This document shows, piece after piece, positions 1-64,000 of a stretch of 64,000 nt of DNA. How positions within the stretch are numbered: the stretch's first letter is position 1; every line of letters begins with the position of its first letter. The position numbers and the translations under genes are program-made. The stretch is from Bdellovibrionales bacterium (GTDB lineage: Bacteria > Bdellovibrionota > Bdellovibrionia > Bdellovibrionales > UBA1609): contig OZ244719.1 of NCBI GenBank assembly GCA_965219095.1, positions 1-64,000 of the forward strand, given 5' to 3'. Under the pieces are notes generated by a model. That model was not told where the DNA came from and made no database searches. It saw nothing but the letters and a program-made list of their open reading frames with translations.

Positions 1-143
1 AGATCGTGCTTTCTATAAAGATATTCAAATAACAAAAAAACTTCTTGAATCCAAAGAAGTACCTGATTTTTTTGAAGAACTTGAAAGTTAACATTATGAT
101 GAAAGTGAGTAGTTTTTAAAAAATTAAAAAACAGTAAGAAAGG

Positions 144-1796
144 GTGAACATGTCAAAAATTTACAAAGCTCCGACAGGTCGCAAGCGAGTGTGCAAATCT
201 TGGATTCAAGAAGCTTGTTTTAGAATGATTCAAAATAACTTAGACCCTCAAGTAGCAGAGGATCCCGAAAGGCTTATTGTGTATGGCGGTCGAGGCAAAG
301 CAGCCCGCAATCATGTATGCTTAGAAAAGATATTGGAAACTCTCAAAAAACTAGAAGATGATGAAACCTTGCTCGTGCAATCAGGAAAACCTATAGGGGT
401 CTTTCAAACCTTTAAAAACTCTCCGAGAATTTTAATTGCAAACTCTAACCTTGTACCTCATTGGGCTCATTGGGAACATTTTGAAGAGTTAGATAAAAAA
501 GGTTTGATGATGTATGGACAAATGACAGCAGGTTCTTGGATTTATATTGGTTCTCAAGGAATCATTCAAGGAACTTATGAGACCTTTCGTTCTTTAGCAA
601 GAAAACATTTCTCATCCGATCTTTCAGGGAAAGTGATCCTAACAGCAGGTCTAGGGGGTATGGGAGGAGCTCAGCCTTTGGCAGGAGTTTTTGCAGGAGC
701 TTGTGTTTTAGCTATTGAAGTCGATTATGAACGAATCCAAAAACGATTGGAAACAGGTTTTGTGGATGAAATGACAAACTGTGTGGATAAAGCAATTAAG
801 ACCGTAAGAAGATGGTCTGAAAAAAAAGAAGCTAAATCTTTAGCACTTCAAGGGAATATGTCGGAAGTTATTCATAAACTTTTGAAAAAGAATTTTCATG
901 CTCATATTGTCACAGATCAAACCTCAGCACATGATCCTTTAGCAGGTTACATTCCTAAAGGTTATTGTGTAAAAGAAGCTGAGAGTTTAAGGAAACAAAA
1001 CCCTAAAAAATATGTTAATTTAGCTTTAAAGAGCATTGTCTCTCATGTAGAAGGAATGCTTGAGTTCCAGAAAAAAGGTTCTGTTGTGTTTGATTATGGA
1101 AATAATATCAGAAAACAAGCATTCCAATCAGGGTTGAAGGAGGCTTTTGAGTTTCCTGGTTTTGTAAAAGAGTACATTCGTCCTTTGTTTTGTAAAGGTA
1201 GTGGCCCTTTTAGATGGATTTGTTTGTCAGGAGATCCAGAAGATATTTATAAAACCGATGAAGCTTTAAAGGAATTATTTGTTGAGAAAAAAGATCTTCA
1301 TAACTGGCTAGAGAAAGCAAAGAAAAGAATTTCTTTTCAAGGCTTACCGTCTCGCATTTGTTGGTTGGCGTATGGTGAAAGACACTTAGCTGGTTTAAAG
1401 TTTAATGACATGGTCAAACAAGGTGTCTTAAAAGCTCCCCTTGTTATAGGAAGAGATCATTTAGATTGTGGTTCTGTGGCTTCCCCTTATAGAGAAACAG
1501 AAGGTATGAAGGACGGCTCTGATGCTGTAGCAGATTGGCCTGTTTTAAATGCTCTTTTAAACACAGCTTCAGGTGCAAGTTGGGTGAGTTTTCATCATGG
1601 AGGCGGTGTGGGTTTAGGTTATAGCCTCCATGCAGGTCAGGTCATTGTAGCTGATGGAACCCGTGAAGCTTGCGAAAGACTAAAGAGAGTCTTAACAGCT
1701 GATCCTGGTTTAGGTGTTATAAGACATGGAGATGCAGGCTATAAAGAAGCTATTGAGACAGCAAAAAAGAAAAATATAAGATCTTTATGGTTTTAA
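144..1796 (+). CDS. hutU: Urocanate hydratase
   Basis: 550 aa; motifs [53 protein letters not shown]. Confidence 0.97.
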
Positions 1797-1797
1797 C

Positions 1798-2120
1798 GTA
1801 AGTCGGTTTCTTAACAGCCCTTGACTTCTACTGGAGGAGGATATTTCTTAGATTTTAAAGGATAAGCTTTTATTGATCTTGTTGTAAAACAAGCCTGTAA
1901 AACATTTCCCTAAGGCTTTCCCTGTTACAAAAATGTAGAGAAGTTCTTCTAGAATAATTCTTAGTTTTTTTCCGTATTTTGATTTGCTTTGTGTTTTATT
2001 CTCTTAAGAACGAAGCTCACTTGTATACTCAAAAGGCGTTTTAATAGGTATCTTATCGAGGGAGTTTCCCACAGCCATTAAAATATAGTCCTTAGGATCT
2101 AATTTGTAATAGTTGTGACT
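1798..2120 (-). mobile_element. IS66-like right-end remnant (dispersed repeat)
   Basis: Begins GTAAGTCGGTTTCTTAAC (GTAA-type end). About 240 bp recur inverted at 12153-12392; shorter copies at ~10020-10067, ~15037-15115 and ~54222-54285. Confidence 0.6.
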
Positions 2121-2132
2121 GGATCTGACAGC

Positions 2133-2507
2133 TTATGGTTTAAAATAAAAAGAGTCTTTGTGGGGTGAGTTTTTTCTCCATAAAAAGTGGATATTGGGGC
2201 CTGCGTCCATGGTGACAAGAGGCCCATCTTTTAATTGATTCCATCTTTTTTTAATCTCTTTTAAAATGGCCCTAGTTTTTGAAGTTTTATAGAAAAAAGC
2301 AGGGTAGCTGGTCTCAAAAAGCTGATGCATGTCTTCAAATTCATCCCAGCAAATATGAAAAGCCTCTTGCCAGAGGTGTTTTTTTAAACACTCTATGAGC
2401 TTTTGAATTCTTTTTTGAGTGCTGTCAATTCTTTGTGGATAGAAAGGGCTTGTCAAAACTCTTCTGTGAGCTTGAGAAGATGAAATGTGCTTTTTTTGAG
2501 AATCCAC
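2133..2507 (-). pseudogene. mvaD: Diphosphomevalonate decarboxylase C-terminal fragment
   Basis: KHISSSQAH, EFEDMHQLF and TMDAGPNIH motifs; N-terminal part missing, replaced by IS sequence. Confidence 0.75.
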
Positions 2508-2831
2508 TAAGATAAGACTGTGTTCTAATTATGGTTTATAAACTCAAACAAGCAGGACTTAATTTAAGCTTTGAAAGAATGAGAAAGATCTTAAAAAGAG
2601 ATCAGTACAGTATTTTAGAAGAAAAAAAGACGAAAAAACTTTATCGTCTTCCATCAGGTTGTACAAAGGAAGTAGAAGAAATTTACAGTGCTTTTTCGCT
2701 TAAAAGAAACTCTTCTATGAGACTCATTCCCACAACATCTATCGACCTTTAAAAAACCCTTTCCTGTGGCCCCAAAAATTGTAACTATTTGAAATTATTC
2801 ATTTGTTGCAGTGTATTGTGTCGAAGTCAGG
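2508..2831 (+). mobile_element. IS1634-like transposase C-terminal fragment and end
   Basis: ORF 2531-2752 resembles an IS1634 C-terminus; ends GTCGAAGTCAGG, which is also seen at ~9644-9655. Confidence 0.55.
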
Positions 2832-3058
2832 ATCAAGCTTGGCCTCGTCTTTTAAAAGAAGAAGTATTTTTAAACACTATGCCCGTAAAATATAACAAAG
2901 GACAGCTTTTTGTGTACCTACCACATGCTAGTCAACTTCAGGATGTGATTTTTTTAAGAAACCATGCAAAGAGAGTTAATCGTTTCTTTGATGAATCTTG
3001 GGTTTTAGAAGTAAGGCTTACTTTAGATAAAAATTCTATTCCTAGCCGTAATTATTGA
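2832..3058 (+). pseudogene. DUF721/DciA-like fragment, 5'-truncated by IS end
   Basis: WPRLLKEEVFLNTMPVKYNKGQLFVYLPHASQLQDV resembles the DUF721 pattern. Confidence 0.5.
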
Positions 3059-3249
3059 CAAAAATATATAAAACAACTTAGATGAATCTATGCTATCTTC
3101 CTGCTATTCCTCAATGAAAAAAGATCCCATTGTAAAATCATCTCTAGGTTATTTTATATAGTGCTTCCGTTTAGGTTTTCAGTCTCTTCTCCTAGAGGGA
3201 ATAGATGGAAAATCTAAGTGTTGTCACTATATATTGTGCTAAATTATTC

Positions 3250-4770
3250 GCCTCCTCAAAAGAATCTGTGGGTTCCCGGAGGTTCTGGCAGTTTTCCAAG
3301 GTTATGATATAAGGCGATTTTTATAGCTTTAGAGGTTCTAAAGCCGTAAGATTTTCTCATAGTGAGTTTTACTTTGTTGTTTAAACCCTCTACAATCCCT
3401 GAGGAGAAGGTTTTTTTAGCCTTGAAGTAATTAAGAATAAGTAGCTTATGTCTTCGTATGGTTTTTGCTTCTCTTTTCATAGGTTCAATTTTTGAAAGCA
3501 TGACTCGTCTCGTCCAACTGTCTATAAATTTACCAGACCAAGTTGGTGAAACATAGGTCCATAACTGTCGGAAGTCTTCTTTTAAAAAATAACAGCGGAT
3601 ACTTTTTAAATTGTACTGTATTAAATGCCTTAATTTTACTTTTTCATAAGATTTTAAATTTTCTGCATTTTTTAACAAGGGCCATCTAGCTTTTGTTAAA
3701 AGGGGTTCATACCCGTCTTCTTTCATTTTTTTGTGTTCTGAAGCTCTCACTTCGTCTAAAGCCTTATTGAGTCTTGCTACGATATGAAACCGATCTAATA
3801 TGTGTAAAGCTCCACTTGCCCTCTCCTTTATGACTTTTAAATAAGGCTTCCACATATCAGAACACACAAACCGTATATCTTTTGACTTCTCTCCTAGTAA
3901 ATCAAAAAACTTGTTGAAACTCTCCTCTGTTCTTTTTTCTCCTATCCATAGCAAACGAACACTTTCTTTGCTTATTTCATAGACTAAGGTGAGATACTGA
4001 TGGTTCTTTTTCCATTGTATTTCATCTACACCTATAGCTTGTATTCCCTTTAAAACCCTTTGTTTTAAACCATATTCTACGACCCATTCTACCGAAGCAT
4101 AGACCTGATTCCAACTGACATGAAACTTACAAGAAACCTCTTTCCAAGACAGGTGACGACACCAGTCAGCTAAGTACTTCATGTAAAAAATTGTTAGGTT
4201 TTTCTTCCCATCGGCCCAAGGTAAATACTCAACTTTTACTCCACAGCAAGAACAATTAACTCTTCTTACAAAATAAACAAAAAACACCCTGTAACTTAAA
4301 ATAGGAAGGGATTCAAAGTCCCGTGATGATTTACTGCTGTCATACACTGAACAGGGCTTCTTACAAACACTACAAAAAGCTTGGCCATTTTTACGAGCCT
4401 TAATAGGAACATTAATTGACTTTCTATCTTTTGAAAAATAAATGTCTCCGTATACAAAAGACTTCCATCTTAAACAATCATTTAGTATAGTCTTCAAAAG
4501 CATCTCTTCCCTCCTTTTTTTTTTTTTGAATAACATTTTAAGGCATCTGGGAAGTAGGTGCTTCTTTTTTAAAATTTTAATGTAACACAGCAAATAAAAG
4601 CAAATAAAATGAATGTTTTTGAGTTCAATCACCGGAGGTGATAGAGGCCAGTAAGGGCCTCAAAGAACTCAAAAATACAAGATAGGATGTCTTAACTCTT
4701 GCTTTGATTAATATGAGCCTTTTTGGGGGATTTCTAGCTACTTTTCACCCACAGATTCCCGGGAGGAGCC
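3250..4770 (-). mobile_element. ISL3-family IS, copy 1 (intact); transposase 3256-4503
   Basis: Zn-finger CxxC pairs, IGVDE, VCSDMW, LDRFH, EGLNNKVK; imperfect terminal IRs; 8-bp TSD AATTATTC at 3242-3249 and 4771-4778. Confidence 0.95.
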
Positions 4771-4896
4771 AATTATTCTATATGCTAAACTCTTAAACAA
4801 GTGACAAAGGTTTTGAATAGATAGAAAACAGAACCTAAAAACAAAATAATCATGAGAAAGGTTTAAAAAATTAAACATTTAAGTAGGAGGTAAATA

Positions 4897-5173
4897 ATAA
4901 AAACAAAAATTTTTTTCCATTTAGCGAGCTTAAGTCTAGTCTTTGCTTTTTCCAGCTTTTTTGTCTTTCAGAAAAAGTCAACACAATGCCATGCTTTAGG
5001 GTGTTCTTATGATATATGATAAAAGATGCTTTCAAGAAAAGAAAGTTTATGGGTTTGCCCTCAGACCTTTAAGTAAAGAATTAGGTGGCTCGGTTAATTC
5101 CTCTCCTGCTATAATGGGTGATGGAAAAATTGCCATAGGTTCTCGGGATAAAAAGGTTTATGTTTTAGAGCTT
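4897..5173 (+). pseudogene. Decayed paralog of the beta-propeller gene at 52370-53602
   Basis: Clear DNA similarity to the 5' end of that gene; start ATG>ATA behind AGGAGG, frameshift near 5010, truncated after the first blade by an IS66 end. Confidence 0.85.
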
Positions 5174-5328
5174 CTGGGTAGCGTATAAACTTCTTGTTGG
5201 AATTCTTCTCTCGACAAAGCTGTATCTTCTTTTTTAAATTAATTCCCTCTTCCATAAAATCCTCCTTCTTAAGAAAAACTTATAAGAGAAATTTAAACTT
5301 GGATAGGGCGGTCAGATAACCGAGTTAC
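5171..5328 (-). mobile_element. IS66 left-end remnant
   Basis: Near-identical to 59461-59618, including the terminus GTAACTCGGTTATCTGACCGCCC (minus strand). Confidence 0.85.
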
Positions 5329-5606
5329 GACATACATAGCAAAGTCGTTGAAAAAAGATTAAGGGGCAAAGCTCTTTCGTGTCATCTTAATGTGTTAATC
5401 AGCATGCGGATATGAGGTTGATAGTACAGAAGACTCATTTTTGAAAAACTTTTTTGTCAATGACTTACTTTTCTTGCTTGACTGACTGGTCATCCATATG
5501 AGTATGTCAAAGAGATGAAAAAGGGTGAAGTCGGGAAAATATTACACAAAAGAGCAAAAGTAAAAGTAAGGGTTTAGTGGAGATAGCCTACACTAAACCC
5601 AACTTG

Positions 5607-6584
5607 TTATTGTACATTCAAACTTGGTTCAAGGGCTTCAGATGTATGTTTTTCCACTGGTTGACCACTTGGAGAAAGTTCTATTTCTTGGCCATGGTAG
5701 CCTGTTGCAAGTTTTATTCTGCCATTTTGGTAAATTTCAATAGAGGCTTTATTAGACAAGGGGACGCCGCTTTGTATTCCTTTCAAAGGAAATCCAAACA
5801 ATTGTTCTCCTTCTTTTGCATAAAGAGCTGTTGTGAAACCTTTATCATTGAAAATTACAGCCTGAGCTAAAACCGTCAAGCCATTCCGAATATTATCATT
5901 CACCAGAGTTATCGGACGAAAGCGATGACCGCTGAAAGCCAACAACTGTTTTCTTTTAGTAGTGGGTTGAAAATAAATATAATCATCGGATAAAAGCTGG
6001 ACTCCATTGATTTCATAATCTTCAGCAATACGCCCATAAAGTACATACCAATTTGATATATCATTTACATTACAATTATTACGATGAGTTCTACAGAAAA
6101 CTGCAATGCTCGAGTTTTCTTTCAACATAATCCCTTCCACTGCTGTACGTTCTTTAAGTGCGCCCCTTACTTTAATAGACCTGCCCATATCAGATTTTAA
6201 TGCTGTTTTGTACACTTCATCTCTCCTATCGTTTAATGGACGACTACCGAAGGCGGAAATGCCAGGTTCTCCAAGTGAAACTGTTATACGATATTTGAAA
6301 TTCAAATGGCCAAATTGAAAACCATTATCAGAATACATCACTGCACTAAGAAGCTTCCCAAAGTCATTTGCTTGATTTGAGATGCGCAATGTGACTTGAG
6401 TTCCAGCCGTCAGGGGTAATCCAAAATAAGTGGAATTTTCAGCTAGGGTAAAATTTATTTCGTTATATGGATTGGATTTTGCGAGAACATATTGAGAAAA
6501 ACCCAAAAAACATATTAAAAATAATAATTTTCCTAATACCTTATTTGTGAGTACCATTTTATTGATTGTTTGTAATTTTTTCAT
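5607..6584 (-). CDS. Hypothetical exported protein
   Basis: 325 aa ORF, AGGAGG RBS, N-terminal hydrophobic signal ending VLA; no recognised domain. Confidence 0.75.
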   Translation of the reverse strand: MKKLQTINKMVLTNKVLGKLLFLICFLGFSQYVLAKSNPYNEINFTLAENSTYFGLPLTAGTQVTLRISNQANDFGKLLSAVMYSDNGFQFGHLNFKYRITVSLGEPGISAFGSRPLNDRRDEVYKTALKSDMGRSIKVRGALKERTAVEGIMLKENSSIAVFCRTHRNNCNVNDISNWYVLYGRIAEDYEINGVQLLSDDYIYFQPTTKRKQLLAFSGHRFRPITLVNDNIRNGLTVLAQAVIFNDKGFTTALYAKEGEQLFGFPLKGIQSGVPLSNKASIEIYQNGRIKLATGYHGQEIELSPSGQPVEKHTSEALEPSLNVQ

Positions 6585-6709
6585 TTTTTACCTCCTATTT
6601 GTTATTTTGTTTATATTTGTTTACTTTGTTTATTTTATTTTCCTCCTACTTTGCTTGATACTCTTACTTGAAAAAACTATTCTTATCTATTAAAAATCCT
6701 CCTTTCACT

Positions 6710-6994
6710 TTAAAAAAACGACATTAGGTCTTTTCTTATGTTTTTTACCTTTGCTTCCAAGAGTTCAAGCTCTCTAAAAATTTTATTCTGATCCGGTTTT
6801 TTCCCTGTAATAAGCTCAAATAGGCTAAGATTAAAGAGTGAAGCGATTTTTGGATACGACTCCTCTCCTTGAATCGCTCTCCCATACTCCCACTCTCGAT
6901 AGGTAGTTTCCGGAACTCCGAGTTTCTCAGCTGTACTTTTTACCGTCCAACCTTGACCTTGTCTTAAAGCTTTTAGTCTCTTATTAAAATTCAA
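6710..6994 (-). CDS. XRE-family helix-turn-helix regulator
   Basis: RLKALRQGQGWTVKSTAEKLGVPETTYREWEYG, Cro/CI-type HTH. Confidence 0.88.
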   Translation of the reverse strand: MNFNKRLKALRQGQGWTVKSTAEKLGVPETTYREWEYGRAIQGEESYPKIASLFNLSLFELITGKKPDQNKIFRELELLEAKVKNIRKDLMSFF

Positions 6995-7387
6995 GTTTTT
7001 TCTCCTCTAGAATCTTTCTAGCACACTCTGTTTGTTTTCTAAAATGATATAATTTCAATAAAATTGTACAATAAAATAGAATAATAAAATGAATTAACAT
7101 TTGTGATAGTTGTGACTTGAACCGAGGGGTTATTTTATATAACCTCTTGAAAACACTAAAAAGAGAATAAAAACAATAACTAACACTTCCTTGTTTCAGG
7201 CCAAATGCACACACTTTTTCACAGTTTTGGATAGTTAATCACGAACAAATCACGAACAAACTTCTCAAGAAAATGGTAGGGAGAATAACAACCGACCAAC
7301 ATAACTATGTTATGTTGTACTAGGTTTATAAAAAAACAACCTTCAAAAGGATACATGGCTGTTTGTCAAGGAAGTGATATTTAATCA

Positions 7388-7638
7388 CCTAAATTCGGGG
7401 CAAAAAATATCCACTACAAACATCCTAACATTTAAAATATCTTAAAACGGTCTTTCTTCTTCTAAGAAAAGACAAGATTTCTTGAAAAAGAAAGGGGTTT
7501 GCCATTGACTACTATCTGTAGTAGTGTATATATTATACATTATAGGAGGGGATATGAGCTTCATAAGAAAAATAAAAAAAGGCAATAAAACTTAGTAAAA
7601 TGACAACTGTAGTGTATATTTTTGACCCCGAATTTAGG
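7388..7638 (+). mobile_element. 251-bp internally deleted IS1634-type MITE
   Basis: TIRs CCTAAATTCGGGGCAAAAAATAT / ATATTTTTGACCCCGAATTTAGG; flanking duplication TTAATCA; retains MSFIRKIKKGNKT* similar to the start of the transposase at 57436-58974. Confidence 0.85.
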
Positions 7639-7697
7639 TTAATCAGTTACACAATTTAATTTACAGACTCATAATACAGTTTTCTGACTTTACTTTT

Positions 7698-9179
7698 TCA
7701 ATCCAGTCCTTTGAGAAATTCTACTACATCAAAATGTCCTTTTGCTTTCGCCAACATAAGTGCTGTCCTTCCCTTATTATCTTTAGCATTTACATTTGAA
7801 ACTTTAGAAAGAAACTCTACAATATCGAGATGTCCGTAACGTGCTGCGAACATAAATGCTGTCCATCCGTCATTATCTTTAGCATTTACAGCTAAACCTT
7901 TAACTTTAAAAAGAATCCTTACAATATCGAGATGTCCTACTCTTGCGGCCCACATAAATGCTGTCATTCCCTTATTATTTTTAGCATTTACAGCTAAACC
8001 TTTAACTTTAGAAAGAAGCTCTACAATATTGAGATGTCCGTAATATGTTGCATATATAAGTGCTGTCCATCCGTCATTATCTTTAGCATTTACATCTAAA
8101 CCTTTAACTTTAGAAAGAAGCTCTACAATATCGAAATATCCTTCTCTTGCTGCATGCATAAGTGCTGTCATTCCGTATTTATCTTTAGCATTTACAGCTA
8201 AACCTTTAACTTTAGAAAGAAGCTCTACAATATTGAGATGTCCGTAATATGTTGCATATATAAGTGCTGTCCATCCGTCATTATCTTTAGCATTTACATC
8301 TAAACCTTTAACTTTAGAAAGAAGCTCTACAATATCGAAATATCCTTCTCTTGCTGCATGCATAAGTGCTGTCATTCCGTATTTATCTTTAGCATTTACA
8401 GCTAAACCTTTAACTTTAGAAAGAAGCTCTACAATATTGAGATGTCCGTAATATGCTGCATGCATAAGTGCTGTCCATCCGTATTTATCTTTAGCATTTA
8501 CATCTAAACCTTTAACTTTAGAAAGAAGCTCTACAATATTGAGATGTCCGTAATATGCTGCATGCATAAGTGCTGTCCATCCGTATTTATCTTTAGCATT
8601 TACATCTAAACCTTTAACTTTAGAAAGAAGCTCTACAATATTGAGATGTCCGTAATATGTTGCATATATAAGTGCTGTCCATCCGTCATTATCTTTAGCA
8701 TTTATTACTGAAAATTCGAGAAGAAACTTTACAAGATTTGAATCTCCTTTCTTTACTGCATCTATAAGTTTACCTCCTTTTAAATTAGCACCATTCCTAT
8801 TAAGAGCTTTAGCAAAACTTAAATCCCCATTTTTTATTGCTTTCGTAAGTGCATTTTGTGCTGGTTCATTATTCGCATCAGCTTTGTGTGATAAAAGAAG
8901 TTCTGCCATTTTTTTGCGACCAGAATTAAGAGCATATGCCAACATAGTTTCATTTTCATAACCAATCTTATAATTCACAGGTATTTCAGCTTGACACTGT
9001 TCTAATATTTTTCTGAAAATATTAATTCTTCCTTTGGAAATAATTTTTCTTAACTCTTTTTTGAAGTATTTAGAGCAATCCACATCTTCAGAAAAAGCAG
9101 GAAAGCTTAAGCTTATTAAAGCTCCCATAGCAAATAAAGCTATTAAAGCTTTCCTTATATTATTGTTATTTGGTTTCAT
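7698..9179 (-). CDS. Ankyrin-repeat protein with signal peptide
   Basis: 493 aa; hydrophobic leader ending AFS; ten tandem ~34-aa ankyrin units plus degenerate N-terminal repeats; AGGAGG RBS. Confidence 0.95.
   Translation of the reverse strand: MKPNNNNIRKALIALFAMGALISLSFPAFSEDVDCSKYFKKELRKIISKGRINIFRKILEQCQAEIPVNYKIGYENETMLAYALNSGRKKMAELLLSHKADANNEPAQNALTKAIKNGDLSFAKALNRNGANLKGGKLIDAVKKGDSNLVKFLLEFSVINAKDNDGWTALIYATYYGHLNIVELLSKVKGLDVNAKDKYGWTALMHAAYYGHLNIVELLSKVKGLDVNAKDKYGWTALMHAAYYGHLNIVELLSKVKGLAVNAKDKYGMTALMHAAREGYFDIVELLSKVKGLDVNAKDNDGWTALIYATYYGHLNIVELLSKVKGLAVNAKDKYGMTALMHAAREGYFDIVELLSKVKGLDVNAKDNDGWTALIYATYYGHLNIVELLSKVKGLAVNAKNNKGMTAFMWAARVGHLDIVRILFKVKGLAVNAKDNDGWTAFMFAARYGHLDIVEFLSKVSNVNAKDNKGRTALMLAKAKGHFDVVEFLKGLD
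7701..8703 (-). repeat. Tandem 102-bp coding repeat (ankyrin units)
   Basis: Recurring CTTTAGCATTTACA-CTAAACCTTTAACTTTAGAAAG at 102-bp period, near-identical at DNA level. Confidence 0.95.
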
Positions 9180-9301
9180 AACATCCTCCTTTTATTTGTG
9201 AAAGATATTTATTTCGAATAGCTATCTTTCATTTTTTTGTTTTTAAGTCCTATTTTCTTATATTGTTAGGTAGGACTTCTAACTCTTCTAAAATTATATA
9301 T

Positions 9302-9317
9302 AGCAAAAACTATTCCA
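9302..9317 (-). promoter_or_regulatory. Sigma-54 -24/-12 promoter motif upstream of ankyrin gene
   Basis: TGGAATAGTTTTTGCT has exact GG-N10-GC spacing; conserved in the second copy at 53778-53793. Confidence 0.7.
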
Positions 9318-9373
9318 AGCTTAACTCCTTATTATTTAAAGCTGAGCCTCTAAGACTGTAAAAAAAATTCAAA

Positions 9374-9394
9374 AGGTGACAAAAATTGTCACCT
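9374..9394. promoter_or_regulatory. Palindromic activator-binding-like site
   Basis: AGGTGACAA-AAA-TTGTCACCT perfect inverted repeat ~60 bp upstream of the -24 element; second copy at 53849-53869 with one mismatch. Confidence 0.6.
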
Positions 9395-9654
9395 ACTCCT
9401 TTAAAACGTTATAGACTTCCAGTCTGGCCTTGTTTTCATAATCATTAAAATGAGTCTATCATAAAGAAGTTAAAAACACAAACTATTTTTTAAAACTATA
9501 AAAACTGTATAAATTTTTCATAGTGATGTAATTTTTACCTTTCAAAAAGGAGAAAAGAGAACTTCTTTTTAAGAATGGGTCCGACTTCAACGTTTTCCAC
9601 TACTCTGTAAAAGCCCATTTTTCGAGAGTCTTTTTCACATCTTGTCGAAGTCAG

Positions 9655-9795
9655 GAGCTCATATTAATCAAAGCAAGAGTAAGACATCCTGTCTTGTATT
9701 TTTGAGTTCTTTGAGGCCTTACTGGCCTCTATCACCTCCGGTGATTGAACTCAAAAACATTCATTTTATTTGCTGTATTACATTAAAATCTTAAA
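9655..9795 (+). mobile_element. ISL3 leader fragment
   Basis: Matches ~15383-15535 of ISL3 copy 2; additional isolated ISL3-like ends at ~9983-10010, ~13758-13785 and ~15130-15238. Confidence 0.8.
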
Positions 9796-10273
9796 GAAAG
9801 AGAAGAAAAGGTGCGGAATGAAAAAACAAGAATCCTGAGGGTTCCTAGAAAAACCTTTTTTAAATTGAAAGATTAATTAGGTAATATAAAGTAAAGATAT
9901 TGATCTGTTTTCTTTAAATTTCTCTAAAAACCAAGCTATTGTTTTCATATATGCACGTTTTTAAGAATCTGTTTGAAATAAAGGCTCCTCAAAAGAATCT
10001 GTGGGTAAAAGCACCCTAAGAAACATCCTCCTCGTAAGAGTCAAGGACTGTTAAGAAACCGACTTACTAACATAATTTCTCTCAATTTAGCCTCTAAAAT
10101 TCTTGACCGGACAAAATACTTGGTTTTTAGAATCATAACAACAAGAAGGATGATAAATAAAGCTAAAGATTTCAATAAGTTATGTCTCATCTCTTTTTTA
10201 CCTTTGAAAGTAGGGCTTATCTTGATATATTTAATTTGGTGTGTTATAATAGTACATTAGAGGATATTGAGTT

Positions 10274-10534
10274 ATGAAAATTTATATTTTAAGGTTCTTA
10301 GTTTTATTTTTACCTGTTTATTTTTTAGGTTTTCATATTCTCTATGCTAAAGATGATGTTGCTACGCAAGAAGAGGACAAATATTACTGTATATTTAGTG
10401 AATTAGAGAGGAGTTTAGATTGCGAGGTAGATGTTAAAAAAGTTCATAAAACACATTTGAATTCAAAGCTATTAATACTATCTGGAAAAGAATTGAGAGA
10501 ATTTCAAAAAAATTTAGAGGCAGAATCTTTTTAA
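10274..10534 (+). CDS. Small hypothetical exported protein (possibly truncated)
   Basis: 86 aa with signal-peptide-like N-terminus and GAGG upstream. Confidence 0.5.
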   Translation: MKIYILRFLVLFLPVYFLGFHILYAKDDVATQEEDKYYCIFSELERSLDCEVDVKKVHKTHLNSKLLILSGKELREFQKNLEAESF

Positions 10535-11011
10535 ATCTTTCTTTAGAGATCCTGTGAGAGGAGCCTGTAAACTTCTATGAAAAAGAAAAAACACTTCTCC
10601 ATTTACAAAAAATATAAATTTTTTTTTGCATCCTATCACCGAACTGTCTAGATCACCAAGACTGTCTTTCTGACATTAATTCTTTCTGGCACTAACTCTT
10701 TCTTTATTGATTGTCTATAAAATCTATTCCTATTATTCGTCTATTTTAACTCTCTCTGGGGTTTAAGAAAAATGTAATTTTCCAAAGCCTTGGATTATTA
10801 TAAATTTAAGCAATAGAGAATATGTTAACCGAAATCATAAGCCTTTTAATGGCTATTGATTTACTTGAACTATTTATCCTCGCCTCATAGAGCCTTCATA
10901 TATTATGAGTTTTAGTCTAAAAAAGACAAATGGATCTCTATGAGGTTTTTTTATTTACATTTTTCTTATAGTGCTTCTGTTTAGGTTTTCAGGTTTCTAA
11001 GTATGAATATC

Positions 11012-12152
11012 TATACTCCTTCCGTTTAAGTTTTCCGTTTTTTTTGAGTTGAGGTCTAGTTTTTATTCTAAGGTTTTGATAAAAAGTCATTTGTTTTTAA
11101 AAATAGTTTCATATGTCAGGGTTTCTATCAAAAAAAGAGCGAGAAGATTTACTCTATGAACTATCTCTAGAGAAAAATCTTAAATACGCAAAAAGGATTA
11201 TGACAATTCTCCATTTAGATAAAGGTAAGTTGTGTAAAGATATTGCCTGCTTTCTTTTCATTGATGAGGGCACGATAAGAGCCTGTAGAGATCGTTATAA
11301 CAAAGGTGGGATAGAGTGCTTAATCAACGACAATTACAACCCTAAAAGGTCCTTTTTAACTAAGAAAGAGGAGAAAATGCTTTTAAAGGAATTAGAGAAA
11401 AGAATTTTTCCATCATCACAGTCTGTCATCCAATTCATTGAGGAGAATTTTAGTGTTACGTACTCAACAAGTGGTGTGATTGATCTTCTCCATCGCCTTG
11501 GTTTTTCTTATAAAAAAGCCACAGCGATACCGGGTAAGGCAAAGAAAGAAGAGCAGAAAAAGTTTGTGCGTAAATACAAGAGAATTAAGAAGAAAGACAG
11601 TCCTGTTTACTTTGCTGATTCCACACATCCTGAGTGGGGCCCTACGATTTCATATGGTTGGATAAGAGAGGGTAAGAAGTTTGAAGTGAAGACCAATTCA
11701 GGCTGGAGAAAAAGAGTGAATGTTTGTGGAGCTATTGAGATCAATAGTTTGAAGACGGTAGTCAGGAGTTATAAGACAGTTAACGAAGTTTTTCTATGTG
11801 ATATGCTCTATCATATTCATTAAGAAGTATTCCGATGAAAAAGAGATTTATCTTATCTTAGATGGGGCCGGATACAATAGATCGAAGTCTGTCAAGAAGT
11901 TAGCGAAAGAGTTGAATATAAAACTTGTTTATCTTCCTCCGTACTCACCGAATTTAAATCCTATAGAAAGGCTTTGGAAGTTTATGAAAAAAGAGGTCAC
12001 GGCGAATCGATATTATGAAAACTATGACGATTTCAAGGGAAGTTTAAGTCAATTTTTTAGAGGAATACGAAAACACAGATCTAAATTAGAAACTTTGATA
12101 ACTGATAACTTCTCTATCTTAGGAAACTGAAAACCTAAGCGGAAGCACTATA
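11012..12152 (+). mobile_element. IS630-family IS, transposase frameshifted (11113-11823 / 11798-12130)
   Basis: YFADSTH, LILDGAGY and YLPPYSPNLNPIERLW motifs; right end AAACCTAAGCGGAAGCACTATA; one extra T near 11821. Confidence 0.92.
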
Positions 12153-12392
12153 TACTTATTAAAACGCCTTTTGAGTATACAAGTGAGCTTCGTTCTTAAA
12201 AGAATAAAACACAAAGAAAATCAAAATACGAAAAAAAACAAGGATTAATTCTAGAAGAACTTCTCTAATATTTTTGTAATGGGGAAGGTCTTAGGAAAAT
12301 GTCTTACAACAAGATCAATAAAAACTTCTCCTTTAAAATCTAAGAAGTATCCTCCTCAGTAGAAGTCAAAGGCTGTTAAGAAACCGACTTAC
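12153..12392 (+). repeat. Inverted copy of the IS66-like end at 1798-2050
   Basis: Direct sequence comparison; ends AAACCGACTTAC. Confidence 0.85.
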
Positions 12393-12508
12393 GCTAAATT
12401 ATTAACAAGAAAAGGCTCTAAAAGACAAGTTACAGAAAGCTCGTTACTTTCCCATTTTTTTGATTTTATTCACCCCTAACTGCAAGGAATTCAGTGCAAG
12501 CTAAGTTC

Positions 12509-12571
12509 AGAATAGCATATTTTATGCTAATGTGCAATTTAATTGCACATTAGCATAAAATATGCTATTCT
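12509..12571. repeat. 63-bp perfect palindrome (31-bp arms, 1-nt spacer)
   Basis: AGAATAGCATATTTTATGCTAATGTGCAATT-T-AATTGCACATTAGCATAAAATATGCTATTCT. Confidence 0.95.
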
Positions 12572-12577
12572 CTAAGC

Positions 12578-13735
12578 ATGAGCTATATAAAAAGAACACT
12601 GGAAGGAGAACTTAAAAAAATAGCCCGAGAGTATCCTGTGGTAGCCCTACTAGGACCTAGGCAGTCGGGAAAAACAACGATGGTTCAAAAAGTGTTCAGC
12701 AAAAAAAAATATATATCTTTAGAAAATATAGACAATAGAACATTTGCTTTAAATGATCCTAACAAGTTTTTAAACGTTTACGAGAATGTTGTTATTGATG
12801 AAGCACAACGTACTCCCAACTTACTCTCTTATATACAAACTAAAGTGGATAAAGACAAAAAAAAGGGTCAGTTTATATTGACAGGATCCAATCAGCTTTT
12901 ATTAGAGGAAAAAATAACACAGTCTTTAGCCGGAAGAGCCGCTATAGTACGTCTACTCCCTTTATCTATTGAGGAAATAAATCCCCATAAAAACATTGAA
13001 AGTATTGATGAGCTTATCTTTCAAGGATTTTATCCCATTCTTTATTCAGAGAATATAAACAAACAGAGGTGGCTGGATAACTATATAGAAACTTATATTG
13101 ATAAAGATGTACGGCTTATTAAAAACATCACTAACCTATCAAAATTTAATATATTTCTAAGAATGTGTGCTTCAAGAGTAGGGCAGTTAGTTAATCTTCA
13201 ATCTTTGTCTAACGACTGTGGCATCTCTCAAAATTCTATTAAATCTTGGCTCTCTGTCTTAGAGAGCAGCTTTATTATAAAAAGACTAAACCCTTATTTT
13301 AAAAATTATAGAAAAAGACTAATAAAAACTCCAAAAATTTACTTTTACGACACAGGAGTTCTTTGTCGTCTTTTATCTATAAAGAATTTAAATGGTCTTG
13401 CAACACATGCTTTGAAAGGATCCATTTTTGAAAACTTCATTCTTATGGAGATTGAAAAGCATTTTTTTAATCGAGCAGAAAAGACCCCTATTTATTTTTG
13501 GAGGAATAGAGGTGGTCAAGAAATTGACTTTTTATTTGAAGACTCGTGCTTAAAAATTATTGAAGTAAAGTCAAGTGAAACAATAAATAATGAGTTTTTT
13601 AAAAATATAGTATATTTTAAAAAAAATGCAGATCAAAAAGCTAAAGCTTATTTGATTTATTCTGGAACAAAAAGTCATGTAAGAACTTTAGCTCATGTTT
13701 TATCTTGGAAAAAAATAGAAAAACTATTCCTTTAA
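12578..13735 (+). CDS. AAA_14 ATPase with DUF4143 C-terminal domain
   Basis: GPRQSGKT, VIDEAQ, LTGS, LAGR, KTPKIYFYDTG, EIDF..IEVK motifs. Confidence 0.92.
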   Translation: MSYIKRTLEGELKKIAREYPVVALLGPRQSGKTTMVQKVFSKKKYISLENIDNRTFALNDPNKFLNVYENVVIDEAQRTPNLLSYIQTKVDKDKKKGQFILTGSNQLLLEEKITQSLAGRAAIVRLLPLSIEEINPHKNIESIDELIFQGFYPILYSENINKQRWLDNYIETYIDKDVRLIKNITNLSKFNIFLRMCASRVGQLVNLQSLSNDCGISQNSIKSWLSVLESSFIIKRLNPYFKNYRKRLIKTPKIYFYDTGVLCRLLSIKNLNGLATHALKGSIFENFILMEIEKHFFNRAEKTPIYFWRNRGGQEIDFLFEDSCLKIIEVKSSETINNEFFKNIVYFKKNADQKAKAYLIYSGTKSHVRTLAHVLSWKKIEKLFL

Positions 13736-13835
13736 ACGAAATCAAACTTGATTTTTTGGCTCCTCACGAGAATCTGTGAATGAAAGTACCTAAGAAACAG
13801 CTTACTTTTTTTCAAAGGAAATCCTGAAATGAAAT

Positions 13836-14784
13836 TTAAAAATAAAGAAAGAGGCCTATCAGCCCTTTAAAGCCTGAAATATCAACATCAACATCTCCAC
13901 CTTCTTCTTCTAATTCATATGAAAAAGATTTTAAATACCACAATCCTAGTAAGACTCCCGCTTGATGGGAAACAAAATATTTAGCTCCTAAACCTACTGA
14001 TCCAAAAAATCCACTGCCCTTGATCTCGATATCTCCTACCTCTCTACTTTCTTCTTCTCCTTCATTATTCTCTTTCAAATAGCCTAAAGCAAGAGAGATA
14101 AAAGGTGTGATTTGAGACTTTTGGAATTTTTGAAAATTATACCGAAGACCTAAACTAAAAGATAAACTTGATGTTTTAACTTCAAGTCCTTCTTGTTCTC
14201 TTTTAGAAAATTCATATCCTAAACTTATGTAGGGCTCAAAAAGCCCATACAGTTTTGAAAATGAAAGCCCAAGGTTTAGAAGTGAGTTGTCAAACTCCTC
14301 ATTAGTGTCATCAACCTCTGTTTTGAATTTTGAATAAAAACCCCCTAAAGTGATACCTGAGTTGAGTTTATTTGAAGGTTGAAATTGGGAAGATGCCGGC
14401 ATTCTATAACCCGAGTTTCGACTTTTTTCAGGGGGGATATCTAACATTAAATCAGTTGCATGTACAACTGATTTAGAGGCTTCAACGTTAAGTGATTTTA
14501 AAGTATATCCTGTTTTAGCCTCTCCTACAAAATGGAGAAGAAGTCTGTTATTTTTCAAAGCAACAACTCTTCCCGTTCCCCCTAGACAGACCGTCTTCAC
14601 CGACAATAGAGAACTCTTCATTGATGAAAACTTTTTGTCCATGAGTTTCAGCAATGAGTTTTTGCTTGCCTACTTTTATAACCTCAAAAGCTTGAACGTT
14701 GTTTATGAAAAAGAGCAACACAAGAATAGAAACAGTAATATAAGACATTCCCATATAAGAAACTTTATTTCCCATTTTTTTCAT
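13836..14784 (-). pseudogene. Outer-membrane beta-barrel protein, frameshifted
   Basis: Signal-peptide ORF 14548-14784 overlaps barrel ORF 13836-14654 ending GLFLYF; removing one base from the G5 tract (14578-14582) fuses them. Confidence 0.8.
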
Positions 14785-14819
14785 AAAAACCTCCTAAGTT
14801 TTTATTGATAGTAGAATTC

Positions 14820-14846
14820 CTTTCGGCCAAGTTTAAATTAAAATTA
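14820..14846 (-). promoter_or_regulatory. Possible sigma-28 (FliA)-like promoter of the beta-barrel gene
   Basis: TAAT-N15-GCCGAAAG versus consensus TAAA-N15-GCCGATAA. Confidence 0.35.
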
Positions 14847-15333
14847 AGAGTTTTAAGTGATAGAAAGAAATTTTAGACTTTAGTCTTTATTTAGTCGTAT
14901 GTGAAAACCCGACAAAAATCTAAAACTTTTAAGGGAAAAATCTAAAAATATTTTTTGTAAATAGAGAAGTGTTTTTTCTTGACTAAGTTGTTGTTCATTT
15001 AACTTTTAATTTATTTTAAAAATACTACAGCTAATGGTAAGTCGGTTTCTTAACAGCCCTTGACATCCTACTGAGGAGGCGATTTTAAATGAGAAGTTTT
15101 TATTGATCTTGTTGTAAAACTCATTATGAGAAGATCTTATGGTTTTAGAACCCTCTAAAGCTCTAAAAATCGCCTTCATATCATAACCTTGAAAAACTGC
15201 CAGAACCTTCGGAAACTTACAGATTCTTTTGAGGAGGCTTATTTTTAACACTGCCTAAGAGAATGTCGCACGCAAGAGAATAATAATATCATTTGATTCA
15301 GATCTTTATTTTGAAGTTTAAGCTAAATAAAAG

Positions 15334-16856
15334 GGCTCCTCCCGGGAATCTGTGGGTGAAAAGTAGTAGAAATCCCCCAAAAGAGCTCATATTAATCAAA
15401 GTAAGAGTAAGACATTCTATCTTGTATTTTTGAGTTCTTTGAGGCCCTTACTGGCCTCTATCACCTCCGGTGATTGAACTCAAAAACATTCTTTTATTTG
15501 CTTTTATTTGCTGTGTTACATTAAAATTTTAAAAAAGAAGCACCTACTTCCCAGATGCCTTAAAATGTTATTCAAAAAAAAAAAAAAAAAAGGAGGGAAG
15601 AGATGCTTTTGAAGACTATACTAAATGATTGTTTAAGATGGAAGTCTTTTGTATACGGAGACATTTATTTTTCAAAAGATAGAAAGTCAATTAATGTTCC
15701 TATTAAGGCTCGTAAAAATGGCCAAGCTTTTTGTAGTGTTTGTAAGAAGCCCTGTTCAGTGTATGACAGCAGTAAATCATCACGGGACTTTGAATCCCTT
15801 CCTATTTTAAGTTACAGGGTGTTTTTTGTTTATTTTGTAAGAAGAGTTAATTGTTCTTGCTGTGGAGTAAAAGTTGAGTATTTACCTTGGGCAGATGGGA
15901 AGAAAAACCTAACAATTTTTTACATGAAGTACTTAGCTGACTGGTGTCGTCACCTGTCTTGGAAAGAGGTTTCTTGTAAGTTTCATGTCAGTTGGAATCA
16001 GGTCTATGCTTCGGTAGAATGGGTCGTAGAATATGGTTTAAAACAAAGGGTTTTAAAGGGAATACAAGCTATAGGTGTAGATGAAATACAATGGAAAAAG
16101 AACCATCAGTATCTCACCTTAGTCTATGAAATAAGCAAAGAAAGTGTTCGTTTGCTATGGATAGGAGAAAAAAGAACAGAAAAGAGTTTTAGAAAATTCT
16201 TTGATTTACTAGGAGAGAAGTCAAAAGATATACAGTTTGTGTGTTCTGATATGTGGAAGCCCTATTTAAAAGTAATAAAGGAAAGGGCAAGTCAAGCTTT
16301 GAATATATTAGATCGGTTTCATATCGTAGCAAGACTCAATAAGGCTTTAGATGAAGTGAGAGCTTCAGAACACAAAAAAATGAAAGAAGACGGGTATGAA
16401 CCCCTTTTAACAAAAGCTAGATGGCCCTTGTTAAAAAATGCAGAAAATTTAAAATCTTATGAAAAAGTAAAATTAAGGCATTTAATACAGTACAATTTAA
16501 AAAGTATCCGCTGTTATTTTTTAAAAGAAGACTTCCGACAGTTATGGACCTATGTTCCACCAACTTGGGCTGGTAAATTTATAGACAGTTGGACGAGACG
16601 AGTCATGCTTTCAAAAATTGAACCTATGAAAAGAGAAGCAAAAACCATACGAAGACATAAGCTACTTATTCTTAATTACTTCAAGGCTAAAAAAGCCTTC
16701 TCCTCAGGGATTGTAGAGGGTTTAAACAACAAAGTAAAACTCACTATGAGAAAATCTTACGGCTTTAGAACCTCTAAAGCTATAAAAATCGCCTTATATC
16801 ATAACCTTGGAAAACTGCCAGAACCTCCGGGAACCCACAGATTCTTTTGAGGAGGC
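15334..16856 (+). mobile_element. ISL3-family IS, copy 2 (intact); transposase 15603-16850
   Basis: Near-identical to copy 1; 8-bp TSD AATAAAAG at 15326-15333 and 16857-16864. Confidence 0.95.
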
Positions 16857-17216
16857 AATAAAAGTAACATCTTTAAAAAACCTATCAGTTTTTTAGGTAG
16901 GAAAATATAGAGCTATTCTTAATAAGGTTATTTTAAAAGGTTAATTTTTAAGAATCAAGTTTTAAAAAAATCTCTTTCTTATAAAAATTATGAACTCCAT
17001 CAACTTATAAAAAATCTATTTTTTTATCTGATGGAGCAAGTGATTTTAAGCTAATTTCAATGCGTAATCTCCCTTTTTTTAAGAAGGGTCCTTTAGAAAG
17101 CTCGGAGTTTTTTGCTTGACTCCGACTTTTCGATTTCTCGCTCATACAATTAGGATAACAAATAACTCTTATCTTATACAGTTGACTTCTCATAAAAATC
17201 GATCTATTCAAGACTT

Positions 17217-19580
17217 ATGTCTTTTGATCATATGAAAATAGAAAACAAATGGCAAAAAAAATGGGAGAAGTCAGAGTGCTTTAAAGCTATTGATGAGAGC
17301 CCTAAACCAAAGTTTTATGCTTTAGATATGTTCCCCTATCCTTCCGGTTTAGGACTACACATAGGACATTTAGCCTCTTATACGCCAACTGATATTGTCT
17401 CAAGGTACAAAAGAGCTAAAGGTTTTAATGTCCTCCATCCTATGGGCTATGATGCTTTTGGTTTGCCGGCAGAACAGTTTGCTATACAAACAGGAGTTCA
17501 CCCAGAAAAAACTACTATGAAAGCTATTAAAAATTTTCGCAAACAACTCAAAAGTTTTGGCTTTAGTTTTGATTGGAACCGTGAAATCTGCACTTGTAAG
17601 CCTGATTATTATAAATGGACTCAATTTATTTTTTCAAAGCTTTATGAAAAAGGCTTAGCTTATGAAAAAGAGATTCCTGTGAACTGGTGTCCTGCTTTGA
17701 AAACAGTCCTTGCTAATGAAGAAGTAATCGATGAAAAGAGTGAAAGAGGTGGTCACCCTGTATTAAGAGTTCCTATGAAGCAGTGGATGTTGAAAATTAC
17801 AGACTATGCTGAAAGGCTAATTAAGGATCTTGATAAAGTAGATTGGCCTGACCCAACTAAAGAAGCTCAAAAAAACTGGATTGGAAAAAGTCAAGGAGCT
17901 AGGATTTACTTTAAACTAAAGAATCTTAATGAAACTTTAGAAGTTTTTACTACACGATCTGACACTCTGTTTGGTGTCACTTTTATGGTTCTAGCTCCTG
18001 AACACCCCTTAATCTCCAAATTAAAACTCACTTACAAAGTTAAAGAGTATATAGAAAAAGCTAAAAATAAAAGTGAAAAAGAACGCAAAATTTCAAAGGA
18101 AAAAACAGGTCATTTTTTAGGTGAATATGCTCTTCACCCTTTCCATAAAAAAGATATTCCTCTTTGGGTGTCTGATTATGTTTTAGCAGACTATGGTTCA
18201 GGAGCCATTATGGCTGTTCCTGCTCATGATGAAAGAGATTATGAATTTGCTAAAAAATTCAATATCGAAATTATACCCATTATAAAACATAAAAACCTTC
18301 CCTTTATCGGTGATGAAAAGCACATAAATTCTTTTTTCTTAAACAATCTTAAAAACAAAGAAGCAATTCATAAAATGAATGAAGAGCTTGAGAAAAAGAA
18401 ATTAGGAAGAATTGAAGTGCAATACAAATTAAGGGACTGGCTTTTCAGCCGGCAAAGATACTGGGGAGAGCCTTTCCCTCTTGTAAGATATAATGAAGAA
18501 ATTAAGCTTTTGAATTATGACGAACTTCCTGTTACTTTACCAAAGATTGATAACTACTCTCCCACAGACTCGGGAAAATCTCCTTTAGAGCAAAGTGAAA
18601 CCTTTGTAAATTATAAAAAAGGGGGGAAACGTATCACACACACTATGCCTGGATCAGCAGGTTCTTCTTGGTATTTTTTACGTTACACTGACCCTCATAA
18701 CGATGAAGAGCCTTTCAGCTTTAAGAAGCAAAAATATTGGATGCCTGTAGATCTTTACATAGGAGGCGACGAACATACTGTAGGACATCTTCTTTATGCT
18801 AGATTCTGGCAAAAAGTTTTATTCGATATAGGACTTACAAGCTATGATGAACCTTTTCAAAAACTTGTACATCAAGGTGTTATTTTAGATTCCAAAGGTA
18901 TACGCATGTCAAAATCAAGAGGCAATGTAGTCAACCCTGATGAAGTAAGAAAGGATTATGGCTCAGATTGTATGAGACTTTATATCAGTTTCCTTGGCCC
19001 CTTTGAAAAAGACAAACCTTGGTCAACAGAAGGCCTAGGAGGTATACAGCGTTTCATGAAAAGAACATGGACTCTTTTAGAAAACACTTTAAAGAAAGAA
19101 GAGCTTGCGTCTCAAAATATTGAATCCTGTCTACACAAAACAATTAAAAAAGTCAGTGAAGACATAGAAACACTCCATTTCAATACAGCCATCAGTGCTA
19201 TAATGATTTTAATCAATGAAATTTATAAAGAAGGTGCCATTACTTCCAAATACATTTTAAAAACCCTCTCTCAACTTCTTATGCCTTTTTCCCCCCATTT
19301 TGCAGAAGAAATATGGGAAAAACTAGGAGAAGAGGGCTTTGTGAGCTTAGCTCCTTGGCCTCAATACAATCCCGAGCTTATAAAAGAAGATATAATCGTC
19401 TTAGGGGTTCAGTTAAATGGAAAAACGAAAGGAACTATAGAACTTTCTGTTGAAGCTACTGAAGAAGAGGCACTCAAAAAAGCTCAATCTTTAGCCCCCA
19501 TATTAAAGACCCTTCAAAAAAAGAAACTCTTCAAAACAATCTATAAACAAGGAAAAATTTTAAATCTTATTGTGAAATAA
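17217..19580 (+). CDS. leuS: Leucine--tRNA ligase
   Basis: MFPYPSG.GLHIGH, DWLFSRQRYWG, RMSKS. Confidence 0.97.
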   Translation: MSFDHMKIENKWQKKWEKSECFKAIDESPKPKFYALDMFPYPSGLGLHIGHLASYTPTDIVSRYKRAKGFNVLHPMGYDAFGLPAEQFAIQTGVHPEKTTMKAIKNFRKQLKSFGFSFDWNREICTCKPDYYKWTQFIFSKLYEKGLAYEKEIPVNWCPALKTVLANEEVIDEKSERGGHPVLRVPMKQWMLKITDYAERLIKDLDKVDWPDPTKEAQKNWIGKSQGARIYFKLKNLNETLEVFTTRSDTLFGVTFMVLAPEHPLISKLKLTYKVKEYIEKAKNKSEKERKISKEKTGHFLGEYALHPFHKKDIPLWVSDYVLADYGSGAIMAVPAHDERDYEFAKKFNIEIIPIIKHKNLPFIGDEKHINSFFLNNLKNKEAIHKMNEELEKKKLGRIEVQYKLRDWLFSRQRYWGEPFPLVRYNEEIKLLNYDELPVTLPKIDNYSPTDSGKSPLEQSETFVNYKKGGKRITHTMPGSAGSSWYFLRYTDPHNDEEPFSFKKQKYWMPVDLYIGGDEHTVGHLLYARFWQKVLFDIGLTSYDEPFQKLVHQGVILDSKGIRMSKSRGNVVNPDEVRKDYGSDCMRLYISFLGPFEKDKPWSTEGLGGIQRFMKRTWTLLENTLKKEELASQNIESCLHKTIKKVSEDIETLHFNTAISAIMILINEIYKEGAITSKYILKTLSQLLMPFSPHFAEEIWEKLGEEGFVSLAPWPQYNPELIKEDIIVLGVQLNGKTKGTIELSVEATEEEALKKAQSLAPILKTLQKKKLFKTIYKQGKILNLIVK

Positions 19581-19619
19581 AACCTAGACTTTTGGTAGCT
19601 TTTCACAGGCTATTATAGA

Positions 19620-20870
19620 TCAACTTATCTTGATGGTCATAATTTTTTCTTTTGTGTACCTTACACGCCCTAGACGATCTCCTTTGATAGGTTGGACAAA
19701 ACGCACTTCTGTCAAAAGAACATCAAATTTTTCACCTTCTTTGAGTTCTGAAGAAGAACGAAAATTATGCTGAATAAAAAAATGACAAACTTCTTCAAGT
19801 TCCTTTTGTGCTATTCTCTGCTTCTTATTGCGACGGATAATACCATGAGCTCCCGGATAATCCTTCAAATGAAGCCAAAAATACCAAGGCTTAGCATAAC
19901 GAAGAAGGGATAAATTATCTTTTGCTGAACGTCCCACCCAACAAGAACAGTGAAAAAACTCTTTCTTTTTTCCTTTAAACTTTAATTGCAAAAAGGGATC
20001 AGACTTCTTTTTTTCTTTTTTTGTTAATTGAGTTTTAGTTAATAAAGCTTCTAATTCACTTTTTCTTTTCTCCAAGCGATCTATCTTACCCTTTAAGCCC
20101 TTTGACAGTTTATAAGCTTTCTGCAAAAGTTCATAGACTGTCATATCTTTATCCACAAACTTAAGAAATTCCTGAGGCAGTTTTTCAAGAGAAAGATTTT
20201 TAGGAAGAATTTCTTTCTCTATAAAATAAGCTAATCTTTTATAAACATCATCCTTATATAAAAGAAGTTGCTCTTTAATTTGTTTTAAAGCTTTCTTTCT
20301 CTTCTCTTTTGTTTCATCTTGTTTTTTCACTCTTTTAAGTGTTGAAGACCTCTTTAAAGCAAACCATTCATCTTCTATAGATTTTAAATCACGCACCTCA
20401 AAAGGTTTTTTAAAAGTTTTACTATAACCTTCATGAGTCTTTTTTATTTCTTTTACTTTAAACCAACTCATTTTTTTCTCTCCTGCTTTTATAATAAAGT
20501 TACACCCTTTAGAGAAAAACCTAAACTCCCATAAAAACCTTTCTTTAAAATGAAAAAACAGAATGCGATCTTGACTTGATTTAAGAATTACAGAATCAAC
20601 TTTTAAGCCTTTAAAATGAGCTTTTAAAAAAAGTGAAACAGGCTTTGTTTTAGCTTGAAATCCCTGTGAAAAAGAAGGATTCTTATCAAAAAGAAAACAA
20701 ACAGGATGGGATATGGAAAAATCAAACCACAAATAATAAACTTGTCCCTTCTTATAGAAAATGGTGAGAAGATCTCGTTCTGAGGAAATAACATTTTGAA
20801 GCACAGAAGCCTTTAAAAATTGTAATCGCTTTTCTAATTGAAGAGCTTCCTCTCCATTCACAGGCTTCAT
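19620..20870 (-). CDS. NFACT/RqcH-like RNA-binding protein
   Basis: C-terminal VGRSAKDN..L, WLHLKDYPGAHGII (NFACT-R/DUF814-like). Confidence 0.75.
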   Translation of the reverse strand: MKPVNGEEALQLEKRLQFLKASVLQNVISSERDLLTIFYKKGQVYYLWFDFSISHPVCFLFDKNPSFSQGFQAKTKPVSLFLKAHFKGLKVDSVILKSSQDRILFFHFKERFLWEFRFFSKGCNFIIKAGEKKMSWFKVKEIKKTHEGYSKTFKKPFEVRDLKSIEDEWFALKRSSTLKRVKKQDETKEKRKKALKQIKEQLLLYKDDVYKRLAYFIEKEILPKNLSLEKLPQEFLKFVDKDMTVYELLQKAYKLSKGLKGKIDRLEKRKSELEALLTKTQLTKKEKKKSDPFLQLKFKGKKKEFFHCSCWVGRSAKDNLSLLRYAKPWYFWLHLKDYPGAHGIIRRNKKQRIAQKELEEVCHFFIQHNFRSSSELKEGEKFDVLLTEVRFVQPIKGDRLGRVRYTKEKIMTIKIS

Positions 20871-22300
20871 TCAGAGATTAAACCATCAGATGATTCATCT
20901 ACCCCTTCTTCAGAGTCATCTAAGAGGCTAATTTTGTATTTTTCTGCTCTGTATCTCATAGAACGAAAACTAATGTTCAATAACTCAGCTGCCTTTTTCT
21001 TATTCCCTCCTGCCGTATGAATAGACTTTACAATCAATTCCTTTTCAAGCTGGCCTAAAATCTTATCTAAATCAATACCTTTATCTGTCATAACCACTTC
21101 TTGTGCTGAAACAATTTTTACACCCTCTGGTGTATTGATAAAAGGAGGTAAACTTTCAGGAAGTAGCATATTACCCCCTTCTAAGGCCACAGTTCTTTCT
21201 ATGATATTTTCAAGCTCTCTTACATTTCCAGGATAATCATAGTTAGTGAGAACTTCAATCGCATCTTTGCTAAGATCCACAATGTTTTTATTAAACTTTT
21301 TGTTGAATTTTTCTAAAAAATGACGAGCTAAGAGGGAAATGTCTTCTTTCCTATCACGCAGAAGAGGACAGGGAATGCGAATGACATTTAATCGATAATA
21401 AAGATCCTCTCTAAATACACCTTTCTTAATCATAAATTCTAAATTTTGGTTTGTGGCTGCAATAATACGTACATCAACATGAATGTCTTCTATACTGCCC
21501 ACTTGACGAATGATTTTCTCTTGTATGGCTCTTAAAAGCTTCACTTGAACTGAAAGAGAAAATTCACCTACTTCATCTAAAAACAAAGTTCCTCCATCGG
21601 CTATCTCAAAAAGTCCTTTTTTATCCACATAAGCTCCTGTAAAAGAGCCTTTTTTATGACCAAACAATTCACTTTCTATAAGATTCTCAGGTAAAGCTCC
21701 GCAGTTAACTGTCACAAAGGATTTATCTTTTATAGAACTCTTGTTATGAATGGCTCTTGCAACCATTTCTTTTCCTGTGCCGGATTCCCCTGTAATTAAG
21801 ACATTTGTAGAAGTCTGAGATACCCTCTCAATCATATGAAAAACATCCTTTAAAACACCCGAATTACCAATAAAATTCTCTATATCAAAGCTTTTTTTCA
21901 ATTCTTTTTTGAGCATTTTATTCTCTTCTCTTAAAAAATTTCTAGAAAGAGTATTTTTTATATTGATTCTAACTTCATCAATTTTAAAAGGCTTAAGTAT
22001 ATAATCATAAGCTCCTAGCTTCATAGCCTCTACAGCTGTCTCTGTCGTTCCAAAAGCTGTAATCATTAAAAACAGAAGAGTCGGATCTTGATCTTTAGCT
22101 TTCTTTAAAAGTTCGATTCCCGTCATCTTAGGCATTTGAAGATCAGAGATTACCAAGTCAAAAGACTTTTTCTGAAACAAATCAAAAGCTTTTTGACCAT
22201 CCTCAGCTACTGTCACATCATAGCCTTCTTTTTTCAACATAATGTCAAGAAATTCACGAATAGATGGTTCATCATCTACGACTAAAATTCTAGGATTCAT
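20867..22300 (-). CDS. pilR: Sigma-54-dependent response regulator (PilR-like)
   Basis: REC domain, GESGTGKE, GSFTGA, C-terminal Fis HTH; follows a histidine kinase in the pil operon. Confidence 0.85.
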   Translation of the reverse strand: MNPRILVVDDEPSIREFLDIMLKKEGYDVTVAEDGQKAFDLFQKKSFDLVISDLQMPKMTGIELLKKAKDQDPTLLFLMITAFGTTETAVEAMKLGAYDYILKPFKIDEVRINIKNTLSRNFLREENKMLKKELKKSFDIENFIGNSGVLKDVFHMIERVSQTSTNVLITGESGTGKEMVARAIHNKSSIKDKSFVTVNCGALPENLIESELFGHKKGSFTGAYVDKKGLFEIADGGTLFLDEVGEFSLSVQVKLLRAIQEKIIRQVGSIEDIHVDVRIIAATNQNLEFMIKKGVFREDLYYRLNVIRIPCPLLRDRKEDISLLARHFLEKFNKKFNKNIVDLSKDAIEVLTNYDYPGNVRELENIIERTVALEGGNMLLPESLPPFINTPEGVKIVSAQEVVMTDKGIDLDKILGQLEKELIVKSIHTAGGNKKKAAELLNISFRSMRYRAEKYKISLLDDSEEGVDESSDGLISE

Positions 22301-23970
22301 CCTAACTGCTCTCCTTTAGTTTTTTCCACTTTAGCCTCCTGAAAAGATAAATAAAAGGTAGTACCTTTATTTTCTTTGCTTTTTACAAAAATTTCAACCC
22401 CATGACTTATTAAAATTCTATGAGAAATAGCCATCCCTAAACCCGTACCCCTTGCTTTAGTCGTATAGAAAGGGTGGAAAAGATTTTTTAAAATCTCTTT
22501 CGACATACCACAGCCATTATCCTCAATCTTCAAAACAACTTTCCCTCCTTCATCATAAGAAGAGATCTCTAAATAAGGATCTTCTTTCTTATCCATAGCT
22601 TGATAGGCATTAAACAGGATGTTTAAAAGAGCTTGTTTTAGTTTATCAAAATGCCCCATAAAGCTCTTTTGGCTTCTAAACTCTAATTCATGAACTACAG
22701 CCTGTCTTATATCCTCGGAGACAAGATGGATAGACTCCCTTACAAGAAGTGCTACATCTATCAACTCCTCATCCCCTTTTTCATAACGAGAAAATTCTAA
22801 AAACTCCGATACAAGGTCATTCAAACGATCAAATTCTCTCAAAACAATAAAAAGAAGCTTTTGGTATTGGTCCTCTAAATCTAACTGTGAAAGCATCTGT
22901 AAACTACCGCTAATGCTCGCTAAAGGGTTTCTAATTTCATGAGCTAAACCTGCAGACAATTGTCCTATAGCAGCCATTTTTTCTTTTTGTTTTATGCTGT
23001 TTTCTAAGGCCTTTAACTCTGTTCTATCTTCAAAGATTACAATAAAACCTTTTTTCTTATTTTTTGTCTCATGAAATTCATTCCAATGAATTTCAAAAAC
23101 ACAGTCTTTTGTTTTAAATTCTCTAATGCCTTGTTTTTTCTTTAAAATTGCAGTCCATACCTCAGGCCAAACCTTGGGTAAAAAAACGCCCTCTTTAAAA
23201 AAAATCTCTCCCTTCTTTGCCCTATTATTCATAAATATAACTCTTCCTTTTTCATCTAAAGCCATAAAATTTAACAAGCTATTTTCTACAATAACTTGAT
23301 TAAAGTCTAGAAGAGCTTGAACTTTTAAACTCTGATCTTTTAAGACTGCCCTAAATATCTCTGATCGATTTAAAAATTGGAGACTAAAGAAACTAAAAAT
23401 AAAAAAAGAAACTCCATTTGTTATAAGTAAAAAATAAATGTTTCCAGAAAATACTTCTACACTAGTTGTTACACAGGTTAAAACAAAAACCTGCCAAGCT
23501 GCTAAAAGAAAAACTTCTCCTTTATCTAAGAGAAGCGTTCCCAAGAGAATGTTAATCAAGTAAAAAATTAAAAAAAAAGAAATTCCCAAATGAGTTTGGT
23601 AAATTAAAAAAGAAAGAAAAACAGCATCTAAAAATAAAAGAAACTTATGAGAGTGAGGAGATTTCCATAATCGGTCAACAAAAATAAAAACTGCATTCAC
23701 AAGAAAAAATAAAGAAAGAACTGAGTATAAGGGGATGGATAAAGAGGGTATAAGAAATTGAATATGAAAAAAATCAAAAGATAAAATCACTAAAGATACC
23801 GCAAAGAGAGGAAGCAATCTTATTTTTTGAAAAAGCTCTTTTTGTTCTTCCGAAACAAGAGTTTGCTTTTGAAATAAAGAATCCAAATCTATCAAAGTTT
23901 CTGGGTTTTTAAAAAAAATATAGTTTAAAATTTTATTCATTTTCTCTTTAAAGATTTTGTGCCATACCAA
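22297..23970 (-). CDS. pilS: Membrane sensor histidine kinase (PilS-like)
   Basis: Multiple TM helices, AHEIRNPL, DNGCG, GTGLG; directly downstream of pilC. Confidence 0.82.
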   Translation of the reverse strand: MVWHKIFKEKMNKILNYIFFKNPETLIDLDSLFQKQTLVSEEQKELFQKIRLLPLFAVSLVILSFDFFHIQFLIPSLSIPLYSVLSLFFLVNAVFIFVDRLWKSPHSHKFLLFLDAVFLSFLIYQTHLGISFFLIFYLINILLGTLLLDKGEVFLLAAWQVFVLTCVTTSVEVFSGNIYFLLITNGVSFFIFSFFSLQFLNRSEIFRAVLKDQSLKVQALLDFNQVIVENSLLNFMALDEKGRVIFMNNRAKKGEIFFKEGVFLPKVWPEVWTAILKKKQGIREFKTKDCVFEIHWNEFHETKNKKKGFIVIFEDRTELKALENSIKQKEKMAAIGQLSAGLAHEIRNPLASISGSLQMLSQLDLEDQYQKLLFIVLREFDRLNDLVSEFLEFSRYEKGDEELIDVALLVRESIHLVSEDIRQAVVHELEFRSQKSFMGHFDKLKQALLNILFNAYQAMDKKEDPYLEISSYDEGGKVVLKIEDNGCGMSKEILKNLFHPFYTTKARGTGLGMAISHRILISHGVEIFVKSKENKGTTFYLSFQEAKVEKTKGEQLG

Positions 23971-25153
23971 AAATCGGCAAATACATAGCTAAGACAAGAA
24001 TGGCCACAATAATCCCAATACCTATAAGCATAATCGGCTCTAAAAGACTTCCAAAAGTTTCTGCTGCATTCTCCACTTCATCTTCATAAAAATCAGCAAT
24101 TTTCCCAAACATAACATCCACAGAACCACTCTCTTCACCTACAGCAATCATTTGTACAATCATATTGGGAAATCTCTCTTGAGACCCAAAAGCTTCTTCC
24201 AAAGAAGCTCCCCTTACAATAAGCTTTTCAATATCTAATAAAATCTTTTTGTAAATCCAATTGCCAGCAATATCAGAACAAGTTTCCAAAACATTACTAA
24301 TGCGAATACCCGATTCAAAAAGAGTTGAAAAGGACCTTGAAAACCTTGCAATACAAGCTTTTTCTAAAAAAGATCCTAACAAAGGAGAATCCATAAGTAT
24401 TTTATCAATAATTTTTCTTCCTTCCCCTGTACTATAAATAAATTTAATCAATGTAATTATAGCAACCAGACCACCTAATATAACGTACCAATAATTAATA
24501 CACAGATCACTCAAAATTTGAACTTGCTCCGTAAGCCAAGGGAGGGATTTTCCTGATTTTACATACATACCTGTAAACCTAGGGAATACAAAAGCTAAAA
24601 GACCAAAAGTAACAAGGAGTGCAAAAATCAAAACCCCTACAGGATACATTAAAGCCCCTTTGATTTTCCTCTTTAAATTATTGGACTTCTCAATATAAAC
24701 AGCCAACCTCTCTAAAGTCTTATCTAAAATACCACTTATTTCACCGGCTTTAATTAAACTTGTGTAAATAAAATCAAAAGTCTTAGGATGGGAAGCCATA
24801 GCTTTATGAAGAGAAGATCCTTCTTCCAGACTGAGAACCACATCGGAAAGAACTTTCTTCATACTTATACTTTTTGAACCTTTAGAAATAGACTTGATAG
24901 CATTGACTATAGGAACACCTGACTTTATAAGAACAGCAAACTGTCTTGTGAAAATTTGAAGCTCTTTAGACTTGACTTTAAATTTAGAGGTCTTTTTCTT
25001 ACTTTGTCCTAAAGCATCAACGTTTTCAATCTGAATAGGTACAACCTTAAGATGCCTTATCTTGTTAGCCGCTTCCACAGCATCAACAGCTAAAACTTCA
25101 CCTACAATGACTTTACGATCTATATTATAGGCTTTAAATCTATATTTTTTCAT
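23948..25153 (-). CDS. pilC: Type IV pilus platform protein
   Basis: FTRQFAVLIKSG, AGEISG, ALMYP, VGEESG, LLEP, MYLPIF (GspF family). Confidence 0.93.
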   Translation of the reverse strand: MKKYRFKAYNIDRKVIVGEVLAVDAVEAANKIRHLKVVPIQIENVDALGQSKKKTSKFKVKSKELQIFTRQFAVLIKSGVPIVNAIKSISKGSKSISMKKVLSDVVLSLEEGSSLHKAMASHPKTFDFIYTSLIKAGEISGILDKTLERLAVYIEKSNNLKRKIKGALMYPVGVLIFALLVTFGLLAFVFPRFTGMYVKSGKSLPWLTEQVQILSDLCINYWYVILGGLVAIITLIKFIYSTGEGRKIIDKILMDSPLLGSFLEKACIARFSRSFSTLFESGIRISNVLETCSDIAGNWIYKKILLDIEKLIVRGASLEEAFGSQERFPNMIVQMIAVGEESGSVDVMFGKIADFYEDEVENAAETFGSLLEPIMLIGIGIIVAILVLAMYLPIFGMAQNL

Positions 25154-25163
25154 AAAAAAGCCC

Positions 25164-26252
25164 TCAAGCTATATTTTTTTTAAATCTAGTCGACTTCAAC
25201 TTTTGAGCCAGTTCATCAGGGGCGGGAGAACTACGAAAAGCCGTATCAACAGTAATGAGATTTCTCTCTATTAAACTAAGCAAAGCCTGATTCATAGTTA
25301 TCATACCTGTAGAGCCTTGGCCTGTCTGCATAAGACCATAGATTTGATGAAATTTCCCTTCTCTAATAAGGTTTTGAACATTAGGAGCTATTTTGAAAAT
25401 CTCAACAGCTAAGACCATTTTTCCATGAATGTTTTTTATAAGCTGTTGAGCATAAACAGCTCTTAAACACATGCTCAATTGACCTTGAACACGAGCTTGC
25501 TCTTCAGGAGGGAATTGACCTAAAATTCTCTGAAGAGTTCCAACAGCTGTATTTGTATGAAGTGTTGAAAACACCAACTGACCTGACTCTGCTAAACAAA
25601 GAGCTATTTCAATGGATTCATATGTCCTTAATTCTCCTATAAAACAAATATCAACATCTTGTCGTAAAAGACTTTTCATTCCATTTTCCAAACTATAAGT
25701 ATCAAGACCCACCTCTCTTTGATTGAAAATACTCTTCGTGTGTTGAAAATTGTACTCTATAGGATCTTCTAAGGTTACAATATGCTTCCGACTTTCTTTT
25801 CCTAAAGCATTTAACAAGGAAGCAATAGTTGTAGTTTTACCTGAGCCTGTCGTTCCTGTTACAAGAACTAAACCTGACTTGTATTCACTTAAGTTAAGAA
25901 CTGTAGGAGGCAAGCCTAAAGTATGAAGTTCTGGAATTTTACTAGGCACAATACGGAAAACTCCTGATAAAACACCTTTTTGAAAGAAAGCATTTCCCCT
26001 ACAACGACACAATTCTTTGATTTCAAAACTAAAATCAAAATCTTTCTTCTCTTCTAAAATAGATTTCTGTCTATCCGTTAAAATAGAATAAATGATTTGT
26101 CTTGTATCTTCTGAACTAAGTGGTTTGGTTTTTAGTGGGATAGCATCGCCAAAAGTACGTACCACAGGAGGAGCACCAGCTACAATATGCACATCAGAAG
26201 CATTAAATTTTAAAGCAACTTTTAAAATTTGCAACATAGAAATCATCATCAA
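25164..26252 (-). CDS. pilT: Type IV pilus retraction ATPase
   Basis: ASDVH, GTTGSGKTT, TLEDPIE, NQREVG, STLHT, NLIRE, GMITMNQAL. Confidence 0.88.
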   Translation of the reverse strand: MMMISMLQILKVALKFNASDVHIVAGAPPVVRTFGDAIPLKTKPLSSEDTRQIIYSILTDRQKSILEEKKDFDFSFEIKELCRCRGNAFFQKGVLSGVFRIVPSKIPELHTLGLPPTVLNLSEYKSGLVLVTGTTGSGKTTTIASLLNALGKESRKHIVTLEDPIEYNFQHTKSIFNQREVGLDTYSLENGMKSLLRQDVDICFIGELRTYESIEIALCLAESGQLVFSTLHTNTAVGTLQRILGQFPPEEQARVQGQLSMCLRAVYAQQLIKNIHGKMVLAVEIFKIAPNVQNLIREGKFHQIYGLMQTGQGSTGMITMNQALLSLIERNLITVDTAFRSSPAPDELAQKLKSTRFKKNIA

Positions 26253-27997
26253 TCTCCTATAGAGCTATTGAGAACTTCTTCTACAGTCGTCAGCCCTTTT
26301 TTTAATTTCTCAAGAGCACTCACACGCAAAGTCATCATGCCCGATTCAATAGCTCTTTTCTTTAATTCAATAGGACTTAAGCCTTTCAAAATACCTGTTT
26401 TGATTTCATCTGACATAGGTAAAACCTCATGAATTGCAATACGTCCTGCTAAACCTGTTTCTCCACAATGATTGCAACCTTGCCCCCTTTGAAGATTTTG
26501 AAACTGATCTAAGCTATTTTGAGAGACTCCCAAATCCAATAAAATATTATGGGGAACTGCCACCTTTTCAGTACACTTTGAACAATTTGTTTTAAGAAGT
26601 CGTTGAGCAACAATTAAAGTTGTAGATTCAGCAACTAAGAAATTTGCAAGTCCCATATCTAAAAGACGACCCACCGTAGATATAGAATCATTCGTATGTA
26701 AAGTGCTAACTACTAAATGTCCTGTAGATGCTGCCTTATAAGCCACATTAGCTGTTTCTAAGTCACGAATCTCACCCACCATAATGATGTCAGGATCTTG
26801 TCTTAAAAAAGATCTTAAAGCGTTTGCAAAAGTAAAATTAATTTCATGATTAATTTGAACTTGATTAATACCATCTAAGTTAAATTCTACAGGATCTTCT
26901 GCTGTAGAAATATTCACCTTAGGTTGGTTGAGTTCCTCTAAACAAGAATAAATGGTTGTTGTTTTACCACTTCCTGTAGGGCCTGTTATGAGAATCATTC
27001 CTTGAGGAAGATCAATGGCTTTAAGAAGAATACCTAATTGCTCTTCCTCAAAACCCAGTTTTTTCATGTCCACTTGAAGGTTAGACTTATCTAAAACACG
27101 GAGAACAATTTTTTCTCCAAAAAGAGTAGGGAGACAACTTACACGAAAATCCACATCCTTGCCCTTCTCTAAGCGAACTTTTAAACGACCATCTTGAGGA
27201 TGTCTGCGTTCACTAATATCTAAGTTGCTCATAACTTTAATACGACTTGTTAAAGCTGCTGCCACACCTTGAATGGGTTCCATTTTCTGTATAAGGGAGC
27301 CATCTAAGCGAAAACGAATTCTCAACCTTTTTTCATAAGGTTCAATATGAATATCAGAAGCTTTTGTACGTATAGCTTCTGACAAAAGAAGGTTAATAAA
27401 CTTCACAACAGGACCATCCGTAGGTTTTACTTTTGTCAGAGAATAAGCATTGTCATTAACTTTCACTGTGGAATCAACATCATTTTCTAACTCAGAAAGA
27501 ATTGTTTGAAATTTAACAGAATAACCATAATAACCATCAATATCCCTTCGAATGGCTGACTCGGAAGCAATTACAAATTCAACTTTACAACGAGTCATAA
27601 GAGCTAGATCATTTTTTATATGACTGCTTGTGGGATCAGAAATAGCCACAATTAAAATATTATCTGCTTTTGAAAGAGGTAAAATACCGTACTTTTCACA
27701 AACAGTTTTAGGAATTAACTTTAAAGCTTCTTTTTCGATTTCAAAGTTATTTAAATCTATAACTGAATAATCATATTTTTCACTTAAAATATCAGTCAAC
27801 TCAGCTTCACTAATATAATCTAAATCTAAAAGTATAGATGTAAAACGTCCTCCAGTATGCCTTTGAATTTTATAAGCTTCTTCAACCTGCTCAAGAGTCA
27901 CAAGACTTTCTTTTACCAAAAATTCACCCAAAGCTTTTTGACTGCTATATTGACCTTGAAGACTGCTTCTTTTCTTTAATGATTTAATTCTGCTCAC
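26249..27997 (-). CDS. pilB: Type IV pilus assembly ATPase
   Basis: ASDIHIEP, PQDGR, GPTGSGKTT, LRQDPD, two CxxC pairs. Confidence 0.93.
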   Translation of the reverse strand: MSRIKSLKKRSSLQGQYSSQKALGEFLVKESLVTLEQVEEAYKIQRHTGGRFTSILLDLDYISEAELTDILSEKYDYSVIDLNNFEIEKEALKLIPKTVCEKYGILPLSKADNILIVAISDPTSSHIKNDLALMTRCKVEFVIASESAIRRDIDGYYGYSVKFQTILSELENDVDSTVKVNDNAYSLTKVKPTDGPVVKFINLLLSEAIRTKASDIHIEPYEKRLRIRFRLDGSLIQKMEPIQGVAAALTSRIKVMSNLDISERRHPQDGRLKVRLEKGKDVDFRVSCLPTLFGEKIVLRVLDKSNLQVDMKKLGFEEEQLGILLKAIDLPQGMILITGPTGSGKTTTIYSCLEELNQPKVNISTAEDPVEFNLDGINQVQINHEINFTFANALRSFLRQDPDIIMVGEIRDLETANVAYKAASTGHLVVSTLHTNDSISTVGRLLDMGLANFLVAESTTLIVAQRLLKTNCSKCTEKVAVPHNILLDLGVSQNSLDQFQNLQRGQGCNHCGETGLAGRIAIHEVLPMSDEIKTGILKGLSPIELKKRAIESGMMTLRVSALEKLKKGLTTVEEVLNSSIGD

Positions 27998-28072
27998 AAA
28001 AAAAACCTCCTTCTTACTGAACGTATCGTCAAAAACAAGCTTTTTTTAAAGAGATAAACACAGCCTAAAGTC

Positions 28073-29056
28073 TTAATTCACTTTATTTTTTATGAAAAAA
28101 ATTTTTGCTTTTTCTAAATCCTTATCAATTTGAAACACCAAATCCTTTGCAGAAGGAAACTTAACCTCATCTCTTAAAAACTGTAAGAACTCTACTCTAA
28201 TAGTCTCTCCATAAAAATCAGAGAGCTTGTCAAGAAGAAAAGTCTCAATATAGACTTTCACCTTAGAGGCTCTAAAAGTAGGACGATAGCCTAAATTTGT
28301 AATAGAATGGTATTTTCTTCCTCTCAATTCACAATAAGTAAAGTAAACTCCTTTTTTTAAAAATTCGGAAGATTCAGAAGACATGTTAGCTGTTGGAAAA
28401 CCTAACCCCTTACCCCTTCCATCACCTTTTTCAACAACTCCTGACAAACAAAAAGGACGATTCAAAAGAAAGTTAACTGATTTCATATCTCCTCTCATAG
28501 CTGCTTGTCTGATACGTGTGCTGGAAACTCTCTGGCCTCTCCAGATCACAGAAGGAACTTCTTCTAAACTCACTGAACTTTTTTCACAAAAAGATCTTAA
28601 CTCTTTACCACTGCCATGACGATCTCTTCCAAATGAAAAATCACAACCCACAACAAGGGCCTTTGCTTTCATCTTATCTATAAGAATCCTATAAAAAAAA
28701 TCTTCAGCAGACATAAGAGAAAACTCTTTGGTAAATTTTTGTAAAACAAAGTAATCGACATTTTCTTTTTTCAATTGTAATTTTAAATCTTCATGACTAA
28801 AAAGTTGGAAATGTTCTTCAGATTTTGATGACAAAACCTGTTCGGGATGGGGGTAAAAACTTAAAACTAAAGAACAAAGCTTTTTTTTATAAGCCACTTC
28901 TTTTAAAATTTTAACTAACTTTTGATGCCCTATATGAAAGCCATCAAAATTTCCAATTGTCACAACTGATGACTTTAAGTTTCTTTCACTCTTGTACAAA
29001 TCGTAAACAGCTTCCACAACAAACTTTACTCTTTCTGATAAGATTGCTGAATCCAC
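28073..29056 (-). CDS. ribF: Bifunctional riboflavin kinase/FAD synthetase
   Basis: IGNFDGFHIGH, VSSTRIR, GRGKGLGFPTAN. Confidence 0.95.
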   Translation of the reverse strand: MDSAILSERVKFVVEAVYDLYKSERNLKSSVVTIGNFDGFHIGHQKLVKILKEVAYKKKLCSLVLSFYPHPEQVLSSKSEEHFQLFSHEDLKLQLKKENVDYFVLQKFTKEFSLMSAEDFFYRILIDKMKAKALVVGCDFSFGRDRHGSGKELRSFCEKSSVSLEEVPSVIWRGQRVSSTRIRQAAMRGDMKSVNFLLNRPFCLSGVVEKGDGRGKGLGFPTANMSSESSEFLKKGVYFTYCELRGRKYHSITNLGYRPTFRASKVKVYIETFLLDKLSDFYGETIRVEFLQFLRDEVKFPSAKDLVFQIDKDLEKAKIFFIKNKVN

Positions 29057-29511
29057 TGAATCTCTAAAGGAAGATGCTGCAAGGAACGAACTAAAAAACT
29101 AGCTTTCACTGGAGATAGATCATCAATTTGCAATCTCCCTTGATGCAATTCAGATTTTAATGAAGTCAGTTCCAAAAAAAGCTTCTTATCGCTTAAAATA
29201 TGAAAGACCTCTTTTTTTAACTCTAAAGAGTCTATTTGATTTAAGACAAGAGAAAACTTTAAAGGACCATCAAGGGTGCTAGCTTCTGAAGAATTCCCAA
29301 ACCTCTCTACTTCAGAGGTCAAATCAAAACCTTCATCAAGAGACGGCGGCTTATCACTTTCTTTTAATTCTAAAGTTTTATTAGCTTTAAGATCAAAGTT
29401 TTCTTCACAATCCATAAGACTGATTTCATTTTTACAATGAGGACAATGGAGGGACTGAGCTTCTAAGTCAATATCTTCTAAGGGCTTCTGACAATAAGGA
29501 CATTCGTACAT
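29026..29511 (-). CDS. Hypothetical protein with N-terminal zinc ribbon
   Basis: CPYC...CPHC; in operon between secA and ribF. Confidence 0.75.
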   Translation of the reverse strand: MYECPYCQKPLEDIDLEAQSLHCPHCKNEISLMDCEENFDLKANKTLELKESDKPPSLDEGFDLTSEVERFGNSSEASTLDGPLKFSLVLNQIDSLELKKEVFHILSDKKLFLELTSLKSELHQGRLQIDDLSPVKASFLVRSLQHLPLEIQWIQQSYQKE

Positions 29512-29528
29512 AAAAAGTTTTTCTCCTT

Positions 29529-32180
29529 TTAACGAAACTTTATTTTTTTACGAGTTTTTTTCTGATGCCGTCTTCTCTCAGCACGATTTTGATACACAGG
29601 CTCTCTTTCATTCATTTGATTAGAGGAAAAACTCTCAACATCTTTAGTTCTTTGAGGCATACTCATACTTAATTCTGGAGCAGAATAGTTTAAATCTTGT
29701 GTTTGTTCAAAAGAAAGATTGCGACCTATATCATCACTTTCTTGAATTTGAATCTTTAAGAAAGTTTCTATAACTTCTCTCTTAATCGCTAAATCCATCT
29801 CTTTAAACAAAGAAAAAGTTTCTTTTTTGTATTCAATCAGAGGATCTTTTTGAGCAAAAGCTCTTAAATTAACACCCTCCTTTAAATGATCTACGTTTTG
29901 TAAATGGCTTTTCCAGTAGCTATCAATGTTTTGAAGCATTAAGAATTTCTGTAAATCCTCAAGATGAGGTTTTAAAGACTCTTTTTTCCTATCATAAATT
30001 TCTTTAACCCCTTTTTGAACTCTTTCAATGATTTGTTCCCCTGTTTTATTTTTTATCATTTCCTCTTCTAGCTGAAATCCAAATTGTTTTTTTAAAACAC
30101 CTTTTAAGTTCTCTAAGTCCCACTCCTTAAGTGTTTTCTGTTCATCAGCATAAGTGTCTAAAAAGTAGGATAAAACATCACCCAACATATCCAACATCAC
30201 TCTCTCAATATTTTTACCTTCTAAGATCTCCCTTCTTTTAGAATAAATGATCTGCCTTTGTTTGTTCATCACATCATCATATTCCAAAATATGTTTTCTG
30301 ATATCAAAGTTATAACCCTCTACTTTTTTTTGAGCTCCTTCAATAGCTCTTGTGACCATGCGAGCTTCAAGAGGTTCATCATCCGGCACATTCAAAGTGG
30401 TCATAATCTTTTGAATTCTTTCACCATTAAAAATTCTCATAAGATTGTCTTCCAAAGATAAATAAAACCTTGAGGCTCCTGGATCTCCTTGACGTCCTGA
30501 ACGTCCTCTTAACTGATTATCAATACGTCTCGAATCATGCCTTTCAGTGCCAACCACACAAAGTCCTCCCGCCTGAAGAACTTCTTTTTTTTCTGCTTCA
30601 CACTGTCCTTTTAACTTTTCTAGAGTTTCAACATAATCAGGAGAATCAGATAAAATATCTCTTTTAGCTAAAAACTCAGGATTCCCTCCTAAAACAATAT
30701 CCGTTCCCCGACCTGCCATATTAGTAGCAATAGTGACCGCATTTTTACGACCTGCCTGAGCTACAATCTCAGCCTCTCTTTCATGGTTTTTAGCATTCAA
30801 AACATTATGAGCAATATCTAAACCCTTTAATTTTTGACTTAGTTTTTCAGACTTTTCAATACTTGTAGTTCCCACTAAAACAGGTTGACCTTTTTTTCTC
30901 CTCCCTTCCACATCTTTTGCAATTGCTTTGTATTTAGCTACTTCCGTTTTATAAATCACATCGTTTTCGTCCACTCTTCGAATGAGTTCATTCGTAGGAA
31001 TTACCATAACATCTAAATTGTAGATTTTCTTAAACTCAACAGCCTCTGTTTCAGCTGTTCCTGTCATACCAGAAAGTTTCTCATACATTCTAAAGTAATT
31101 TTGAAAAGTAATCGAAGCTAAAGTTTGATTTTCATTTCTCACCTTTAAGTTCTCTTTAGCTTCAATAGCCTGATGAAGACCCTCGCTCCAACGTCGTCCA
31201 GGTAAAAGTCTTCCTGTAAATTCATCTACAATCATCACCTCACCGTCTTTGACCATATAATCAACATCCTTTTTATAAAGATGGTAGGCCTTTAAACCTT
31301 GGTAAATATGATGGAGTAAAGAAATATGTTTGTAATCATAAAGATTCTCAACCCCTAAAAGTTTTTCTACAAAAGTGTTCCCCTCTTCTGTAAGAAATGC
31401 TGTTTTGGTCTTTTCTTCTGTAGTAAAATGTTTCTCTGATGTGAGTTGTGGAATGATTTTATTGATTTCATAATATTTGTCTGTAGATTCTTCGGATGAT
31501 CCTGAAATGATCAAAGGTGTTCTGGCTTCATCAATTAAAATAGAATCACATTCATCTACAATAGCAAAATTAAGTTTTCTTTGCACATAGTATTGAATGT
31601 CAAATTTCATGTTATCCCTTAAATAGTCAAAACCAAATTCATTGTTCACACCATAAGTGATGTCTGAAGCGTAAGCTTTTTTTCTTTGCTCATCGTTGAG
31701 GCTATTGAAAATCGTTCCTGTCGTAAGATTTAAAAAATGATAAATTTCAGACATCCAAGCACAATCTCTTTTAGCTAGGTAATCGTTCACTGTAATCAAA
31801 TGAGCACCTTTTCCTGTAAGAGCATTCAAATAAATGGACAAAGTGGCTACAAGCGTTTTTCCTTCACCTGTTTTCATCTCTGCAATCTGACCTCGATGAA
31901 GAGCAATACCTCCTATCAACTGTACATCATAATGACGCATAAAAAGCCGTCTCTTAGATGCTTCGCGACAAGAAGCAAAGGCTTCCGGTAAAAGAGAATC
32001 CAAACTCTCACCTTTTTCCAACCGTCCTTTGAATTCAGCTGTCTTACCCTTTAATTGATCATCAGAAAGCTCTGCAAATTGTTTTTCAAAACTGTTAATC
32101 CTATCGACTAAAGGCCTTAAATTTTTTAACTGACGTTCATATTCTGTTCCTATAAATTTAGATATCACCCTTTTTAACAT
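29529..32180 (-). CDS. secA: Preprotein translocase ATPase SecA
   Basis: EMKTGEGKT, TNMAGRGTDI, RRIDNQLRGRSGRQGDPG. Confidence 0.98.
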   Translation of the reverse strand: MLKRVISKFIGTEYERQLKNLRPLVDRINSFEKQFAELSDDQLKGKTAEFKGRLEKGESLDSLLPEAFASCREASKRRLFMRHYDVQLIGGIALHRGQIAEMKTGEGKTLVATLSIYLNALTGKGAHLITVNDYLAKRDCAWMSEIYHFLNLTTGTIFNSLNDEQRKKAYASDITYGVNNEFGFDYLRDNMKFDIQYYVQRKLNFAIVDECDSILIDEARTPLIISGSSEESTDKYYEINKIIPQLTSEKHFTTEEKTKTAFLTEEGNTFVEKLLGVENLYDYKHISLLHHIYQGLKAYHLYKKDVDYMVKDGEVMIVDEFTGRLLPGRRWSEGLHQAIEAKENLKVRNENQTLASITFQNYFRMYEKLSGMTGTAETEAVEFKKIYNLDVMVIPTNELIRRVDENDVIYKTEVAKYKAIAKDVEGRRKKGQPVLVGTTSIEKSEKLSQKLKGLDIAHNVLNAKNHEREAEIVAQAGRKNAVTIATNMAGRGTDIVLGGNPEFLAKRDILSDSPDYVETLEKLKGQCEAEKKEVLQAGGLCVVGTERHDSRRIDNQLRGRSGRQGDPGASRFYLSLEDNLMRIFNGERIQKIMTTLNVPDDEPLEARMVTRAIEGAQKKVEGYNFDIRKHILEYDDVMNKQRQIIYSKRREILEGKNIERVMLDMLGDVLSYFLDTYADEQKTLKEWDLENLKGVLKKQFGFQLEEEMIKNKTGEQIIERVQKGVKEIYDRKKESLKPHLEDLQKFLMLQNIDSYWKSHLQNVDHLKEGVNLRAFAQKDPLIEYKKETFSLFKEMDLAIKREVIETFLKIQIQESDDIGRNLSFEQTQDLNYSAPELSMSMPQRTKDVESFSSNQMNEREPVYQNRAERRRHQKKTRKKIKFR

Positions 32181-32270
32181 AGGCCTTTATTTTAACGGTA
32201 AAAATTTTTTTTGTCCATCTTTAAAAGAAAGCTCTCTGTGAAGAGTTGTTCATCTCTGTATAAAAGAGTG

Positions 32271-32861
32271 TTAATGTTCTTTAACACCTTTGAAACTCTT
32301 CCGATGTTCACAAGTAGGCCCCCATTTCACTAAAGCCTTCCTATGCTCTCTTGTCCCATAGCCTTTATTTCTATGGAGGCCATACTCTGGATGCTTAAGG
32401 GAAAGTTTAGCTAAATGTTCATCTCTAAAAACTTTGGCCACAATGGAGGCTGCGGAAATAGGTTTTGCTTTTCTATCTCCTTGAATTAAAGTTGTTTGTA
32501 AATAACCTTTCAAACCTTTGATTTCAAACCTTCCATCAACTAAAATTTTTCTTTCTTCTGGAGAGGTTTTTAAATCTAAAACAGCTCTTTTCATGGCTAA
32601 CAAAGAGGCCTGTAAAATGTTCAATTCATCAATTTCTTTTACCGAAGCCCAAGCTAAAGACACTTTATAAGACTGATGAATGTGTAAAGATAAACGTTTT
32701 CTTATTTCAGAACTTAAAAGTTTTGAATCTGTATAATGCACAATCTCTGAATCCTCTTGACCTTGAAATAAAACAGCAGCCGCACAAACCGGACCTGCTA
32801 AACAACCTCGACCAACCTCATCAACTCCTATAACAGGAACATAACTCTGCCAGTCAAACAC
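32271..32861 (-). CDS. rnhB: Ribonuclease HII
   Basis: GVDEVGRGCLAGPV, DSK, AASIVAKV.RD. Confidence 0.96.
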   Translation of the reverse strand: MFDWQSYVPVIGVDEVGRGCLAGPVCAAAVLFQGQEDSEIVHYTDSKLLSSEIRKRLSLHIHQSYKVSLAWASVKEIDELNILQASLLAMKRAVLDLKTSPEERKILVDGRFEIKGLKGYLQTTLIQGDRKAKPISAASIVAKVFRDEHLAKLSLKHPEYGLHRNKGYGTREHRKALVKWGPTCEHRKSFKGVKEH

Positions 32862-33326
32862 TTACTCGGAACCGTTTTCAGAAGAATTTGTACTCTGAGA
32901 AAACCCTTCCTCTCTTTGTTCTTCTTCTTGTTGAGATGTTTTAGAACTTGTTTTTTTCTTTTCAGAAAATGATAAATCGTCTCTTTTCATTTCAATTCTA
33001 GCTGCCCTTCCTTTTCTTTGTCTTAAATAAAAAAGACGACTTTGCCTTACTTTGCCTCTAGATTCCACAACAATCTGGTTGAGAACAGGACTTGTAAAAG
33101 GAAAAGTTCTTTCCACACCCACACCCCCAGAGATTTTACGAACTGTAAAATTACGTCCCATACCCTCTCCTCTGACTTTTAAAACAGTCCCTTTAAAAAC
33201 CTGAATTCTTTCCTTGCTACCTTCTTTAACTTTTACATGAACTGAAACCACATCACCTGACTTAAAAAAAGGATGCTTTTTCACATTTTTCAAAAGACCT
33301 AGAGTCACTTTCTGAGTTAATTGCAT
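32862..33326 (-). CDS. rplS: 50S ribosomal protein L19
   Basis: KEGSKERIQVFKG, FTVRKISGGVGVERTFP. Confidence 0.96.
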   Translation of the reverse strand: MQLTQKVTLGLLKNVKKHPFFKSGDVVSVHVKVKEGSKERIQVFKGTVLKVRGEGMGRNFTVRKISGGVGVERTFPFTSPVLNQIVVESRGKVRQSRLFYLRQRKGRAARIEMKRDDLSFSEKKKTSSKTSQQEEEQREEGFSQSTNSSENGSE

Positions 33327-33336
33327 AAACTAAGGC

Positions 33337-33918
33337 TTACCATTTTCCTAAAAGACGGTCAAGACAGATGCTCACAGCCGATCTTACTGACAAATGGCGG
33401 TAATCATCTTTAGATGAACCTCTTATGGGTTCTAAAAGACCATGGCAGAGGCTAAGAGCTTCTGTATGAAGCCCAAAACCAGTTCCAAAAACTAACATCA
33501 AGGGGTTTTTAGAGTCCTTAATTTCTTTAAAAGACAAAGTTTTCTTATTTAAAGACCTTGCTGCTGTTGCTAAAACTAGAGCCTCTTTATGCCACGAGTT
33601 AATAGCTTCAAACAAACTCTCTTTCATAGAAACCATCCCTAAAGCTGTACTTCTCATAGGATTAAACTTCATTCCATAACCTGTTTTCCAATGTCCCATT
33701 ACTCTAGAGGCAAAAGAAAGCTGCTCCTTCATGGGATGGATAAGAAAATACTCTTCCACACCAAAAGTTCGACAAGCTCTTGCGATGTCATGAAGATCAA
33801 AGTTTGTAATGTTAGTACACACTTTCTGCCCCCTTCGATCCAAAATAGGAAAATGCACCAAAGCTACACTGACTTTTCTCATAAAATTTTTTCTAAATCT
33901 TTTTTGTTCAAGCCGCAA
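33337..33918 (-). CDS. SAM-dependent (SPOUT-like) RNA methyltransferase
   Basis: LVHFP, TNFDLHDIAR, VFGTGFG, YRHLSVRSAVSI.LDRL; true start probably ~33882. Confidence 0.85.
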   Translation of the reverse strand: MRLEQKRFRKNFMRKVSVALVHFPILDRRGQKVCTNITNFDLHDIARACRTFGVEEYFLIHPMKEQLSFASRVMGHWKTGYGMKFNPMRSTALGMVSMKESLFEAINSWHKEALVLATAARSLNKKTLSFKEIKDSKNPLMLVFGTGFGLHTEALSLCHGLLEPIRGSSKDDYRHLSVRSAVSICLDRLLGKW

Positions 33919-34655
33919 GATTTCAGTTCACAACACTCTAAGTTATAAAACTTTAAAGCTATTTCTTTAAGGTGTCTTTTATCCTCAAAGGACAAAAGAT
34001 CAGGACGTAAGAGAAAGGTTCTTAAAAGGGAAAGTTCTTTTTTAAATTTTTGAATTCTCTCATGATGACCTGATAAACAAACAGAAGGAACTTTTAAACC
34101 CTCCCATAAACGAGGTCTGGTCCATTGAGGGCTTTCTAAACATCCGTAAGTTGAAAAACTTTCTTGTCGAAAAGAATCCTCATTCCCTAAAACACCAGGA
34201 AGCCACCTTAATAAAGAATCCAAAACTAATAAACAAGGAAGCTCTCCTCCACTAACTATAAAATCGCCTACAGATATCTCCTCATCAACAAACCTCGAAA
34301 GAAACCTTTGATCCACTCCTCCATAACGAGAACAAATCAAAGTAAGAGATTTTTGTTGAGACCAAGTTTGGCATTTATCATAAGACCATTTTTGTCCTTG
34401 AGCCGAAAGGTGTACAACCCTTCCTCTTTCAGGAAGAGAAAGAAGAGCTTTTTTCAAAGGTTCTGCGAGCATAATCATACCACCACCTCCTCCGTAAGGA
34501 GCATCATCAATACTCTTATGGGCATCTTCTGTAAAATTCCTAGGATTTACAAGTTCTAATTCAAAAAGACCCTTTTTCAAACCGCAAGATAAAACACCTT
34601 GTGAAAAGTAGTTTTTGATTACACTAGGAAATAAGGAAATAACATAAATCTTCAC
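33879..34655 (-). CDS. trmD: tRNA (guanine37-N1)-methyltransferase
   Basis: DDAPYGGGGGM, EISVGDFIVSGGE, PQWTRP, SGHH. Confidence 0.96.
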   Translation of the reverse strand: MKIYVISLFPSVIKNYFSQGVLSCGLKKGLFELELVNPRNFTEDAHKSIDDAPYGGGGGMIMLAEPLKKALLSLPERGRVVHLSAQGQKWSYDKCQTWSQQKSLTLICSRYGGVDQRFLSRFVDEEISVGDFIVSGGELPCLLVLDSLLRWLPGVLGNEDSFRQESFSTYGCLESPQWTRPRLWEGLKVPSVCLSGHHERIQKFKKELSLLRTFLLRPDLLSFEDKRHLKEIALKFYNLECCELKSCGLNKKDLEKIL

Positions 34656-35164
34656 AAACCAACTAATCCTTCAGGCAAGGTCATAAAAACTATTTTTTTT
34701 TCAAAATCAATCCTCTCCACAAATTCAGTGACAAAAGGTAATTGATAACGTTTTTTCTCTTTTTCAATTACAAGAAGATCCTGATGTCCGTTAGAAGAAA
34801 AATTTACAATTCGACCTAGACATTCTCCTTTGCAAAAAACAAAAAAGTTTAAAACCTCAATTAAATAAAGTTGTTCCCCTTTTTTTGAAATCAAAAAACT
34901 TTTAGGAATAAAAACTTTCGCTCCCTTAAGCTCTTTATTCACCTGCTGAGGTGTTCTCATCTTTTCAAACAACACAATCAAACCTTTATGACACTGTCTT
35001 ACAGAAGAAACCTTAAGTTCTAAAACTTCGCTATTTTTTTTTTGAACACGAAATCTTGTAATTTTTTTCTCAGACCAAGAAGAAGACTTTACATTTAAAA
35101 ACACAAGACACTCTCCTTTTACACCATGAGGTTTTTTAACAAAGCCGACTTCTTTCCAACGCAT
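34652..35164 (-). CDS. rimM: Ribosome maturation factor RimM
   Basis: VGFVKKPHGVKGE, C-terminal PEGL; operon position. Confidence 0.92.
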   Translation of the reverse strand: MRWKEVGFVKKPHGVKGECLVFLNVKSSSWSEKKITRFRVQKKNSEVLELKVSSVRQCHKGLIVLFEKMRTPQQVNKELKGAKVFIPKSFLISKKGEQLYLIEVLNFFVFCKGECLGRIVNFSSNGHQDLLVIEKEKKRYQLPFVTEFVERIDFEKKIVFMTLPEGLVGL

Positions 35165-35192
35165 AAAAGTGGAAAGTAGAGAAAAAAAGTTT

Positions 35193-35435
35193 TTACTCTA
35201 CAATTTCAAGAACACTTCTTTTTTTAAGCTTTGTGCTTGCAGCACTTAAGATCGTTCTCATAGAACGAGCTGTACGTCCCTGCTTGCCAATCACTTTGCC
35301 CAAATCTTCTTTAGCGACCCTCAACTCCACAACCGTGGTCTGCTCGCCCTGTACTTCACTTACTTCGACTTGATCAGGTTGATCGACTAAGCTTTTTGCC
35401 ATAAACTCAATGAGATTTTTTAGATTGATTTCCAT
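35193..35435 (-). CDS. khpA: KH-domain RNA-binding protein
   Basis: [13 protein letters not shown]; between rpsP and rimM. Confidence 0.9.
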
Positions 35436-35482
35436 GAACTCTTCTCCTTTTTGATTTCTAATTTGATTTCTAACTTATCGGT

Positions 35483-35719
35483 TTAAGATTTTTTTATAAG
35501 ATTTCTAACTCGCTTTGTCATTTGAGCTCCTTTTCCCACCCAGTAATCAATACGTTTTTTGTCTAATTTTAGAGTAACTTCCTGCCCCCTTGCTAAAGGA
35601 TTATAATAGCCTGCCACTTCAATAAAGCGACCTGAATTTGCCCTTCTCTGATCTGCCACAGTGATACGATATTTAAGTCTATGCTTTGCACCCCTTGGAG
35701 ATAAACGAATTACAACCAT
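35483..35719 (-). CDS. rpsP: 30S ribosomal protein S16
   Basis: MVVIRL, YRITVAD, GRFIE.AGYYNP, GAQ. Confidence 0.96.
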   Translation of the reverse strand: MVVIRLSPRGAKHRLKYRITVADQRRANSGRFIEVAGYYNPLARGQEVTLKLDKKRIDYWVGKGAQMTKRVRNLIKKS

Positions 35720-36183
35720 AACAAGGAAACTATACCTAAAAAAAATTTTAAGGTCAAACTCTTCTTGAACTCAGTTTCCAGACTTTGCTCCTCCTTCCAT
35801 TTGTTTCTTTCATAGTTTATTTTTTCCTTTGGCTTAGTCTTTGACATATCACATCATTTATCGCAATTCCTATTTTTAAGTCCCTTTCTCAGCACGGTCC
35901 ATATAACTTGCCAAAGTAGTTCTAAATAAGGAAACTCCACTTACATAGACCACAATAAAAAGAGGTATGCGAAAGAAAAGATTTATCGAACTCTTATTGT
36001 TACAGTAAAGCTTGAGATAAAATCTAGAGAAAACCCTAAATTTACAGTTTTTGAACGGATATGTTCTCGATAAATCTCAATCTCTTCTCTCATAAACTCA
36101 GGTTTATATGTTTTGACTTCCCCTCCCAACCAAGCCAAAGAAAACCCCTCTTCCCTATTATAGCTCTTCATCTCTCCTACTAA

Positions 36184-36807
36184 TACCATTTCCAAAAATT
36201 AATTCGACATTTTTTTAACTCATTGCGTCCTGGCTTTTTGATAAAACTCTGTTAAATTTTTAGAGTCATGTCGAAAAAAGATTTAGTTACACAGATTCAA
36301 GGGTATGATTTTCTGGCTACTTACAAAGTAGAAAGAAATCCCAATATCAAGATAAAACTCCAAGCTTTGCAGCATATGCAAGACGGAAAATCGATTCAAG
36401 AAACAGCAGGTATAGTTTTCTATCATCATCACAGTATCAAATCCTGTTACAGTCTTTTTTTGTAGACTTTGATTACGAGGGATTGATAGATCGAGAAGGC
36501 AGAGGACGCAAGCCTCGTTTGCCAGTGACAGAAGAAGAGAGGTTCAAATCAAGTTAGATGAAATTCAAGACAAAAGAGAGGGAGGAAGCATAGGAGCAAA
36601 GGAAATACAGAAACTTTTAGCAGATGAATTGTGATAGTTGCTATTCTCTTTCTGGGGTTTATGTTTCTTTAGACCGCCTTAATATTGTATGAATCAGTGG
36701 TCGTTCTCTTCATCCTAAAAGTTCATTAAGAAGCTATGGAACAGTTTAAGGAACATTTTCCAGAAGAGGTGAAGAAAATAAAAGAAAAGATTCAGACTCA
36801 TAAAATA
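36184..36807 (+). mobile_element. IS630-type element, left part (decayed transposase from 36268)
   Basis: End TACCATTTCCAAAAATTAATTCGACATT identical to 52008; HTH-type N-terminus with frameshifts and stops. Confidence 0.75.
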
Positions 36808-37101
36808 GTCGAACGTGAAAAATTGACAAAAGCCTAGGATTTTTATGCCGTTATGATCTTTATCCCTGTTACTTTCTACTATAGAGTGTTAAATATTTTT
36901 TCATAACTTAAACAAAACAGTAGTTTTCAAGAAGGCGTACAGGCCTTTTAAGCCATTTCAGTGAAAAAAACGAAAAAAGACGCAACCTCTAGCATTAACT
37001 TTCTAAAATTTTGAGAAGTTCCTGATAAAAGACTATTACAATTAATAGCATCCCCTTGTGATCCTAATAAAAAGTTCCTTCCCATACGAGAATCTATTAC
37101 A
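36808..37101 (-). mobile_element. IS5-family right-end remnant
   Basis: DSRMGRNFLLGSQGDAIN is an IS5-type C-terminal motif; end GTCGAACGTGAAAAA resembles 45868. Confidence 0.7.
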
Positions 37102-38242
37102 ATTAAATGCCTTAATTTTACTTTCTCATAAGATTTTAAATTTTCTGCATTTTTTAACAAGGGCCATCTAGCTTTTGTTAAAAGGAGTTCATACCCATCT
37201 TCTTTCATTTTTTTGTGTTCTGAAGCTCTCACTTCGTCTAAAGCCTTATTGAGTCTTGCTACGATATGAAACCGATCTAATATATTCAAAGCTTGACTTG
37301 CCCTTTCCTTTATTACTTTTAAATAGGGCTTCCACATATCAGAACACACAAACTGTATATCTTTTGACTTCTCTCCTAGTAAATCAAAGAATTTTCTAAA
37401 ACTCTTTTCTGTTCTTTTTTCTCCTATCCATAGCAAACGAACACTTTCTTTGCTTATTTCATAGACTAAGGTGAGATACTTATGGTTCTTTTTCTATTGT
37501 ATCTCGTCGACTCCTATAGCATATATCCCCTCTAAAACCCTCTGTTTTAAACCATACTCTACAACCCACTCCACTGAAGCATAGACCTGATTCCAACTGA
37601 CCTGAAACTTACAAGAAACCTCTTTCCAAGACAGGTGACGACACCAGTCAGCTAAGTACTTCATGTAAAAAATTGTTAGGTTTTTCTTCCCATCTGCCCA
37701 AGGTAAATACTCAACTTTTACTCCACAGCAAGGACAATTAACTCTTCTTACAAAATAAACAAAAAACACCTTGTAACTTAAAATAGGAAGGGATTCAAAG
37801 TCCCGTGATGATTTACTTCTGTCATACACTGAACAGGGCTTCTTACAAACACTACAAAAAGCTTGGCCATTTTTACGAGCCTTAATAGGAACATTAATTG
37901 ACTTTCTATCTTTTGAAAAATAAATGTCTCCGTATACAAAAGACTTCCATCTTAAACAATCATTTAGTATAGTCTTCAAAAGCATCTCTTCCCTCCTTTT
38001 TTTTTTTTTTTGAATAACATTTTAAGGCATCTGGGAAGTAGGTGCTTCTTTTTTAAAATTTTAATGTAATACAGCAAATAAAAGAATGTTTTTGAGTTCA
38101 ATCACCGGAGGTGATAGAGGCCAGTAAGGGCCTCAAAGAACTCAAAAATACAAGATAGGATGTCTTACTCTTGCTTTGATTAATATGAGCCTTTTTGGGG
38201 GATTTCTAGCTACTTTTCACCCACAGATTCCCGGGAGGAGCC
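37102..38242 (-). mobile_element. ISL3-family IS, copy 3 (nonsense mutation, 3'-truncated)
   Basis: Near-identical to copies 1 and 2; TGG>TAG at 37494; junction to IS5 remnant at ~37101. Confidence 0.92.
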
Positions 38243-38372
38243 AAAAAAACTGTCCTAGACCCATGGTTTATTAAAACAAGAGTGGAAACAGGAAGAGTAA
38301 AAGTATAGTTTTCTTCATCTTTATTTTCAAACAGTTGCAGACTTTCTACTAACCATACATAGGGTATAAAAG

Positions 38373-38445
38373 GAGGATGTTCCATTTCTCGGTGGAATTC
38401 TGCTCAAAAATAGAGCAGAATTCTACCGAGAAATAGGACGTCCTC
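38373..38445. mobile_element. 73-bp hairpin mini-element with 8-bp TSD
   Basis: 33-bp imperfect arms around AAAAATA; TATAAAAG at 38365-38372 and 38446-38453. Confidence 0.85.
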
Positions 38446-38457
38446 TATAAAAGAGTA

Positions 38458-39117
38458 TATAGTGCTTCCGTTTAAGTTTTCCGTTTTTTTTGAGTTGAGG
38501 TCTAGTTTTTATTCTAAGGCCTTGATAAAAAGTCATTTGTTTTTAAAAATAGTTTCATATGTCAGGGTTTCTATCAAAAAAAGAGCGAAAAGATTTACTC
38601 TATGAACTATCTCTAGAGAAAAATCTTAAATACGTAAAAAGGATTATGACAATTCTCCATTTAGATAAAGGTGAGTTGTGTAAAGATATTTCCCGTTTTC
38701 TTTTCATTGATGAGGGCACGATAAGAGCCTGTAGAAATCGTTATAACAAAGGTGGGATAGAGTGCTTAATCAACGACAATTACAACCCTAAAAGGTCCTT
38801 TTTAACTAAGAAAGAGGAGAAAATGCTTTGTAAGGAATTAGAGAAAAGAATTTTTCCATCATCACAGTCTGTCATCCAATTCATTGAGGAGAATTTTAGT
38901 GTTACGTACTCAACAAGTGGTGTGATTGATCTTCTCCATCGCCTTGGTTTTTCTTATAAAAAAGCCACAGCGATACCGGGTAAGGCAAAGAAAGAAGAGC
39001 AGGAAAAGTTTGTGCGTAAATACAAGAGAATTAAGAAGAAAGACGGTCCTGTTTACTTTGCTGATTCCACAGATCCTGAGTGGGGCCCTACGATTTCATA
39101 TGGTTGGATAAGAGAAG
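38458..39117 (+). mobile_element. IS630-family IS, truncated second copy of 11012-12152
   Basis: Transposase 38559 onward near-identical to 11113 onward until YGWIRE. Confidence 0.9.
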
Positions 39118-39123
39118 TTATCA

Positions 39124-39361
39124 GTTATCAAATTATAAAGGAAAGTATGAATGCTGAGTGTAGCCAGTACAAAAAAAAAGGCTAAAAGAGACCTTATAAA
39201 ATCTTTCTTTTAGCCTTTCACCATAGCATTACTCAACCTAAAGACAACACACCTTAGTTGAAATAAAGGCCATGGATTTTGAAGAAAGCTAGAGCAAGGA
39301 AGATTTTTAAACTGACTTTGACATTACTCTAACTTCCTTTCCTTTATAATTTGATAACACA
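39124..39361. mobile_element. ~240-bp MITE with 22-bp inverted repeats
   Basis: GTTATCAAATTATAAAGGAAAG (39124-39145) and its perfect complement (39337-39358); right end finishes ACA (IS481-like). Confidence 0.7.
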
Positions 39362-39685
39362 AACTACTCTATTCAACTCACTTAAAATCTCGCTTCAATT
39401 GCCTTATAACCTTTGCGTTCCAAGCACTACATTCAACATAAGTATAAATATTTTATATTTATAAATCAAGGCTTAACACTATGGGCTAAATAAAAATTGT
39501 ATTTTTTTTCAAGACGGCGTGTTTGAAATGATTTGTGATAGATATGTGTATAAGTTTTACACTGAAAAATTCTTCTATAAATATTTTATATACTGATTGC
39601 ACTTCAAAATCCACATATAGAGAGTGGGGTTAGTTTTTGTTGAAATGTCTTGATAACACAGAGTTTTATGTAAACAATATTTTTT

Positions 39686-40089
39686 ATGGGAGCCTTGTTA
39701 TCAAAAAAAAAGCGTCAAGAGCTTTTATCAGCATTAAAGTGAGAAGATAAGAAAAGATATGCTTATCGGCTCCATATCATTCTTCTGTTAGATGATGGTT
39801 ATAGTCAGCGATAAGATATCGGAACTATTTTTTCTTGATCCAGGTTCTATTAACCGATGGCTTCAGAAGTATAAAGAAGGAGGAATAGACCTTTTAATAG
39901 CAGATTCCTATGAGAATAGCACTAAACGTTCTAAGCTTTCTCTTAAAGAGGAAAAAGCCCTTTCGTCTCATTTGAGTAAGAATCTTTATCATAAGGCCAA
40001 GGACATTGCTGTGTATATAGTGAATACGCTTAGATTTTCCTGTTGATTCTCTAGAGAAAAAACTTGAAAACCTAAACGGAAGCACTATA
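39686..40089 (+). mobile_element. Decayed IS630-type element with internal deletion
   Basis: MGALLSKKKRQEL start similar to the 11113 transposase; right end AAACCTAAACGGAAGCACTATA. Confidence 0.7.
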
Positions 40090-40760
40090 TAATAGACGGA
40101 CTTAGATCAAGATGAATATTGAGGTTTTTAGAAAAATCCAATAATTTGTGTTCATGCACTACATGTGAAGAGTAGCAGGTTAAGATTCTGAGAGATTTTA
40201 ACTGGCTTCTATCTCTTTGAAAGTTTTTTTGGATTTCTGTGAAAAAATTTTTACTTAAAGCAGAAAATTTTTCTTTTTCTGGATTCCAGTAAGTGATTCT
40301 TGCTTTAAATTCAGGGTAATGAGTATAAGGACTAATACTTAAGGAAGGGTTTTTATTTTCTCTCCTTGCTCTTGAATAACCATGGGAATGTGCTATGATC
40401 AAGACTTCATAGAATTCACTACTTAAAAGACAATTTTCAAGATCTGTCGGAGTAGCTCCTTTATAGTAAGAAACCTTTGGTTCATTTTGAAATAAGCTTT
40501 CTGTAATTGGTATTACATAGGAAAGAACTCTTATCCCTATTCTTTGGTTTCAGTTTTCCGCTTACTGTAAGCCGATGACTTAAATCCATTTAAAACCATT
40601 CTCTCATCCTCAACCTTACATAAAGTAAGCTACACTTTGTTGGTTTAGTCTCTAACTCCCTATTCTCCTTGTAGGAGTGCGAATTTCTTATAAAAACTCC
40701 ACTAAAAAAATCAAGGCGGTTAAAGATTGAAAAAAAATATCCTATCAAGATACCTCCCTC
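40085..40760 (-). pseudogene. Fragmented hypothetical gene
   Basis: Coding-like stretches broken by stops and cut by an IS630 end; GGGAGG at ~40753-40758. Confidence 0.35.
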
Positions 40761-40788
40761 ATTATAATTTTCTTTTCAAACTCCTTTC

Positions 40789-42321
40789 GTAACTGCTCAC
40801 CTACATTGTTCAGTTATCCCTAACTTTAGACCTGTTTTAAGATAAAAGTCTTGCTCTTACAGATTTTCTTTTAAATACTCTTTTCAAATGACAATAAATA
40901 AGACCTCCATCAGAAATGAGATTGAAAATATAAGAAGTGACTTTGATAAGTTTGCAAAGAAAGGTTCTGTGCCTACTGAGATTTCTGTGATTGTTGAATC
41001 TCTCTTTAAGGTTGTGAACATTCTGATTGTTGTGCTTTTAGAAAAACAGGTTCGAAAAAATTCCAGCAACAGCGGTCTTCCTCCTTCGCAAGATTTTAGT
41101 CGTCAAGGGAATCGTAATAAGAAAGCTAGTGGGAGTCAGAAAAAGGGCTCTAGACTTGATAACAGTAAAGATACAAACAGTGAGGAGACTGTCTCTCCCT
41201 CAGAGTGTTCTCAGTGTGGGATGTGTTTAAAGACAGCAGAGGTAAAAAGCCTTGAAAAGCGTAAAAAGATTGATATTTTTTATGAAATTCAGACCCATAC
41301 TGTAACTTCTGAAGTTAAGGATTGTCCCTCATGTGGAGCTAGAAATAAAGGTCAATTCCCTAAAGGTATGAGTGGTCCTCTTCAGTATGGTATAGGCATT
41401 AGAGCTTCCATCATCAATTTCATTATAGTTCAGATGCTGTCTTTTAGAGCGTGTTGGGGAACATTACATGGGGCTTATAGGTCGAATGATTTCTCCTGCA
41501 GTTATGTTGAGATACATTGCTGAATTAGGAGAGTTTCTTAAAAGTTGGGAAGAGCAGATGAAAGAAAAGATACTTGAATCAGAGGTCATTCATGTTGATG
41601 AGACCTCTATGAGGGTTAAGGGTAAAAACTACTGGATTCATACTTATAGTTCAGGAGAATTAGTCTTGCAGTTTCTCCACCTTTCACGTGGAAGGGAAGC
41701 CATAAAAGATATTGGTCTCTTGGATAGATATACAGGAGTGCTTGTGCATGATTGTTGGAGTCCTTACTTTTGTTATGATAAGATAACTCATGCTTTGTGT
41801 GTGGCTCACCTTTTGAGAGAGCTTAAATTTATAGAAGAAAGCAATGGATTCAAATGGGCTACAAATCTCAAAAAACTTCTTAAAGAGACTGTGGAGTTAG
41901 TTCATAAAAAAGAGTCAAGAGTTCTGACTCAAAAAGAGTACGAAACTCTTCAGAGAAGGTATAGGAGTATTCTTACAAAAGGCTTAAAAGAGCTTCCAGA
42001 ATTTCCTAAGAAAAATGGCAAGAAAGGACGAATAAAGCATACACAAGCTCAAAACCTTTGGCTGCGATTTAAAAAGTATGAAGCAGAAATACTGTGTTTT
42101 TCTAAAAGAAAGAACGTAGATCCTACTAATAACAGAGCTGAAAGAGATCTAAGAATGACTAAAGTGAAAAAGAAAGTGTCAGGGTGTTTCAGAACAGAAG
42201 AAATGGCGAAATATTTTTGTCGTATTACCAGCTATGTTAAAACAATGAGAAATAGAGGGTATTCTTCTTTAGAAGCCATCTCTATGGCTTTAAATAAAAA
42301 CTTACGAGAGTGAGCAGTTAC
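40789..42321 (+). mobile_element. IS66-family single-ORF element, transposase frameshifted (40888-41523 / 41468-42313)
   Basis: TIRs GTAACTGCTCAC / GTGAGCAGTTAC; 8-bp TSD CTCCTTTC; NSSNSGLPPS, HVDET, LCVAHLLREL, TNNRAERDLR; one extra T near 41442. Confidence 0.93.
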
Positions 42322-42341
42322 CTCCTTTCTTTATTAAAAAG

Positions 42342-42389
42342 GCCTCCTCAAAAGAACCTCCGGGAACCCACAGATTCTTTTGAGGAGGC
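42342..42389. mobile_element. 48-bp ISL3-derived hairpin scar downstream of ffh
   Basis: GCCTCCTCAAAAGAA...TTCTTTTGAGGAGGC, built from two head-to-head ISL3 right ends. Confidence 0.8.
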
Positions 42390-42436
42390 GATCTTTTTTG
42401 CTTTTTGTTTTGAAGAACTCCAATTTAAGGAAAAAC

Positions 42437-43765
42437 TTAAAAAGGAAAAGCTCCTTTATTTTTGAAAACTTGAGAAAGCATTTTTTGAGCTCCTTCAAAC
42501 CTCCTGATCAGTTGGTTGACATCCCTCACCTCTGTACCGCTTCCTAAAGCAATACGCTTCCTACGAGAACCATTGAGAACTTTAGGAAACCTCCTTTCTT
42601 GAGGAGTCATAGAACGAATGATAGCTTCAATTTTCTTCACTTCTTTATCAGAAGGGTTTAGAGAATTTAATTTTTTCATCATCTGCCCTGCTCCAGGAAG
42701 CATTTTGAGTACAGAAGAAAAACCTCCCATTTTTTTCATCATCTGAATTTGTTTTAAAAAATCTTCTAAATCAAAACCTCCCTTTTTCTTTGCCTTCTTT
42801 GCCATAACTGAAGCCTCCTCTTCACTTATAACTTCCTGAGCTTTTTCTACTAAACTGACTACATCCCCTTGATCTAAAATACGGCTTGCTAAACGTTCAG
42901 GATGAAACACTTCTAAGGCTTTGACTTTTTCTCCTACTCCTAAGAACTCAATAGGAACACCTGTTACCTCTTTTAAACTTAAAGCAGCACCTCCTCTTGC
43001 ATCACCATCAACTTTTGTTAAAACAATGCCAGTAAGAGGAATGGATTTTTGAAAACCTTCGGCCACATTCACACTCTGCTGCCCTAACATAGCATCTGCT
43101 ACTAAGAAAGTTTTTTCAGGAGACGCAACCTTAGACAAAGTTTCAATCTCTTTCATAAGCTCTTTATCTACTTGAAGACGTCCTGCTGTATCCACAATCA
43201 AAACATCTACCTGTTCTTTTACAGCCCACTTTATAGCTTTTTTCAAAAGTTTTACAGGTTTATCCTTCTTATCAGAAGGATAAAAGGCAAAGTGGTGGGC
43301 CTTAGCTAAAGTGTTGAGTTGTTCAATAGCAGCGGGACGGTTAACATCCACAGACAAAAGAGCTGATTTTCGAGAAAGTTTTTCAGAAATGTAAAAGGCA
43401 AGCTTTACCGAAGAGGTTGTTTTTCCTACACCTTGTAATCCAACCATAAAAATAACACAGGGCTTTTTTTTAAAAGAGAGCTGAAAACCTTTGTCTTCTC
43501 TTTGCCCCAGAGTTTTAACTAATTCATCATGAACAATTTTTACAATCTGATCCCCAGGACTTATGTTCTTTAACACTTCTTGTCCTAAAGCCCCCTCTCT
43601 CACTCTTTGCATAAAGGTTTTTGCTACTTTAAAGTTTACATCAGCTTCTAAAAGACAAAGACGTATTTTTTTTAAAGCTTCATCAAGCTGTTTTTCCGTA
43701 ATTCTTGACTGACTTTTAAGTTTTCTTAAAGTACCTACGAGTCCTTCTGAAAGTTTCTGAAACAA
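42437..43765 (-). CDS. ffh: Signal recognition particle protein
   Basis: LLEADVN, GLQGVGKTT, DTAGRL, TKVDGDARGGAA, Met-rich M domain. Confidence 0.97.
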   Translation of the reverse strand: MFQKLSEGLVGTLRKLKSQSRITEKQLDEALKKIRLCLLEADVNFKVAKTFMQRVREGALGQEVLKNISPGDQIVKIVHDELVKTLGQREDKGFQLSFKKKPCVIFMVGLQGVGKTTSSVKLAFYISEKLSRKSALLSVDVNRPAAIEQLNTLAKAHHFAFYPSDKKDKPVKLLKKAIKWAVKEQVDVLIVDTAGRLQVDKELMKEIETLSKVASPEKTFLVADAMLGQQSVNVAEGFQKSIPLTGIVLTKVDGDARGGAALSLKEVTGVPIEFLGVGEKVKALEVFHPERLASRILDQGDVVSLVEKAQEVISEEEASVMAKKAKKKGGFDLEDFLKQIQMMKKMGGFSSVLKMLPGAGQMMKKLNSLNPSDKEVKKIEAIIRSMTPQERRFPKVLNGSRRKRIALGSGTEVRDVNQLIRRFEGAQKMLSQVFKNKGAFPF

Positions 43766-44094
43766 AACAACCTCCTATAAATACTCGTTATAATACAACT
43801 CATAAAACCCTTTTAAAACCTCATCCATAAAAAAGGTAGCTTAAAATTAAACTTATAACAACAACTAAATCACTTTCTTTCCCTAGCCCTCATGACCACA
43901 CACCTTCGTAACAAATGACAAAGGAGTTAAGAATAAATGATAAAAAAACCAGCTTCTTTATATTTATCCTCGTAAGTTCAAAAATTCTACACTCCAAATT
44001 TTTTTCAATCTTTAAGATCACTGTATTTTTTCTTTTTGATAGACAATACCCCCCCCCAAAAAAAAAAAATAGGGATACTGCGTCAAGTTATAGT

Positions 44095-44400
44095 ATTCTT
44101 AGGAACTGTTAAAAAATAACTTAGACACTTTAGTGGGGTAGTATTTTATAATTCCACTCGCCATGAAATACTTCTCTCTTAATTTTTATAGATTCCATCT
44201 CTTTTTTAGACACTGTTTTTCCTTTCTTGTATTTCCTTCTATCTAAACAAGCTTTGACTTTTAGGCCTGATTTTGTTTTCGTCTTAGATATTAAATTGAC
44301 TACAGTCATATAATTAATCAAAGGACGTCCTCTCCAATTTTTTGAAATATACGAAAAAAGACGATGTTCAATTTTATTCCATTTGCTTGTTCCAGGAGGA
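44095..44400 (-). mobile_element. ISAzo13-family transposase C-terminal remnant
   Basis: PPGTSKWNKIEHRLFS..NWRGRPL...FHGEWNY. Confidence 0.85.
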
Positions 44401-44618
44401 GTGATTTTTTTATCAATAACCTAAGTCGATATACTTCTTTAATGGGACAACCTCCTTCTTATTGTTTATTTTCAGAAGACTCCTTTTTATTTATGAGTAA
44501 CTACTTAGCTGAGCTTAACTCTTTTATCAGGATTTTAATTCCCAGATTTTGAAGTCTCATCCTTCATTTTTTCTTAACATGATCACAGACCATAAGCTCT
44601 CTATTTTTGAATGTTCTT

Positions 44619-45812
44619 TTACAGAGAAGATTTTCTTACATTTAAAACAAACAAAATCACCCCACTGACAGCCGCTACTAATGAAGCAAGAAGAATAGAT
44701 ATCTTAGCTTCATTTTGCATTTCAAAAGCAAGTCCTAAGTGGGATATAAAAATAGACATAGTAAAACCTATTCCCGAAAGAATGCCGATACCTAAAACAT
44801 GAATCCAACTTAAACTTTCAGGCTTTTTACTTAAACCTAAAGCTTCTGCTAAAAAGGTCAAAAGAAAAACACCCAAAGGCTTTCCTAAAATAAGACCTAG
44901 GAATATACCCCAAAACAAATGACTATCAACCATAATTTTGAGAGAAAAATCTCCTAAAAATACGCTCGCATTAAAAAGTGCAAAAACAGGCATAATAAAA
45001 AAACTCACCCAAGGGTGAAGGTTTTTTATCCAAAACTCTAAGGGTTGTGATACTTCACCTTTTAAATTGATATAACGAACAGGGGTCATAAGACCAAAGA
45101 TCACTCCTGCTATAGTGCTATGAACCCCGCTTTTTGCAAAAAAAGCCCAAGATACTAAAGCTAAAAGAAAGTACACAAACTTGTTCGATACTCCTAGCTT
45201 TCGTAAAATAAACATAAAAAGAAAAATCACAATTGCTCCCCCTAAAGCCTGACTAGCGATGGCTTCCGTGTAAAACAAAGCTATAACCAAAATTGCTCCT
45301 AAATCATCCACAATAGCTAAAGCCAAAAGAAACACTTTTGCTGAAAAAGGTACTCTTTTGATCACAAGAGATAGAACCCCCACTGCAAAAGCAATGTCTG
45401 TAGCCATAGGAATACCCCAACCATTCTGAGAGTTTGTGCCAAAATTAAAAGCTGTATATATAAGAGCAGGAACGATCATTCCCCCAAGGGCTGCAAAAAT
45501 AGGAAAACTAGCATTTTTAACATTCGACAACTCTCCTTCTACAAGTTCTCTTTTGATTTCCAATCCCACAACAAAAAAGAAAATCACCATAAGAGCATCA
45601 TTAACAAACTGATGAAGGGTAAACTTTAAAACAAAAAAATCATATTCTAAAACTAAAGGCCAATGAAGAAAGTGTTCAAAAGTTTCACCAACACTTGAGT
45701 TTCTTAAAAAAATAGCCACTACAGACATAAACAATAAGACTATTCCACCTGAAATCTCTAGGTGAAAAAATTTTTCTAAAGGCTTTATTAATTTCTGAGT
45801 CATCCGCTTCAT
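44619..45812 (-). CDS. nhaA: Na+/H+ antiporter NhaA
   Basis: VGLEIKRE, GWGIPMATDIAF, AIVDDLGAI, GIGFTMSIFI. Confidence 0.96.
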   Translation of the reverse strand: MKRMTQKLIKPLEKFFHLEISGGIVLLFMSVVAIFLRNSSVGETFEHFLHWPLVLEYDFFVLKFTLHQFVNDALMVIFFFVVGLEIKRELVEGELSNVKNASFPIFAALGGMIVPALIYTAFNFGTNSQNGWGIPMATDIAFAVGVLSLVIKRVPFSAKVFLLALAIVDDLGAILVIALFYTEAIASQALGGAIVIFLFMFILRKLGVSNKFVYFLLALVSWAFFAKSGVHSTIAGVIFGLMTPVRYINLKGEVSQPLEFWIKNLHPWVSFFIMPVFALFNASVFLGDFSLKIMVDSHLFWGIFLGLILGKPLGVFLLTFLAEALGLSKKPESLSWIHVLGIGILSGIGFTMSIFISHLGLAFEMQNEAKISILLASLVAAVSGVILFVLNVRKSSL

Positions 45813-45867
45813 AACCTTAATGTATCACAAGAATAAATAAAGAGAACTCTTTAACTTCCACTATCTA

Positions 45868-46576
45868 GTCGAATGTGAAAAATGCATAAACAGCTAAAAA
45901 CACTTGTTTTTTTGTAATTTTTGCATGAAAATAATTGCAAGGAAATGGAAAAACAGATAAAAAACCTTGCAAAACAGAAAGGAAAAAAGATGAGGCCAAA
46001 AGACATGTTCATCACACAAAAGAGAAGCCCTCTTGATTTTAGAGTAAACGACATTGTTCATAAGAAGCATCCGCTTGTCATTTTAGCTAATAAAATAGAC
46101 TGGGATCGTTTTGATAAAGTTTTTGGTTCGAAGTATGATGAAAAAAAAGGTCGTCCAGGTCTTTCAACTCGTTTAATGGTGGGACTTCAGTGCTTGAAAT
46201 ACATTTATAATTTAAGTGACGAGAAGACAATAGAAATGTTCAAAGAGAGTCCTCAATGGCAGTATTTTTGTGGCCAGCCTATTCTTATGAAGATCCCTGT
46301 AATAGAAGTTCATTGACTAACTGGAGAAAGAGGATGGGGGCTTAGAAGATAGAAGTTCTCTTAGAGGAAACCATTGATTTAGCTTTGAGAGAGGATTTTG
46401 TAAAAAAAAAAGAGTTTGAGAATGTAGTTGTTGATACAACTGTTCAAGAGAAAGCAATAGCTTTTCCTACAGACAGCCGTCTTTATTACAAAGCTTTGAA
46501 GACTTTCGGTAAATAGAAAAAGCAAGTCATTTTAACTATTTTTCATTGTTTCACAGGCTACTTTTTCACATAGGAC
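45868..46576 (+). mobile_element. IS5-family element, decayed and internally deleted
   Basis: HPLVILANKIDW, GRPGLSTRLMVGL, WQYFCG, VDTTVQEKAIAFPTD; ends GTCGAATGTGAAAAA / TTTTTCACATAGGAC. Confidence 0.82.
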
Positions 46577-46722
46577 TAAATTAAAGTTTGGGTACAGTCT
46601 TAAAAATAAGAAAATTTTTCCCAAACAATTTTTAAAAAAACCTCTAAAGAAAAGATTAATTTTCATGAAAAGACCAAATGTCTTTTCATTCATAAATAAT
46701 AATCTTTTTTTTTCTTAAGCTC

Positions 46723-47454
46723 TTAATCTTTAAAAGTCCCCTTCTTATAAGCATGAGGATTGATTTTAAGAGTCCACTTTCTGTAATTTTTATTGATCGT
46801 TTCAATATCAGCAGGCTCCTGAACAGGACCCACATGAATGGTCAACCTTCCTGGTCTAGGAAAGCTTCCTTTGGGCATGATTTTATTGTTACCCTCAATA
46901 TACAGAAAAAGAATAGGAGTCCCTGTTTTTAGTGAAAAAAGACTAACTCCTTTTTTAAACTCTTGAACATAACCATCGGAAGAACGTCCTCCCTCAGGAA
47001 ATAAAATCAGCCATATACGTTTTAACTTCGTTAAAAGTTCAATGCAAAGATAAATGGCTTCTTGCTTTTTATCCTTACGATCAATCGGCACAGCTCCTAA
47101 GCAATGAGAGGAAAAGAACACAAAAAGTGGATTTCTAAACCAATAGTCTTTTGCCGCCGCAATGTAAAGATTAAGCCAGTACCTCATAGGAACAGCGGCC
47201 GCAATAGAAATCGCATCAATATGACTAGCATGATTGGAAATTACAATCAGCTTCGGATGTTCTTTATAAACATCTTTAATACTCCCTTTAACTTTTAAAA
47301 AAATATATAATTTAAAAACAGTCTTTAGAAAAAAAGCCCATAAAACTCTAAAAATAAAGCTTGTGAAATCAAAAGCACGTGTAAACAAAGGTAAGTGCTT
47401 TAAATGTGAGGGAAGCTTCTTCCATTGTTCGTTTTCATAATTCCAATGATTCAT
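46723..47454 (-). CDS. Lysophospholipid (PlsC-family) acyltransferase
   Basis: SNHASHID, AAKDYWF, LFPEGGRS. Confidence 0.9.
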   Translation of the reverse strand: MNHWNYENEQWKKLPSHLKHLPLFTRAFDFTSFIFRVLWAFFLKTVFKLYIFLKVKGSIKDVYKEHPKLIVISNHASHIDAISIAAAVPMRYWLNLYIAAAKDYWFRNPLFVFFSSHCLGAVPIDRKDKKQEAIYLCIELLTKLKRIWLILFPEGGRSSDGYVQEFKKGVSLFSLKTGTPILFLYIEGNNKIMPKGSFPRPGRLTIHVGPVQEPADIETINKNYRKWTLKINPHAYKKGTFKD

Positions 47455-47473
47455 AACCTAAAATCACAAGCTT

Positions 47474-48394
47474 TTAAAAGATGGTAAGTTCATAGATATA
47501 AAAAACAAAAGGTCCTACAAAAATAAGTTTGTCCATGCGATCAATAATATCATCTCTTCCTAAAATAAAAATCCCTGTATCTTTCATATTCAAATCTCTA
47601 CGAATGACCGTTAGCAAAAGATCTCCTAGAAGACTTAAAAGTGCAATGATAAAACCAATAAAAATAACATAGTCTTGGAGGCGAAAGGGCAGTATATTCG
47701 TTAAAAAATAAGACATAATGCCTGATGAAAGTAAAGCCATTAAAATTCCTGGGAAAGTAATTTTTCTACTAATTTTTGAAAATAAAAAGCCTTTTTTTAC
47801 AAAATGACTTGTTACTAGACAGGAAACCTCTGCTATCTCTGCAATAATGAGCGTAAAGATACAAAAAAAGAAACCATCTTCAAAATACACAATACGAGCT
47901 AGATGAAGAGGTGCCCAGGCGAAAAAGAGGAAGCCAAAAAGACACAAACCCATATACTGGATCATATTTTGATAATCATTTTTTAAAAGAGGTATCAATG
48001 AAGTACTAGCTAGAAAGATCATTGGAGATAAATTATAATAATCGTAATGTTCTTTATAAATGATCCAAAATAAAAATCCTATGAAAAAATAGGTCATAAG
48101 AACAAAAATATGACGGTGATACATCCCCACCATCTGAAAAAATTTCTTACATGTATATACACTAAACAAGCACAGTAAAAATAAAATGAAAATTTCATTT
48201 TTAATACTAAAAAGTAAAAACAAAATAGGAACTAGAAATATCCACGTTCGTACACTAGCCCATAACAGTTTCGTATAAGAGTACTCCTCATGAAAACGAT
48301 ACACAGCCAAAGCAGTTGCAATGATCAAAACCATAACTTGAAAAAAGGTCTTTGTATAAAGGGGATCACCCCACATGGAATCTTGAAATAACAC
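47474..48394 (-). CDS. Phosphatidate cytidylyltransferase-family membrane protein
   Basis: Polytopic; SKISRKITFPG, GDL...IRRDLNMKD, IIDRMD. Confidence 0.8.
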   Translation of the reverse strand: MLFQDSMWGDPLYTKTFFQVMVLIIATALAVYRFHEEYSYTKLLWASVRTWIFLVPILFLLFSIKNEIFILFLLCLFSVYTCKKFFQMVGMYHRHIFVLMTYFFIGFLFWIIYKEHYDYYNLSPMIFLASTSLIPLLKNDYQNMIQYMGLCLFGFLFFAWAPLHLARIVYFEDGFFFCIFTLIIAEIAEVSCLVTSHFVKKGFLFSKISRKITFPGILMALLSSGIMSYFLTNILPFRLQDYVIFIGFIIALLSLLGDLLLTVIRRDLNMKDTGIFILGRDDIIDRMDKLIFVGPFVFYIYELTIF

Positions 48395-49677
48395 TAATAT
48401 ATTATTTTATAGTACTTTAGCTTTTTGTAAAGGGTGGCTCTTGATAAACCTAAGACTCTTTGAACCTCATCTAAGGCTTTATACTTATACACACAAGATC
48501 GAATGACCTCTTTTTCATACTCTTTGACCATAGAATTCAAATTTTGATAAGAAGAAGGGCCTGAAAAGCTATTATAGGGATATAAGAAAGGCTCTACATC
48601 CTCTCTTTCAATGACAGGAAGCAAAGTATAACAAAGAAGATTTTCACTCACTTTCTTAAGCTCCCTTACATTTCCAGGCCAATTGTACTCCTTAAGACAC
48701 AAAAGAGCTTCTTTGCTCAAAGTTTTTTTACGTTTTTTAGTATCTTGAGAAAAAAAGAGTTCTACAAGAGACTCAATATCCTCTTTTCTATCTCTTAGAG
48801 GAGGAAGCTCTATGGTCTTGCACCTTAGACGCCACAAAAGATCAGCCCTAAACTCCCCTTTTTTGACTTTTTGAGTTAAACATTCATTTGTAGCTGCTAA
48901 AATACGACATTCCACTTTTTGAACCTTTGAACTCCCTATAGCCCTCACTTCTTGATTTTCTAAAAATCTAAGAAGTTTTGCTTGAGAGCTAAGAGAAAGG
49001 GCTTCAATCTCATCTAAAAACAAATCCCCTCTATGAGCTTTTAAAACTAAACCTTCATGATCTCGATCCGCTCCTGTAAAAGCTCCTTTTTTATAACCAA
49101 ACATCTGACTTTCAAACAAACTTTCGCTTAAACCTGCCACATTAACGCAAACAAAGGGCTTATGAGGAGAAGATAGAAGCTGAGCTACAATCTCTTTTCC
49201 CGCACCACTTTCCCCTTCAATAAGAAGAGGACCTTTTTCATCCTTTAAACAAGAGATTTGTTTTTTGATCTTTTGGGATAAAACACCCCTTCCTCTCCAC
49301 AAACAACTTTCTTTCTGAAACTCCCACCAAGACTCTATTCTATTAAGAACCAACAAAAACTCCTCTCTTTGAAGAGGTACTTGGAAAACATGGAAAGCCC
49401 CCCTATCAAGTGCTCTTCTCATAAGTTTTACTTGAGGTAATTTAAAAACCACAATTACCTCAGAAAGAGGATGAATTTTTTTCAAAAATGATATCTGTTT
49501 CAAATCTTTCTCACAGCTTATTTCTAAGAGAAAAATAGGTGCTTTTTGAGGAAAGTATCTTAAAACAGCACCTCTTAAAAACCCTTCCATAAAAGCCTCA
49601 ATCTTTAGGTTTTTAATTTTTAATGTCACTTTATAAGATTCTAGCCTCTGCTTCATAGATGTAGTAGTTATAGACAA
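48394..49677 (-). CDS. Sigma-54-dependent transcriptional activator with degenerate receiver domain
   Basis: GESGAGKE, GAFTGA, LFLDEI, WPGNVREL, C-terminal HTH. Confidence 0.9.
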   Translation of the reverse strand: MSITTTSMKQRLESYKVTLKIKNLKIEAFMEGFLRGAVLRYFPQKAPIFLLEISCEKDLKQISFLKKIHPLSEVIVVFKLPQVKLMRRALDRGAFHVFQVPLQREEFLLVLNRIESWWEFQKESCLWRGRGVLSQKIKKQISCLKDEKGPLLIEGESGAGKEIVAQLLSSPHKPFVCVNVAGLSESLFESQMFGYKKGAFTGADRDHEGLVLKAHRGDLFLDEIEALSLSSQAKLLRFLENQEVRAIGSSKVQKVECRILAATNECLTQKVKKGEFRADLLWRLRCKTIELPPLRDRKEDIESLVELFFSQDTKKRKKTLSKEALLCLKEYNWPGNVRELKKVSENLLCYTLLPVIEREDVEPFLYPYNSFSGPSSYQNLNSMVKEYEKEVIRSCVYKYKALDEVQRVLGLSRATLYKKLKYYKIIY

Positions 49678-49718
49678 AAAGAGTTACAGTAAAATAAATT
49701 GGACATTTTTAATAAAAT

Positions 49719-50939
49719 ATGGTACTAGGAGTCATGAAAATTTTGCTGACAGAAAACATTCACTCTATAGCACAACAGAGATTAGAAAAAGAAGGCTATG
49801 TGGTTGAAACAAAAAACCAGGCCCTATCTGAAAATGAACTTATAGAGAAACTTCCTCATTATGATGCTCTAGGCATTCGTTCTAAGACCTCCATCACACC
49901 TCAAGTTTTAGAAGCCTCTCAAGAAAAACTCAAAGTCATCGGAGCTTTTTGTATTGGAGTGAATCAAATTGATTTACAGAAAACTCAATCCATGGGAGTT
50001 CCCGTTTTCAATGCTCCTTACAACAATACAAGAAGTGTTTCTGAAATTGTCATAGCACAAATCATATCCTTAAGCCGACGTCTAGGAGATTACAACATGA
50101 AAACCCATAACAAAAAGTGGGAAAAGAGTTCAAAACACTCTCATGAAGTTAGAAATAAAATTTTAGGCATTATAGGTTATGGTCATATCGGCTCCCAAGT
50201 AAGCATTTTAGCAGAAAGTTTAGGCCTTAAGGTAATTTTCTATGATATCAATAAGAAATTACCATTAGGAAGAGCACAGCCCACAAATTCTTTAAAACAA
50301 CTTTTAGAAAAATCTGATTTTGTAACACTCCATGTCCCCGAAGATAAAAGCACCAAACATATGATCAACAAAGACACTCTTTCTTATATGAAAAAAGGTT
50401 CTTATTTATTAAATAATAGCCGTGGATCTGTTGTCAATTTAAAAGACCTCTTAGACTTTCTTGAAAAAGAATGCCTATTAGGTGTAGCTTTAGACGTCTA
50501 TGAAACAGAACCTGCTTCTAACAAAGAAGATTTTCACTGCATCCTACAAGGTCTTGAAAATGTCATCCTCACACCCCATATAGCAGGAAACACAGAAGAG
50601 GCTCAAGAGTCTATTGCAAAAGAGATGTCAGAAAATTTTATCAACTTTCTTAAAAACGGTACCACTTTAGGAGCTGTAAATTTTCCCCAAGTCAAAGCTC
50701 CTGAAAAAAAAGGTATGAGAATTTTAAACCTACACAAAAACATCTCTGGGGTCTTAGGTGAAATCAACAACATCATTTCAGAGGCCAAGCTCAACATCTT
50801 AACCCAAACCTTAGAAACTGACCATCAAGTAGGTTACTTAGTCCTAGATTTAGAGTGTAAGAGAATTGATCCCCAAGTCATTGAAAAGATTAAAAATCTC
50901 CCTGCTTCTCTAAAAACCTGCCTTGTGAAAAATTCTTAG
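49719..50939 (+). CDS. serA: D-3-phosphoglycerate dehydrogenase
   Basis: GIRSKT, GAFCIG, GIIGYGHIG, LTPHIAG, ACT domain; start possibly 49734. Confidence 0.95.
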   Translation: MVLGVMKILLTENIHSIAQQRLEKEGYVVETKNQALSENELIEKLPHYDALGIRSKTSITPQVLEASQEKLKVIGAFCIGVNQIDLQKTQSMGVPVFNAPYNNTRSVSEIVIAQIISLSRRLGDYNMKTHNKKWEKSSKHSHEVRNKILGIIGYGHIGSQVSILAESLGLKVIFYDINKKLPLGRAQPTNSLKQLLEKSDFVTLHVPEDKSTKHMINKDTLSYMKKGSYLLNNSRGSVVNLKDLLDFLEKECLLGVALDVYETEPASNKEDFHCILQGLENVILTPHIAGNTEEAQESIAKEMSENFINFLKNGTTLGAVNFPQVKAPEKKGMRILNLHKNISGVLGEINNIISEAKLNILTQTLETDHQVGYLVLDLECKRIDPQVIEKIKNLPASLKTCLVKNS

Positions 50940-51009
50940 CTCATCATTTTTTGAACAAATTTTTCAATTTTCTCTAGAAAAAAAACTTTTTCTGTATTAT
51001 AATAAAAAT

Positions 51010-51361
51010 GGGGGTGAATAGCTCTCGACGTGATTGAAGACTCTTTTAGGAGCAGGCCGAGGTTGCATCAGGTCCTCGTAAAAAAGGTGCAAAAAATTAT
51101 TCGGCAACGAATACACTTTTGCTGCTTAACAAAGTAGCCATCGAGCAAGTTTTTTGACTACGAAACTTGTGAGATGTCGAACCAGTAGTCTCGGTAACAA
51201 AGTTGTTTTTCAGGACTTGTTACTTAAATTGACTGAAAAACTAAAAAGAAAACTTTGTCTTTAAAGGTTTCTTTTTAGAATGAAAGTAAAGACTAAGCCT
51301 GTAGTATTGCCTATTTGATGAACATTTGCGGACCCGGGCTGAATACCCGGCACCTCCACCA
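51010..51361 (+). ncRNA. ssrA: tmRNA; tag (A)GNEYTFAA at 51103-51129
   Basis: GGGGGTG...CACCTCC-ACCA acceptor stem with G3-U pair; TCGAC; T-arm CCGGG/CCCGG; tag ORF ending GCT GCT TAA. Confidence 0.95.
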
Positions 51362-51677
51362 GACTTTTCATAAGTTATTGAAATTATTGTATTATTTTCA
51401 TTTTTTCCTGTTTTTGGCGTGATTTTTGGCGTGATTTTTAGCGTATAAATGTTTTTAGTTTAATTTGAGGTTTATAAATTGAGCAGTTTTTTGAGTTGTA
51501 TTTGAGTTTAAAAGCGCAATAGCTTTTGGAGGTGCCGGGGCAGACGAGCCCATTTTCTAAGTTTTTGGAATCAGTGAAAAATTTAATAATAACAACATAC
51601 CCTGACTGCCTGAGACCTCGACAGACCGCAACGTACCGCTCTAAACTGCTCTATCACGCCAAAAATCACGCCACAAA
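51346..51677. other. att-like region: tmRNA 3' core, IHF-like site, arm-type repeats and inverted core
   Basis: CCCGGCACCTCCA (51346-51358) inverted at 51527-51539; TTTTTGGCGTGA x2 plus one degenerate copy at 51411-51446, inverted x2 at 51654-51677. Confidence 0.65.
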
Positions 51678-52326
51678 CAAAAAAGTATAAGGCAGAAAGA
51701 TGATTGAACAGAACGCAAACAGTTTTTTGGGGGAAGATCACACCGTCTGATTTTCAAAATAGCCCAGTGACACTAGAGGTCGAATTGAGGTGTGAGTTGA
51801 TCCAAAAATTCTTTATCCTGATGAGTTAGGAGTTTTGCTAAAGCGATTTGGTGACTGCTCACAAACTGTTGCAAATAAAATGACATTAGTGAGGTTTTTG
51901 TGAGGTAGAAAATCCAAAAAAACTATAGAACTTGAGAAAACTCAAAAAAAGCAGTAGGTTATATTCCTTATGCAAATCACCGACTACCACGCAAAATATT
52001 TTGCTCATACCATTTCCAAAAATTAATTCGACATTCTTTTAACGTATAGTATAGTACTCTGGCTTTTTGATCAAACTCTGTTAAATTTTTAGAGTGTCGA
52101 AAAAAGATTTAGTTACAAAGCTTCAAGGGTATGATTTTATAGCTACTTACAAAGTGGAAAGAAGTGCCAACATCAAGATAAAACTCCAAGCTTTGCAGCA
52201 TATGCAAGACGGAAAATCGATTCAAGAAACAGCTAAATATGGTTTTGTATCATCGTCACAGTATCAAATTAAAACTCAAGAACAGAGGCTTCTGAAAAAT
52301 ATATAAAAGTCAAAACTAGGGTAATA

Positions 52327-52351
52327 GGAGCCTGTAATAATTACAGGCTCT
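52327..52351 (-). terminator. Hairpin downstream of beta-propeller gene
   Basis: GAGCCTGTAAT-A-ATTACAGGCTC about 20 bp after the stop; no clear U-tract. Confidence 0.4.
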
Positions 52352-52369
52352 TCTACAAGCTCTCTATTC

Positions 52370-53602
52370 TTATGGTTTGGACTCACAAGTAATCTGTTCT
52401 CTATAAACTTTTATTAATGTTTCATTTAAAGTATTTAAAACATAAACCTTCTTATCCTCAGAGCCTACGACAATTTTATTATCATCCATTATAGCAGGAG
52501 AGGAATCAACCCAGCCACCTGTTTTAAAAGAAGCTACTTTAACTAACTTCTTACCCTTAAGCTCTAAAACATAAACCCTCTTATCAAAAGAGCCTATGAC
52601 AATTTTATTATCATCCATTATAGCAGGAGAGGAACGAACCAAGCCATCTGTTCTAAAAGAAGCTACTTTAACTAACTTCTTACCCCTAAGCTCTAAAGCA
52701 TAAACATTTTCATCATCAGAACCTATGACAATTGTTCCATTATTCATTATGGCAGGAGAGGAGCGAACCGCATCACCTGTTCTAAAAGAAGCTACTTTAA
52801 ATAATTCATTACCTGAAAGCTCTAAAACATAAACCCTCTTATCAAAAGAGCCTATGACAATTTTATCATCATCCATTATAGCAGGAGAGGAGCGAACCGC
52901 ACTACCTGTTTTAAAAGAAGCTACTTTAAATAATTCATTACCTGAAAGCTCTAAAACATAAACCCTCTCATCAAAAGAGCCTATGACAATTTTATCATCA
53001 TCCATTATAGCAGGAGAGGAGCGAACCGCACTACCTGTTTTAAAAGAAGCTACTTTAAATAACTTCTTACCCTTAAGCTCTAAAGCATAAACATTTCTAT
53101 CATCAGAACCTACGACAATTGTTCCATTATTCATTATAGCAGGAGAGGAGCGAACCGCACTACCTGTTTTAAAAGAAGCTACTTTAAATAACTTCTTACC
53201 CTTAAGCTCTAAAGCATAAACATTTCCATCATCAGAACCTACGACAATTGTTCCATTATTCATTATGGCAGGAGAGGAGCGAACCGCACCACCTGTTTCA
53301 AAGGAAGCTACTTTAAATAACTTCTTACCCTTAAGCTCTAAAGCATAAACATTTTCATCATCAGAACCTATGACAATTGTTCCATTATTCATTATGGCAG
53401 GAGAGGAGCGAACCGCACCACCTGATTTTTTACTTATAGGTTTGAGATCAAACCCATAAACTTTCTTTTCTTGAAAGCATCTTTTATCATAGGAACGTCC
53501 TAAAGCATGGCATTTTGTTGACTTTTCCTGAAAGACGAAAAAACTGGAAAAAGCAAAGACTAGATTTAAGCTCGCTAAATGAAAAAAAATTTTTGTTTTC
53601 AT
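52370..53602 (-). CDS. Exported PQQ-type (BamB-like) 8-bladed beta-propeller repeat protein
   Basis: 410 aa; hydrophobic leader; eight 43-aa units SSPAIM...IVxGSxDxxVYxLEL, 129-bp DNA period. Confidence 0.92.
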   Translation of the reverse strand: MKTKIFFHLASLNLVFAFSSFFVFQEKSTKCHALGRSYDKRCFQEKKVYGFDLKPISKKSGGAVRSSPAIMNNGTIVIGSDDENVYALELKGKKLFKVASFETGGAVRSSPAIMNNGTIVVGSDDGNVYALELKGKKLFKVASFKTGSAVRSSPAIMNNGTIVVGSDDRNVYALELKGKKLFKVASFKTGSAVRSSPAIMDDDKIVIGSFDERVYVLELSGNELFKVASFKTGSAVRSSPAIMDDDKIVIGSFDKRVYVLELSGNELFKVASFRTGDAVRSSPAIMNNGTIVIGSDDENVYALELRGKKLVKVASFRTDGLVRSSPAIMDDNKIVIGSFDKRVYVLELKGKKLVKVASFKTGGWVDSSPAIMDDNKIVVGSEDKKVYVLNTLNETLIKVYREQITCESKP

Positions 53603-53689
53603 TATTTACCTCTTATGGATTGAAGGTGTTTAATTTTAAAACACTTTCTTATTATTTTGTTTTATAAGCCCTATTTTCTTAACTATTTA

Positions 53690-53736
53690 CCTAACTTTCT
53701 TAAATCCTAGTGAGTAAAAATTGTCTCGAATTTAGG
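53690..53736. mobile_element. 47-bp IS1634-type scar with 6-bp TSD
   Basis: CCTAA...CCTAGTGAGTAAAAATTGTCTCGAATTTAGG; TATTTA at 53684-53689 and 53737-53742; absent from the homologous region at ~9250-9280. Confidence 0.8.
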
Positions 53737-53777
53737 TATTTAAGTAAGGGCTTTTAACCTTTCTAAAATTTATGTAT

Positions 53778-53793
53778 TGCAAAAACTATTCCA
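53778..53793 (-). promoter_or_regulatory. Sigma-54 -24/-12 promoter motif upstream of beta-propeller gene
   Basis: TGGAATAGTTTTTGCA; homologous to 9302-9317. Confidence 0.7.
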
Positions 53794-55455
53794 AGCTTAA
53801 CTCCTTATTATGTAAAGCTGAGCCTCTAAGACTGTAAAAAAATTTAAAAGGTAACAAAAATTGTCACCTACTCCTTTAAACTTAGTTTTCCAGTCTGGCC
53901 TTGTTTTTGTTTTCATAATCATTAAAAGGAGTCTATCATAAGAAGTTAAAAAACACAAACTATTTTTTTAAAACTATAAAAACTGTATAAACTTTTTATA
54001 GTAATATAATTTTTTCATACTTAAGCTTCTTATAAAACTTAAAGAAGATTTAGAATCTTCTTTTGAAAATTTCCCTTTAAACTTCTATGAAAAAGAAAAT
54101 ATGGATGACCAATATTTTTGAAAAGCTGGGACTTAAAAACCCTGATTAGAAGAGTTAGACTCATCTAAGAAGTAAACTCATAAAAAGGAGCTTACTATTA
54201 ACAACAAAAAAGGAGGTCATCCGTAAGTCGGTTTCTTAACAACCCTTGACTTCTACTGAGGAGGATATTTCTTAGATTTTAAAGAAGAATAAGAGCCACA
54301 TTTTGATCTGCTATCTTTTTTTGTGATAGTTCCTAAGAATTTATCTCTGATGCCTTTAGCTCCTTATAGTCCAGAATTAAATCCCATGGAACAAGTCTGG
54401 CAACAATTACGAAGGATCAAATTATCGAATGCATGTTTTAAAAACTATGACCATATAGTGAATACTTGTTGTGAGGCCTGGAATACTTTTTGCGATCAGG
54501 AGGGTAGGATTAAAAAATTATGCACTCGATCTTGAGCAAAACAACAAGATGAATCAAGCTTGTAAATTAATTTGAACCTATAAATTAAATTGTGTAACTG
54601 ATTTTTTTCATTTTAAATTTTAACCTCACTTTTTTTCACTTATTTTAACCCATCAATCGATTTACACAACAAATAGATATACCTGAAATAAACATATCTT
54701 ATGAAAACTTAATCTCCCCTCAAAAAAAATTCTTTTAAAACCTCCTAATTGAAGCTTTTCCTTAAGTCAATTTTAAAATTTTAAATTTGAACATAAAAAT
54801 GTCGAATTAATTTCTGTAATTGGCATCATGAGCTGACAAAAAAATGCCCTTCCGGGGAGATTGAGAGTCTGATTCCAATTTTAATGGATGCTCAAGTTGA
54901 CCTTAACCCTCATCAAGTTGAAGCTGCCCTTTTTGCTTTCAAGTCCCCTCTCTCAAAAGGTGTTATTTTAGCGGATGAAGTAGGTTTAGGAAAAACTATT
55001 GAGGCAGGAATTTTACTTTCTCAAAAATGGGCTGAGAGAAAAAGAAAAATTTTAATTATTGTACCCTCTAGTTTAAGAAAGCAATGGAATAGAGAACTTT
55101 TAGAAAAATTCTTTCTTCCGTCTTTTATTTTAGAAACAAAATCTTTTAATCAAAATCTTAAAGATGATAATAACAATCCATTCGATCAAAACAACAAAGT
55201 CGTTATAGCCTCTTATCAGTTTGTAAGAAATAAAGCAGATTATGCAAAACTAATTCAATGGGATTTAGTTGTTATTGATGAAGCTCACAGATTAAGAAAT
55301 GTCTATAAAGAGGATAATAAGATTGCCCGTTGCCTTAGGGACACATTTCAAGAAATTCCAAAAATTCTATTAACAGCCACGCCTCTACAAAATTCACTTA
55401 TGGAGTTATATGGTTTAACAGACTTTAAAACAATTCAAAAAGGAAGTTTTAAAAT

Positions 55456-56340
55456 ATGGCAAAAAAGAAAAGAAAATTAAAAGCTGTAAAAAGTCAGAAA
55501 AAAATATTTTCTGATATTACAAAACTTATTCAACAAGCAAGAGGTTACTCTGTTCGTTCAATAAATTCTATTATGACAGCTACTTATTGGGAAATAGGTC
55601 GTAAAATTATAGAAGTTGAACAAGGAGGTAAAAATAAGGCTAAATATGGAACAGAGCTTATAAGTGAACTATCTTTACACTTAAACTAAGAATTATGAAA
55701 AAGGCTTTAGCAAAAGAAATTTGCATAATTTTTGTAAATTCTACTTATCTCGTCCTAAGATTGTGCAGACAGTGTCTGCACAATCTCTTAATTCATTGAA
55801 AACAATGGGTTTTCAAAAGTTTCTTCAGGAGTTTTCTACTCATTTTCCATTACCTTGGTCAGCTTATGTTCGCCTAATGTCTGTGCAGAATAAAGAAGCT
55901 CAAAAATTCTATGAAGATGAAGCCCTTAGAGGAGGATGGTCTGTTCGTCAACTCGACAGGCAAATTCAATCTGCTTTTTTTGAAAGGACGCTTCTTTCAA
56001 AAAATAAGGTCGCTATGCTTACAAAAGGCACGAGGGCAAAACCTGAAGATAAAATGACTCCCGAGGAAGCCATTAAAGACCCTTACGTCTTAGAGTTTCT
56101 TAACCTCAAGGATGAGTATTCTGAAAAAGAATTAGAAGAAAACCTTATCCAACACCTAGAGTCTTTTTTATTAGAACTTGGAGGTGATTTTACTTTTATC
56201 GGAAGACAAAAGCGTCTTCGTCTTGATGACAGTTGGTTTCGTGTAGATTTGATTTTCTATCATCGTGTTTTAAAATGTCTTATTATCATTGATCTTAAAA
56301 TTGGAGAATTTAGTTGTGCAGATGTTGGTCAAATGAACAT
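55456..56340 (+). pseudogene. YhcG/DUF1016 PD-(D/E)xK nuclease-family gene, frameshifted and truncated
   Basis: YWEIGRKI.EVEQGG, WSVRQLDRQI, IKDPYVLEFL, LLELGGDF, IDLK, GQMN; +1 frameshift near 55685. Confidence 0.88.
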
Positions 56341-56509
56341 GTCGTGCTTTCCAATCAAGTCTAAACTATTGAAATCATTAAAAACGAAACAATTATAATA
56401 ACTTAATAATCCTACATGTTCCCAATGACTCCTACGACTTCCTCTAAACTCCCATTTTATTTTACATAAAGCTTGCACAAATTTTGGTCGGAGCATGTCC
56501 TATCGACTA

Positions 56510-56552
56510 TGATCTTCTCCAAAAAACTGTCTACTTTTTTGGGGGAAGTTCA
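56510..56552. mobile_element. 43-bp IS3-like (TG...CA) hairpin scar
   Basis: Near-identical reverse complement of 62326-62369; half copy at ~51718-51740. Confidence 0.7.
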
Positions 56553-59500
56553 GACAGTGCTTTTTTCTTACATAGCTTCTTACATGAACATCAAGCTCTC
56601 CTGACACGTCTTGAATCTTTAATTCCTCCCACTCACTGTCCTTAGGATAACCATACTGCTGTGCTATATCAGAAAGCTCTTCGTCTGTGAGCTTATGATC
56701 TACTTTTATCTCTTCTAAATCCTTCATCTCCTCTTCTTTAGGAGCAGGAACTAAACTCTCAGATTCAAGCAGAATTTTCTTTTTAAGCTTCTTTCTACTA
56801 CGAGAAGATAGTTTTCTTTTTTCACTGGATTTTCCAAACACTATTTTCTTGAACTTATTAAGTAGCTCATCATTAAAAAGCTTTAATTGATCTTCTTGAG
56901 CCTTTTTCTTCTTAAGCTCATTTAACTCTCCTTTTAAAAGTTTAATTTCTTTTTTATAAAGGTGAATGAATTCATTGAAAATCAACTTTACATTTTCCGT
57001 GTCTTTTTCCTCTCGAACAAACGAAGGAAGATGTTTGTATTCAGGTTTTTCGCTTTTTTTTAAATAAGGAAAAAGACTCATCTGCATACATTAATGTCAA
57101 CACGTCTTTTTTTGTTTTGCAAGCTTTTTTTTAAAAAAATAATCTAAAAAAATTATCTTTTCTTAAGCTCGTACTTTCTTAAAATCGAACCATGAACTAA
57201 AAGCTTAAGCTCACTCCTTGTTAACTCGGGAGAACTTAAATCACTTAAACTCATAAACCTTTTTTTCTCCATCCTCTTTGTTAGTAAAATAAGACCACTA
57301 CCATCATAGAACAGACCTTTTAATCTCCTTCTATTAAAACCTAGAAAGAGATAAAGATCTCCCAAGTTGATCTCTCCTTTCATTTCACTTCTTACTAGAT
57401 ACCTAAATTTTTGGCCAAAAGTATACACTAGGTTTTCAAGAAAGCATTATGTGATTCTTTAAAATTTTTGGGTCCACCGATTTCAATATCTGTTCTTGAG
57501 TTTTGTTAAGAGTTACGGTTCTAGTAAATTTATGTTTTTTACGGTTATCTGATAGATAAACGTTGTACATAGTTTCTAAGTTTTCAATTGCTTTTTCTGG
57601 CGACATATTTATGCCCTTAGATTTTAGATTTAGTTTAAGGATAGATAATATGAGATAAGATAAATAGCAGATAAAAACATGTGACTTGACTCTCTTATTT
57701 AACCAAAATCTAATAGGGCGTACATTTGAAATACCTTTTAAAGTTTTGAAAGCTCTTTCAATGATCTCTTTGTCAAAATACAATCTCACCATTTCTTTGT
57801 CGGAGATCTTCTTCGTAGAAAATATACACGAGTATCCATCAAGCTCCTCATCTTTCTTTAACACATCAGTTCTTATTCTTCCCCTGGGAGTCAAGTGCTT
57901 TCTAAGTCCTTCTTCAATTTTTTTATTTTTATTTATTAACTCCTGAGCATTTAGAATCCTTTTCCTCCTTGACTCTGTGATTTCTGTTTTTTTAGATTCA
58001 TTATAGCAGATGACAAGCTTTCCTTTAATCGATCCGAATGAATGAGGTATACCTTTAACGTAAAAAATACTTTCTCCAATTGTCACCATATTTGAAATAT
58101 TATTTATAGAATCATTCTTTATAGTTCGTCTTATGATAGCTTTTTCTTTTTCTCGCATAGGCAAGCCACACAACGTGTGCCAGCCTAAATCCCCTATGAA
58201 ATCAATGTTTTTCTCGGATACTATGCCTCGATCATAGATGAGTAGTCCAGACTGAAGACTGTGTTGAGAAAAATTATTGGAAACGTCCGCTAGAGTTTTA
58301 CTGTCATGGATATTTCCATCAAAGGTTTTGTGGAATACTGGAATTCCGTCCTTTTGAGTCGTTGCAAGTGCTATTTGGATAAGATCATTTTGTCGACGCC
58401 CATCTTTACTTCTTTCCACTTTCCCCATAACACAATGCTTCCCATAAAAATAAGTGTTTGTTAGATCATATACTATTCCTTTAGAGTCCAACCTATACAT
58501 CTTTTTTACGTTGCTAAAAATAGACCTTTGATAAATCTCTATTTGATCATCATTTATACTATCCATTGCTTTAACTAATCGAGCTTCCGTTAGATTTCCT
58601 AAATCTAAAAGAAGATTTAAGTCTGTCCTCTCGTACCATTTTGGCATATTACGTACACTTCTATAATCCATACAGTGGGCATAAATCATACTGAGAATCT
58701 CATCAGAATATTCACCTAAAATTTCTGGAAGTTTAATTTTTTTTGAGATACTATGGAATAGTAAAAGGGGGCCATATACCTTAACTCCATCCACTTGGAG
58801 ATCTTTTGATGAGAGAGAAAGCACAACTTCTCCATTAATCTCTTTTCCAATATAACGAATATGCTTTTGAACCGATTTCCCATTGATCCATTTGCTCTCA
58901 ACTTCAGCCAAATAAACTTGTCCATCCTTCTTTTTTATTCTTCTAATGAAACTCATCGCATATCCTCCTAGCAATCCTGCTGTATATATTATACATCAGG
59001 ATTAAGCATAGGCAAGAGTATTTATCTCTAAAAATTCTATAAAATCCTACTTTTTACGAGGGGGAATAAGAAATTTTCCAGATTCTGAGCAGAACTTAAA
59101 TCCTAGTGTATATTTTTTGTCGGGAATTTAGGTAGATAACTTAACCTCTCAAAACTCCATCGCATGTCTATCTTTTGAGAGCAGACAAAAATACGGTAGC
59201 CTTCAGATAAAAAAATCATAAATTTCTCACTAATTCTAAAACCTCTTCCCAACCTAGACCCTTTAAGACTAAGACCTTCTCTTTCATCACATGACTTTTC
59301 CTTTTTCAAAGAGACGGCCTTAAAAAGGGATTTCTTGTGAGAAAGTGTTGAAACATTGGACTTCTTCCAGTTATTGATTGTAGAAGGGCTGACTTTTGCT
59401 TCTTTACAAAATTTAGAAATCTTCTCCTCTTTCAAAAAATCTAGAATCTCTATCTTAAGTGCTTCTGGGTAGCGGATAAGCTTCTTTTTGGAATTCTTCT

Positions 59501-59618
59501 CTCGATAAAGCTGTATCCTCTTTTTTAAATTAATCCCTTCTTCCATAAAATTCCCCCTCTAAGAAAAACTTATAAGAGAGATTTAAACTTGGATAGGGCG
59601 GTCAGATAACCGAGTTAC
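56553..59618 (-). mobile_element. IS66 element (tnpA ~59546, tnpB 59219-57153 interrupted, tnpC 57087 truncated)
   Basis: End GTAACTCGG; TnpB motifs IDMRWSFERL and LFYDGSG restored by removing IS1634; TnpC FGKSSEK. Confidence 0.88.
57402..59132 (-). mobile_element. IS1634-family IS (intact transposase 57436-58974) nested in IS66 tnpB
   Basis: YDLTNTYF, YDRG, IERAFKTLK, SHVFICYLSY; 31-bp imperfect TIRs CCTAAATT...; 6-bp TSD TAGATA. Confidence 0.93.
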
Positions 59619-59694
59619 GGCCTATTCATTAGGTGAGGGGAAATATTTTTTCATCTTCCTTTTATTTTTTTTAACTTTCCCTTACAATCACACT

Positions 59695-61827
59695 ATGAAT
59701 CTAAAAAAAATAGCCCTCTTTCTTGTTATTTTATTTTTAATTTTTTCATTCTTCCATTTTGAGCTTTTTCAGTACTTTAGTTTAGAATTTGTAAAAGAAC
59801 ATAAACTCAGCTTTCAAAATCATTATGACAAACATCCTTTCAAAACCCTTTTTCTCTACTTAGTGATTTATATTTTAATAACAGCTCTCAATCTTCCTGC
59901 AGCAACTCTTCTGACTCTTTTAGGAGGTGCTTTGTTTGGTTTTGTAGTAGGAGTTGTACTCGTATCACTAGGAAGCACTATAGGCGCTACCTTAGCTTTT
60001 TTAAGTTCTCGATTTTTACTAAAGGATTGGGTGGAATCAAAATTTAAAACACAGATTGAAACAATCAACAAAAACATCAAAAAAGAAGGGGCTTTTTATC
60101 TGTTCACTTTAAGAGTCATTCCCTTAGTACCCTTTTTCGTAATTAACCTGGTTATGGGACTCACCTCTATGAAAATGCTGACGTTTTTCTTTGTAAGCCA
60201 AATAGGAATGCTCTTAGGCACTCTTGTGTATGTAAATGCAGGAACTCAATTAGGACAAATTGAATCATTGAACGACATTTTATCTTTTAAACTCTTCTTA
60301 TCTTTTGTTCTGTTAGGAATCTTTCCTTTTCTTATAAAAAAAGCTATAAATTTTTACAAATCTCCTTTAAGAAAATACAAAAAACCTCCCTTCTTTGATT
60401 ACAATCTTGTAGTTATAGGAGCAGGGGCCGGTGGGCTTGTGACAAGTTATATTAGTGCTATGACAAAAGCTAAAGTGGCCCTTATTGAAAAACACAAAAT
60501 GGGTGGAGATTGTTTGAACACAGGCTGTGTCCCCAGCAAAACTCTTATTCGTTCTTCTAAGTTTATCAAAGATGCCAAACAACATAAATCTTTAGGTTTT
60601 TCATCCATCACAATGGATTTTGAATTTGCTGATATTATGGAAAGAATAAAACGGGTGATCAAAACTATTGAACCTCATGACAGTTTAGAACGTTATCGTA
60701 ATTTAGGTGTAGAATGTCTTTCTGGGAAAGCCTATGTCAAATCACCTTACGAAGTTGAAATAGATGGGAAAACACTTTTCACAAAAAATATTGTGATTGC
60801 TACAGGGGCTAGTCCTTTGGTCCCTCCTTTAGAGGGCTTAAAAGATATTAATTATCTGACCTCAAATACGCTTTGGGATTTAAAAACACTTCCTCAAAAA
60901 CTCCTTATCTTAGGAGGAGGTCCTATCGGCTGTGAATTAGCTCAAGCCTTTCATCGTTTAGGAAGTGAAGTGGTTATTGTGGAAAAAGCGGATAGACTTC
61001 TTATGAAAGAAGACAAGGACGTAAGCTGTCACATTTTGCAGACTTTTAAAAAAGAGGGTCTAACAGTTTTCTTAAATCATAGAGCTCAAAAATTTTCTCA
61101 AAAAACCCTTGAATGTGTAAATGAAGTGACAAAAAAATCTTTTTACATCACTTTCGATAAAGTGATTTTAGCTCTAGGAAGAAAGGCTTCTGTGAAAGGT
61201 TTCGGCTTAGAAGAACTAGGTCTTGAGTTAAATCAAAGACAAGAAATCCAAGTTAATGAATACCTGCAAACTAACTATCCTAACATTTATGCTTGTGGAG
61301 ATGTTAGCTCTACAGGTTATCAATTCACTCATACAGCAGCTCATGAGGCTTGGTACTGCGCTGTTAATTCCATGATAAGCCCTTTTTATAAATTCAAAGC
61401 CCGTTTTAAAGCCATACCTTGGTGTACCTATACTGATCCAGAAGTAGCACGTGTGGGACTTAATGAACAGGACGCCTTAAGTCAAAACATATCCTATGAG
61501 GCGACAACTTACCCTCTTGATAATCTAGATAGAGCAATCACAGATGAAGCTCAGTACGGTTTCATTAAAGTTTTAACAGAGCCCAAGAAAGATAAAATTT
61601 TAGGCGTTACCCTTGTAGGAGTTCATGCTGGTGATATCATAGCTGAATACGTGTTAGCTATGAATCATAAATTAGGTCTTAATAAAATTCTTTCCACAGT
61701 TCACACTTATCCCACCCTCTCAGAGGCTAACAAATTTGTGGCAGGAGAATGGAAGAAAAAACAACTCAAGCCTCAAGTCCTCTTATGGGCAGAACGTATC
61801 CATAAATTCCGAAGAAAAGTTTTTTGA
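59695..61827 (+). CDS. TVP38/DedA-like membrane domain fused to pyridine nucleotide-disulfide oxidoreductase
   Basis: LRVIPLVPFFVIN; IGAGAGG; GGDCLNTGCVPSK; HTYPTLSE. Confidence 0.9.
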   Translation: MNLKKIALFLVILFLIFSFFHFELFQYFSLEFVKEHKLSFQNHYDKHPFKTLFLYLVIYILITALNLPAATLLTLLGGALFGFVVGVVLVSLGSTIGATLAFLSSRFLLKDWVESKFKTQIETINKNIKKEGAFYLFTLRVIPLVPFFVINLVMGLTSMKMLTFFFVSQIGMLLGTLVYVNAGTQLGQIESLNDILSFKLFLSFVLLGIFPFLIKKAINFYKSPLRKYKKPPFFDYNLVVIGAGAGGLVTSYISAMTKAKVALIEKHKMGGDCLNTGCVPSKTLIRSSKFIKDAKQHKSLGFSSITMDFEFADIMERIKRVIKTIEPHDSLERYRNLGVECLSGKAYVKSPYEVEIDGKTLFTKNIVIATGASPLVPPLEGLKDINYLTSNTLWDLKTLPQKLLILGGGPIGCELAQAFHRLGSEVVIVEKADRLLMKEDKDVSCHILQTFKKEGLTVFLNHRAQKFSQKTLECVNEVTKKSFYITFDKVILALGRKASVKGFGLEELGLELNQRQEIQVNEYLQTNYPNIYACGDVSSTGYQFTHTAAHEAWYCAVNSMISPFYKFKARFKAIPWCTYTDPEVARVGLNEQDALSQNISYEATTYPLDNLDRAITDEAQYGFIKVLTEPKKDKILGVTLVGVHAGDIIAEYVLAMNHKLGLNKILSTVHTYPTLSEANKFVAGEWKKKQLKPQVLLWAERIHKFRRKVF

Positions 61828-61927
61828 GCCTTCGTATGTGTGCTTTAAAAATCAAAAAAGAAGCTTGTTTAAGGTTCTAAGCAGCTTTTAAATTAGGTTT
61901 GCGTATTATGAAGAGGTCTGATAAAAG

Positions 61928-62089
61928 CTAAAGTCTCCTAGGATGATCCAAACTGATAGAGCCATATTGAGGAAAAATCCTTTCTATAAGAGAGGATTTG
62001 CCAGTTTGTCTAGCACCTGTTAAAAGAACACAGGGGCGCTTTAAAGCAGCTTCTTGAATTTGTTTTGAAATTTCCCTTGGAATCCACAT
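61928..62089 (-). pseudogene. Truncated AAA_14/DUF4143 ATPase paralog
   Basis: Manual translation MWIPREISKQIQEAALKRPCVLLTGARQTGKSSL..., stops after 53 aa. Confidence 0.8.
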
Positions 62090-62325
62090 ATACGTATATT
62101 TTAAACTAAAACTTCAAATAATTCAAACTTCAATTTCAAATTATACGTACTCTGACCTTATTAACCCGAGTTTCGACTTTTATATATTGCTCAGAGGCCC
62201 CTGTTCTTGAGTTTTAAGTTGAATGGAGGGTTTTTTAGGTTTTAAACAATAGGAGTGAGAGTACCTAAAAGATTGATGACAAAGTTTTGTGGGCTACGAT
62301 GGCGAGAATGCTCAAGATGAAACTC

Positions 62326-62369
62326 TGAACTTCCCCCAAAAAAGTGGACAGTTTTTTGGGGGAAGATCA
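62326..62369. mobile_element. 44-bp IS3-like hairpin scar
   Basis: TGAACTTCCCCCAAAAAA-GTGGACAG-TTTTTTGGGGGAAGATCA. Confidence 0.7.
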
Positions 62370-62752
62370 GTATAACTCTCCAGAGGAACTTCCTCTTTGT
62401 TTTTTCTAAGACGAGGACGTTGAACTCTTATCCTCTGTCCTTGAAGAATAACAGATCCTTTCCCACTTCCTCCTCTGTGACAGAGACCCTCTGACTTTTT
62501 GTGGGAAAAGGGCTTTCCGCAGAGTCTTTTTACTTCCTCTTGGAAAAGATCATGGACTAATTTCAGCGCTGCTCCTTCAAGCTGCATAGCAATAAGCTGG
62601 CGAATCTTCTCATGTTTATTTTTTACCATTTGTAACTGGAATTGATATTGTGTATCTTTCATTTGGGGCTCCTTTTTGGTTTGTTTATAATACCCTGAGT
62701 TTAGCTCAGGGGAGCCCCTTCTTCAAACCCTAACGACTTTACGGACAATCTC
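62370..62752 (-). mobile_element. IS256-family left-end remnant (transposase N-terminus from 62662)
   Basis: EEVKRLCG, HRGG, VQRPRLR...EVPLESY; end GAGATTGTCCGTAAAG. Confidence 0.8.
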
Positions 62753-62827
62753 TATCAACCTCATATCCGCGTGCTGGTTAACGGTAAATCAAAAAGCCAG
62801 GAGGCTATGCGTTAAAAGAACGTCGAA

Positions 62828-64000
62828 TTAATTTTTGGAAATGGTATTAGATTCCAGTTCTTTGACTTTTTCATAAAGAAAAGAAGCTTTAACTTTTTCC
62901 GGAGGTATGCTTTCTCCTACATTTAAAATGACTTTTTTCCAAAGCATCCAAGGAAATCGCCTCATCAGATGTACAGGGTTAAGACTAAAGAGGCTTTTCC
63001 AAAGACCGGATAATGCCATAGGTATAACAGGAACGGGGCTTTCTTTAATAAGACGTTCAATGCCGGGACGAAATTTATTCATCTTACCATCATGTGTAAG
63101 GCATCCTTCAGGAAAAACACAAACAATATGTCCGGCCTTTAGCTCCTCTTTCATTGTTTCAAAAGCTTTTTCCATAACTTTTGAATCTTCTTTAACTTTT
63201 GCAATAGGAATCACTTTAGCGGCCTTAAAAATAAAATTTATAAAAGACAGTTTAAAGATCTTATAATTCATAACAAACCGAACAGGTCTTCGACAAGCAC
63301 TTGCTATAAAAAGCCAATCTACGTAAGTAACATGATTACAGACGAGAATAGCCGGCCCTTTAAAGACGAAATTTTCCTCATTTTTAACTCTAAATTTGTA
63401 AACAATTTTAGTCAGTATCCAAGCTAAAAAACGAAGGAAGAATTCTGGTATGAATTTGCAGATAAAAAATGCAACCCCTAAATTTAAAACAGCTAAGACA
63501 AAGAAGATTTGAGGAGGAGTAAAATTGAAATGGTAAAGAAATATAAGAAAAAAGGATGAAATAATTATAGCAATAGCGTTGAGAATGTTATTGCAAGAGA
63601 TCATACGCGACACTTCTTGCTTTTTACATGAAGACTGTATAAGAGTATTAAGGGGTATAATATAAAATCCTGCAAATATAGATAACAAAAATAAATTGAT
63701 ACTTATGAAAAAGCCATGAAAGCTTTGTAAAAAGTCTAGAACACCATAGGTTATGGAGCCTACAGCTTTAGGTTTACCTATGAAATAAAGACCAAGAGTA
63801 AATAAACTCATCCCTATGGAACCTAAAGGTGTAAGGCCTATTTCTAGCCTTCTTCCAGAGAAAAGTTTGCATAAAAGTGATCCTATTCCTACACCTATAG
63901 AAAAAAGAGTAAGAAAATAAGTCACTGTGTATTCATTGACATTCAATGTATGTTTCCCATAATGAGGTAAAAGAGCCAGCATACAAGCTCCTAGAAACCA
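62828..64000 (-). CDS. MFS transporter / acyltransferase fusion (LplT-Aas-like), 5' end outside window
   Basis: TM helices followed by CNHVTYVDW, FPEG, PVPVIPMAL. Confidence 0.9.
   Translation of the reverse strand, partial: WFLGACMLALLPHYGKHTLNVNEYTVTYFLTLFSIGVGIGSLLCKLFSGRRLEIGLTPLGSIGMSLFTLGLYFIGKPKAVGSITYGVLDFLQSFHGFFISINLFLLSIFAGFYIIPLNTLIQSSCKKQEVSRMISCNNILNAIAIIISSFFLIFLYHFNFTPPQIFFVLAVLNLGVAFFICKFIPEFFLRFLAWILTKIVYKFRVKNEENFVFKGPAILVCNHVTYVDWLFIASACRRPVRFVMNYKIFKLSFINFIFKAAKVIPIAKVKEDSKVMEKAFETMKEELKAGHIVCVFPEGCLTHDGKMNKFRPGIERLIKESPVPVIPMALSGLWKSLFSLNPVHLMRRFPWMLWKKVILNVGESIPPEKVKASFLYEKVKELESNTISKN

Follow-up and report, generated by a model that had tools for sequence, protein, structure and literature searches.

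The window, by which we mean the whole 64,000-nucleotide stretch of DNA analyzed, contains two copies of a promoter block, each lying upstream of one minus-strand gene. One gene encodes an ankyrin repeat protein and the other a beta-propeller protein. The two proteins share no similarity (best score, 13.9 bits), in agreement with the original prediction that the coding regions are unrelated. The genes and promoter elements are the following.

7698 to 9179, minus strand: 493-aa ankyrin repeat protein, signal-peptide-like N terminus
9272 to 9536, minus strand: shared promoter block, ankyrin copy (BLASTN match to 53747-54014)
9303 to 9318, minus strand: putative sigma-54 -24/-12 element, ankyrin copy, TTGGAATAGTTTTTGC (GG-N10-GC), PWM score 14.6
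9377 to 9391, no strand: putative PilR box, perfect, in an extended palindrome at 9374-9394
52370 to 53602, minus strand: 410-aa PQQ-like beta-propeller repeat protein, 129-nt repeats, signal-peptide-like N terminus
53747 to 54014, minus strand: shared promoter block, beta-propeller copy (BLASTN match to 9272-9536)
53779 to 53794, minus strand: putative sigma-54 -24/-12 element, beta-propeller copy, TTGGAATAGTTTTTGC (GG-N10-GC), PWM score 13.8
53852 to 53866, no strand: putative PilR box, one mismatch, in an extended palindrome at 53849-53869

BLASTN aligned 9272-9536 with 53747-54014 in the same orientation at 241 of 274 identities (88%; E of 1e-93), and an additional 38-nt piece (87%) matched 9226-9260 to 53644-53681. 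A repeat of about 300 bp had been predicted upstream of both genes; the repeat is real, but the extent given for it (53660-54015) is too long, as continuous homology covers about 270 nt. The homology of the ankyrin copy with other ankyrin copies extends to about 9612 or beyond, and the segment from 7099 to 9982 is duplicated at C2:2050815-2053699 (98.8% identity). The block had been described as lacking terminal inverted repeats, and indeed neither inverted repeats nor target duplications were seen at its bounds. It had also been said to match no IS in the window. This is correct for the promoter but not for the interval given, which includes an internally deleted IS in the beta-propeller leader.

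53690 to 53736, no strand: 47-bp IS with an internal deletion and the ends of a DDE_Tnp_1 element; flanking 6-bp target duplication, 53684-53689 and 53737-53742
57401 to 59133 (about), minus strand: IS with ends common to those of this mini-IS

The mini-IS sits in the linker of the leader and leaves its stem 2 (see below) intact. The empty form is present in a paralogous leader at C2:534646, which can explain why one contig (from three runs of one study) skips 53683-53737. Elsewhere in the window, a frameshifted and truncated beta-propeller paralogue lies on the plus strand at 4816-5180 behind an IS-cut upstream region of a non-PilR type. A small HTH gene (6710-6994) and its adjoining segments (6573-7384) are repeated at several places in the genome, often beside genes for exported proteins, and a fragment of mevalonate diphosphate decarboxylase (2133-2507) lies beside IS remnants.

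Inspection of the block revealed GG-N10-GC at 9303-9318 and 53779-53794 on the minus strand, confirming the exact -24/-12 spacing that had been claimed. By the 12-nt rule, transcription would start near 9291 in the ankyrin copy and near 53767 in the propeller copy. The 107 training sites behind the scoring matrix have a median of 20.9 and a 10th percentile of 14.9; a score of 14.6 or higher is reached at only 30 places in the genome. The -24 box, TGGAAT, is noncanonical, with 5 of the 107 training sites having an A at that place; the TGGAA variant also lies behind boxes in 3 of 15 relatives' loci. GC is present at -12 in seven of eight genome copies of the block and is replaced by GT in one pseudogene copy. 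The genome encodes rpoN. We regard the sigma-54 box as weak yet credible. One diverged copy (C2:2285260-2285370) carries TTGACATG at the -24 place, a possible switch from a sigma-54 element to a sigma-70 -35 element.

The approximately 63 nt that follow the predicted start site form a leader with features of a structured RNA.

9232 to 9294, minus strand: predicted structured 5' leader, stem 2 arms at 9271-9278 and 9245-9252
53658 to 53769, minus strand: predicted structured 5' leader, stem 2 arms at 53747-53753 and 53666-53672, mini-IS in the loop

The leader is found in 22 copies in the genome (E of <0.01; none in the reversed-genome control). These precede six unrelated families (the number after merging by DNA similarity): ankyrin, beta-propeller, a secreted 240-aa orphan (ORF240), 932k/2087k, and two families labeled MKKL and MKKF from their first residues. 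The PilR/sigma-54 promoter precedes the first four of these, while MKKL and MKKF have another promoter, without the box or GG-N10-GC at the matching place. Atlas matches to ORF240 and the MKKL family were found only with scores below 0.9. A 2.5-kb unit comprising an MKKF gene and its leader is tandemly triplicated at approximately 100% identity (C2:442100-449571), either by amplification or as an effect of assembly. Enrichment for signal-peptide repeat proteins downstream had been proposed as supporting evidence. The signal peptides bear this out, a crude heuristic being passed by 20 of the 22 leader-linked genes (the misses are broken frames) versus 527 of 1601 background ORFs, but only part of the genes encode repeat proteins. 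Repeats are found in the ankyrin and PQQ propeller proteins, in a gene with a 369-nt internal repeat, and in two RCC1-repeat genes behind a decayed copy, but not in ORF240.

Two crossing stems were picked by eye from 16 related sequences of this one genome; the remaining leaders (four identical or nearly identical duplicates, one IS-cut copy, and the window propeller copy) were left out of the statistics. In these 16, 90.1% of 192 cells are paired and 6 of 12 pairs show two-sided change (0 of 500 shuffles). Sequences were also simulated along the tree, starting from a root with perfect pairing and conditioning on a comparable number of changes (1159 runs); the observed values were reached in 0.2% and 0.4% of these runs. 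Stem 1 of the ankyrin leader is in a shifted register (9279-9283 with 9265-9269), and single-sequence folding of the leader is weak. Taken together, the covariation suggests that the leader is probably an H-type pseudoknot RNA with compensatory changes. There was no Rfam match at gathering score over the leader, the leader model matched none of 60 family genomes, and the pattern was found in no metagenome contig in the scan.

The most likely role of such a leader would be to stabilize or protect the 5' end of the mRNA. RNase J was not found in this genome (94% complete), which leaves an exonuclease-blocking role without support. We also considered whether the inverted repeat might act as an operator in the DNA or as a riboswitch that senses a ligand, since it occupies the same place behind two different promoter types and H-type pseudoknots are typical of small riboswitches. 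The distance between the arms, however, differs by more than 10 nt among copies and can accommodate an insert of 53 nt, G-U pairs are frequent (favoring RNA), the ribosome-binding site is well outside the stems, and Rfam returned no match; we consider this alternative doubtful.

The genome (3.11 Mb, 34% G+C) has 23 to 26% of its length in high-copy sequence. It contains eight near-full copies of the block, at 88 to 100% identity, before three gene families. Six precede paralogues of a single ankyrin family, in which gene and promoter were duplicated together (intact at C1:7698, C1:379106, C2:1236840, and C2:2051406; two more are IS-split). One precedes the beta-propeller gene and one precedes ORF240. 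The ORF240 copy is 98% identical over 655 nt to the window ankyrin copy and is interrupted by an IS that lies after the -12 box and before the leader. Two copies carry one and the same IS (C2:207139-208284 and C2:2065529-2066674), in each case at the same TA-rich position separating the -12 box from the leader; this site is an apparent insertion hot spot, and an IS there would silence the gene. Separately, 8.6 kb at C1:220448-229047 is 99.99% identical to C2:2388495-2397094, matching the end of C2 to the interior of C1, a possible assembly overlap.

These copies could be neutral debris, that is, an ancestral promoter carried along by segmental duplication in copies that are now mostly silent and form no selected regulon. 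About one-quarter of the genome is IS, three of the eight copies look disabled (IS-cut or before pseudogenes), and the -24/-12 box is gone from several of about 10 additional, more diverged promoter relatives. A high-copy element also lies within 280 to 357 nt upstream of six of the eight copies versus a 28% baseline, although three of these share one remnant. Against this, diverged copies at C2:65626, 932288, and 2087166 have jointly kept the box and the -24/-12 element despite different spacers (the first precedes a second beta-propeller paralogue, with an inserted IS between them). In addition, leader pairing is retained beyond the simulation, and the captured genes are nearly all of the exported type. 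We therefore think it unlikely that the copies are debris alone.

The palindrome had been placed about 60 bp upstream of the -24/-12 element; the measured distance to the -24 box is 58 nt in the ankyrin copy and 57 nt in the propeller copy. Within the window alone, the two matches to it (at up to two mismatches) are no excess over chance. Genome-wide, the palindrome 17-mer had 9, 17, and 31 matches at zero, one, and two mismatches, compared with 0, 0, and 2 and 0, 1, and 6 in two shuffles. One further two-mismatch PilR-like box lies between primase-like and rpoD-like sigma factor genes (C2:1879459), with no clear sigma-54 box. The window box is an exact match to the Pseudomonas aeruginosa PilR motif GTGAC-N7-GTCAC, for which supplementary file 2 of PMC8041468 lists the HT-SELEX seed GTGACNNNNNNNGTCAC.

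To place this motif in a wider context, species genomes were scanned for the box together with a sigma-54 element. This yielded at least 117 loci, among which Massilia is overrepresented, so that the loci are not independent. A type IV pilin starts within 330 nt in 67 of the 117 loci listed; the pilin motif was present in none of 75 control windows. A further 45 have no such pilin (2 of them have a divergent pilin), and 5 were too short. Bdellovibrionaceae and Bdellovibrionales loci among those listed front the same protein types as do relatives from the same family as this genome. Second sites (up to four mismatches) cluster at -21 to -23 in 116 loci, among the matches listed, and the junctions of such tandem boxes yield TGT-N11-ACA, which is the P. 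aeruginosa PilR consensus as quoted in PMC8035640. The window boxes are single rather than tandem, and the propeller copy has a mismatch in the core. The PilR SELEX seed of P. syringae is a different, GC-rich motif (PMC7532196, supplement). From the motif match, the palindrome is a putative PilR box. Four exact spellings of its 15-mer were absent from the literature full text searched, and the complete palindrome with its AT core may have been published before. No PilR box sequence appears in the accessible portions of PMC4641369, PMC7170775, PMC3333781, PMC11841059, or a Rhodanobacter DAP-seq preprint.

A candidate activator is encoded within the window.

20867 to 22300, minus strand: PilR (receiver, AAA+ domain with GSFTGA, Fis HTH), proposed activator
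22297 to 23970, minus strand: PilS-like membrane histidine kinase with about five predicted membrane helices
23948 to 27997, minus strand: pilB-pilT-pilC, upstream of pilS-pilR (gene order)

The order pilB-pilT-pilC-pilS-pilR is that of Bdellovibrio bacteriovorus as given in PMC4237445, in keeping with the probable placement of this genome in the Bdellovibrionales. Six activators with AAA+ domains are encoded in the genome. When compared with two pilR genes that directly precede box-and-pilin loci, the product of 20867-22300 was the best of the six (322 and 392 bits; next best, 252 and 241). It was also the best in the HTH, which is 45 to 46% identical to that of the pilA-adjacent pilR. No NCBIfam model reached its cutoff on this protein. 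The window had been credited with two candidate activators. That encoded by 20867-22300 stands, whereas that encoded by 48394-49677 was rejected as the binder, being the weakest match to the pilA-adjacent PilR and giving no HTH hit. The notion of a sigma-54 promoter with an enhancer site and an activator in the window is thereby upheld, with the PilR box as the site. The similarity of its DNA-binding domain makes 20867-22300 the likely activator of the block promoters. That PilR acts on the block in this organism would follow by analogy, the binding motif having been shown for P. aeruginosa PilR.

Given that 45 of the 117 listed loci front nonpilin genes, sites of this kind may also be recognized by other activators. 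The palindrome might accordingly be read by one of the five other activators or by an OmpR-type factor, or might be an intrinsic terminator against IS read-through, as a terminator scan reports a stem with a T run behind it at 53869-53849. A look-alike seed, MTGACAAWWWTGTCAK, is listed for the P. syringae OmpR-family factor PSPPH_3294 (PMC7532196, supplement), but its spacer is one base shorter, whereas the window box matches the N7 of the PilR seed exactly. Moreover, the box associates with pilin genes and pilR among the loci listed, and HTH similarity singles out 20867-22300 from the six activators encoded. These findings make such readings quite improbable.

The expected target of PilR, pilA, was inspected in this genome and its relatives. 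The 1.4 kb upstream of the full-length pilin gene (C1:411277) contain neither the box (three mismatches allowed) nor GG-N10-GC, and no copy of the block precedes a pilin, so that the block is not seen to drive the major pilin. Instead, pilA carries one of only two perfect TAAAG-N15-GCCGATA sites in the genome, and fliA is present, scoring above the family cutoff. PMC3627812 describes FliA as the principal sigma factor of the B. bacteriovorus attack phase. In this lineage, pilA appears to have left the PilR circuit and to run on FliA. In the region G000:C1:411277-506779, the one full pilA is accompanied by eight pilin copies that lack the first 21 to 23 residues or so; these lie amid large repeats, and a putative integrase adjoins pilA.

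Across the order as a whole, the evidence for a hand-over of pilA from PilR is mixed. The box (up to one mismatch, within 450 nt) was present at none of 28 pilA loci (this genome and 27 relatives; 2 of 30 were unparsed). A sigma-54-like box is kept at pilA in 7 of the 27 relatives, and a loose FliA motif was found at 8 of 28 pilA loci versus 3 in controls. The PilR HTH was found in 36 of 40 relatives and the 17-mer (up to one mismatch) in 16 of 40 (reversed control, 1). Strict pairs of box and sigma-54 element were found in 15 of 200 genomes of the order (control, 1), once each versus eight times here. No pilin lies downstream in these 15 loci, and the signal-peptide heuristic was passed by 10 of them. 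Two of the 15 (L198 and L199) overlap the start codon region and are probably false sigma-54 matches. Among the 14 strict loci scanned for families, there were 1 ankyrin, 2 TPR, 1 MotA/TolQ, and 1 murein endopeptidase below the cutoff, with 9 having no family. In genus g62 the box was barely enriched (16 matches versus 9 control matches in 13 genomes), and a sigma-54 box was present in 2 of 15 fetched loci. One g62 locus (L195, G202:C1:1966303) has the box and a canonical sigma-54 element before a MotA/TolQ/ExbB gene, which is a candidate PilR target in gliding or invasion.

We then compared the edges of the homology among the copies. Measured from the -24 box, the 5' edges lie at -218, about -291 to -312, -442, -543, -633, and -664, and no terminal repeats or target duplications were found there in the aligned flanks. 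On the 3' side, the homology between families stops at an A-rich tract before the ribosome-binding site.

53651 to 53663, minus strand: A-rich tract, end of the promoter-leader homology between families, presumed crossover zone

In paralogues of the beta-propeller gene (C2:1419759 and C1:4897) and of ORF240 (C2:49162), the DNA upstream is different and meets the gene at the A-tract. From these junctions it follows that one gene family can have different promoters and that one promoter can front different genes. The ragged 5' ends and the joins at the A-rich tract argue for promoter capture by recombination rather than for an autonomous mobile cassette, and the spread of the block is consistent with duplication combined with short-homology recombination and not with transposition of the block itself. 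The tree of the eight copies is unresolved and does not give the donor or the direction of capture. Compared with 30 relatives, the block gave no long match; three gave matches of 29 to 47 nt only. The original prediction of a duplicated module recruiting unrelated exported genes therefore survives as regards recruitment but not as regards a portable unit that moves itself, as six of eight copies front ankyrin paralogues and the edges are ragged. A MITE-like nonautonomous element carrying the promoter and inserting upstream of genes would account for eight copies at 88 to 100% identity before three gene families, but it is highly improbable in view of the 5' ends scattered from -218 to -664, the lack of the terminal inverted repeats and target duplications that mark the fixed ends of a MITE or nonautonomous IS, the constant orientation and position before the gene, and the movement of most copies together with their gene.

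We thus favor, with reasonable confidence, the reading that the block is a PilR/sigma-54 promoter of the pilA type joined to a structured leader and spread by duplication and capture, not by its own mobility. PilS would phosphorylate PilR; bound at the palindrome, about 93 nt before the start site, PilR would activate sigma-54 RNA polymerase at the -24/-12 element, while pilA would run on FliA. The ankyrin family would have arisen by duplication of gene and promoter, and the beta-propeller, ORF240, and 932k/2087k families would have captured the promoter through recombination at the A-rich tract before the ribosome-binding site. IS saturation would provide rearrangements and also destroy copies. 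The leader would fold as a 5'-terminal H-type pseudoknot that stabilizes the mRNA.

A bolder extension, which we put forward tentatively as a possibility, is that PilS-PilR has been uncoupled from pilin and now acts as a contact switch that fires exported ankyrin, propeller, and orphan proteins, with FliA building the pili, the pseudoknot being an undescribed RNA regulator, and members being added by swapping of promoter plus pseudoknot at the A-tract. According to PMC6058289, PilS-PilR of P. aeruginosa may detect attachment of the pilus through a short-lived drop in PilA. If this holds here, attachment of the pilus would lower membrane pilin, PilR would then fire the set of exported proteins, and the PilR regulon would be induced on contact. 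A contact-triggered or prey-directed function of the targets is thus conceivable. The targets need not be aimed at a host, because the multiple ankyrin proteins of these predators include one immunity (self-protection) protein, as described in PMC13689555.

Promoter reuse and wider PilR regulons are already known, and the expansion described here is seen in one uncultured, IS-saturated genome. This genome nevertheless offers a case of regulon rewiring by promoter capture that is nameable and testable, with a known box, a known activator, and visible crossover points. It suggests that PilR in predatory Bdellovibrionales controls exported proteins and not pilin; if so, genes induced by contact, which are mostly orphans, could be traced from sequence. 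The leader may represent a new RNA structure. The pilA-type identity of the promoter, the absence of that promoter from pilA, and the structured leader go beyond the original prediction. Our literature search found neither a PilR redirected to exported orphan or repeat proteins via serial promoter capture nor the leader, and in the accessible portions of PMC3627812 and PMC13689555 no PilR regulon is described for Bdellovibrio.

Among the closest known systems is the PilS-PilR/sigma-54 pilA promoter of P. aeruginosa, Geobacter, and Myxococcus, which shares the box, the -24/-12 element, and the order pilB-pilT-pilC-pilS-pilR. It differs in that pilA here is without the box and has a FliA-type promoter, and the putative targets are lineage-specific exported proteins acquired by promoter copying. 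Broader PilR regulons have been reported for Geobacter, Dichelobacter, and P. aeruginosa, as summarized in PMC6058289. The FliA attack-phase regulon of Bdellovibrio, as presented in PMC3627812, is similar in the FliA consensus found before pilA here. Unlike in the Bdellovibrio ankyrin self-protection system, there is no gene for a partner enzyme beside the window ankyrin gene.

The leader resembles the small H-type pseudoknot leaders of the preQ1-I, SAM-II, and guanidine-III riboswitches in its two interleaved stems, A-rich linker, and location at the 5' end of the mRNA. Unlike these, it has no Rfam match and no visible expression platform and was found in this genome only among those searched. 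Terminal reassortment of type III effectors likewise brings a regulated promoter in front of new cargo genes whose products are destined for export. However, the coding N terminus is not common to the ankyrin, propeller, and ORF240 proteins, export looks to be of the Sec type, and no injection system is implicated. Finally, putative mobile promoters have been defined as stretches of 50 nt or more that share 80% identity or more and lie before unrelated coding sequences (Nijveen et al., PMC3575422). The block falls within this definition (88% over 274 nt and 98% over 655 nt, before nonparalogous genes) and is similar to those promoters also in its IS-rich context and the lack of an Rfam match. 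Unlike those promoters, it has a nameable regulator, sigma factor, and crossover zone, its capture recurs across four families with a bias toward exported proteins, and a structured leader travels along with it.
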